60,000 nucleotides of DNA from Laetmonice hystrix (lineage: Eukaryota). Below are positions 1-60,000 of this stretch, piece after piece. Each line of letters opens with the position of its first letter. Within the stretch, counting starts at the first letter, position 1. Location: positions 14,882,001 through 14,942,000 of the forward strand of contig OZ249436.1 of NCBI GenBank assembly GCA_965235115.1, read 5' to 3'. Below the pieces are notes generated by a model. The model did no database searches. It saw nothing but the letters and a program-made list of their open reading frames with translations, and was not told the DNA's origin. The position numbers and the translations under genes were made by a program.

Positions 1-802
1 AGCAGCTCACTGTGTAGCACAAACCGAATGACATTTTTTAAACCAAGTTCAGCTAGCAGAACTGTTGTTGCTGTGTGATTTTCTTTACTAAGAAGTTCAG
101 TACAAGGTAAAGAGTCCTATAGCTGCAGTCCCTTCGATCTTCCATGAATATAAGTGATTTTACTACCTGTAACCATGTAACATTGAACTACCACTAGATA
201 TTGACTCAGATGATGTAAGGAAGTATGGCTATCATCAGGCATGTCTCACCGTCGTACTTTCGGCAGTAATACACATTGAGAAGAACCTATGCACATCTTA
301 CTGGCAATAGACCTGACACCTGTCTATACATGGGAAAGTTATAACATATTATCGAATCGATACTTCATTAGAACCAGCCTATATAATCGAGAGACCCCCA
401 AAATGGTGATAGGTAAGTTAAGGTAGAAAATGTCTGAAGGAAATCGCACAGTAACATGCTGCATGATGTGTTTAGGAAGTGATTGTCCTGTTGTCGGTTC
501 ATCCATTGTCATATCCTCCGTTTGATCATCACTTTATAATGTATAGTATTAATATGTTTGGGTTGAAGCCGACATTTGTTTGACACCTTGAGACAAGAGT
601 TCGACTGGAGTTAGGTCCGTGACCTGTTGTACAATGTCTTCATGTACCTGGTCTATAAATAGTCTTTTGTCGCCTTATACACTCTCGGTTATAGGTCGGG
701 CCCTATGTTTAAAAAACAAATGCTTGGACATGTTTAAGTATGTTTGGTAGTTCACATCTGTAGCTACGTGAAGCACAGCCTGAACACCCACCCGGTGTTC
801 TC

Positions 803-1247
803 ACACCCACTAGTCGTAGGTGGGAGTTCTCACTCACCAATCGTAGGTGGGAGTTCTTACACTCGCCAATCGTAGGTGGGACTTCTCACTCACCAATCGT
901 AGGTGGGAGTTCTCACACCCACCAATCATAGGTGGGAGTTCTCCCACCTACCAATCGTAGGTGGGAGTTCTCACTCACCAATCGTAGGTGGGAGTTCTTA
1001 CACTCGCCAATCGTAGGTGGGACTTCTCACTCACCAATCGTAGGTGGGAGTTCTCACACCTACCAATCGTAGGTGGGAGTTCTCACTCACCAATCGTAGG
1101 TGGGAGTTCTTACACTCACCAATCGTAGGTGGGAGTTCTCACACCTACCCATCGTAGGTGGGAGTTCTCACTCACCAATCGTAGGTGGGAGTTCTTACAC
1201 TCGCCAATCGTAGGTGGGACTTCTCACTCACCAATCGTAGGTGGGAA
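803..1247. repeat. Minisatellite, about 16 units of 27-29 bp with core CCAATCGTAGGTGGGAGTTCT
   Basis: Direct tandem repeats; the short variable parts (cactca / tacactcg / cacaccta) themselves recur periodically. Confidence 0.95.
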
Positions 1248-2506
1248 GTGTTTCTTTAAACGACACATCGACCAATGTATAATGTCTTATGATGGTTTAT
1301 ATTATGTAGGGCCTACATAATTTTGTCGTGCAGTTTCTGTATTAATGTAGAAATGGTGAATCTAACCGTAGATTTATTTAACGGTTTGTTATGTTAACGT
1401 ACGTCATAATAATTTGTGCCATCGTCATGCAGATTAATGTTCTGGTGGATTCATATATTTTTAAGCATGTTCTTGAATCCCAGACAACAGTTTATCGGGT
1501 TTTAAAAGTTTGTATATCCGATTAGTGCATGATTGGTTGCATAGGAAGCTCCTGTAGACAGGAGTTTATAGTGAAAAATGTTGTCACGGTACCCAGTGAG
1601 CCAACTCTGTTTCACTTAGAGGTGACCGAAAGGTACCCTCGAATTACCTTTACTGGGGAATACTAACGTAAGTGGTTTCATCTGCCGTGTCTTACAAACA
1701 TAAGTGCTTTCGTTACCAGTTTTAGGTAGTCATCATCTACAAATTACCTTCCAGATTTCTGACATTACAACAGATATCAGTGTCACTGACAGAAACCGTC
1801 TGTTATTTATAGTGTTTCTCCTCATCCAATTCGTACGGCTAACGTCGTCCGAGCTGTCAGGGGCATTAACGGAAATAGTAGGCCTACCAATTCTGTTATG
1901 AATGTGATACATTTCCAACTGGTGGCAAGTTATGTGATATGTAAATCGTATCCTTTATAGCTATTTATTCTAATTAATGGGATATCTAATCTGTAGTAGG
2001 CCTAAGTAACCAGGCCTGTAGAAGTCTAAGCCTTTCTCTGTATGAGGCTAGTTTTTGTAAGATGTTTCTCACATGACCTAGAGATTTAAACAGAAAACAT
2101 GTCGGCTTTTTAAGATGTTAGATGATGCGTATTGGAAAGACGTTATTTGACGTTCTCGTCGCGCGAGTGTCTTCATTATTCGTAATAATTAGGTGGCATC
2201 CCAGTGTCATGTTGCAAACATCACTCGCCCTGCTTATGACCGATACTACGTACGGCGGTTTATCGGCAGAGCATCCCTGTTTTACACCCAATCCGTGTCG
2301 TAAAGATCATTCTGCCCCAGGCAGAGTCCCTGCATCACGTACAAAGTCCCGTCCATAATTAACGGGATTCGTTGGGCCATTAGGTGAACACGCATCCCCT
2401 AGATCTAATACTGCGAAACTCTGCATAATTAGTAGTAAAAATAACCCAAGTCAAGTGTGTATCAACTTTATTTCATGTTTTTAGTATATTATTATTGTCT
2501 TTTCAG

Positions 2507-2677
2507 GAGGGAGGAAAGTATGGCGAGCTCTTCGCTGCGGCGCTTCGAAATTACGGTATTCTATGCATAGGACTGTACCGGTTCAGGGACACGAGCGCGT
2601 CAACGCAATGCCCGTCGTCGAAACGTTACGTCATTACGAATCCACCCGATGATTTCCCGCTTCTCCCGACAGACAAG
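2507..2677 (+). CDS. slo: Calcium-activated BK potassium channel (slowpoke/Slo1), internal exon from the distal RCK2 region
   Basis: tttcag|...|gta junctions, 171 nt phase 0/0, [28 protein letters not shown]...[21 protein letters not shown] is the conserved Slo1/KCNMA1 C-terminal motif. Confidence 0.95.
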
Positions 2678-4199
2678 GTAGTCACCTTTTCTACCGTCTT
2701 TTATTAAATGATTCTTGATGCTATTGTCCCCCGTCTTCTTATCATTGAACCACACCTACCATACCACTGACCCACGCACAGCGAGTGCCCCCAGAGAAAC
2801 ACTAACGAAATGTCTTTAATATTTCACACTCTATACCTGACACTGCTATACTATTTTAGATCTTACCACCGTTCGTTACGTCCCTACATCCCATTCAAAA
2901 TTCTAGAATCGAAAGGTGTGATAGGTATTGCGTTTGCATATAGGTATTAGTCCGATTTGTTATTTTAGTTTACTAAAGAGCTCCCTTATAATCAGCCTCT
3001 AATGATAGGATAACGTGATAGAAAAATAACACATTTATATACCTTAACAAACTTAACACGAGATGCGGGAGGGCCGGTATTGGAGATCAAATGGTTAAAC
3101 AGATTTTTCTCATTCAAGAAACATATAATTGCTAAGAAGGTAGGAAGATTAATACAAAGTTAATAGAAGTTAGGATTTTATAAAGCAGTATAAATGATTT
3201 ATCATTTTATTCATTTAATGGTTTTAAAACAGCCAGTCTCAGAAAAACACAAAACAAAAACAAAACCTATAGGCCTAGGGGGCCTACAATATGAGCCAAA
3301 ATATGAAGTTGAATCAGTGGGTCATCCTTACAGAAGTAATAGTACATTTTCTCGCAGTTCAACACAGCTATGTTTCCTACTCACTCTTATTGGCGCTGAA
3401 CACCTTTACATTATTATCGGTTTACGTCGAGTGGCCTTGTCTTGTTGTAACTGTTAGCGGGAATAAAGCATTGGAAATTAGTCGGTATGATCAATTTGTC
3501 TAAACTTTTTGTTGCTTTTGCAAAACAAGCCCGCATAATCTGTAGGTAATAACTTTCCAAATGTTTGAGTTTAGCTGTATTTGTTTTAAGAATTTGTTAT
3601 TTTAGTAATAGATTTATTTGATTATTATTAAAAAAAAAATAGCAGGGTCATTAATGCATTCGGATGAGGCTGCTACCAATTAGGAGGCCTAAACTTACTC
3701 GCATAGTCCGCAAACCTGTGGGGCTGCCAACAATCTGTCGGGCTGAAATACAAGTGGTAACATAAGAAATAATAACAAATAACAATAAAAAAAATTTCAC
3801 GGAATTCGCTTTTACTGTTTTTTTTAAATTATGATGTCAATGTAGGCACGAGTCTGGATACCATATCTTAAAGATGAACTATTACAAATATTGTTGGCAG
3901 CCCCCCAAATGCAGATCAAGTGCTAGTGGAATAGCGTGAGGGGGAAACCATTGACACACTAACCTCCAGGTTGTGTTTCTTTTGCCAGGTTTTCTGTTTT
4001 GCTCCCAGCCACATTTTCCATGGTTGCTCTTCTGAGGGAAACCACAAACGTAAGGGCTCTTGAACCTGCTTGTGTGTGTCACTTGACTGGTCATTCACCC
4101 GAAGCCACCAATCAGGACAACTGTATCACATTCTGTATAGAGAGAGAGAGATTTATATCTTGTCTACCTGTTGTCTTTGACCTTCAGCCCGCTTGAACT

Positions 4200-4400
4200 T
4201 GGTAGTCACCTTGAATGTATTGCCCTTTTGATTAACCACTTCAGAGAACACACACACGAGGCTTACTTGTACACTGTCAAATTCCAGAAGTCTTCCTCTT
4301 GCCCTTTCTGCTTCCGTGGTGTCCCTGATAATGCCCTGTCTCCGCGTGCTCTGCTCCCCTCAGGGACTTGCATCCAGTGTCGCCTGCAGCCTGGACGGCC
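4200..4400 (+). pseudogene. Possible decayed non-LTR retrotransposon (L1/Tx1-like) ORF2 C-terminal zinc-finger remnant
   Basis: THEAYLYTVKFQKSSSCPFC...C resembles the zinc-binding motif downstream of RT domains; no RT core recognisable; boundaries approximate. Confidence 0.35.
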
Positions 4401-5515
4401 TCACCTCTCCACCGTCTTAACCATGACAGTGTAGTCTTGTTGCGAATGCAGCCTCACGGTCCAGCACTCATTGTGGTCTTTAGGATGTCTTCACTAAGTG
4501 TTCTGTATGTACCGGATGATGTAAATAGGTACATTGGAAGGGCGAGGTACATCCTCAGAGTGTCACATCTGTACAGCGGTTAATCGAGGACTATACCACA
4601 CGCACCATAGCCATTCTCCCCGTCCGCACATCCCGACAGCCCAGCGGGGTTGCCACTCAAATTGTACGAGTTACGTTGGTCACATTGTTTAGGCCTACTG
4701 CCAGCTGATGTGATTCTCTCCATCTCCATACATAATGGGGGAGACCAAATTGTATTAGTAATATTGTGTACATACGTAGGCCTACTCAGAAACGCACGTA
4801 CGGACGTGCATACGTGCGCCCTGACTAAAATATCCACGCACACATTTCGTACTATTAACATTCATATTCGTAGATTATTTTATCACATGCAAACGTTTGT
4901 GAATAGGACATGACGAGTGGCAGCTCTGTTATTTAAGAGCACCCCCTCCCCCTCCTGCCCCTAGGATACAGGGCTATCGCACCATTTCAGACTACTTTCC
5001 ACTAGAGTAGGTAGTCCTGTATGTATCACCCACAAGGATTTCGGGCGGAAATTCGCTTCCTGGTAAGAGCACAAAATGATGCTTTATGAGGAATCATTCA
5101 ATGCAAATGAGCCTCCCCCCATGTAGTTGTCTATGAGGATACAAGCGTGTGAAAATGACACGATATATTCTGCCCCAAGGGATACGATCATCTTTACCAG
5201 TGCTATCTTAACCTGAAGGTCGGGTCAGTTGAGTGTATTCCACATCATGGTGCCAGTATACACAACCAACGTCTTTCAGTGCCAAGCGACGACTCAAGAA
5301 AAGTAGTCATTTTATTAACGTTTGTGATGTACGCAATCCCCCCTCAAAAAACAAATCTATTGGAAAGTATAATTTTCTTAAATGTTTCTTATTTAGATGG
5401 GTAGGGGTATTGCTGGATGAAATCTTCGTAATTTTCACGTAGTGGCTGTTGATTGGAGTAAAAAGTGAAAGACCGAGGTTTGTATACTGTAGGGCCTACT
5501 ACTATAGGTCTTTAA

Positions 5516-5958
5516 ACGCAGGGTAAACACCAACGGCAAATAAGGTTTCATAGACCAAATGAAACACCAGCATTTAACTCAGGGCAATAAATTCCACAAT
5601 TACGTTGTTAGAATGAAGTATAATTAACGTGTAACCGCCTGATGTATGACGCCGCTGGTTCTTACCTTGACCTTCTTGTGTGTTCATCAGAGCCGAATGC
5701 TGCACACCGCGGCGTATTGCGTAACATTACGTGTTACTCTGCTCAGAGACCTTGTCTACACGATGTTTGGAGTCCCAACGTTTGTAAACGTCCGAGGTGT
5801 TAAACACACAAGCAGAACCAGTTGCGTCACACATCGGGCAGTTACACGTTAATTACTTCATTCAGACAATGTAATTGTGTCATTTATTGCTCTGAGGTAA
5901 ATGCTGGTGTTTCATTTGGTCTACGAAACCTTATTTGCCATGGGTGTTTACCCTGCCT
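5516..5958. mobile_element. MITE with about 75-bp terminal inverted repeats and TTAA target duplication (Kolobok-like ends)
   Basis: ttaa|acGCAGGGTAAACACC..GGCAAATAAGGTTTC...GAAACCTTATTTGCC..GGTGTTTACCCTGCct|ttaa. Confidence 0.85.
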
Positions 5959-7250
5959 TTAAGTAGGATGAACGTGGGAAGGAGTGGACTATCTAAGCAC
6001 GTAGTTCTTATGTTGTCAACGTCTCGTTTAGGCGAATGTGAGATACTGGAGAAAAGGTTGTAGAAAGTATGTCGTGTGAGTGTGTGAACGTTGGTAAATG
6101 CATTGCAAGTGATAAGCGTGAACATCAACCAATAAACTAGGCATGAAGTATGCCGAATAATTTACATAGGTACAAAAATTGCGATACGTATTGTTGTAAA
6201 CAGTGTATTTCTACTATGTCTTTTTTATAATTCTGATGTTTATTTGATGTTTTGCGAAGTATTTAATCGTTGCGTTGACCAGGGATACCTGCGGTTGATA
6301 CTGCATGCGGCGTTAATATTTTCTCTTGAAAAAAATTGTTATTGATAAACGCATGTGTCACAATACACGTATTTGATAGAAATGACTGCGTGCGTATTAT
6401 AATGTCTTCACAAATAATTTTCTTGGTAATCTGATTCGTAGAATTAAAGTAGTCTTGTATATTTTGCACAGCAACAACAGAGCATCCACTAGTTGTCTGA
6501 TTTGGAATAATTCATTGTCATTCGCAGGTTTGCATCATAAGTAGTACTAAGTATATATCTTACACTTTTTTTCAATAATTGTAGCTGTAAGAACGCTATT
6601 CATTCTACTCAAACTCTGCACCTTCCTTACATTCGGCTTATCTCAGGATACATGTATATATCTGTAAAGCCAGGCCGTAGTTACTCCCTGACTCTCAATT
6701 ATATAGGTGAACCAGGTATTTTAAAAAAAATTATTGTGTTTTTGTTGTCTGATTGAAAGCCTTTATCTTGGAATCAAAAAGATTAAGTAGTAATCGATAT
6801 AATTGAATTGCATCATGTCAAAATCGGCCTTGTGACACTTAATTATAAAAGGATTATCTTTCTGAGCCACTTAAACATGATACAGTGAGACATATTGTAA
6901 TGGAGGCTGTTGGTATTGTGACCTAATCCTCTGTGGCAAGGATAGCCTAAATTTACAGTTCATTGTTAATAGCAAAAGGAGACATTTTTGTTGATTGACA
7001 GGAGATATAATTCATGTAAACACATTTTTGAATAGAATACTGCTAGTCGATTGTTATTGAGTACACTCCATTGAACACCCCGACTCCGGCGATTTGTAAT
7101 TACCGTCTTTGACATAGCACAGGACTAGTTTTTTAACTCAAAATACCTCGTAAACACCGTTTCTAAGATTTAAACTTCGTGCCAAACGAACCACTTTAAT
7201 TGGTCGGTTTTAGTGCATGACATCTCACATTTAGACGTTGACTGTCTTAA

Positions 7251-7609
7251 AGTGACACCCCAAATTCCTCAGATCTATGCCTTCCTCTGAACCCAAGTAA
7301 CGCCATGTTAAAATTTCAGCTTCGAGCGATAAGCGAAAGTATTTTAAAAATGAATGGAAAAATATGTCTGCGCTGTCCTGGCTTCCTCCGATTCCGCTCC
7401 CATATTTGGACATACTCTAGGATCTATAAATAGATTACGCTAGCTCCCAGCCCGCGCTGGCTTCAGAAAATAGCGGACGGGCCAGAAGGTAAGTCGGGGC
7501 CCTAACATAACTCGATGTTTTAAATAGTTTGGCTCGAACCTGGAATGTTTACATGGTGTCACTGGGGTTCAAAGGTTAGGTAAGTATTTGAGGAATTGGG
7601 GGTGCCACT
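7251..7609. mobile_element. MITE with TTAA target duplication and AG...CT termini (Kolobok-like)
   Basis: ttaa|AGTGACACCCCAAATTCCTCA ... TGAGGAATTGGGGGTGCCACT|ttaa. Confidence 0.85.
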
Positions 7610-9291
7610 TTAAGTGGTTCATCTGAAAGAGTAAAAGGTGACCTGAATCACAGAGCTGCTGTAGTTAGACGGGCCCATCCAGCGGTTTATGTCCACTATT
7701 GATGAGGTTGGTATATGTACACTGAGCGCTGCTGAATGCCCAGTCCATGACGGCTACCTTTCCTCCCCCTCAGGCTCGGTCGGTCAGTGGCGGTCAGCCA
7801 GCCGAGAAATCCCTGAGGTAACGTCAACATTCGGGACCCCTTCTCGCTGCTAACCATTGTTATACAATCCTGCGCCGTCTTGTGCCAAAGGCCAACTGCT
7901 TGAAAAAATCAAATTTCTTTAATTGTTTTTTGAATGGAAAATAAATTATGAATATATAAATAGATTATGGAACCCCCCCTCGAAATTGCACTGAATGGAA
8001 GTAGTTAGGTTGACGAGGGACCGCCCCCAAATAATAAAAGGTGAACTTATTATTGCTATTGCACAAATAAGCACCTGCTTAGGCCCATGTCTACTGATGA
8101 GTTGCCAAGAATTATCAGACGTGACTTCAAATTGTAATGATAAAAAAGTAGATCACAAAATTGAACGTCATTATCGGTGTTATTCCAAATACTCCCATGC
8201 CCCATCTTCTAATAAAAGTGATTAAAGTGAGATATGAAACCCCAGCCCCGTTTATTGTAATAGGAAAGAAGAAATTTGATTTGCATTACATTGCAAACCC
8301 CATTCCGATCAAATGGCCGCCTACCGAAGGTGGAAGTCTGCCACCTCAGGTGCTTGCTTACATGTATCCTGTGTGGTCGAGGTCCAAAGCACGCCCTGAC
8401 AGAATCTCAACATTGATCGAGGCCGTGCCTTGTGTCCGACTTCTCAGGCCATCTATTACGTTGCGATAGAGTCGTGTGTGGTTTCTTTATGTAAAGTGCA
8501 GTGACTATAGTATTGAATGTTTAGATAAGCATGCTTCACCGATTACCTTGAAACTAATGATATGCAACAAACCGATTTACAGCTGCGTTAGGGTCTTACT
8601 GCTTTATCGCTTAGTTGAAGAGAACATTGTATTCAGTTCTTTAAAACACACTAAGTATTGTTTAGCTTTACATCTCGGAATTTGTTTTCTTTTGCAGCCA
8701 CTAGATTGCGTTATTTTCTCTAGATGTGTTTAGTAATACCGTAAACTGGCCACACTGCATTACTAGCTAGAGGGCACATTCTGCCGGAACACCATGGTAG
8801 GACCGGGTAGTTGGAGGAAGTTATAGTGTCGACTGCACGTAAGACAAAGCGAAACTTCTCATGGCTATACATTTCAGCATAGATGTGTAGTACACATCTA
8901 TGATTTCAGATATCCTTACCTAATATTATAATGGTATTTGATCAGAAGTAAAGTGTTTGAATTAGGATAAATACCTGTCTCAGCATCAATTTATAGAACT
9001 ATTTTATATCAATAGTAAATAATAAGTCAACCGGAAATTTATTTCCGGAAGGTTCGGGGTTTATAGCTGTTAACACATCGACAAGGGAGTCCATATACTG
9101 GGCCGCGTCCAGGGGGACCTCCCGCACTGGGGGAAATACAATCAGTCTACTCCAAACTTAGAAAGGCTAAAATACGTGGTATGGGTGGATATGTGAGTAC
9201 TACGTGCATGCGTGCGGCGGGAGGGAGGTGGAGTTCGGGACCTTGGAAGTCTCTCTCGCTGAGGCTATGACGTGTGTTAGGTCGTACTTGT

Positions 9292-9434
9292 GGGCTCAAG
9301 TTGGAGAACTGCCGTGACGTCACGGGTAAGAATATTATTATAGAATCCCCCACGGCTGTATCACTCCCGTACACCAGCGTTTCGAAAACGGAAGTCCTTC
9401 CACCGGACTATTCGGCAGCCTGCCGACTTGTGCC
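9292..9434 (+). repeat. Dispersed repeat, copy 1 (inverted copy at 15115-15257)
   Basis: GGGCTCAAGTTGGAGAACTGCCGTGACGTCACGGGTAAGAATAT...CCGGACTATTCGGCAGCCT matches the reverse complement of 15115-15257. Confidence 0.9.
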
Positions 9435-9489
9435 CACTTGGGGGCGGGATTCGCGGAAAGCGCTGTATCTGAAGCCACAGGAGGGAATA

Positions 9490-9813
9490 TAGGGTGTTCC
9501 AAAAACCATTGGACAACCATATTACACACGTCATATTTGCGAGTTTCACATATGTTACAGGGAATCTTTTGTCAAGAAGAATGTCACTGTCAGGCAGTGT
9601 GATGTCCATGAGGATTACACATCACGCTGCCTGGTAGTGCCTTTCAGACGCATCCCTTTGAGTAACAAAAAGTGACATAATTCATGAATGCATTGACCAA
9701 TCAGGATGAAATAAAGACCATTATCCTTGAAAAGGATGTCCTATAACATATGTGAAGCTCGCAAATGTGACAGGTATGCAAATTTGGTTGTGAATTTCTT
9801 TTGGGACACCCTG
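9490..9813. mobile_element. Tc1/mariner-like MITE with TA target duplication
   Basis: ta|tAGGGTGTtCCAAAA...TTTTGGGACACCCTG|ta; inverted similarity extends about 80 bp (TTTGCGAGtTTCACATATGTTA / TAACATATGTGAAgCTCGCAAA). Confidence 0.8.
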
Positions 9814-10354
9814 TATGTGAAGTAGACCTATAACCCCATGGTACAACAGGGATATATGAGTCGGTGGGATTTTAAGTAAGCTGTAAGCTGTAGGATCCCC
9901 AGAAGGAAGTTCCTGTTGTAATACTGCTGCTAGTGGGGAGGGATAAACCTACGGGACGGATCCGTGACACCTCAAGAGTATGATGATGACAATAAGATCA
10001 TCTTTAAATTATGGCTAAAAATGCTGACTTACCGAGGTCTTTTTTAATAATGCGTCGATCTGAGCATAATGGTCACGAAGAACACAATGTTTCCTTTCCA
10101 GTAGTAGTTTGCCTCATAACTGTGTGTGATTCTGTTTGGATGACGAGTTTCGACAATATAACACAAAAAGTAAAGTGTTGGCAACGGATTCAGTATATTG
10201 CAGGTCATATTGCATAAAGCTACCGGAACAGCTACGAACTAACTGGCCATGCGGACGAACATTTTGTGTTTGACTCTATAAAGTTTATTTCCTTGTTGTA
10301 CTTCACCTTTTTTTCTATGGGCCTATACTTCATTTTGCTCCGTTGTCGTTCTAG

Positions 10355-10456
10355 GTGTTCGGTCTACGACCGTTTGAGATCATTGAACGTCAGAGCACAA
10401 AACGGCGAAAGAAACGGCGGACCCACAGGTCGTCACAACTATCTATGGAGGGCTGA
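10355..10456 (+). CDS. slo: Probable terminal coding exon of slowpoke/Slo1
   Basis: Pyrimidine tract + ttctag acceptor, phase 0, VFGLRPFEIIERQSTKRRKKRRTHRSSQLSMEG*; continues ...PTDK|VF.L..F as in Slo1 proteins. Confidence 0.75.
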   Translation: MFGLRPFEIIERQSTKRRKKRRTHRSSQLSMEG

Positions 10457-13400
10457 CGGCGGCGGCAGTGACGGGGAGACGGTGGCTGACACAAACTCAC
10501 CCTCTAACCACCAACCTGGCCTTACATCAGTAGGATGGCACCTCCTGGTCTGATCCGCAGGCAACTTGTTCATCATCGTTATATTGACTTCAAGTGTCAC
10601 CAAACGGCCGTACGGAAATCCCCGTGTTAAGGCTCCATAAACATGAAGTTTTAATAAAGGATTTGCCTATTAGAGCCTAAGGCGCATTTGAAATCGCCAA
10701 TTATGGAAACTGCGAAGGCCTGTCTGATATTGCAAAAAAGTCTCTAAGTTATAATTTATGTTGCACTGACCAACCGCCACCCACCGCATGACTCTGACGT
10801 TTGTCGCCTGATTATTACCGGTAATCTCCGTAGATCTCACATCGAAAAGAATTTGAGCTATTATACGTAAAACTTTGATCTATGCAGCAATGAAACTCTC
10901 AATGGCACAACTCGGCCAATGACTTCTTTGGTTCCACGGTGGTTGTATGCGTTTAGCCCCGGTTGCGATCTGATGTCTCTGATTAGGTTTGGTGTAAAAA
11001 CTTGAGCCCTCAGTTATTTCTTGATTTCAATGTATATATCCGTCTGTATTGTCAAGGTCTTGGGATGGTAATGATATCGTACCTGGCTGAGGCCTGGCGA
11101 GGTATTATAGATGGGCACATCACCAAAACGGTCTTGATCATAACGTGTCTCTGTCTACTGTGACTTTTATATTTTATGTGCGTCCACGGCCGACATTAAA
11201 CGGAACGCATCATTTAGAAATACACACCCGTTTGGAAAGTTAAGGATTACAAATCGAATTATGAGGAGTGATGCTACATACATGCCCACATAGATGAAAG
11301 GGGCAGGAGGATGTCTATCATCCAGCCATAGACATTGAAAGAAATTGAGTTGTGTAGATATGTGTGTTACTGCGGTCCTCTGTAAATACTGAATATTCTG
11401 GTCGACCTGTTCATGGACAGTGCTGAACTGTGAATATAATGAATTATTATTATTATATATTATTATTAACAAGGAATGGACAATAGATGCCCATTATGTT
11501 GCATTGATGAGCTGGTATGAATGTCTTTGAATCCCGTAGTCACCGTCACCGAGGAACCGCAAAAAGGGGGAAGGATGAACGATGAGAGAGATCCAGTTGT
11601 TGACTCAGGAATATATTGTGGCCATGCAATTCGTTTCCTTCATCTGAAAACGAAACGTTCAGCGTGATGATCATCTTGTATCCAACGCAGTGCATTGACT
11701 CAGAAAGCCTTACACTGATTCGCTTGAGATGAGAAATGTAAGAAAGTGTTGGACTCAACCTTTAAGCTGTATGAAAAGTCAATATTATATTATACCGAAG
11801 TTGTAACTATATATTTGGTACACTGAAGAAGTGAAAGTATAGACTTTGGAAGGGTTATTAGCAGTAGCCATAGCTAGAATATGTCCTGTTCACGGAAACT
11901 TGGGACGGAAAGCCTTGCCTTTGTTGTTATTAGTTCGTATGTTCCGTTTGACGTAATACCTTACTATTTGATATGCCTTTTTCCACATAGGCCATTCAAA
12001 TAGCGAACAAGCCTCATATATGACACAAATTGTGTCCCTATTATACAACATTGTAGTTTTAGTCATTGAAATGAAGTAAGACAACTTCATGGTTAATACG
12101 CCAGGCTGGTGTATTACCTTGCATTGATTATAAGGTTGACCGAAAATAGTATACAAATACGAATTATATAATTGACCATTCCCGAAAGATATTGCCTATC
12201 ATGTGCTTTTCTGTCGGACGTGAAAAATGTCCCACTCGATGGATAATTGGTTCGTGTTGTACAGATGTTTGTGAAAACTTGTACATATTTCTTATTCCAC
12301 AGATATAGAGATATTCTGTATCTACGAAAATCCAGTTTACTGGACCTTCGTTGCAATCTACTAAGATAATGCCACCAAAATAAATTAAAAGCATTTATTA
12401 CGGAAACCACTGTTGCCTTTAGTGTAAGTAGGTGCATTATCTGTGGGAAAGTTTAGTGGTTTATTATTGAAAAGATGTGTTGGAAAAATAGTCGGCTAAA
12501 TTAGTCTGCTCCTACTGGCTTCGTTCCTTTTGGCGCCATGATTATGACAAAAACTCGGTCATTCCTTTGATTGTGTAAAGCTCTTGGTGTCAAGGTACAC
12601 GTGCTGCCCGCCGTATCTGAACTCCTTTGGGAACACAGAGGTTAGCAATCATGTCCAAGAAATGGTTTGGCGGTTTTTTAAAGGGTATAATTAATCATCT
12701 CTTTATTATTTAATTTTTATGAGATATCGAATAGTCAAGAAATATAAATGCTTGTTACGTTTTCTCACCCAGTGCTTCTCATTAAAAAAACGACCTTCGG
12801 TAACTTTTGTAAAATGGTATAAATCAAATCGGCAAACGTCATGCAGATTTAGGATATTAACTCTATAGGTTTAGATTACTATAATGGTTCTATCTATAGT
12901 TGCAACGATCGCAGATGCATTGCTATTCGTTGGCTTTCGACATTGGCGTGACAAAATGACTCGTCCGATGATAAATGCATGACAAATTTGTTCATGTATT
13001 GAGTAAGCCTTCTCGTGCTACCGGATATTGGAACTCAAGAGTTATCTGTACCAGTTCAAGTATTGTTGTGGTCCACTAAAACACTAAACAACCCTGTGAT
13101 GTTGCTCCTATAATTGGTGCGTTATAAAGGATGTCATTATGTAGTTTCCATATGTACACATAATATTTCTCTCCGTGGTTGAAGGTGATCGACACGACCA
13201 GATGAAAAAGTTACCTGTATTGTGACAGGGAAAGAAGGGGTGACGCTACCCTCACAAATAATTATCAGACACTGGACTAAACTCACAAAAAGTTAAATTT
13301 GTTTTTTCTTACTCATGTTATGCCGCAAGGCGAACAGAGGCATTAGCTAGGATGAAAGGTTCTAATGTACGTGTCTCTCTGCACGTGCTCAAAATAGCCT

Positions 13401-15114
13401 AGAATACTACCCATTTGACTTTCAGATAAAAAAAGATGGCCAAGACAGTATGATTTAGTGGGATTGTGTATAATAATATAGTTGCATCTTTCAGAAGCTC
13501 TAAAGGCTTCACTTTGTTCCAGTTACTTGTTGACAGTGGCGAAATGGTAAAGCCAGGCTCTGGTAAAAATTTTAGAATAACCCCACGACAGTGCAATTTT
13601 GTTAAATAGCAGTTGGCCAAATGAGGCCCAACACGGCAAACAGCTTTTCAACACAATCTTAGAACTGCCATCTGTAACGTGGCTATTTTTCTGATCGGAT
13701 GGTAGTTGCAGTTCCCATGTAAACCTCACCGCTTCCGAAAAATAATCTTTTCTGGTACAACCGATTTCGTGCACGACTGCACTATAGTGTCCGAACGACT
13801 TCTGTACCTAATCTAATGAATACAATAAAAAATTGCACAGGTAATAGATACACGGTACCTAGCAGACTTTTCATGACGTTTTAACAATATAATTATGATA
13901 AATCAGTGTTCCGTAAAAGGTATATTCCTGAGGTCTGAGACACGCTGAGCGTATTGTACATAACGACTCTATCTGTCTAGATTTAAGAAAAGGAACACAA
14001 CTCCTGTGAAGACGAAGCAAAGAAAAGTAGCTGAAAGGCCTTTGTAAGATAGTGCCCTGTTATACTCCTATATGACAGTTACATTGTTGTGTCGGTGTTG
14101 ATATTTTTTTGGAGGGGGGGGGCTTGTATGTACATACTTAAAACACCCTTTGTATATAGAAGTGACCTTGTATTATGTTTATAAGTTGCATTTTCTGTCA
14201 GAATGTCTGTAGCCATTTAATTTATATTTATAAAGTAGAGCTGACGAAGGGCAGTCCTCTTATCTGTTGCCCTAAGAGCAGTAAGTTATAATGTCCAGAC
14301 GATCAGCCCTTCACAGAGACTGGCGGGAGCTGAGCAGTGAACGAACGAACAAATAAATGTGTCGCATTATATAAGTGGAAACCTTTTGTTGACTCTGAGC
14401 AGTAAACGCGGACCAAAGATCTGAGCATTTGTCTTTTCAAGATATCGCCTTCTCGCACGCTTTGCAGGGTGTATTAATTATCTTATAAAGATATAAGAAC
14501 AATGGCTTTATGTCTCTGCCGTAGTAAGACGTGTGTGTGGAGGGGTGCGTGTGGTTCTAGTGTTCGAACGATGACGAATCCCAGGAAACCTTGCCAGCTT
14601 TGCTCACGGCATTAATTTGATGTACACAGTCGCGTCTCAAAGTATCAATGTGCAACACTTGCGGAACGACTGTGAACCCATAATATTCAGTTGTGCGTAA
14701 CCTATGTCAAGGTGAGGATGTATATTTGAATATGTAGCCTAAAGGTCAGATAACGACGAACAAAACGGTACCCATCCTCTAATTATGTTATACAGTTATA
14801 TGGTTAAACAGTGGCCCTGTTTTATATTAATCCCATTGTATATTAAAGAATGTAATTATTCCTAACTACTTTATGGCTTGCTTTTCTTTCTTTGGTAAAT
14901 TACGAGTTATAAGCCTATACTTATCCTTGCTCCAGAAGTCATTCAATCTTATCATCAATTCGGAAATCACATTTGTTGATTGTTGTGTTTGAGCGTCCGT
15001 ATACAATTATATTATAATTGCTGATTTTTCACTCCCACCCATGACACACAGGGCACGTGCCCTCCCCCCGTACCCTCACGGTATAGTAGTACCAGGGTAG
15101 CCACCACAACCTTC

Positions 15115-15257
15115 GGCACAAGTCAGTAGGCTGCCGAATAGTCCGGTGGAAGGACTTCCGTTTTCGTAACGCTATGGGGTGGCAGTAATACGGCCGTGGG
15201 GATTCTATATCTATATTCTTACCCGTGACGTCACGGCAGTTCTCCGACTTGAGCCCT
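15115..15257 (-). repeat. Dispersed repeat, copy 2
   Basis: Reverse complement of 9292-9434; carries a full CRE palindrome TGACGTCA. Confidence 0.9.
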
Positions 15258-15574
15258 TTAATTCGACCAGATTTCCCCTTTCTAAAGGTAGGGGAAGGTT
15301 AATTAAATTAAAGACGTGGTCAGTTCAGACAATGGTATAAGAATAGATTTTTTTAACGCAAAATGCCCCCCCCCCCCCGGATCTGCTACTGGGGTCGGTT
15401 ACCTTGATGACAGGTGATATATTAGATATTACGAATCATTGCGGAGAATGTGTTTCTAGCGTAGCTGACAAGTGTTGACTCGGTGTGACGCTGTGATCGG
15501 ACGGTAGGCTGGCCAGGGTATACGGCGCGTTACGATCGCTGCCCGCCCGCTCGCCCCGACCTCCTCCTACCCCG

Positions 15575-15582
15575 TATAAATA
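15575..15582 (+). promoter_or_regulatory. TATA box of the cysteine-rich peptide precursor gene
   Basis: TATAAATA preceded by GC-rich boxes, about 135 bp before ATG 15711. Confidence 0.65.
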
Positions 15583-15710
15583 CGGGCGTGCATCAACCAG
15601 CTGCCACTCCTCCATACGACCGTCGATCAGCCCACTCCTGTCGGGGGCCGCCGAGAGTGCCGATCAAACTAACTAAGGGGGAAAATACTTGCACACAAAA
15701 TATACCCACG

Positions 15711-18700
15711 ATGGAGAAAATCCTCAACCCTGTTTCAAGGTAAGGTCCTCATTCCTATTAACTTAATTTCTAGGTAGAGCCAAAGGTAGACCGGAGCCTG
15801 GGGGGGGGGGGGGAGCTGCCCCCTGAGATTTCTGATTTATATTTTTATGAAATCCCCAACATTAACCTGCTGGTATACTTGCTCAGGAGGCCAGGCTTCG
15901 GCCCTGGACGAGACACAATAAGTAATAGCTTAGTAAATTATTACTAAGACTGACATTACTAGCCGAAAGAAACGCTTGAGAGTTTGCCCATAGACAGACT
16001 GTGTGACAGGGAGAAGAGCTGCACATAGACAGACTGTGACATGGAGAAGAATTGCCTAAAGACAGACTGTGACTGTGTGACCAACGAGTGTAACAGAGAG
16101 AAGACCTGCCTATAGACACACTGTGTGACAAGGACAAGATTGAACTACCTATAGACAGACTGTGACACGGAGAAGAACTGTCCATAGACAGATTTTGTGA
16201 CAGGGACAAGACTGAACTACCTATAGACAGACTGAGACAGGGAGAAGAACTGTCCATAGACAGACTGTGACACGGAGAAGAACTGCCCATAGACAGATTT
16301 TGTGACAGGGAAATGAACTGCCTATAGACAGACTGTGACAGGGAGAACTGCCTATATACAGACTGTGAGAGGGAGAACTGCCTATAGACAGACTGTGTGA
16401 CAGGGACAAGAACTGCCTAGAGACAGACTGTGACAGGGAGAACTGCCTATAGACAGACTGTGTGACAGGGAGGAGAACTGCCTATATACAGACTGTGAGA
16501 GGGAGAACTGCCTATAGACAGACTGTGTGACAGGGACAAGAACTGCCTATAGACAGACTGTGAGAGGGAGAACTGCCTATACAGTCTGTCTATAGGAAGT
16601 TCTCCCTGTCACAGTCTGTCTCCAGTTCTCCCTGTCACAGTCTGTCTATAGGCAGTTTTCCCTGTCACAGTCTGTATATATATACAGACTGTGAGAGGGA
16701 GAACTGCCTATAGACAGACTGTGACAGGGAGAACTGGAGACAGACTGTGACAGGGAGAACTGCCTATAGACAGACTGTGACAGGGAGAACTGCCTATAGA
16801 CAGACCATGTAAGGGAGACAAGAGCTGCCTATAGACAGACTGGAGAAGAACCGGCATTAAATCAAAACCTACACACCCGTACATTGTAAACCATTGTAAA
16901 CCCTGAGACCAGAGCGCCTAGGCCCCTCTCGCATGCATGGTTGTAGGCCTATTCGTTCGTTGTCCAATTAAACACAGGGATACCAACATTTATTTTGGTT
17001 TCCCCTGACGACATCGATATCAGGCAAATATTTTTATACCCACATGCCTATTCTCGATCAACATAAGCAGAATCTTTCTCAAACAGCACTTTAATGAATA
17101 TTTCCGATGTGTAACTCTAAACCTGTAATCAAACTGTGAAGTGTGCCCCGGCGTAGAACGATTTCTGCCAAAGTGTCATGAAACCTGATCAAACGTCACC
17201 GGATTTTTTCTTTTCTTCTTTTTTAGATTCAGTGCAACGGTCGTAGTCGTTATATTGGTAGCGCTTTGCAACAGTAGTGTGTCGACAGGTATGACTATCT
17301 TCACTGTGTTTTACGTTGGTTTAGTTCTTTTTACGTTCATGTACGAAATATGTAGTATAGCCCCATATTGGGTTAACTCGGGCATAAACCGATCCATGAA
17401 GAAAGGTCGCACTCCCCGTCGTTGTCGATGAAAAGCTGCAACATTCCCACCATTCCGGACTCCCTCGGGCATATGACGTCACTTCCTGCTATTAGAATAT
17501 ACCCTCGGGTGGATTAATGGCCATGTTTGGCAACCGGATACATGGCCAAATGGAGGTGTGTAGCGAGGCACTGAGTGAACCGTCATATCCTATCGAGCCA
17601 GGAAGTAGTGCATTATGCTCCTGCTCCTTCGGCGTTATATGTGCAAATATAAATTTCTGGTATGAAGGGGAACGTTTGAAGAAGAAAAATGAATCACCTA
17701 ATTTACCTAAATGGGCGTGATACGGTAATTTATCAAATTATGGGAAGCAATATGGCCGCGCCCATGAACGACAATACCACGACACATGGTAGGACTACTT
17801 GTATCATGAACATGATACTATCGTAATATTGCCCACTGACTTTGGGGAAAGCACTGGAGGCCTATTTTAGTTGCTTCCATGCCTGATGCAGGCAAAATAC
17901 TGCAAGCATTGCCGTGCTGGCGAGAGTCCCGGTTAAATATACCCGTTTAGTAATTCGTGGCCACATATCCGTGCGCATATTTAGTAATTCGTGGCCACGG
18001 TTTAGTAATCGAATCCGTGCGCACGGTTTAGTAATTCGTGGCCACGAATTACTAAACATTTGTCCTTTTTATGGTGTCCTCCCATAATTTATGGGACAAT
18101 CTTGCTTCAATTTCAGAAATAAGTATTGTACAACTGGTTGGAGTGAGAAAGGTGTGGGCATCTTGATCTGTGAAATGGGATAGCCCAAATTCTCAGAAAT
18201 CGACAAGATTTCGACAGGACTGTATGAATAGGAATTAGGCACTTATAATGAACTTATAAGTATAGTCCAGTATAGATGCAATTAACATTAATTAATCTTG
18301 CAAAGGCTTCAACTGGAAACATACATTTACCATCCATACTAGGAATCATTTCATTAAACTTGCCCTAAAAGGTAAATACCAGTAAAGGTGAAATGATTTA
18401 CCTTGCACTATCCATTCACAAAAACATCTCCATGTGATGACAAGCTTTTAACATCTAGCTAATATAACTTGTACAATTTTCCTATTTTTTTGTGTAATGT
18501 GTATCGGTACTTACACGAATGGTTTCGTGTTAAAAGAAGAAACTTGGGACATCCATTCATTTTTTTACATGAACTGAGGAGTACTTACCAGCTAGTAATG
18601 CATGAGTAGTACGGAGCCCTGTTGGGGACATGACGAGAAAAAAAATTGTGGCGATCTCGAAATTACCACTTAGAGACGTCTGTAACAACCACTTTTGTCA

Positions 18701-20931
18701 TTTTTACCACTTTTGTCACAGGTCACCACTTTTGTCACACAAAATGGCCACTTTTGTCACAGGTCACCACTTTTGTCACAACGTTGCCCACTTTTGTCGT
18801 TCTTAAGGACATCACTTTAGTCATAATTTTTTGACCGGTTTTGTTAAACTTGTCAAGGCCAAAATAGACAGCGTGGCAGAAATGAGATGGTTTACGGATA
18901 ACAGATCCATGAAGTCAGGGGGCACATATTGCATTAGTTGATATTAAAACTTTTACTCCTTCATGATACCCCCATTCCACTTAGGCCGATCGACCACGAT
19001 CTGGAGAACGGGAACGATCGTATTTGGAACGGTTTTGGAACGGGGCCAGATCGGGATGATCGTAAATGGAACTCCTTCGATCCTGGTCGGTCGGGGAGAT
19101 CGTATAGATCGGGACGGACTTTTGAACATGTTCAAAATTTCGTCCCGATCTATACGATCTGAACTGAGCGTAGTCCGATCGAAATGATCGTACTTAGAAC
19201 GGCTTGGTCGTAGTTAGAACGGATTGATCGTGATGACAGCGTCGTTGCAGCGGGAGGATTATGTTGTCCTGTTTCGACGACGATCGTTACCGATCGGTCC
19301 CGCTTCAATGCCGATCCATGTTGACCCATGGCTGTCTACGAAGATACTGATGATCGTAGCCAATCGGGGCCTATTTATACGGATCGCGACCTGAAATCTG
19401 CTTTTTAGTCGGGTTAAAGACGGGAATGGAGCGTAGTTACATCGGTTTGGTCGGGAATGACGTAGTTGAAACGGCAACAGATCGGCACCATCGGCGTTGG
19501 ATCAGTTTTCGATCGGCGGCAATCGGAATTGCAGCGTAGCGTACGCGAGCGGCAACACATCGGCTCCAAACGGCTTCGATCGGGTCTTCAGGGAACCGAT
19601 CTACCCACGATGAGCGTGGTTACAGCGTATTGATCGTAATCGGAGCGTACTTAAAACGTACTTAGAACGTAGATACAGCGTAGATGACCTTTTTTTGGCC
19701 AAAGTGTCCCGATCGCTCCCGACCTGGGGATCGGGGCTACTCGGGGCCAATCGGCCTAAGTGGAATTGGGGCATGAACAAACAATAATCAAGTAAGCAAG
19801 ATGTGTGTGGTAAAGAGTGTAGGTGAAAGCTATGCCAGTATACGCCCTCCTCTAATAAAGTCTTGTGCTATAAATACCAGGCAGTGGTTCCTATTGTCCA
19901 GGTTTGTTTGTCACACCTCACGCCGGCGACTCTGTACGCCAGTCAGTCAGTTACAGTCAACAGTTTTACCTCTAGACAGTATGCCACCGCCAGACATGCT
20001 TGGTTGTACACCTTGTTTTCATTTGGACAGACAGGACGGTGGAAATGGTGTCTTGATTAATGTGAAATATGTCTACCTGTAAAACCTTCTGACCTTTAAG
20101 TCGGTGTTCATTTATATTGCCTTGTGGTAAAGAACACACTAAAATACAGCCATGTAGGCAATTGGTTTTGGAGGTGAGATCCTAATTTGTATATAAATGA
20201 CTGTAACTATGTTGACCTTGACGTTGGGTGACGACTGTCGTATGCAGAACGTCGGTGTCACGTGCCTCATTGTCCATGGTGCCCTGATTTTATCATTTTT
20301 ATTAATATGTTTTAATGAAATCAACTTGCAGGAAGAAACTATGGATGGTCCCCCTATTTTTAGTGCTACAGACGAGATCTACACCTCCAGGGCTTTGGTT
20401 GTTGCCTGTAAAATGTTTTTATCTTAGTAAAACAATGTGGTTGTGTGGGACACCACTCTGGAGGTCCAGCTTGACCTCCACACTATATAAAGCCAGGAAA
20501 CCACTGGTCAAGTGTACCGTGAAGGGTCACGTCTGAAAGTATCGCTTAGATAGACTCGGGTCTGTCTCCCATGAACTGGCTGATGGGTCGGAAGGAGCTT
20601 GCATGGGTCCACGTTCGGTCGTAGTCTGGCAACACGTGCTGATGGTTCAAACACTGACAGTATGATGAGTCACTTAGTGTCCACTTGGAGGCGGGAGGGT
20701 GCAAGCCTGAGAAAAGTGCGACATGACTCTTCTAAAGGGATGTAGCAATACAACCCGTTCCCCGGCAGTGGGTCGATCTGTGGCACAGTTCCGTATGGCG
20801 GCTATCATTGGGTTATCACGTGTTGTCTCAGACGCCAGATCTTCGAACGGTAGGATGAACGAATCTAGTCGACTAAGACCAAATTCACTTTTTCTTTTTT
20901 TCTTCTCTCTCTCTCTCTCTCTGTCTCTGTC

Positions 20932-20974
<43 letters not shown>

Positions 20975-20975
20975 G

Positions 20976-21015
<40 letters not shown>

Positions 21016-22056
21016 CCCCATATCTCTCATAAAATAATAGTGGGGCAAGACAAAGCAACACAACAGGGCCCCGTTGCTCCTAATCTGCGTAGTTCGTTTC
21101 TTAATCTTATTCTTTAAGGCTCTTCTAAAATATTACTGTTACCAAATCCATTTTGGAGTGTGTGGTTACCTAATAAGACACTCGAGGGACATGTTTTGGT
21201 TAAAACCTTGCATATACGCCACCGATTTTATTAAGAAAAACTTAAAATCTTTGAGGCTGTCTCATAGGAAGTAAGAATTTTCACGTTTTTCTACGATAAG
21301 ATAAGATACGAAATAATGTAGAGCAACACTTGACCGTTATTATCCTAATTTTCTTTAAAGAATGTACTAATGAATCCTGGAGCAATGGGGCCCAGTACTT
21401 GTAAGATCTTACACTATATGAGAGAAGTGTCATGTATGTGACCGCGTCATCGCCTAAACATATATGACTTTTCTATTACCAATGTGCAAGGGTTGACCCT
21501 GGAGTTTATAGGCCTACAATCCATTTGTATAATACTTAAGTTTTTCTAATACTTGCATGCTAAGGCATATTATTGATTTGACCTCCCCTTTTTATGTTTT
21601 TTGCTGCACCTCTGCCACCCCATTTACGATATTATGGATCCTTCACAGTTCATTTGGGACATCTGAAGCCATTTTTAGAATTAGAGTCGACCATGTCTAT
21701 AATTATAATTGTGATATGTTCCAGTGGTCTCGGTAGAGAGCCTGCCTCCCTTGGAGCCGGAGAACTCGCTGATGTCGGCTCAGACTGATGATGACCAGCA
21801 GTGGGATCCAGCACTGGAGCTCATCTCTAAACGAGGAATCAACTCCTGCTCTTGTTGCTCCAGTAAACAGCTGTTCGTCTGCTGCGAGGAATGCCGTCGG
21901 ATAAAGACTCGCACATCGACGGCCGCCATGGTGAACCTGCTGCAGGTGCCCCGCGGACTGGGCAGGCTCCGCGACTCCGTCTGCTTCTGCTGCGAAAAAA
22001 GCAAGCGACAAAAATGTTGTTCGCGCTGTCTTCTTTTGCAAGAATTACTTCCTTAG
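15711..22056 (+). CDS. Secreted prepropeptide (140 aa) with two tandem 6-Cys peptides; neuropeptide/toxin-like precursor
   Basis: Exons 15711-15739, 17227-17288, 21725-22056 (GT-AG, phases 2 and 1, 423 nt): MEKILNPVSRFSATVVVVILVALCNSSVST...DDDQQWDPALELIS-KR-GINSCSCCSSKQLFVCCEEC-RR-...-RLR-DSVCFCCEKSKRQKCCSRCLLLQELLP*; AATAAA at 22288. Confidence 0.8.
15985..16850. repeat. About 30-bp minisatellite (CCTATAGACAGACTGTGACAGGGAGAACTG) with an internal inverted block
   Basis: Direct repeats; orientation flips at about 16581-16675. Confidence 0.95.
17946..18057. repeat. Short tandem repeat TTTAGTAATTCGTGGCCAC
   Basis: 3-4 copies plus an inverted terminal copy. Confidence 0.8.
18688..18798. repeat. 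Short tandem repeat CCACTTTTGTCAC
   Basis: About 6 copies with short spacers. Confidence 0.85.
18967..19773. mobile_element. Non-autonomous PIF/Harbinger-like element, 3-bp TGA target duplication, interior rich in GATCG
   Basis: tga|TaCCCCcATTCCACTTAGGCCGAT ... ATCGGCCTAAGTGGAATtGGGGcA|tga. Confidence 0.8.
20903..21008. repeat. (CT)n microsatellite
   Basis: Direct observation. Confidence 0.97.
21067..21392. mobile_element. Harbinger-like MITE, CAG target duplication
   Basis: cag|GGCCCCGTTGCTCC ... GGAGCAATGGGGCC|cag. Confidence 0.75.
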
Positions 22057-23189
22057 CGGACCAAGGGCTATTAAGGAATCTAGGGGTCTATAAAGACACT
22101 ATTGTAATCGTAAGGTTTTTTCTGCATGTCCATTTTGTATTTGATGTAAGCAGGACACTGGAAACCACTGCGGAGATGTTTCTGTAAAGTAGAATGACAT
22201 TTCCTCAATCACCATGATAGGCCTAGACTGATGTTTCACTGAATCAGATGGTCCCCAAACTTACATTAATACTAGCGTAGGCCTTGGAATAAAAGGAACA
22301 CAGTGATGCCTCTTCTTGTATTTTAATAGTCGGCGTGCGCCTAACACTGTAGCAGGCCTACATATTGAAAACAAGCTTTACCGCCAACCGCAGAACGTTA
22401 TCCACATAGGCCTATACTATCACCTGGTCGGGGAGGGGGTGGGGGTGGGGTTAAAAAGTACCAGTAAATAGAGGATTTTTGAAAATTTCACGGTCCGTTC
22501 AAAGATTTCCATGGTCCTCAAGTCACAGTCCGTGTGGCGTCGCCTAGTGACAGCTAGCGCAGCGATCAGAAAACGGGCCTGAGGACGGACCGGTCATGTA
22601 GGTCAGATGAAAGGAATTTATAATACTAATTTTATATCCATAACATATTTGATTTTAGGGGAAATAAATGGAAATTTTGAAAATCACACATTAAAGGTTC
22701 AATTGAGGTCAATTGATATGCAAATTACGGTGTCGATACCACGTCCAAGCATGCACTTTTGAGAAGCCATTATTGCTCCGCATGGTTTTTGTTTTACTCC
22801 CCACTTAGCATATACTATGTCATTCAAGGGGGAAGTGACTGAAACACTGTACAGGTCTTAGTACATATAGGCCTATACGATCAATATGTTTTACTCACGA
22901 CTGGGATAGAAAATGTTGGAATTGTGTGTAGGCCTATTTCTAGTTCAAATCAACGACACGGCCGATCTATTTCAATCATGTCACACTTTATTGTGTAACC
23001 CGCGAGAGTAAAAATCTTGGGCCTCTATCAGTTTGGCAGGTCTATGTTGCTGGGCCTACGTACACTAGGACCTGAAGTCCGTTTACCCTAAAACCGGGAT
23101 GGGCCGACCATGCAGTTATAACAACCGACCGAAAGTGGCCTTGGACTGAATAGGTCCCCAACGCCAACGGACGAGGTTATGGAGATAAA

Positions 23190-23934
23190 AGACAGGTTCT
23201 GCTATCCCGTTCCGTCTCCGGCTCCGGGATCGGCTATGCCGATCTCGGAGCCGGAGACGGAACGTCGGATTCTGGTTCTGCTACGCCGGCGCCGCCGCGT
23301 AATAGGAAGTCAATTTTTTTATACTCAGGTCTACCATTTTGGCCGGCGGACCCCGCATATCGAATTGCCATCATATGGCGGTCGGAAAAAAAACCCCGCG
23401 AACATGGCCGCGTACCTCTAAAACTTTACAACCTAGCTTTCACCAAATTTTCAGAGAATAGAGAGACACATGTTTTTAGTCGATATTGCAAATTTCATAA
23501 GAATCGGTTCAGAAATTACATTTCTGTCGATGGTAATTTGAACCCCTATCTGGGTCCTATCCCATTGTGTCGCCCTGCGAGCGCCATGCGATGACACGGC
23601 CTAGCTGCAGTGAATGCAAAACAGCAAATCACTTTATGACCAAAATAGTTGAAAATACCACGAGATAATTGTGCTGACAGCCGATTCACTAAAGTCTTCA
23701 AATATTAATCCAACTACTTGACACTTCAAATCCATTGTATCAACTCATGGAAAGAAGAAATCGAGGAAAACCCTACGCCGTTAGACACTTACGGGACACA
23801 GCCGATCTATCTCGGCACCCGGGAACGGCTCAGCTTCAAATACGCGCGTCTCGATGACGTCACGGTATTTTCTGATGACGCGATGCTGTGCTAAGCCGGA
23901 GCCGGAGACGGAACCGGGATAGCAGAACCTGTCT
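23190..23934. mobile_element. MITE with about 40-bp terminal inverted repeats, AG...CT termini
   Basis: AGACAGGTTCTGCTATCCCGTTCCGTCTCCGGCTCCGG ... CCGGAGCCGGAGACGGAACCGGGATAGCAGAACCTGTCT|at. Confidence 0.85.
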
Positions 23935-24166
23935 ATAGTCAGGTGGGCGGCGTCCATAAAAAGGCTGAGAATCACTGATCTACCATGAGAGCACCCAGTC
24001 GTATCGAGGGGGTAGTTTTCTCCATATTATTCCTCAACGATTGGGGGTGGGGGGGGGGGGGGGTGAACTGGACCAAAAGTGGTGATATAATCCGGTGTTG
24101 ATTGGTTGGCTTGAAGGAACTTTCAGTCTATGGATCTATGAACAAACGATTCACATTTATACGTCA

Positions 24167-24825
24167 TGATGTACGTATAAGCACTGCAGTACATGCGTCC
24201 AAACAAGTTATAGCGCCAACCGCTGATGTACGTACCTATAAGCACTGCAGTACATGCGTCCAAACAAGTTATAGCGCCAACCGCTGATGTACGTACCTAT
24301 AAGCACTGCAGTACATGCGTCCAAACAAGTTATAGCGCCAACCGCTGATGTACGTACCTATAAACACTGCAGTACATGCGTCCAAACAAGTTATAGCGCC
24401 AACCGCTGATGTACGTACCTATAAGCACTGCAGTACATGCGTCCAAACAAGTTATAGCGCCAACCGCTGATGTACGTACCTATAAGCACTGCAGTACATG
24501 CGTCCAAACAAGTTATAGCGCCAACCGCTGATGTACGTACCTATAAGCACTGCAGTACATGCGTCCAAACAAGTTATAGCGCCAACCGCTGATGTACGTA
24601 CCTATAAACACTGCAGTACATGCGTCCAAACAAGTTATAGCGCCAACCGCTGATGTACGTACCTATAAACACTGCAGTACATGCGTCCAAACAAGTTATA
24701 GCGCCAACCGCTGATGTACGTACCTATAAGCACTGCAGTACATGCGTCCAAACAAGTTATATCGCCAACCGCTGATGTATGTACCCATAAGCACTGCGTC
24801 CAAACAAGTTATAGCGCCAACCGCT
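24167..24825. repeat. 61-bp tandem repeat, about 11 near-identical copies
   Basis: Unit GATGTACGTACCTATAAGCACTGCAGTACATGCGTCCAAACAAGTTATAGCGCCAACCGCT. Confidence 0.97.
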
Positions 24826-27542
24826 ATCTAGCTATGTATTGAACATTGGCTGGCTGGGGAAGGGAAGGGGTAAACGGCTAGCTGTCGTCAGTAATTTGGG
24901 GATTTTTGAAAGTTTCACGGTCTAACGATTTTCAAGACCCATTCGATGATTTTCAAGGCCCTGAATTTATTTTATTTACAAATTAAAGGGTTTTCAAGGA
25001 TTTCAAATGCTTCGCGGAGACCCTGCTAGTAATACCAAGAAAATACAGAACACGCATTCAACATATTCCTAATTATAACGCGAGTAAGATTATGGGGAAG
25101 ATAAAATAATTAAAACATGAACAGTGGTCTTTTGTGAACTGAGGGGGTGGGGGGGGGGGGGGGGGGCTCCACAAGAAAGATTGGCGACAAGCAAGCAATA
25201 CTGCTATTCCAAATACCTGGGCAGGCCATTTTAGACTTTCGAGAGGTGGAAGAGCCTACAGATTATTATTTTACACGAGGCATTTCATTTCAAACAGCAT
25301 TTTCATTTGGACGTTATCATTTAAGCTCCCCTGAAAACTAAATATTTGGAGGGGGGGGGGTGAATTCCCCTGGACCCTCCTACCAAAACACCACTGAACA
25401 TGAGCCGGGAATACACTTATCACGAGTGGACTCTGCAGAGTGCTACCATCGGCTGGCCTCGACTGCAACTTGACTACGGCGACATCTGGCGAATCATGGA
25501 TTGCTTTTTCAGCATCGTGGACAATTATTACTAATTTAAACCAGTAGTGTGCCGATTAACACCTTGGCGGCATCTAGGAAGTACAAAGTTGCCATGTTTT
25601 CTTATTGGTATAAATTGTTAGTTTAAATATATCGATGTTTACCACAGTGCCAGGGTGTATTGGGGTCACAGTACTGGTTTAACATTCAACTAGCCGTATA
25701 TTAATTATCTACGAATGTGGACACGGGGGGAAAAAGGTCTTAAATGGTCAAAATGTTGATGACGGTATGGACAAGACGGTGACTTATGCCTGGTGGGCGG
25801 GCGTGCGGAGCACTGATCACACAATAACACTTCTTCTGTTGACACACTTTTAATAGAAAAATATCGCCACACTGCAAGCGCATCCACTACAAAAAAACAT
25901 GTCACATATTCTATATAAGAAAACCATTTTTTAAACTTTTCAATTCTTATTCGTGTAAACTTGCATGCTTAATCAACTGGCACCACCTATATTCAGGCCA
26001 TGCTTGCCAACATAACTGCACTGCAGGATCTTCCCTTCTGTGGGGCAAAATAATTTGTCTCTTAAAATATATCTTGAAATCAAGTCATCCACATCTTTAG
26101 GCTGCAACTAACTCGTACAACGCAATGGATCTAAAACGCTCGATAACGAACTTAACATGATCTTTCACCTATATCAATCACTTTTTACTAATTTCCATTA
26201 ATCCTCTTATAACTGATTTCTATAATTTCAATTGCACACAACATTCATAACCGCTACTAACTGTCACGAACACTTTTTTTTGTAAACCTCAGCGACATAT
26301 GAAAACCACCAAAATTAAATTCAGCACATGCAAGAATAGCATTAAGTATGCATATATATTTCTCTGGATATATAGATACCCACAAAACCTTTACATATTC
26401 AGATAAACATAAATAGGTCAAACATTGACCAATTGTATATAAACTAATTTACTTATATTATGTTTCACCGAACAAACTATTTGTGTCATGTCATGTTATT
26501 AATAAACATATTTCTCGAACTGGTCAGACTCCCCCCCCCCCCCCCACAATTATTTTCGACATGTACAGGGTATATAAGTTATGTTAGTTCACCCAACAGT
26601 CACCTCAAAGAAACCAAGCCACACGTTAATAGGTTATTACTATTGCCTGCTCTTGGTCATCAACTTCAACTGAAACTATAATAAAACAACCAGACAGCAG
26701 GAAATTGGTTCTTTTACTGAACCCCAAAAGTAACAAATTTACAAAATTCACCGTCTTTACTAATTAATCTAGTCACAGATGGAATAACTTCATCTTAACT
26801 ATATTAAATTTGTGTGCAAAAAAACATAAAATTATATTGAAGGCTATGGGACCGTATGGTTTCCTTCACTGTGAAATTTTCCACTGATATTCAAGCTAAC
26901 AATTCTCAAGAAACATTAATAAATCACAAATAAATGAAAATTCAACTTCGCCTTAAGTCACCTCTCTTAAAGATTCTTCAATAAATAAGCTTTCCTTCAT
27001 GCCATATTCATTAGATTTCTCTATACAAACTTTATAGGTCATCTGCTGAGAGGAACAGAACAGCATTGTGGCTGTGCAGAACAATCCCATGCAAAACACT
27101 AACTGAACGTCCGGGAGGAAAGTCACACTCCCGAAATAAATCAAAGTTCACACATGCAAGAACCTTTCTTAGATTCCAAGACATACTTAATACGGAAAGC
27201 CTCATGTTTGTTAGGCACGTCTCCCACACAATAACGCAATTATTTTATAAAATATACCAAAAAAGACTCGAACACCACCAGGCAGTGGTGTAAGCATGAT
27301 CCATTTTAATAATTTTCATGCACATTTGAAAATTGCAATTCAGAATCCCAGTACATTAAAATTACTTCTTAGTTGTCAAACTGGAAGCGGTGAGCCACTG
27401 CAGGCTACATAAACTCAATTCTGCAAAAAAAGGTATCACCATCCAATGGAGGTAATAATTATTAATGCATTTTAATAATTATATAAATGATAGAGCGTGC
27501 AGCCTATCCCTTCCAGTAGCAGAGACTCGAAGCCAAATCATT

Positions 27543-30500
27543 TCACATGTTCAGAGTGCATCCCTGGCCCTTGACTAGAGCAAGTTTGGTGCTTGTTTTG
27601 CGTGCAGATTTCATCGGTGCCTTTCCTGCGTCCTTGGACTGGGGACAGTACTTGAGGGTGTGAGCATTGTCTCCACTGGCGCTACAGATAGGGCAGGTGT
27701 ATGCACGGAGCACGGGGCACATGATACAACCAGTGGCATCCTTCAGACGATGAGACGTATACACGACCTTCGACTCCCCGTTGTTACGACAGAAGACACA
27801 GATGAGCTCATGCCGTGATGAGTGCCGGATGTTTTGTTCACGAAGGAGGACCACCAGGGACTCCTTAGTCATCATATCCTCACCACTTGTCATTACTGGT
27901 CTGTGGGGTGAATGACATTCAATATAAAGTCACCAGTGGTATCAGGGCACTTCCCCCCTGGATATTTACCCCCCGGATATCAACCTCCGGACTTCTGCCC
28001 CCTAGGGCATCTGCCCCCCAGACATTCACACCCCCCCCCGATATTAGCCACCGTAGGACTTTTGCCCCCTAGGACATCTGCCCCCCAGACCACCACCCCC
28101 ACACATTTGCCACCGTAGGACTTTTGCCCCCCTAGGACATCTGCCCCTCAGACATTCACCGCCCAGACATTAACCCCCGTAGGACTTTTGCCCCCCCCCC
28201 CCCCGACATTCACCCCCGGACATTGCATCAATGTAACTCGGATATTCCCCACACACCTGTGCCTGCGCGATTAGAGTTAGGGTTAGGGTAGGGTACTAGG
28301 GTCCTAGAGGGGCAGAAGTACTACGGGGGTTAATGTCCGGGGGGTGAATGTCTGGGGGGCAGATGTCCTAGGGGGACAGAAGTCCTACGGGAGTTAATGT
28401 CTGGGGGTGAATGGGGGGCAGATCTCATAGGGGGGCAGAAGTCCTACGGGGGTTAATGTCCATGGGGTGAATGTCTGGGGGGCAGATGTCCTAGGGGGCA
28501 CAAGTCCTATGGGGGTGAATCCAAGAATTACCCATCCCAATATTCTTGGTGAATGTCTGGGGGGTGAATGTCTGGGGGGGGGGGCAGAAGTCCTATGGGG
28601 GTGGATGTCTGGGGATGAATGTCTGGGGGGGGGGGGCAGATGTCCTAGGGGGCAAATGTCCGGGGGGGGGCAGATGTACGGGGGGCAAATGCCCTAGAAT
28701 CGTCACCAGCAGAGTTGTCAGACTGCACAGACCAGCATAAACCCTAACCAAGACTTTCAAGGATCATTCAAATGTTCGAATAATACCCATCATGCAAGGG
28801 TCTCACTATAAAAGGGATAGCTATTACATTTTGTCCGTAGTATTTTTCCTTCTGTTGTACTTTAGATATAATTAGCTATGACAGAAACACCCGTTATTGA
28901 TAACTGCAGCACACATGAAAAATAGGACCATGAAAGTGGAAGGACATCTGGGCTTGGAGGTAGCGATACGTGCATAGAGACAAATTTTATATAACTTAAG
29001 ATCATTTTTCATTAAGGAATATTTTCTCATTCAGTTACTAAATAGTAATTAATGCATAATTGCATTATAATTCAATACCAATTATCAGGTTAATACCGAT
29101 TAACCGATATCAGTATACCGGCATGTGTCCAAGGCGGACCCAAAGATTCCTTTTCGCCCTACCTGAAAGCCTGCCATTTTTCTGCATCAGGAGTAGGGGG
29201 CCAGGTGTTTGCCTCCAGGACCTCATGTGGCAAACTCATCATTGGCTGGTTTTGCATTGGAGCACTTAAACCAAAGATAAAAATTACGTAAAATTTATTA
29301 TATAATTTTCAAGTGGCAACCTAGACTGTGATCAGTGTATTGCAGTCACTCATTGCGAATTTTCATGTTTAGTGCAATTCTTTTTTCCAAATTACAAAAT
29401 TTTGTACATCTAGAGGAAGGTGCCTGACACAAGAAAATACTGATGTCTGCTATTTGGGTTCATCCAGCTTGCATAATCAAGTAGTACAACCACTTGTGTA
29501 AGGGATAAGATACATCTTACTGGCCCAAGATGAATGCCTCTATATGGATTTGGGGTTGTCTGGTAAGGTGTCCAAGATGTCTTATTATCCACATTTAGTA
29601 CAGTAACTCCTTTTGACTTTTAAGCCAATAAAAGATATAATTCAGTGACACACTATAAAACAACAGACGCCCGGTTGTCTATAGCTTCACACAATGAATA
29701 ATACAGCAAAAATTGTCCATATAAGTTGATTTGATGGCAGCTGGTGGCACTTGGAGAACATGGCTGTTGGTCTCTTGCCACACGCACTTCATGACCTAAA
29801 ATGTCCAATTGCAATTCGAGTCTGTCTCTAAAGTATTCATTTTGTGTATATCCAACGAGACCAGACAGAACTGTTTGGTATAACACATCATATATTCACT
29901 GATTACATGATGTCAGTCGTCAAGTATTACCTACAAGAGTGAATGGCTCCTACTTATTGGTCATAAAAAGAATAAGATTGTGCGGGGAGAAAATAATAAA
30001 CATCAAAGTGAATCGGATCAAACACTCCTGCATCTAGTTTTGCTCACCTCAGTTTGAGAGCTTGCCATCGGGAGAGTCGACCAGAGCTGCCAACATCTGG
30101 CCATTCTGGCTCGGCAGGCACACTACGTTCATTGTCCCTGGGAGAAAAACCTGGTGGAATGCTGCTTGGTGCACTACTGGTGCTGTGCCGTCTGTGGGCC
30201 AATCCTTGGGTGAAGTTCTCTCCATCTACTGGTAGCGGATTGAGACTAGAGAAATAATACCCAAAGAAAAAAATAATTAAAGGTCATAGAAAAGTTCAAA
30301 CTATCAATATAAGGGTGTTCAGCATGAACAAGCTTGTTCCTACCTACAATCCTGTGATGGTCTGATCTTTAATAAAGGAATAATCAACTGAACTGTAGCT
30401 AGACATTCTCCCGCTGGCTTCGTCTGCTTGTCTGCCCTACTTGTCCACGAATTGTTATGTGGCTGCCAGGCGGAACGAACCACGCAGATTCCCGGCCAGA

Positions 30501-32928
30501 GGGCCGCTATTCACGTCCCACTGCAATCCCACTTTTACCAGAAACATGCCCATGATGTCACAGCTAAACCAATTCAAAGCAAGATGGCGACAGATTTAAC
30601 GACGATTTCAGAGAGGGTTGCAAACGATAGCTGCACACAAACTCTGTATTTGTTAAGAGAGAGAAAGGTGTCTGCTGTCACCGGTAAGAGTACAGGGGGG
30701 TGTTCCTCATCATGTCGTTAGCTTGTCGTATCGTTAACTCCAATGTATTTTCAATGGGGATTTTAACGCACGACGGGATAACGATAGATGAGGAACGCAC
30801 CCCTGAGTCAGTAGTGTAATGAGTCAGTCGTAGTGAGTGAGTGAGTGTCCGATGAAGCCAGCGAAGGATTGCCACGGGGTAACGCGTGTTGGATCTGTTG
30901 ATAACAGTCTAGCAGAAACAGGGGATATAGGGGCCGTTTCACTAAAAGCGACGGACTAGATCACCGAGATCGGAGACGGAGTTAATTTTCCACCCTTTGT
31001 TTATGTTTTAGCAGACTTGAAACACTTCCCGTAAAACTAAAACCAAGATTAGCTGGTGTTTGCGACGCCGCGTCATAGCTCTCACTGTCTCGTGGGAAAA
31101 TAGCGCATGACCCGAACGGTATTTTTAAAAGTCGCCGTAGACAGTGTTCCACTTATCGGTGCGACCTTAGACACTGCACATGGTGTTTCTGGTGTTCAAA
31201 GGTATGTTAGTGAGGAACTTTGCCTGCCTCTTTAAAAGTTTTATAAAGACGGTACCGGGTACTGGGCCCAGTTTCAGAAAGGTTAGGATGATCTTAACTT
31301 AAGCTCTGCTTAGCCTTTTAGGACCCCTGATTGGCTGGTTGAAGCTGAGCAGCAGTGGACCAGCCAATCAGGGGTCCTAAAAGGCTAAGCAGAGCTTAAG
31401 TCAAGATCATCCTAACCAAGTTTCTGAAACCGGGCCCAGGTCCTGCGATGGCCTAATAACATGTTCCTGTCCTATCAGGGAGGCCCCCATATGGCCCATA
31501 TCATGGAGGGGCCTAAGATAATAGGCTAGCGAAAAACAAGTCTTCGGAAAGGTGCCATTGAGTAAGCAAGGATCACTACCGTATTTTGATTTTGCACTGT
31601 CATGTTTTGCGTTCAGCATGAGCAAAACCCACTGGCGGATCCAGGGGAGGGGTTCAGGGGGTTCGAACCCCCCCCTAAAATTTTGCAGATACACACATTT
31701 TAACTTAACATTACAATTTAGAAGTTTTTTTTCTTTCAGTCGCAAGATAAAAACCACCTAAAAAAAATTTTTCATATGATTTCATCCTATAGCCAAAGTT
31801 GCTGTTGGATAAATTTAGGGAGGCCCTTTTGCCCTTGGTCACATTGGTCATTGAATAGCTTATTTTGTGCTCCAAAATGCATCTTTTGCCCTTGGTCACA
31901 TTGGTCATTGCATGAATAGCTTATTTTGTGCTCCAAAATGCACCTCGAATTTCAAAATTTTCCGGGGCATGCCCCGGACACCCCTAGGAAGGCTTCGCGC
32001 CTTCGGCGCTTGCAGACTTCGCGCCTTCAACGCTCGGACACTCACGGCTGTGTTACCCCTAAACACGTTGAACCCCCCCTAACGGAAAAAGCTGGATCCG
32101 CCCCTGAAACCAGTGCAAAATCTTGCGCTCTCTAGGCCCGCTACTAGTGCGACAGTCGAAGGAAAATGATATAATATTCTACACGTTGTATGATTCTAAC
32201 TTAGATCTATAGTATAATAGTATAGGCTATGGATGCGGTGGTGAAAGTTTGGAAATTTCCCAACTTGTTGCCAAACTCAATGTTATCCATGCAAGACTAT
32301 CAATTCAGCTTCGGTCTCAACAGTCTTTTTTCGCTCTTTGGTCTCACTATATGATCTATAGCAGCAGTTCAGTAGGCCTATAGAGAATCTACTAGGCCTA
32401 TGTAACTGTCTTTAGTGTCTATTACGTATTTACGATCCTAGTTTTACGCTAACCGCTAATTAACGACGTAGGGCCTGTGTTAGATGGAGTGATACTGATA
32501 CTAGTGATAGCTTACCTCGTTCTTGCAAGCTGTTTGAGATGTGCAATGGCGTCTCGTAGTCCTACAACTCGAATGATCTCAGACAGCTCCTCCAAGTTTT
32601 GCTGTGGTGAAACCTCGGGATTGGAAGCTAGACTCGCAAGAGACTGGTCACTGGAAGTAAAGCTGCCATCACTCCCGTCCGAACAAAGTCGATCTCGTTG
32701 TGAAAGCAAGGGCCTCGGGCTGGGGCTTGGGGCTGCCGCATGTGGAAGGTTCGACGCCGCCGCCGCCGCCGTGGCCGCAGGCTCGCGGATAAACAGCCTT
32801 TCGATTTCGTCTGCCAAATAGTTTGTTGGATAGGAAGCTTGTGTCAAAAGATCCATATAACTGCTTGTCTGGTCCTCTTGCGAAAGTAGTGGAGCCCTTG
32901 GCTGACTATCGCAGTCACTGAACATCAT
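27543..32928 (-). CDS. nanos: Nanos CCHC zinc-finger RNA-binding protein (322 aa)
   Basis: Exons 32928-32516, 30245-30048, 27900-27543 (GT-AG, phase 2/2, 969 nt, open); last exon has [53 protein letters not shown]. Zinc-finger exon is certain; upstream exons inferred from splice phase. Confidence 0.9.
27945..28697. mobile_element. Foldback-type repeat with long C-rich/G-rich modular inverted arms in nanos intron 2
   Basis: Left arm modules CCTAGGACATCTGCCCCCCAGACATTCACC and CGTAGGACTTTTGCCCC mirrored in right arm; centre has TTAGGGTTAGGG. Confidence 0.85.
31262..31439. mobile_element. Palindromic hairpin MITE with GGGCCC ends
   Basis: About 78-bp near-perfect arms (AGGATGATCTT.ACTTAAGCTCTGCTTAGCCTTTTAGGACCCCTGATTGGCTGGT and its reverse complement) around a short loop. 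Confidence 0.9.
31630..32106. mobile_element. Non-autonomous DNA element with GGCGGATCCAG inverted ends and 5-bp AAACC flanking duplication
   Basis: aaacc|CActGGCGGATCCAG ... CTGGATCCGCCccTG|aaacc; internal about 60-bp direct duplication at 31826-31943. Confidence 0.75.
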
Positions 32929-34021
32929 TTTTCACGATTCAACGTACGCCAGCCAGCTGAACGATCTTCTACCAACGACCCAAGGAAAAGCAAGTGTGGC
33001 GGTAAAGTGTCGGGGCTCTGCTTGAAGTGGCACCACGTGACTGGATGACCTACTAATAGACCGAGCCCTGCCGTGCGTTTAAATCCCCATTGAAAATACA
33101 TGTCGGAAGGGATGGGGACAAGTCCCTCTAAGTGTAGGATTTGATGGGGATGACCTCTTGAAGGATCTAACACTGATTAAACTTAGGCCTAAATTTTACT
33201 GTCGAACTAGCCGCCTAATAAAACGCTGTCAGAGCAATCCTCTAGCCTAATTAGACCTAGGCCTAGCCTATTTTTTTTTTTTATAGAGTCACGAGCAGGA
33301 CTCACCGACAGTCGACACTGCCCTTTTTCCTGTAGCCTAGGCCTAGGCAGGCCTACCTAGGCCGATACTACAGAGTGAGTAGGCCTAACCCCCCCCCCCC
33401 CCCCCAAAAAAAAAAACCCGTGTGCTTTAATTTTATAGTTGATCCACTCAGATACGACCATTTATAGAATAGACCTAGAGGATCTATAGTCAGAGTCTAT
33501 GGACCATTTCAAGCAGTGCACGCACTTTGAGTTTGAGAATCAAAAACTGGTTCTGTTCAATCCGACCGATATCATTTGAACTTATTTAGGCCCAACAAGG
33601 AACGGGCCTGATACCCGGCGAATGACTCATAACAGAGAACTGTACAGTTCTATGCTCATAGATCTAATAACGGAGACTTTTGAGTGGCAACTTGGGATTC
33701 TTTTGCCTCGCGAATTACGGCGGGTCGCCGAAAGTCGACCTGTTTACCACCCGACCGTGATATCTCAATTCCCATCGGTACTATTATATGGGCCTAGGCC
33801 TATAGGCCTAATTCATGGCAACTTAAAACCTACGAAACTTTTTCGGAAGTAGGGGCCTAAAGATCTATCACTAGGCCTATCCGGCCCTAGCCCTGACCTT
33901 ATCCCTAACCCTATAGACCTCACAAAAACATTCTTAGACTCCTCTATCCCTATCTCTATCCTTGGCTGACCGTAGGCCTACCCAAAAATTTCGTGGTGAA
34001 GTTAGGCCTACCATGAATTAA

Positions 34022-34631
34022 AGGGACTCGACACCAATAAGCCAAAAATGTCTGACCCAGAGATTTTCAGGCTACTTTCACATAAAATAATTCTACATAT
34101 TTCGAGTATTTTGGTGCAAAGAAAATGGCGGGTCACCATATCGGATCCTGAGTTATGAGCATTTGAAGATAGGCCTTCAACTCGCACTACTACGGTCTAC
34201 AGTAGAGAGAGATACGTGAAATTTTTGGTTCGAATTAGAAGAGAGAAGATTTTTTTCAGACATTTCTAACCCAGAGATTCTGAAAATACTTCTCAGAATT
34301 GTTGCATGACTTGTTTTGAACACTTTAGATTAAAAAAAATCATATGTCACCATGGAAATTCATGAGATATCGACATTTTCACTACCAAGGGCAAGGGTCT
34401 TATCGGTCCCATAGACTCCAATGTTAAAACACATAGTCAAGTACATTTTTCTGGCATCGTGAAGCCTTTTGTCAAACTGTTTCTGGGATGCGAAGCGGCC
34501 AGACTTGACTCTGCCTCTGCATTGCCGTGTTGTTGACAGCATGAGTGACGTAAAAAACGCGTTGCAACGTGTAAAAATAGAGTTCGTCAATTGCCACGAG
34601 GTGGCACCACTGGGAAAAGTGACGCGTCTCT
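34022..34631. mobile_element. Probable Kolobok-like MITE with degenerate short inverted ends
   Basis: ttaa|AGGGACTCGACAC ... GTGACGCGTCTCT|ttaa. Confidence 0.5.
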
Positions 34632-35889
34632 TTAATTACCTTCCTATCTTTGTCACCTTCCTAGCATTGTCCGACGCTCTCGCCCATGCACGCGGAAAGG
34701 GGGGGGGGGGGGGTCCCCAACATGTCAGTGCTTTTAATGTCAGACATTCGTTTTTGTCTTTCATATATTTGCTGCAAAGGTTGAACAGGCAACATGCCAC
34801 GCACAGGGCACAACTTCAGCTAAAAAACGCAGGAAACGTGAACCTCATAAATCTCAGCGTAGAATTTTATCTGTGATGCATTGGAGCGCTGCATTGGCGT
34901 ATTAACGGGAGTTGTTCGAGTTCTCACCCAATGCATGATAGGCCTAATGTCAATGTCAATGCCGGGCCTGCTGAAATCTTCTATAGGCCTACTAGTACTA
35001 GCAGGTGAGAATTTGGACGTTTGGTCTGTACATGGGTAGGCTAGCTAATTTCCGATTGGAACATGGCATCAGGGTGAACAATTTAGTCAGTAGGATAGGC
35101 CTACTCATTCGCATATAAAGGGAAATGTGAGTGTTCAAAGCGCCACCTAGTGAGTCGCGTTGGTACCGCGGGGGAAATGTGAGTATTCAAAGCGCCGCGT
35201 AGTGAGCTTTAACAGAAAAATGTTTGGCTTATTTATGCAGTCAACTACATGTAGCTTGATGTGGAAATCAGTAGTATTTTTTAAACCATGAACCAAACTT
35301 TGTGCCAGAACCTGTCTACTCCATTGAACGCTATAGTACCCGTGTTTTACCAAGGCACTGACTGTTTGGCAGGCTGTAACTTTTTTTTTGATTCGGTGAC
35401 CCCCAATTTATTTTGTTTTAAACTATTAGTCCTGATCCACTTTATCTTGTCACCGAGTTTCAGGAGAAAATTTGGTGGTCATTTTTTAACTATTAGTCAA
35501 AATGTCTGAAAAATCTGTATAAAAAAATCTAATTCGGTGACATATGATTTTTTTTTGTTTCTTTGTACTGCTAAGGACAAAGGCTATTCCCCATAACTAT
35601 TTTAAAAATTCTAGTGGTCGATTCGAACACTCACATTGTCGGTTACAGCATAGAACTGTCCCAGTACATCTTTGTACAGTTCTATGGTTACAGCTATGAA
35701 AAGTATCGGCTGAGAACCTCAACTGGCAGGTGCGCGTCACGCGACACCAGGGAATTCCCCCGTCCGTACCTATAGTCCCAGTTCAAATGGCGTCTCAATG
35801 CGCAAGAACGGATTAACGGTGCACGACTGACGAATTCATGTTAATATGTCCAAATTATCGTTCTTTTCATATTCATATATTTCATTTTC

Positions 35890-36114
35890 CAGGGTCATAT
35901 CACGGCGGTGAAGATGATGATGAAAGTCAGTTTTTCTTGGTGGAGGAAACCGGAGTGCCCGGAGGAAACCACCGACCTTCGGGAAGGAACTGACTTACAA
36001 ACCTTTCACACATGCAGCCCTGGCCGGGAATCGAACCCGGACCGCAGCGGTGTGAGGCGATGGTCCTAGGTGTCATGAGCCAGCACCTTTGACCACTCGG
36101 CCACCCGAGGCCCC
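35890..36114 (-). mobile_element. tRNA-derived SINE with conserved central domain (V-SINE/Meta-SINE-like)
   Basis: Minus strand: A box TGGCCGAGTGG, B box GGTTCGATTCC, then GGTTTCCTCCGGGCACTCCGGTTTCCTCCACC. Confidence 0.85.
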
Positions 36115-36479
36115 GGGGGGGGGGGGGGGAACATAGGCCACTATGTAGCCTACGTTTTTCAGATCCGTCATCCGACATCAGAGAGGGGTTTCACAAAGCA
36201 CACGTCATTGTAGACAGTGATTTGACGTGAGTCAAGTGTCGTGGGTCGGATGAGCCAGCTTTACATAATGGAAAGCCGGCATTAAGCACAATCACATTGT
36301 AGGCCTAACACATGCCAAGAAGCACATGTCTATGACACAATGATGAGATTATGAAACTAAAAATTGTGTAAAATGTTTTACGAAAGTGATACAATATTAG
36401 ATACTTTAAGCAACAATGTTTCAGGCATAACATTTTCACAGACTTCGGTATGTCGTATGGTCTTGGTTCCTATAATAAT

Positions 36480-36691
36480 AGTCTGTTCGCTCTAAGAAGA
36501 GCTCGACCTCGGCCTCATTAAAGTCTGACCTGCCCCCCTCCTCCCGTCTACCCACAGCTGGCGTATCACAAGTCATCACCGCCTGTCATTCAAGAATATG
36601 ACCAAATTTCACGTGGTTCTGTATTACCCCAAATGAACTACTAACAGCTTTAATGAGGTCGAGGTCGAGCTCTTCTTAGAGCGAACAGACT
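36480..36691. mobile_element. Short MITE with about 44-bp inverted repeats, AG...CT termini
   Basis: at|AGTCTGTTCGCTCTAAGAAGAGCTCGACCTCGgCCTCATTAAAG ... CTTTAATGAGGtCGAGGTCGAGCTCTTCTTAGAGCGAACAGACT. Confidence 0.9.
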
Positions 36692-37392
36692 TTATAGTAA
36701 CACTCATCTTAAAGGAAAAGAGTCAATGATTTCCTATAGGCCTAGATTTTACAAATTGGCGAAAGTGCTTATACATATAGGCCTATAAATCTAGGCCTAA
36801 TTTATAGTCTGGTTCCATAGCACCGCCTACTGGCCTGATTGGATTTCGTGAATATCTTTTTAGAATATTTGAAAAACAGCAAATTTGAAATGACGCGCGT
36901 CTTTATGGATAGAGTTTTAGCCGGGCGACTTTACACCCTTTTCACAGAACGCGAGACTACAGCCGCAATCACGTGATCATCTCACCCGTTGCAACGCTGC
37001 AGGTCAGACATTCCCGATGGCGGAAAGCAGCGTTGTTTTTCAGTGTTCCCGACAACAAATTTATGTGGAATGTGAAGGTGACAGTGCATTTCGCTGCTGT
37101 CTGCTTAAAATAGGCTACATACGTAGGCTATATTAGATCTAAACCTCGGGATAGAAGGTGCTTTTTTTTTGACAAGGTAAGCGGGAAAGCAGGCCAAACT
37201 GGTTTTCCGGAACGTGCAACCAGGTTGACATGATTCCTTTAAAATCAGAACTGCGCTTCACTGCTGACTCGGGGCATTCGGCCAAAAGAACTAGCTAAGC
37301 GACCGGAAGTTGGGCCGAGGTGTTCCGAATGGACCCGGGGGTGACTTTGACGCGTCGACGTACCACTGCTTCTTGTTGGCAACTTATCATTA

Positions 37393-38084
37393 GGGGCAGA
37401 CCATTTAAGGGGGAGGGTATGGTTTTTCTTTCTGACAAATTTTTTTTTACTTCCAACAAAAAACAATTTTTTTTTTCTCCCTGATCGAAAGCAAACAATT
37501 TTTTTTCCTGACGTGGCAGAGACAAACTTTTTTTTTTCAAGGACATAATTCTGCAGCAACCATTAGGCTATGTTATCCCGTAAATTCCTGTTCCATGGAC
37601 ATAGGCGCCGGAAGATAGATCTATTCACAGGTGGGGGGGGGGGGGGGAGACCAAATCATAGGTCCCGAGTTCCAAGTTTTGAAATGCTGGTGATAAGAGC
37701 GTCGAAGGCGCAAAGCCTCGAGCGGGGGGGGGGGGGGGCGGTCTCCCCCAGAAAAATAAAAAGTGCCAAATGCACGTTTTCCTGGCATCTGGGAACAAAA
37801 TATATAGGCCCTCTGACGGTCTGACCATCTCCTGCCACCTTGGAGCTGGAGGGGGCAAAACTATATGCTCCCCCCCCGCTTTTTTTTATCAGTTTCGGGC
37901 AGATTTTTTTGTTATAAATCTGCTGCCTGTCAACAATCTATTTTTTTTCACTCACGTTGCTAAACAAACAATTTTTTTCACACCCATTTGGGAGCAAACT
38001 ATTTTTTGGGGTCAATTTGGCAAACAAACTTTTTTTTTACGAAAAAAACATACCGGCCCCCCCAGCTATTAAATGGTCTGCCCC
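37393..38084. mobile_element. PIF/Harbinger-like MITE, TTA target duplication
   Basis: tta|GGGGCAGACCATTTAA ... TTAAATGGTCTGCCCC|tta. Confidence 0.88.
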
Positions 38085-39780
38085 TTACAGTCTATATTAA
38101 ATTTTGTCCGTTTTGTATACTGACTCACCATCTCATCAAAATCATATAGGATAAGGTGGGGCAAGGTGAGGACCTTAAGAATTTTGACCTGGTATATAGA
38201 GCTACTGGTAGGCCTATACTGCACAATACATTCATGTAGTATTTCATCATCAAGAATCTAGTATTTCCTGTATTCCTGACATAAAATAACTGTAAGGTAA
38301 ATTGCTATAAACAATTTAATCAAGATTAATATGCTCCTGATGGGTAATAATGAGCACATACTCATTTACCCCATAGTGGCAAAAATAGATATATCGAAAT
38401 GGATGTTAACAAACCTATTAAAAAAGATGACGTAAAATATCGTCTATAGGCTACACCTGTTATCATTCCCTAGTCTGTGGTCGGTAAATGACGTTTGATT
38501 TCCAATATTAAAATGTCAAGAAATAATCCTATATCAAAATATGCTCATACTACCCCCAGTCGTGCTATATCAGCTTCAAAATGTATAATCTCCAGGTTTT
38601 CCCCAAAAATCTCCAGGTTCCCCCCCCCCCCAAAAAAAATCTCCAGGTTTTCCTCCAATTTCCAGGTTTTTGGACACAACTTTAAAAAATCTGCAGGTTC
38701 CTTATCTCTGTAGGTTGGCAGGTGTGGATCGGGGTCGGGGTGGGGGTGGGAGCGGCGGGGGGGGGGGGGGGGGGGGTAAGATGTCACAAGGCTCCATTTA
38801 TCGCCATGAAAATTGCGATTCATCTTGGAACCCTTTGCGATACAAGATGATACAAGTGTCTTGAAAATAATGCGAAGCATTTTATGGTATGCCGGTTAGC
38901 CTCGTAACCTTATACTTCGCCCGGTTAATTATAGGCCTATAAAATTATCCTATACCATCAAGAGTAAGCATTGACCATCTACTATTCTTGAACCCCCATG
39001 CATAGTTGTGTAGGAAATGATATATCTGGACTCGCAAGGTTTGCTACACCAATAAAATGTGCGAGTTATTGGGTGAATGGGGGGGGGGAGGGGGTCCACC
39101 CCCTAGGTATTTCAGCCATATTCAGGGCGAGAAAAACACTTCTAAAACTTCTTCAGTCATGGAACCTGTTGAATATCGTACCCGGAGGGGGGGGGGGGGG
39201 GGGTAACCACCCAAAAGTGCACGGGCCGCTGGGATTTGTGCTTTCCAACGGGACCAATGCCGGCGCGGCGAGACCGCTTCAAAACATTCAAAACAAGTCT
39301 TTCCTTTTTTTTATCAGATATTTATTAAGTATAAATAAATGACAAATCCTGGTTTTTCATTCCACCTTCGAAGCTGTGACAGGTTTTGTGCAGTGCCCAG
39401 GTTTTGTTGTTGCTGCCACCTTTAGTTCCTTATACAGTGAGTGGTCGCTATATATAACAGCACGGCAGCGTGTTCCGAACTCAGGTTGCCGAAAGTAGTT
39501 TCTTAATCTATTGAAAGCCAAGTAAAACTAATAAAAAACGACACTTTGTGCAAATTTATCAGAGGCTGCACCGTTCAGGAAAGTTGTCTAAAGTTGTTTT
39601 GAAATATTACACGCATGCAGTGTGTATGGAATGGGCATCTCAGAGTTTGTTTCAGTGGTATGCCGATGCTGCTGACTTCATACTCTCTCCCCGATGCGTA
39701 TAGGCTACCCTCTTTTGATAGAGAATCCGTCAGTTCACAGCCGCTGTAAAAGCTTCCGTTGTGGAGGTCGAGGTCGTAAC

Positions 39781-42700
39781 TTACAACAGGAGCATAGCAG
39801 AGACACCTGCCGTGAGTAGCAACGCCAGGGATCCCGACACGGACACTGCAGCATTCTGTCCCTGTGAATACATGACGTAATCTATGTAAGATCATTCGGT
39901 ATAGGCCTAATAGGCTATATGCCTATTTATAATAGCCTATAAAGGCCTAAAAAGGCGGGCCATGCTCATACTATTAGATTTCGATGATAGTGTACAAAAT
40001 ATTAGAATGATATTTTCAAGTGGCATTGACGTTTTGTTAGCTGTAACATTTTAGCTATATCCTTATAAGGTTAGACCTTAGCCTATACGTTGAAGCTTAT
40101 CATTATTTTCATCCGAATGTGTAAAAGAAAATATCGATCCAGTAGGCCTATTCAATAGGCATTACAAACATTTAGATAGGCCTACTCAATAACGTTACAC
40201 CGAATACTCACCTGAGTAGTGTTTGTTGCGGCTGCGGTTGTTGCTTCCATGGTGGTGATGGCAGCGTTGGTGACGGCGGCGTTGGTAACGGCGGCGTTAG
40301 TGACGGCGGCGTTGGTGGCGCCGTCAGCGGTGGCCGCGGCCGTTACAGAGTCAGTGACTGTGGGGACGACGGTACTCGTTGATCCCTCGCATCCAGCTGA
40401 AATTGCGGCAATGTGATAATAGGGAAAGACAGAATTTTTTCACCGATAGATGTCGCGCAAGTGCGAAAAGTCTAGGCCTGGTGCATTATGGGATATCATG
40501 GCGCGAACGTATGACGTATTAATGGCGGCCAGTCAGTGCACTTACGAGTGTTGGACGGTTGGAAGACTGAAGGCAGAGCTGTTAACTCGTCGGGCGAGCA
40601 CAAAAGGAAGGAAGCATGTCCTCATTGAAAGGTTAGTGTTCATTTTTCTACACCTTATTATTTTCATGAATGCGGTAAAGTATGTGAAATCAGTAGGTAA
40701 ATTACGTCACTCGGTCAACACTGGTCCACCTGCAGACTCGACCGAGGCGGCAGCCGCCCACGTGTTCGGCAGTCAGAGCCCCTCACCCCCTGTTTTGACA
40801 AGGCTGCAATCCTTTTCTGCCTCTTTGACTTTGTAAATCATTAATCTACCCACCCTCATCCTGGTAAACCGTAAAGCCTAGTATTTATGCCAAATTGAAA
40901 AGCCGTTAAAAAGAGTTAGTGAGGACGGCCTGTGACTGTCACTGATGACAGTGCTGTGTGGTCGCTGGGATGAGCTGCTCCCCTACGACGCAACGGCAGC
41001 GGGGGAAGATGCAGAACTTCTCAACCACGTTGACTGTTAAGTGTTGTGTTGACGTTGTTGCATTGTTGGTTTGGGGGAGGGATGGGGCGAAATTGTGGTC
41101 ACCGGTTATAAGCAAGGGTGGGCCAGGCATAGCTTAATTAAACAGGCGCGGATCCTAACACTAACAGTAACACAGTAGATCTGACTCTAGCCTATGATGC
41201 CGGAGTCTAACGTTAGTCAAAGATGGTCTAGTCGTAGAACTGATTATTTCTATGACTATGTAGCCTACAGGCTACACTACAGCTAGCTGTTATTTTGTAA
41301 TCTGCCATTCAAAGGAGGGGGGCATTTTAGATTGGGTAAATTCTTCCTCATCTATTAGAACTGTTTCAAAACTTATTACATGATTGGGTAACCCCCTCCC
41401 CCCTGAGCTTACGGCGTGTTTAGCATTGAAAATGTTGAGAATGTTGGACCACCCCTCAGATAGAACTCTAATTTTTTTCACAGGCTTGAATCGTATGATG
41501 CCCATGACAACTTCCGACAACCGGCACTTGAAGACCTCATTGAACCAGTGCCCTTTGAAGATTGGCCAACCACCAATTTCAAAAGTTTGACCAGTGACCA
41601 CAGGAGTCTGTTACCTCCAGTGACGAAAGAACTTATACAGGCATACTTCACAATGCGCCTAGCAACTGACAATATTTGTGCTAATGACATGCAGGCCCTA
41701 AAGAAAGGCAAAATTCTTTTGGATGGACAGAAAATAACGGCATGCAGTGCAAATTTTGATGAGAGTAACTATGTGTATTTCACAGGATTTACAAGTGCTG
41801 CAATGAAAAAGAAGGTATAGCATTTTAGCCTGTAATATTGATTTCGAGAGCATCTATTAAAAACTGTAGTATTGCAGTTAACAATTTTACAGGCATGAAT
41901 AACTATTATATTAAGACTCTTAAGAGATCGTTTCTTGATGGGTCATGAATTTACTTCCTTTAATGAAAAAATAAATGTTGCATAAATAATAAACTTTAAT
42001 CTATCAAAATCTAACTTTGGGGTTCCTATTTGGTTGAATTTGTCCCCAGTTAAAAAGTTAAGTTGTTGCTATAGATCTTTAAGGAGCAGGATCTATTTTA
42101 AACGGTCAGATTAATCATTAAGGGGCACACTGATGATAGGCAAGCTTATCAATTTTAATGAAAGAATTATAAACTGGTAGGAAAATTTCCTGACTCTTAT
42201 TTAAATTTCAGGTGTGTTACAACTTCAAAATTCGGGTTGACATGACTGGAGATATCATAAACACAGCGTGTGAATGTCCTGCAGGCAAAGGTCCGCATGG
42301 GACTTGCAAACATATAGCAGCAGTCTTGCTAATGCTTGAGCACTTTGTTCAGCATGGGGATAAACTCGTTCTGAGGAGTTGTACAGAAAGCCTGCAGACC
42401 TTCCACATGCCAAAGAAACCGTATACAGGTAATTTGAATAGAACAATTTCATAACGCAAATATAAAACATCATATCCCTTTAGAATCTGATACACAGTAA
42501 ATGCAGCATAAGTCAAATCTATGTAATTTAAATTATTGGACGATTCGAATAGATTTCCACAGAAGTTTATTATTTCCTTTGCATTTAAATTAAAAAAACA
42601 TCGCCTTAGTCTTTTTTGAAGTTGAATGATCGTCTAATTCAAGTCGATTCGGTTGTCCCTATGATCCAAAGTTATGCATTTTACTCTCACCATACTCAAA

Positions 42701-45700
42701 TCAGAGGTCAATGGACAAAAATCAACGGCGATTTTGGAAAATTTGGTTAACCCAATGACTAAGGATGTGTCTGCACCCACCCTACAGTTCATTGATATCA
42801 CCGCTCCAGTATTGGCTTGCTTGCGAGCCACCAACGCCTACTCAATTTTCAAATTAAGTATAGGCAAACAAAGAAAGGTTCTTAATTATATAAGGTACAT
42901 ACATGTACTTTTGACGATAATCTTGCAGCAAGAATAGAAGTTATTTTACTGTCTCTCATTCAGGTTCACCTATGAAGGCACAAAATATGAACAAGAGGAA
43001 AAGAACAGATGATCCCAGGCCCGCAAAGTATCGACAAATGGAAGGCTACAATGACTTCGTTAGAAGTGCTGTTATCAACTTTTGTTCTACCACTGGCCAG
43101 GATATCTCCATGCGCTTCCTGTATGAGAAAGCAGACATCCAACAAGCCGTTAAAGACCACGACTATCTTCAAGACCCATTCACTGAATATTGGGTTGATG
43201 AAGCACAAAAGGTGACAAAGAAAAAAACAGTTTATTCTTTAGGCCACACTTTTTTTATTGTTTGGTTTACGGGCACCCTGCAAAGTTACCCAAAGTACGG
43301 AGGGTGAAATAAAAATAAACTTCCTCCCGTAAAGAGACCGGGGAATGTCGAATGAGCTGGAAACAGATTTTGTTCAAAACATTGTAAATTATGCCTTGTA
43401 ACTATTGTAAGTGTTTCCAAGTTCCATTGAAATATCTTAGTTTTTGAGAAATATGGGATATATACATTGCTAGGTTTTGTGTGGCGAGTCATCTTCATTC
43501 TTGGATTATTTGACCTTTAGAATTTGCATGTCGAATACCCAATATCGTGAGAATGTCTTTTCTTTTATCATAATATGTCACAATATTTGACCCATTATTA
43601 AAAAATATGAGCAGTTGAGAAGTTTCTTATTTTGGATCCTTAATTTCGTTTCCTGTTTTATGAAAATAATTTTGCATATTCTGAATCAGAAGTTTTGTCG
43701 AATTACATATTCAGGTCAGTGATGAGGACATCCGACATATTGAACAAAGCACCAAAGGTCAGTCTCAGTGCAAGAAATGGCATGATGTCAGGCAATGGAG
43801 GATTACAGCATCAAAATTTGGAGAAGTCGCCCGAATAACCAGCAGGAGAAATAAGGCAAAACTGTGTGAGTCCATCGTCAATCCGAAGTCATTTAAATGT
43901 GCAGCCACCATGCATGGACTCAAGTTTGAAGCTACAGCTATAAAGAAATTTGAGCAAAAGTATAAGAAAACGGTGAAAAAATGTGGATTTACAGTATCAA
44001 AAGACAAGCCCTATCTGGGTTGTTCACCTGATGGCACTGTAGATGATGATGCGTGTGTTGAAGTCAAGTGCCCATTTGCTGGCAAGGACAGAATGATCTC
44101 CAATACAAAAGAGTTCCCTTGGCTAGAGCGTAAAAATGGAAAGTTACATCTAAAAAAAACCAGCAAATACTATGATCAAATCCAGGGGCAAATGTACATC
44201 ACTGCGAAAACAAAATGCTACTTTATTGTATTCACATTCCAAGACATGTTTGTGGAGGAAATAACCTATGATGAAGAATACTGCAAACTATGTCTCGTTC
44301 CAAAGTTGGAGGTCTTTTACCTCAAATATGTGAGGCCTTACATTGCAAGGCATTGCATATAATTGTCGTCAGTGGATAATGAAGTGTAAGAAAATGGTGT
44401 AATTCTGTCTGCCTTTTAGACATGGACATTGGGGGGAAAATGTCAGTTTTGTAAATGACCTGTATTACAACTTATTTTTCAGATTTTTGTAAACCAAATT
44501 TTTCATTTTTTTTTCGGGGGGGGGGGGGGGGGGGTCAAGGAGGAAATACTATGATCAAATAGAACATGTCATTTTGCATGAAAATTGTGAAAGTCAGCTT
44601 CCGAAGTACTTTAGATACCATTCTATACCACTTTCTGATAAACTGTCATTTTCTCCCCATTATGGCTCACAAATTCTAACATCGACGATCGTGTGATTCT
44701 AACCTGAGTATCTCAAAAAGGAGCATGGCAGTCCCTGTTTTTCCTGTACACGTGTACTCTGATTTATGCTAGTCTGTTGACAATTGAATTTCTGAAGTTG
44801 GTGATTCGATAACACAATGACACTATTTGAGTAGCAAGATCCCTATGTTTGGCATTGAGTCCATATTTCAACATTTTGAATGTCTTCCCAAGGCCTATCA
44901 CTCTTTCTACGTGTATCCTTTTCGATGCAATTCGACGGTCACGAATGACTGTTTCTGGTTCAAGCTGACTTTTACCTTTAAGCATGGTGGGTGTATTAAC
45001 TGTCACACCCTTGTTGGCAAATAGGTCCTGGACCATTATTCCCCTGTCAGCCATTATGGAATCGCCAGGTTCAAGTTTTTGTCCATTTACAAAGTCTGAT
45101 CTTTCGATTATTTGCCGGTCACTGGCAGCTCCTCCATAGCTGTCACTTATGAATGTTACCACTCCACGTGGACTGACTCCAATCATTGTTTTTAAGGTAT
45201 TTCGATGTTTGTATGTTGAAAACGTAGCACGCTGAATATTTACTTCTGTTGGCTTTGCAATGGGAATTTCAGTTGCGTCCAGAATGATGCGAGTGTTTTG
45301 AAATTGCTTTGCAAAGTTTTTTGGCATGGTCTGTTGAACTGTTTCTTTGGAGGCCCAAATATTGATTTCTTCAAGTTGGTAGTACATGAAAGTTATCCAG
45401 GTATTGACCAGTGTGTGCACAGTGGAGTCACTAACACAGAAAAGAATGCCTAATTCGTGGTCGTCCTTCGCTTGTCTTAGTTTAATCAGCGTCAAAAAAA
45501 GTTGGTCTATTGGCAAGAGTTTGTGGCATTTGGGTTCTAATTCATGTACTGCTGGTCCAAGAATATGAAAAAATAATCTGAAATGATCGTAATTGTCAAA
45601 CGATGTGTAGTATTTGATGTCTCTAGGAGAATCCTTGAAGAGGGTAATGGAAAATGGTGTGCGTGAATACTTAGGGAAGGGTACAGTTAGGAGGTCACAC

Positions 45701-48700
45701 TGGCAGAACATTTCAGAGCACTCTGATGTAGCATTGACACTTTTGTCACATGTATCGTTTTGCACTTCAGTTTCAAGCACATCGATTTGGTGATCTATGT
45801 CCCTCTGTACTCCATTTTGCAGACTATCTGTGTTAGTACAAGCTTGTTGCTTGTTTGATTGATCCCCACGGGATAAGTGCCTGGCTGCTCTCCTTTCTCC
45901 AGATACTGTGAGGGCAGCAGTGGAGACTTTAGGCATTTTTTGTGAGGGTACAGCAGTTGGACGTAGCCGTCTTCTGGTTCCTGGAATTTTTTACTTTGTT
46001 GTCAGTAGAAATCGAATTTAGGAGAAATGATTATCACTATAATATCAGAGTATTAAAGTCCTTTATGAAATTTCTTGTGTTATTGTAAATTATGCTTATT
46101 AAAGGGGCATGCTATGAAACACGTTTTTGAGGATTTCCGGAAATTATCCAACATGACCGTGTACTAGGGATTCAAGTAAATAATCCTACCACAGTATTTT
46201 GTCCTCCGACGTGTTTTCGCTGCGTATGCAGCACAAGTAGATTCTATACGACCAAACCTATAGATTTCTCCTGATAGCACATCTCCCGCCATAATTTGCT
46301 ATAGACAACCTCCCATCAACCCGTGTAATTGCATACTGTGTCACATCCTGCGTGTGCACTCTCTGCATGTGCTTAGCCACGTGCTTCGCTTAGTTGTAAA
46401 CAATTCAGCAGTTGCACTCGATCGTCCGGCATCAGAATGCCACCCAAAAAATATTTTACGAAATCGGCAGAAAAGCGGGCAAGGGAGCTTCATAAACTTC
46501 GATTTCTCACACAAAATGAAACTGATAAGTCTGTCTTTGTTTACCAAGCAATATTAATGAAGGATCTCTTTATGAAAACAGCAAAAGTTCTTTGAAATAC
46601 CGATTTTTCACGTTTCCTCATAATATGCCCCTTTAAAAGATGGCTGATAAATCTCTATATCCAAGGATTGATATTAACGGGGTCCTCAGATCTTAAGGCC
46701 CTAGATTTGAAATTTCTATCAATGGGACTTGCATTCTCTTTGTAAACCTTGAATGATTTCATGAAAAATATAACCGAATTTTTAAAACAGTTCATAATTA
46801 AAAAAAAAGAGTAAACATAACTAACTTTCAGAAAGACCGTCTCTAAAGATTTATAAACGCCTAAACGGCGGATCTAGATATAGGGGGGGGGGGGGGGCGG
46901 CATGTCATTTGGTGAAAGTTATACTAATTTATGTTTCACGAGTATCCCAGTTCTGCTTGACATCGATGAAGTGTGTCATGCTTTTGGACAGCAATGACAA
47001 CGGAATCATATCTTGACTTCACTCTGAGGGGTGGGGGTGCAGCAGTGCATGGTGTAGGCAGAACTAAGCTAAGGGGGGGGGGGGTCCAACCACAATTTTA
47101 GTCAGACTTCATTTATTTAGCTATTTCATTATCTATTAATTGGGGGAGGGGCAGGCTGGGGGGGGGGGGGCAATTTTTTACTTTTGCCCCGGGTGCCAGG
47201 AACCCTCGCTTCGCCACTGAGAGTGGGAGATAGATCTAGTCACTAGTGTCAACAAAAAGTCCAGGTAAGTAAGTAGGGCCTATGTTTATTGACTTTTGGG
47301 GGGGGGGGGTAGTTTTGATGACAACGAACGGCGTTGCCGTTGCAGGCCCGTACGGGGGGGGGGGGGGGGGGGGCTCGCACCTGAGGATACCCAGGCTCAG
47401 GCTACGGCTGTAGGCCCCACGAACTGAATACAAAAGATGGACCCCCCCCCCCCCCCCAAGGCCTAAGGAGTAAGGTACCGTACAGCCTACTACAGTACAG
47501 TAAGTTCTACACTACAGCTACAGGCCTGTGAAGCTGTGTTGGGAAATACCACGCCAAAATCCCCAAGCGGCCAAGCCGAGCAATGGCAATGTCAGTTTAC
47601 AAACGCGAACAGTATCACAGGCCACGACCACTCTAGACGAGTCGTGGTGCCCAAAGTGTTTTTTTAACCCATAAGAATATCTATGGGCCCTAATAGGCCT
47701 AGTCTATTCTGGTTTCATAACTATAGTCTACAGTCGCAGAGGGCGGCCGCCTAGGCTGCTGCACGCCGGGTTGTCATGTCGGAACTCCCACTGCCTGCTA
47801 CTGTACTGCTAGGCTACAGCCTCGCAAAAAAAAATGCATAGGCCCTAGGCCTAGATCTAATGTTATAGCCTATAGGCCTAGATAGGCTACGGTCTTTCTG
47901 TGTTTCTCAAAGTTTAAACAAACACCAAAAACACTTATTACATGAGAGTACACACCCTGAGAAGGAGTTAGATAGTCATCTGTTTTAAAATGGTCGTAGC
48001 AGACGACATCACTTGGCTGAGGCCGCCAAGGTCTGGTCGGTTTGCTACTGCCTCTTCTCACAGCGACGCACCACTTTAAACGAAGGTATCGCTCATTGGG
48101 GAATTTATGTCCCCCAATTTTGTTTGAACAACCAGGTACACAACAATATCCCGGCATTTTTCTGATCGCGTTTTTTCGACACTGACACACTGACAGATCT
48201 TTGTTTACACTAGACCCTAGGCCTAGATTATACCGAACGGCCTTGCGCACAGTGACCGTCACAATGCCTACGCTAGACTTTTCGCACTTGCGCGCCACCT
48301 ACCGTTTCAAATTCTGTCTTCCCCTATTTTCGGTCTTTTCAGTGAGGAATAGGGGATAATGCCAGCTAAAAATATGTGCAAGGGAAGGTCCAAGGGTAAT
48401 AATTATTCTCTGTCAGCCCTTTTTAATGTTCCTTTTAAAAAGAACACTTTCCCTGAATTACCTGGGGGGCTGAACCCCTGCCCTTTTTTGGTATGTCTGC
48501 ACAGTATGTACGAGATATTAACTTGTGAACGAGCAGACATTAATCTTGCATAGGTCCCTATACACACCAGGGGAGAAAAGACTGTGTCCATAGTTAACCC
48601 CACATTCCCCCCACCCCCTCAAAAAAGCTCAGGCCCAAATATCGCATCATATACAGTTGATATCTAATTTTGGACTCGTCCACAGCGGACATTATGTTCA

Positions 48701-49831
48701 CACACCGTGACCGCCTTCGACTCTGTCAGTGATCTGTATACCATTGTTTGTGCTGCATTTGATATGCTCATAGACGTAGAGTAGGTCTATGGTATATGCT
48801 GCACTCGTACGTAGGCCGAAATTAGAACGGCCTTCCTACGACTTTTGCCGCCATGAAGTGTCGAGGTGTAAAGTTAAACGTTTGGCACATAATAAATATT
48901 TGACAACTCGAGAAAAACGCGGAATTTTTAGAGCGATTTTTTTTCTAACGAAAAGTTCATTAACCTTTGGGTGCTCAACTAAGAGGTGCTGTCAATAAAC
49001 CCCCGAGCGAGAGCGAGGGGGTTTATTGACAGCAACAGGAGGAAAATATAAGATTCTAGACTGAAAGGTCAAGGACTCTCAAGAACTCTCTAGCAACGAC
49101 AACGTCCACAGTGACTCGCAGGGCGAGCACCTCGAATGTTCTCACACACTTCACGATCGCCGTTGCGACTGCTTGCGAGCGCTTGAGACCATGCACTTGC
49201 AGAGATTTTAAAGACCGACATGCTAATGTGGTACCAGGCGCCCGCGCTCAGCCAATCTGAAGGTGGTGGGCGTGCCAACGACGTGATCTTTTACCAGGCC
49301 AGGTCCAATCAATGGGCGAAAAAAAATAGTCAGTCACGGATGATTGACAGGCGAATACAATAGAGCAGGGCTCATTGCACCGCAATTTTCAAATCCAAGC
49401 GCCAGGCAAGAGTAGAAATTGGTATTGATTTTCGATCATTAATATTCTATCGTTCATCGATTCCTGGCCTCGACACTGTAGGTATACTAGGATGCCCTCT
49501 GACGATTATGCAGTTTGGGCACGTGAATGCGATGGATCTCGCCCGTTATTGCCAAAAACCATGGGAGTTCTTCACTCGGCGATGTCTGGGAGCCAAATGA
49601 GCTGCATGTGGGCGTCACCCTTCCCTTTTATAGTGCATGTCGGCCTTTAAACACCTGCGAGTCCCCGATCGCAAGTTTGTCGTTGCGAGCGCGCCCCCGC
49701 ACACTAGGCGAGTGTTCGCAGCTCTCAAGGACTCGCATCGCTTAAGAGTTTACTCGCAACATAAAGCAATAATTGTCTTTACCGAAATAGGCGACCAAGG
49801 AAATGACGATGAGAGCAGCGACGGACTTCAT
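39781..49831 (-). CDS. Small Thr/Ala-rich secreted, probably GPI-anchored mucin-like protein, paralog A (104 aa), intron interrupted by transposon
   Basis: Exons 49831-49783 (MKSVAALIVISLVAYF), 40396-40212 (AGCEGSTSTVVPTVTDSVTAAATADGAT(NAAVT)3NAAITTMEATTAAATNTTQ), 39861-39781 (GQNAAVSVSGSLALLLTAGVSAMLLL*); non-coding first exon donor near 50192, TATA near 50251. Confidence 0.85.
40498..44362 (+). CDS. Transposon accessory protein: SAP domain + SWIM zinc finger + YqaJ/lambda-exonuclease-like nuclease (525 aa)
   Basis: Exons 40498-40631, 41484-41814, 42212-42428, 42964-43211, 43715-44362 (1578 nt, open). SAP: WTVGRLKAELLTRRASTKGRKHVLIERLESYD; SWIM: CECPAGKGPHGTCKHIAA; YqaJ: TKGQS..KKWHDVRQWRITASKF, HGLKFE, LGCSPDG, VEVKCP, YYDQIQGQM. 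Confidence 0.9.
44764..48157 (-). CDS. THAP + helix-turn-helix + DDE (DDE_Tnp_4-type) transposase (472 aa)
   Basis: Exons 48157-47956 (MPGYCCVPGC...HKFP...W...VCYDHF) and 45980-44764 (starts GTRRRLRPTAVPS, completing the THAP AVP box); HTH DQLFLTLIKLRQ..ELGILFCVSDSTV; triad ILDATE / MADRG / RIHVERVIG. Confidence 0.93.
46103..46632. mobile_element. Kolobok-like MITE nested in the transposase intron, TTAA target duplication
   Basis: ttaa|AGGGGCATgcTATGA ... TCATAatATGCCCCT|ttaa. Confidence 0.8.
48988..49033. repeat. Short hairpin
   Basis: GCTGTCAATAAACCCCC-gagcgagagcga-GGGGGTTTATTGACAGC. Confidence 0.85.
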
Positions 49832-51754
49832 GGCTGAACTTTAAGCTTGACTAAAGGCTGCAGGTTGCTGTAAATAAGACAAAGCCACACATAAGGTGAA
49901 TAGTTGAGCAAATGGTTCTATTAGGTTTTAGCGTCTATAATACAGGTCTAGAGTTTCACTTCTGGCATTGAGAGATATTAATCGTGTCATTATGTAAAAA
50001 GTCAGGAACTAAAGATTCGGCGTAAGCATTTCCGTATTATAATAACATATTGGTCGACACCATGCAGTTGCTGAATTACACCCATGATGGAATAACAGGT
50101 ATATAGATGTTAATACCAATTAAGCATGCATGTATGCTGAGATTGATCTGGTCAAGTGTTGCCCACGCTTCCCACGGTCTCTCCGTACTCACCGTTTCAG
50201 TTGCTCAGTCAGTAACTGTTGTTCTCTGTCCTTTCTTCGGATCCGCGATGTTTATACATGTATACCATGGGAGCTGGATTCTAGTTGCCACAACATGCAG
50301 AAATTGTCGTGGACGAGAATAATATCCTTAGTGTTTTAAAATCCGTTTAACAAGTGTTCTTCAAGATTATCCCAGTGCCTTCTACTCATAGTTACTAAGC
50401 TATATGTCGCTAGCGGGGGTGTCGCTAGAACTTTTTCCAGAGCGATGTATTGTCAAGGGTTGCAGGGACCGCGAACGCTAAAGCGTTAATCTAATTAATG
50501 CATTTTAATTTGTCTGGTCCTCTTTCGCTACGGATGTGGTTGCTATGCCATGGATTATGAGGTATTAGTCTGTTGTTTTCGCAAGAAAGAACTCCTTTTG
50601 TTTGTGTTCATTTAACCGTAACATTCCCAAAGAAACTTGCAGAAAGTCATTCATACATAGAATTCATGCATACACATCGCTTATTTTGCGTGGCCTTCTT
50701 ACTCGAGGTAACCTAGAAATTCATCCACGTTTACGATCGTTCGAAACGAAGAAAGCGGAGGTTTAGTCCGAATTCATTTCTCGGACTGAGCCAAGCACGA
50801 TCGGTGGTCAGTATAAATGTGCCAACTACACCTTTAAGGTTACTCTTAAAGGGAAAATATTAAAAAGTATCATTATATTATTATATGCCGCTTTTCTTCA
50901 CTAAAAGGACAAAGAACATGCAGAAAGAGACAATTCTACATGTAAACCGACGCTGACTGTTTAATAAGTAAACTTGGAACGAGGTATACCATCACATTCT
51001 TTGATATGATAAATGTACATGTTTGCTTAGGCCTATACATACCAGACAAACAGGGTTGCTTTTACAGCAGGATGACATAATATCGAAACTCTTTGTATAG
51101 GCCATATGCCATATTTTATGCGTCAATTACCTAATTAATTTTTCACCTCATCAAGTTACGAATGGATGTGTGTATGACCGGAGAATTAACCTGATTGCGC
51201 ATACACCTGCAGCAATATGATAATTCGGTCTTTTAAATCATCTGAATGGAATAGAGAGTGCACTATACATCTATGGAGAGTGTTTGGATGTGCCTCTATC
51301 CGCCATATAATGACGTCGATTTTTCGAAGGACCGGTGCGGTGGGGGGGGGGGGGGGGTAGTAATAAATAATGCCAGCAAAAAATATGCTTAATCGGGGAC
51401 AGTCTTTTGTGGGTATTAAGATACTCATTATCGCTTAATTATTTTGTATCATCCAAAGCCTGTAAAATACTACAATAGATTAAAAAGTACCTAAATAGGT
51501 GCGTATTACCTGCCCTAATCATGAGTTTAAAGGGGTAGCCGGAATTAACACTCTCGGTCACCCGACTGTCTTGCTGTGCGCTCGGGCCGCTGAGGGTCTG
51601 GAGGATCAAGACTGGACTATAAAAGCAGCCAATCCGAGGAGACTTTGCATATTAGTCTGGGAGCCCATGCTGAGAAAGGGGCTTAAAAATTGAGGCAACA
51701 TTGTACACCCTATTTTTTCTGAAAGTGTGATATTTCAGGGGCAAAATGAGCTCG

Positions 51755-52043
51755 GGGGCCCGTTTTACTAAAGAGTTTTACGAAAATAACGACCTAGCAA
51801 CCATTCACTTCTATGTTAAATTTTCGACGTCGTTATTTTCGACCTTTAGTAAAACCGGCCCCAGGGCCCGGTTTTTAGTTTGGAAACTGAGTCTTAAGAT
51901 TCAAATCTTAAGATTGAGTTCTTGTTTCAGAGCTTCTGATTGGTCCTTCAAATGAAGTCGGCCAATGAGAGACCATAACACAAGTCAGTCTTAAAATTCC
52001 AGTCTTAAGATTGGTAAAATGACGAACTAAAAACCGGGGCCTG
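51755..52043. mobile_element. Two abutting palindromic GGGCCC-ended MITEs
   Basis: GGGGCCCGTTTTACTAAAG...CTTTAGTAAAACCGGCCCC directly followed by GGGCCCGGTTTTTAGTT...AACTAAAAACCGGGGCC. Confidence 0.8.
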
Positions 52044-52279
52044 GTGTAGGTTTCTATCATATTGCATATTAAGTGAGTAACAGCTCATTTCGCACCCTGG
52101 GACCTATAACTGCATTTTCATGCTAAAAACTTTATGATAATAATAGTCGGGTCAATAATGTTTACCCCTAAAAAATGCAAGAAAGCGTTCTATGGCGCAT
52201 TTCTATGGTTTAACGTTTGTAGACCAACATACTAAAAGTTTACCGAAATCGGGTCACAAAAAAAGGGTCAATATGGCCC

Positions 52280-52745
52280 AAAATCAAAGAGGGTCGCCAT
52301 TTAACTGGAACTGGCCGTATTCCAGGTCCTAGTGGACAGATTTTGATAAAATTTGAGGCGATTCCGAAGTTTATCCAGATGCTGAATTCATTACTCACAT
52401 TTTCAAAATTCAAGATGGCCGCCAAATCCAAGATGGCGGCATTTTAACTGGAAATATCTGGATTTCAGCTCCCAGTGGCCTGATTTTGATGAAATTTGAG
52501 TCGATTCCGAAGTTTATCCAGAGGCTGAAGACATTTCTGACATTTTCAAAATTCAAGATGGCCACCAAATCCAAGATGGCCGCCATCTAAACCGGAAATG
52601 GCCATATTTCAGCTGCCAGTAGAGCTATATTGATAAAATTTGAGCTGATTCCGAGCTTTATACAGAGGCTAAATCCATTTGTGACATTTCCAAAATGCAA
52701 GATGACCGCCAAATCTAGTATGGCCGCCATCTAAACCGGAAATGA
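52280..52745. repeat. Degenerate tandem repeat of about 140-bp units containing CAAGATGGCCGCC
   Basis: About 3 copies of GATTCCGAAGTTTATCCAGA..CTGAA...CAAAATTCAAGATGGCC.CCAAATCCAAGATGGC. Confidence 0.85.
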
Positions 52746-53789
52746 CCGAAAATAATGCGGTAGCATAGGTAATGTCGTCTATAAATACATGTACCTGTTT
52801 TCATTATTAAAAGCCTCGTCAATTTACGTAAAGCATTGTGAAATGAAGTATTAAAATATGTTTGATTAAATACTAAATATTATACGGAGTATTTGCATGT
52901 ATGCAGTCCTGAATACAGCAGGGACACCTGGACAGAGTCAAAACTGCTTGTCCAGTCATGAGGATTTCCTTGCGATATCTGTACGATTGGTGGTTTAAAA
53001 AACTGAATGCACAAAGTATAACATTTGCTTGCTCTTCACATTCGGAAAATAGTTTTCATTCTTTAAACTCAAAATCGGAATAGATTTAAGCAATGATTTC
53101 AACATGTAATTAGGCCTATGATGTGCATAAGGGTAGTTATTCTTTACCTATATGCACCTCATGTTAACATATCTTTTAAGTCCTATCTAGTCGTAAATTT
53201 ATAACAAAAGGAAATGGATGGCATTTTAAGATGTTTTATTCATGTACAAAGTAATAAGTTATTATGACCATTCCCGGTTTTTCATTAAGCCCTCGATGCA
53301 GTCAGATGCCACTACCCTTATAAACATTCTTCGGCCTGGTGCAATGTCTGTTGTCGAATGTTGTCACCATTGCATCGAAACTTCATGCCCAACAGATGAT
53401 TTTCATTTCAGCATCGATAAGAATTGCAGTACCGTAGTATTGTTTCCCGGGTCCCCTGTGAGTAAACATGCTTCACTGATAGGGGCGCAGTTACAAACAT
53501 AACCCGGTAGCCTGGTCCAACCACAGGTCGTCACAAGTGGCGTTGAAGCTTTAGCAGGCGTAGGTTTCTTTTGGGTCCATTTATCGGTGATTTGCCCTGC
53601 TATAGGGACTTTCTGTCATTTTGTTATTATATACTTTTAGAACAGTAAGTTCCACTGATAGACTGATGCCGCTGACTTTGTAATCTCTCCCCAAAGTGTG
53701 AACACCTTGCTGCAAGGTAGCTCTTCAGGGACTCCGTCGGCTGACAGCCGCTGTGAAAGCGGCAGTTTTGGAGGTCTCGATCCTAATTA

Positions 53790-54613
53790 TTACAATAGGC
53801 TCATAGCAGCGACACCTGCTGTAAGAAGCAACGCCAGGGACCCCGACACGGACGCTGCGGCATTTTGTCCCTGCAAACATAATACAATTATGCTATAAAA
53901 ACAATAATAATTGTAAACTTAAAGTTAGTATTAGTAAGTTATCTTCTTTCTTTGCTGATTTCACACAAAAATTCGACAAAACCATGATAAATCTGATTTT
54001 GGAGCCCACAGAAACCGGCGATAAGGGACCCCCCGGCCTCGAGGCCCGCTACATACTCCCAATAATACACTTGTCCTAGATAGGCCTGCTCACCTGAGTA
54101 GTGTTTGTTGCGGCTGCGGTTGTTGCTTCCATGGTGGTGACGGCAGCGTTGGTGACGGCGGCGTTGGTGACGGCGGCGTTGGTGGCGCCGTCAGCGGTGG
54201 CGCCGTCAGCGGTGGCCGCAGCCGTTACAGCGTCAGTGACCGTGGGGACGACGGTACTTGTTGAGCCCTCGCATCCGGCTGAAATTTTGAAGGTAACAAT
54301 ATATTTGACCCCATGCATTCAAATCATGTGAAGGGAATAAGAAGTGTGCGTGGGACCAGATTGTGAGAGTGATTGCCTTTTCTTCATAATATCCACTTGC
54401 TGGGTATAAAAGGATAAAAATGATGCAAAAGTATCGATTTATTACAGAAGCTATCGGGAGAAGGGACAAGTTGAATATAACCTGCAGATCTGCTTCTTCG
54501 GGAGCTCAAATAATACTCTCAACCAATATATTCTCAAGTTCTAGGACAAGGAACTTCTTCTTACCGAAGTAAGCGATCAGGGAAATGGCAACGAGTGCAA
54601 TAACGGACTTCAT
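53790..54613 (-). CDS. Small Thr/Ala-rich GPI-anchored mucin-like protein, paralog B (104 aa)
   Basis: Exons 54613-54565 (MKSVIALVAISLIAYF), 54278-54094, 53870-53790 (GQNAAASVSGSLALLLTAGVAAMSLL*); non-coding exon donor near 54934, TATA near 54988. Confidence 0.88.
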
Positions 54614-56062
54614 GGTTGAATAAATGTTGTCGAGCTTGACAAAAGTTGAGAGGTCACTGTAAAACATAAGCACACATATAACAGAAGTACATCAGGTATA
54701 CAGTTAAGGCATGTGTTTTTCTGGCAATGCAATGTAATAGTCATGAATTTACCAGTCGTACCCAGTCTTTTTAGTCGCAGTTCTTTGTACTCTAGACCTA
54801 CACTATAGTATTTTTTATAATGTTGACATCCAGGGTGAGAATCAGATTGCTGTACTTGGACTTTCTCTGACCAAAATCCCATGAGGGAAACCAGCAAATT
54901 ACTATACATATGCCTATGATTTCTTCGTACTCACCGTTTTACTGGCTCGGGTCAGCTGTTCTGTGACCGATCTTTAGCTCCGCGGGGTTTATATACTGGG
55001 ACCTTAGTTCAGGTTGCCACAACAGAAATAATAGCTTCAGGCATTTAAATCCGTTTAACGCGAGCCTCGAGATTATCTATTGGCTGATACCGTATAGCTA
55101 AAAGAAATTCGCGGTGGTCTGCTGAGAGAGATTTTCGTGAACACGTGGGAACAGGCCTCAGCCAATGACCGTGAACATGAATTAAGTGTCAGTCTAGCAC
55201 ACTCTATAACTTTCTAAGCTGTACCTTTGCTACAGTGATTACATAAGTTGATTATGTTATGTTTTCCTCACTTATGGTGGGGCACTAGTTCTCACAGGTG
55301 GGGCCACGGTTATTAATCTTGAGGCAAATGCTAATTTTCTCAAGGTACTCTATTCAGGGAGTCATCAGGGACATGACCACGGCAACGAAATCAGAGGACA
55401 GTTTTTTTCTTTAAATTGGCGCAACATGAAACATTTGGACATATGTAAATATGACATAACTTTAATCCAATTTCCTGGAGGGGTACGCAATGGAGATGAC
55501 TAGCAATTGTAGTAGCCAGCGAATTATTTGACATATTTTGACGGAATCACGTGAATTGAAATTTTTGCAGGAAGTGGTGTCTTTTACATCCTATAGAAAG
55601 GTATCGTATCAGAACTTGGGATTATTGATTGAATCGTGTAGACAGGTAGACATACTATATTCGTGTCATTGAGTTATCACGTCTCAAACTGGCTATAATA
55701 TGATCTATAGTACTGGCTATAGCTTACATACTGGCTATAGTAGGCTATGTAAGCTGAGGCAACCACTACCGTCAGTTTTTTTCAGAATTTAAATGTATAT
55801 CTTTTTGATCTCTGACCTTTTAATTTGTCCATGAAACAATCAAACCTTAAATCGAAGTTACTGTCATGTATTTTGTACATTTGGTAAGGTCAAATCTGAA
55901 AGTTAAATGGGTGGTAACACAGGCGTTAAGAAAGTGTTGTACCAATCCCAAATTTGACCTCATCCTTGGTGTCTACTTAACACTGAATAAACACTGTCTC
56001 AACAAAGTGTGAACACCTAAAACACACCAAGTAAACACCTAGATGGCACAGGTGTCTCCTTA

Positions 56063-56661
56063 GGCCGTGTTCACACCTAGTTGCCGGGAGAGCTTCTGCC
56101 GGCAGAAATGATAAGGTCTGATAAAGATCAGCGTTCAGACTATCCACGCTTTGCCGGGGGTACTTTCTTGCCGCTATAGCGGTAGTGAGCTCCCGAGGAA
56201 CCTGCACATAATATGTTTGGGAAAAAAGTGGAATTTCATAAAATTCATTAGAACTAAATACGTCACATTAAAACAGACTTATTGGACAGTGAATGGACAC
56301 ACATGATAATTTAATCCAGGGGGGAGTGTGAGGTTGGTTGGGGCCTCTACTTTTAGAGAAATGCAATTGGGGGGCTATAAATTAAGGTGAGGTGTTCCGT
56401 GAAGGTGTAGGGTGTATGAATTTGATCAAATACACATGTATTCATATATACTCCTTGCGCTAGAGTTTCAGAGATAACCATGCGCTCGTAATGCCCCCTG
56501 GTGGCTGCTCTCGGGAAATCCCGCGTTCACATTACAGCTACCCGAGGTAAGATTTCTGCCGGCATATCTCGGCAGCTTACCTCGGGTACGCGCGTTCACA
56601 CCTGGCACGCTCCCGCTATTGCGGGTATTTGACGGCAGATTTCCCTAGTGTGAACACGGCC
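56063..56661. mobile_element. PIF/Harbinger-like MITE, TTA target duplication
   Basis: tta|GGCCGTGTTCACAC ... GTGTGAACACGGCC|tta. Confidence 0.88.
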
Positions 56662-58217
56662 TTAATCTCAGTAAGGTCCTAAAGTGTTAATCGCCTGTGA
56701 GTTAACACCTGAGATAGGTCAAAACTCAAATTCCTTATTCCACTGGTGGGAGTGGGGACCAACGTGTGACTGATGTGTCAGCTACGTGTTACCTGAATTT
56801 TATCAAAGTGTTAACGAGATGTTGTCGAAATGTTAACTAGAGCCTGGTGTTAAACCAGTCCAGATTAACACTTTTTGTTGAGATAACACCTGGATAATCC
56901 AGGCGTAGAGTTAACGCTCAGATTTGATCTCACCCATTGTAATGATTTACGTCATGAATAGTATTTAGGGTATGTATGTTACAAGTTTATTACAAGTTTC
57001 CCTGGAAGGTGTCACTGATTAAGAAGGGTAAATAGGGCGAATGATTACATGTAATCATAGTGGCTATTTATTGTTTAAATGTAATGTCTTAAATTCTAAA
57101 ATTATGGACCTCATGTAATTTTCTGGGCACTGTTGTCGCCATCTGGTGTCGGCTGCCGTTACAACGCCTCCTTGTGGAACACTCTATCATCAACTCAGTT
57201 TGTGGGTGTAATTTATTGGCAATCTTGTGGGGGGGGGGGGGGGGGGGGGTGGACCCCACCTTTGTAAAGATGATGTACTCTTATTAGACAAAAATATTGC
57301 AACATGCCCTCTTTAGAAGTTCGCAGTAATACTAGAGTCACACATTCAACCGTGTCTTGTCAATTATTTCGCATTACATATCAGATGTCGAGGTTTGTTG
57401 TATAAACGTCGTATGGAAAACTTAGTCAGTGTGCAGAAGGACGTTCGCTTTGGTGTTACCATGCCAAAAGTACGAGATCTGACAAGTGCAACCCCCCTTT
57501 TTAGGGATACCTTTTTACATTCCTAAATTAATGGCCTATTTACATTACAATCTATCTTTTGCATTATACGAACGAGCTAGGAGTTCCTTGTACGGGACAT
57601 TATAATTCATACGATTGTAGGTACGTACCTACTGGTATGATGCCATCGATAATGATAAGATAAAACATCTTTGATCACAAAACAAAACAGCTTTTTCTTT
57701 TCAGAGATTTATTCCAGTAATTATTGACGTGAAGAATCCCTGTTTTTCATTCAGCCCTCGGTGCTACCCACTACCCTTATCAACATTCTCCAGCTATGTG
57801 CACTGACCATCGTCAAATATCTTCGTCGCGTTGAAGTTTCATGCCCAATAATCGGTTTTCATTTCAGCGTCGATAAGCCGGCCTATTGCACTACCGTACC
57901 AATGTATCCTGGATATCTTGTCAGTAACGCTGTAAAGTATTAGCCCCACAGCTTACACCTCAGGAGCCTCTTCCAAACACGGTTCTTCAGCGTGTGGAGT
58001 GGAATACTTTGTTTTGTTTTTTTAATGTCAGTGTATCACAGTCTGGTCTTCAGAGAACGTTTGTTCCACCAGGAGACAGATGTCCTACTGACTTCATAAT
58101 CTCTCCTCGAGACCCTCGGACGATCGCCGGTTTCTTTGACGTACTGTTCTTCAGGGACTCCGTCAGCTCACAGCCTCTGTGAAAGTTTCCATTAATTGTG
58201 GAAGTTCAGGTCGTAAC

Positions 58218-59291
58218 TTACAACCGGAGCATAGCAGCGAGACCTGTCGTAAGAAGCAACGCCAGGGACCCTGACACGGATACTGCGGCGTTTTGTCCCT
58301 GAAAATATAAATACGTATTAAGATGAAATGAAATGTATCATACAACGACTTGTTCTTTGAGGCCGTCGGAAATAATGTAAATGAATGCACAATTTAGGCT
58401 GGAACTACTGAATTGTCATGAGAGGAGGCTATTTGAATTTGGTTGAATTAAGCTCCAAGCATCTTGATGCTGGGATGGATTACGATTTGGCAGGGGTTGA
58501 GCGTTAAGTGCTGAACCCACCAAGGCGATTCCCCTTGCGACGCCCATGCGATTTTGACATCACACTTTTATTTTACTGTAATTTTGAGATTAAAGGATGG
58601 AACCCATTTCCTGAAGCGAGAAGGCCAGCCAGGAAAAAATTCTGAGTGAAATTCACCATTAAATCACAAACCGCATGGCCGTCGCAAATGGAATCGCCTT
58701 GGGGGGTTCAGCACTTTATTTAAACAAATTCGTGAAAGTCGATATCACCGTGCATTCTTTCCCTTTCCTCATCCCTCATATCTGAGGACTCTCCTGCATG
58801 CATGCATGGTGACATAGGCACCGCACACTTCTATCGACTGTATTGGTACGTTATCATACTAGACAAGTCTACTCACCTGAGTAGTGTTTGTTGCGGCTGC
58901 GGTTGTTGCTTCCATGGTGGTGACGGCAGCGTTGGTTACAGCAGCGTTGGTGACGGCGGCGTTGGTAACGGCGGCGTTGGTGGCGCCGTCAGCGGTGGCC
59001 GCGGCTGTTACAGCGTCAGTGACCGTGGGGACGACGGTACTCGTTGACCCCTCGCATCCAGCTGAATAACATATTCTTGAATCAATCATGGGAAGGCGAA
59101 CAGGAATTTCTGGCCCTTAATGGGGAAACTATACTGATGACGTAGTATCTAATCCGTAGTTATACGTAGCGATCCGTATTTAAGATACATGTACAATGTA
59201 TCTATAAAGACGATGTAGCCTAAGAAACTTAATCCTCCTTACCGAAGTAGGCGACGAGGGAGATGGCAATCAGGGCAGCCACGGACTTCAT
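58218..59291 (-). CDS. Small Thr/Ala-rich GPI-anchored mucin-like protein, paralog C (104 aa)
   Basis: Exons 59291-59243 (MKSVAALIAISLVAYF), 59061-58877, 58298-58218 (GQNAAVSVSGSLALLLTTGLAAMLRL*); non-coding exon donor near 59698, TATA near 59752. Confidence 0.88.
58506..58716. mobile_element. Short MITE with about 45-bp imperfect inverted repeats in paralog C intron
   Basis: AAGTGCTGAACCCaCCAAGGCGATTCC..TTGCGACG ... CGTCGCAA..GGAATCGCCTTGGgGGGTTCAGCACTT. Confidence 0.8.
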
Positions 59292-59751
59292 GGTTGATTG
59301 GTTGTTTTTTAGCTGAGCAAGGTATAGCGGTCACTGTAAATTAAACATAAAAACACATAAGGTGAAGTTATTAGATAAATGCAGCCTACAGGTGTCCCAG
59401 TGCTATGCGTAAAGCGAACATAGTTGGAGATTCTTCATTTTCTGGCAAGAAATATCCACCTTGTTGTATAGTAATAATGAATTAAAAATTCGATTCTAGC
59501 ATTTCCATTTCTTTATGGTATATACTATAATAAGTTAATAATAATGTGTCCAGGGTGTCAATCAAGCTGCTATATGGATATCCCGTGCCTGAAGTTTAGC
59601 GCGTGAAGTCAGTCAGTTATTAAAACTACCCCAGATAATACAATTGGTCTGCAGGTAATGTTAATTGCCCATGCTCCCAATGGTTTCTTCGTACTTACCG
59701 TTTCAGTGGCTCGGATCAGCTGTTCTCTGTCCGTTACAGAGCTGGCCAAGG

Positions 59752-59860
59752 TTTATATACCGGTATCCGGGTTCTTGTTGCTACAACACCAGGAACTGAC
59801 ATAGAGAAAAATAATAACGTAAGACGTTTCAAATCCGTTTAACACCGGCCCGAGATTATG
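59752..59860 (-). promoter_or_regulatory. Promoter module shared by the three paralogs (also 50251-50370 and 54988-55076)
   Basis: Same order and spacing on + strand: TTTATA (TATA on minus), GTTGCYACAACA, AAATCCGTTTAAC, AGATTAT. Confidence 0.7.
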
Positions 59861-60000
59861 GTAGCGCGCGATACTCGTTACGGTGTGCTATAAGCTACGT
59901 TGCTACCATGGTTGTCGCTGTAATAAAGTTGTTCACGGCGTGTGCTGTCAGATATATTCCACTGATCATGTAGAGACAGATCCCTGGGCCAACCGTGAAC

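What the first reader, a model, noticed from the sequence alone, without database searches (positions are those of the whole stretch)
40421..48325. Complete two-gene DNA transposon pairing a THAP-DDE transposase with a SAP-SWIM-YqaJ exonuclease
Seen: matching inverted ends, AT duplication, and two convergent genes whose 2 and 5 exons splice into uninterrupted 472-aa and 525-aa frames with all catalytic motifs (DDE triad; PD-ExK nuclease). Known: ISL2EU elements of the PIF/Harbinger-related group carry a THAP-containing transposase plus a YqaJ exonuclease and duplicate AT, so the class is not new, but I know of no established function for the nuclease. Inference: this is a potentially active cut-and-paste system with its own phage-recombinase-type end-processing enzyme.
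Basis: partly seen in the sequence, partly recalled or inferred. Interest (0 to 1): 0.8.

Follow-up and report, generated by a model that had tools for sequence, protein, structure and literature searches.

The report
Intact, recently mobile ISL2EU transposon
This is a complete copy of an already described two-gene animal jumping gene (ISL2EU) that is missing from the same spot in another DNA sample, and its second gene encodes a predicted DNA-end-chewing enzyme that likely helps process the breaks left by jumping, a role that remains untested.

Summary
Observation confirmed. 40421-48325 is a full-length ISL2EU element: inverted ends, AT duplication, and convergent THAP-HTH-DDE transposase (472 aa) and SAP-SWIM-YqaJ nuclease (517-525 aa) genes. 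Relatives support the splice model: same intron sites, or read-through. No RNA run was available.

The genome holds at least 13 copies. Three are full-length, near-identical and intact in both frames; nine share one internal deletion. Flanks are AAT/ATT in 11 of 12. The predicted empty site appears in three DNA runs of one sample. The window copy alone carries a 530-bp TTAA MITE.

In this genome 88 of 92 YqaJ hits lie beside a DDE gene. A folded homologue gives SAP, a ZSWIM8-like SWIM domain and a lambda-exonuclease core; catalytic residues are kept in 56-57 of 58 relatives. No annealing-protein partner was found, so this is not a phage-type recombinase.

Class and gene pair are published (Han 2015), with the nuclease's function stated as unknown; the scan noted such elements before in other genomes. 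Best guess (0.4): it resects the donor break, favouring copy-back repair. New member of a known kind and a good test substrate; interest 0.32.

The parts
40421..48325 (.). Whole ISL2EU element, 7905 bp (about 7370 bp without the nested MITE)
   Evidence: empty-site joint 40418>48326 skipping 7907 bp
40418..40420 (.). Left target flank: A plus the AT duplication (40419-40420)
48326..48328 (.). Right target flank: AT duplication (48326-48327) plus T
40421..40475 (+). Left terminal inverted repeat, imperfect, about 55 bp; includes a 22-bp block that is perfect between the ends (likely THAP-binding site, inferred)
48273..48325 (-). Right terminal inverted repeat, 53 bp
40498..40631 (+). Nuclease exon 1, SAP domain (start at 40498 or 40522)
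   Evidence: same donor site in L046
41484..41814 (+). Nuclease exon 2, first part of the ZSWIM8-like alpha/beta domain
42212..42428 (+). Nuclease exon 3, SWIM zinc finger (C175, C177, C187, H189)
42964..43211 (+). Nuclease exon 4, linker and helices with conserved D292-H293-x-Y295
43715..44362 (+). Nuclease exon 5, YqaJ/lambda-exonuclease core (W332, R336, S343, E382, S414, D416, E426, K428, Q465, Q467)
44764..45980 (-). Transposase exon 2: end of THAP, HTH_Tnp_4, DDE_Tnp_4 (D302, D379, E426)
47956..48157 (-). Transposase exon 1, THAP zinc finger
46099..46636 (.). Nested 530-bp MITE (46103-46632) between TTAA copies, in the transposase intron; present only in the window copy; TTAA and purine-purine ends fit a non-autonomous Kolobok (inferred)
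   Evidence: Kolobok features from PMC9587614
41941..45931 (.). Segment (3991 bp) missing from the nine non-autonomous copies; 2-nt overlap at the joint

Best explanation
This is an intact ISL2EU transposon with near-identical copies elsewhere in the genome and an empty allele at this site, whose THAP-DDE transposase likely cuts and pastes it into AATT targets and whose second protein, predicted to be an active 5'-to-3' exonuclease, likely resects the chromosome break left behind so that the element would be copied back from the sister chromatid. Shown: ends, duplication, target rule, empty allele, copy set, open frames, tight pairing of the two genes, domain order, conserved catalytic residues. 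Inferred from family knowledge: THAP binds the ends; the DDE core cleaves and integrates, leaving short sticky donor ends as proposed for mPing; the nuclease acts like lambda exonuclease. Speculative: SAP holds the DNA, the SWIM domain is a protein scaffold, the substrate is the donor break, and resection diverts repair from precise end-joining (which erases the element) to homologous gap repair (which restores it, a net gain). Identity and recent mobility: about 0.95. The donor-resection role: about 0.4.
For: Copies, flanks and intact frames. Empty allele in 3 of 3 runs of one sample. Pairing: 88 of 92 YqaJ hits within 10 kb of a DDE hit, chance about 0.4% each; 28 of 31 metagenome loci with 1.5 kb or more downstream carry the nuclease on the opposite strand. 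Catalytic positions kept among 58 long homologues: E382 57, D416 56, E426 57, K428 56; W332 58, R336 54, S343 57; E382, D416, E426, K428 align to lambda E85, D119, E129, K131. A homologue's model (pLDDT 90) matches lambda exonuclease best (Z 18.9, rmsd 3.1, 199 residues) ahead of EBV alkaline nuclease (Z 14.1). Lambda exonuclease resects 5' strands to give 3' overhangs (PMC6393309). In the sister group, donor sites are repaired mainly by precise end-joining (PMC4561436). The transposase has its own THAP domain, so the partner is not needed as the DNA-binding subunit that Harbinger's ORF1 is (PMC2836001).
Against: No activity, expression or binding data. Copy number is low (13 found, 3 full-length), which is not what an efficient amplifier would suggest. 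Animal cells have their own resection enzymes (own knowledge). The empty allele is clean, so it is either the pre-insertion state or a precise excision; it shows no resection. The one shared deletion is a single event and fits several repair routes. The folds are of relatives (P0185, about 32% identical; L072), not of the window's spliced protein. Han 2015 Table S2 lists two Hydra families with a transposase and no second ORF, and 31 of 119 DDE hits here have no YqaJ hit within 10 kb (many may be other Harbinger-like groups or fragments, not checked). All three runs are one sample, possibly related to the assembly.
Confidence: 0.4

Rival explanations
1. The nuclease is an obligatory part of the transposition chemistry: it trims the non-transferred strand or the overhangs and flaps on the excised element or at the new insertion, so transposition fails without it.
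For: Near-universal co-retention with the transposase; Harbinger relatives need both proteins (PMC2836001); Kolobok lineages independently carry lambda-like and DEDDh exonucleases, the latter proposed to act on intermediates (PMC9587614).
Against: A processive lambda-type enzyme would tend to destroy a free element end (own knowledge); mPing moves with no nuclease partner; clean AT duplications in 11 of 12 copies need only a staggered cut.
Confidence: 0.3
2. The protein is mainly a scaffold or loader (SAP for DNA, SWIM for proteins) like Harbinger's ORF1, and catalysis is secondary.
For: The SWIM-containing domain matches residues 110-214 of ZSWIM8 (Z 9.8 and 10.5, rmsd 2.5 and 2.1), where SWIM organises a protein assembly (PMC13083262). 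An unchecked scan note reports a nuclease-dead partner in Trichoplax.
Against: Catalytic residues are kept in 56-57 of 58 homologues.
Confidence: 0.1
3. The nuclease clears stray DNA or RNA (unintegrated element copies, or host defence RNAs), in the manner of herpesvirus alkaline nucleases.
For: Viral_alk_exo match; EBV and KSHV nucleases appear in the fold search.
Against: Lambda and LHK exonucleases score clearly higher (Z 18.9, 18.2 against 14.1); SAP points to chromatin DNA.
Confidence: 0.1
4. The nuclease supports a circle or rolling-circle route, as lambda Red does, giving concatemers that are then inserted.
For: Three sister YqaJ-DDE families in this genome form head-to-tail arrays of whole elements (8+, 3 and 2 units) whose junctions are not the plain AT expected from double insertion; 0 of 37 piggyBac and 0 of 6 hAT hits were in such arrays by eye.
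Against: The family in question has no tandem copy among 12; three events against none in 43 hits is too few; tandems form in most transposon types with no nuclease (PMC5932611); no annealing protein is encoded.
Confidence: 0.08

Closest known systems
ISL2EU group of the PHIS (PIF/Harbinger-ISL2EU-Spy) superfamily, including Repbase IS4EU-1_BF and IS4EU-2_DR (Han 2014 PMC4122938; Han 2015 PMC4482050)
   Same: A|AT|T target, THAP-HTH-DDE transposase, second ORF with YqaJ, animal host; protein lengths match Table S2 rows such as 475/515 aa and 426/512 aa.
   Different: Ends begin AGGG rather than the usual GG; longer than the 4840-bp average because of introns; SAP and SWIM domains of ORF2 are not mentioned in the papers read (they may be in Repbase entries, which could not be searched).
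PIF/Harbinger (mPing/Ping/Pong, Harbinger3_DR)
   Same: DDE_Tnp_4 core, two genes, AT-rich target.
   Different: Partner is Myb/SANT, duplication is 3 bp TWA, transposase lacks THAP.
Lambda exonuclease / LHK-Exo (Red-type SynExo systems)
   Same: Best fold match and aligned catalytic residues.
   Different: Fused to SAP and SWIM; no annealing protein in the element; trimer formation not tested.
KolobokE (PMC9587614)
   Same: [quoted passage not shown]
   Different: [quoted passage not shown]

Membership tests
ISL2EU | AT duplication within an A|AT|T target, confirmed by an empty site | tested here: met
   11 of 12 left flanks AAT, 12 of 12 right flanks ATT; empty allele skips 7907 bp = element + 2
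ISL2EU | Transposase with THAP, HTH and DDE domains | tested here: met
   Pfam PF05485, PF13613, PF13359; spliced alignment to seven THAP-bearing homologues
ISL2EU | Second ORF with a YqaJ exonuclease domain | tested here: met
   PF09588, E 4e-18
ISL2EU | Terminal inverted repeats of 6-259 bp, usually beginning GG | tested here: met
   About 55 bp; begin AGGG, an exception to a 'usually' rule, also seen at the right end of the closest sister family in this genome
ISL2EU | Transposase falls in the ISL2EU clade of a DDE tree with reference sequences | not tested
   No Repbase reference sequences were available; no tree built
ISL2EU | Identity to an already named Repbase or Dfam family | not testable with these tools
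   Repbase and Dfam not held; best protein matches are 52% (nuclease exon) and 67-69% (transposase core)
PIF/Harbinger | 3-bp TWA duplication and Myb/SANT second ORF | tested here: not met
   Duplication is 2 bp; second ORF is SAP-SWIM-YqaJ
Spy | No duplication, single ORF | tested here: not met
Lambda-Red-type SynExo recombinase | Lambda-exonuclease fold and catalytic residues | tested here: met
   (fold from a homologue)
Lambda-Red-type SynExo recombinase | Paired single-strand annealing protein | tested here: not met
   All long frames in the element belong to the two genes; a small, many-exon third gene was not excluded
Lambda-Red-type SynExo recombinase | Ring-shaped trimer with processive 5'-to-3' activity | not tested
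   No complex prediction of the nuclease alone; needs biochemistry

The most novel reading that the evidence does not exclude
ISL2EU elements carry their own break-resection machine, a SAP-SWIM-lambda-exonuclease fusion that takes over the choice of repair pathway at the excision site, turning cut-and-paste into net copying and sometimes producing circles and tandem arrays: a transposon that encodes the host-repair step of its own amplification.
Probability: 0.3. Interest if true: 0.72.

Novelty: new member of a known kind. Interest (0 to 1): 0.32.

Why it matters
The class is known, but Han 2015 states that the function of the second ORF is unknown. This family is unusually convenient for answering that: natural intact genes (no reconstruction needed), defined ends and target, natural non-autonomous derivatives and a presence/absence site. 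If the nuclease steers donor repair, it would give a concrete answer to how a cut-and-paste element gains copies, and a eukaryote-adapted lambda-type exonuclease with a clean AATT-targeting transposase could be useful as tools.

Tried and rejected
RNA support: no RNA holder listed; this is no evidence on expression. Filled allele in the runs: no listed contig bridges 48325/48326 in the element-bearing form (3 records not shown, contigs show presence only), so zygosity is not claimed. Binding of transposase and nuclease: the complex job was not folded and gave no verdict; binding is open. Viral contigs: 294 pattern matches, none a transposase relative. Other transposase splice pairs (479, 470, 471 aa) were set aside because the 472-aa form aligns without a gap across the THAP C-terminal box of homologues; I did not align the other three. 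A longer duplication was rejected: the empty allele lacks exactly element + 2 bp. End search in 16 metagenome loci was mostly noise; L076 gave a clear AAT|GG pair. The C2 36.16/36.18 Mb pair is a larger duplication of about 17 kb, not counted as an element array. Tandem-array enrichment against piggyBac and hAT: too few events. ZSWIM7/SWS1 did not appear in the fold searches, which does not exclude a relation. A recalled id for the lambda exonuclease-DNA paper was not held, so the roles of the 5'-phosphate pocket residues are recalled, not read. Not found in print: SAP or SWIM in ISL2EU ORF2 (searches; term look-ups) and ISL2EU arrays (searches; listings only).
Full report
Observation. The element runs 40421-48325. 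Its ends are imperfect inverted repeats of about 55 bp, 84% alike, with AT on both sides inside AAT and ATT. Five plus-strand exons (40498-40631, 41484-41814, 42212-42428, 42964-43211, 43715-44362; all introns GT..AG) give 525 aa, or 517 aa from the ATG at 40522; two minus-strand exons (47956-48157, 44764-45980) give 472 aa. Pfam on the single exons found THAP, HTH_Tnp_4 and DDE_Tnp_4 in one gene, and SAP (23.4 bits, under the 23.9 cut-off), SWIM, YqaJ and Viral_alk_exo in the other; 2 of the 7 stretches scanned had no match.

Splice model. No RNA run was listed, so I tested by homology. The transposase junction aligns without a gap to seven THAP-bearing homologues, and nuclease junctions 2-4 fall in ungapped stretches of the oyster and scallop proteins. 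Of ten related loci examined, L046 has GT..AG at all four nuclease intron positions in the same phases; L040 and a sister family in this genome at junctions 2-4; L039 and L071 at 3-4; L042 and L055 read straight through junctions 2-4; L067 fits in part (one donor is GC), and two more distant families fit poorly. L072 carries SAP joined to the rest without introns, though with a break after 298 aa.

Copies and mobility. The left end finds 12 copies, each with a right end; a thirteenth right end lies on C5, interrupted by a large insertion; both searches scored 24 candidates, so these are lower bounds. Three copies are full-length, over 99.7% identical across the first 5.7 kb, with both frames open and at most two amino-acid differences per protein. 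Nine share a 3991-bp deletion that removes most of both genes. Over 943 clean columns in 11 copies (L029 left out, anchor not found), full-length copies differ by 0-1 bases, deleted copies by 1-9 from each other and 19-26 from the full-length ones, so the deleted form spread in trans, slightly earlier. Flanks are AAT in 11 of 12 and ATT in 12 of 12. It may be the pre-insertion state or a precise excision. Only the window copy has a 530-bp TTAA-flanked MITE in the transposase intron, very abundant in the runs.

The gene pair. In this genome 88 of 92 YqaJ-exon hits lie within 10 kb of one of 119 DDE hits (80 convergent, 8 divergent; chance about 0.4% per hit); 31 DDE hits have no such neighbour (hits, not loci, and array units count singly). 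Of 80 metagenome loci kept from 117, 31 have 1.5 kb or more downstream of the transposase and 28 of these show the nuclease, on the opposite strand. The pairing is therefore a family trait.

The nuclease. Among 58 homologues of 400-580 aa taken from the 150 listed, the SWIM ligands are kept in 56-57 and E382, D416, E426 and K428 in 56-57; these four align to lambda exonuclease E85, D119, E129 and K131 (numbering counted from the alignment; roles recalled, apart from the K131A structure title). The spliced window protein could not be folded, so I folded relatives. P0185 (505 aa, about 32% identical; pLDDT 90) gives SAP at 1-44, a domain at 74-183 matching ZSWIM8 110-214 (Z 9.8, rmsd 2.5, 99 residues), and a core matching lambda exonuclease (Z 18.9, rmsd 3.1, 199) and LHK-Exo (18.2) ahead of EBV alkaline nuclease (14.1). 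The N-terminal half of L072 repeats the ZSWIM8 match (Z 10.5, rmsd 2.1). A shared fold shows no function.

How it most likely works. Shown: ends, target, copies, empty site, open frames, pairing, domains, conserved residues. Inferred: the transposase binds the ends through THAP and cuts and pastes into AATT. In the sister group, mPing excision is proposed to leave duplication-derived 5' overhangs that end-joining repairs precisely (PMC4561436), which removes the element from the donor. Lambda exonuclease resects 5' strands to leave 3' overhangs (PMC6393309), the substrate of homologous repair. I therefore favour resection of the donor break followed by copy-back (0.4). Against it: low copy number, host resection enzymes, a clean empty allele, and no direct data. 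An obligatory role in the transposition chemistry is close behind (0.3); scaffold, clean-up and circle routes are less likely (0.1, 0.1, 0.08). No annealing protein was found in the element, so 'phage recombinase' fits only half.

Side result. Three sister YqaJ-DDE families form head-to-tail arrays of whole elements: eight units plus a truncated ninth on C1 with eight junctions where an intact right end meets a left end lacking 5 bases; three units on C11 with a 3-base spacer; two on C2 with a 4-base spacer. None has the plain AT spacer of a double insertion. Controls (0 of 37 piggyBac, 0 of 6 hAT hits, judged by eye) are too small, tandems are common in most transposon types (PMC5932611), and the family in question has none; an earlier scan note covers the C1 array.

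Comparison with what is known. Han 2015 defines ISL2EU by the A|AT|T target, a THAP-HTH-DDE transposase and a YqaJ second ORF, lists 12 potentially active families among 25, and says the second ORF's function is unknown. All sequence features I could test are met; the tree and the Repbase/Dfam comparison were not done. SAP and SWIM in this protein were not found in the searches named under Tried and rejected, but Repbase Reports and subscription journals are not held, and the scan itself has noted SWIM-YqaJ partners in other genomes. Papers seen: PMC4482050, first of four parts, passages and supplement search rows; PMC9179366, PMC4122938, PMC9587614, PMC4561436, PMC2836001, PMC13083262, PMC6393309, PMC5932611, passages only; others, search listings only. 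Figures such as Han's duplication model (Fig. S2) were not seen.

Verdict. A real, intact, recently mobile new family member of a known kind. It adds an empty allele, a conserved SAP-SWIM-exonuclease architecture and a ready test system, but no new mechanism is shown. Interest 0.32.

Noticed in passing
G000:C1:26.03-26.09 Mb (L117-L123); C11:22.36-22.38 Mb (L128-L130); C2:37.88-37.90 Mb (L133-L134): Head-to-tail arrays of whole YqaJ-DDE elements from three sister families, with abutted ends joined by a 5-base loss, a 3-base spacer and a 4-base spacer.
   Followed up: partly
window 46099-46636: 530-bp TTAA-flanked MITE, likely non-autonomous Kolobok, with summed contig depth thousands of times that of the flanks.
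   Followed up: partly
window 40214-40398 (minus); paralogues near 54089-54286 and 58870-59066: The element sits in an intron about 22 bases from the apparent acceptor of a Thr/Ala-rich exon of one of three tandem copies of a small, apparently secreted-protein gene; it could affect splicing.
   Followed up: partly
window 27549-27929 (minus), probable first exon near 32515-32931: A nanos gene (zf-nanos, E 2e-25) lies about 7.5 kb from the element.
   Followed up: no
G000 hits at C7:23.90, C1:69.83, C11:22.36, C4:32.20, C11:28.14 Mb: Eight YqaJ-DDE pairs are divergent rather than convergent, pointing to a second arrangement within the group.
   Followed up: no
G000 C30:14.35, C11:29.28, C2:47.67, C8:29.90 Mb: Four YqaJ hits have no DDE hit within 10 kb; possible solo, domesticated or other-element nucleases.
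   Followed up: no
window 47000-48230 and L028-L036: The transposase intron is full of poly-G/poly-C runs and short duplications that vary between copies, and several deleted copies carry further insertions.
   Followed up: no
L032 left end: One copy has lost its left AAT flank and first base, suggesting a later deletion or rearrangement at that end.
   Followed up: no
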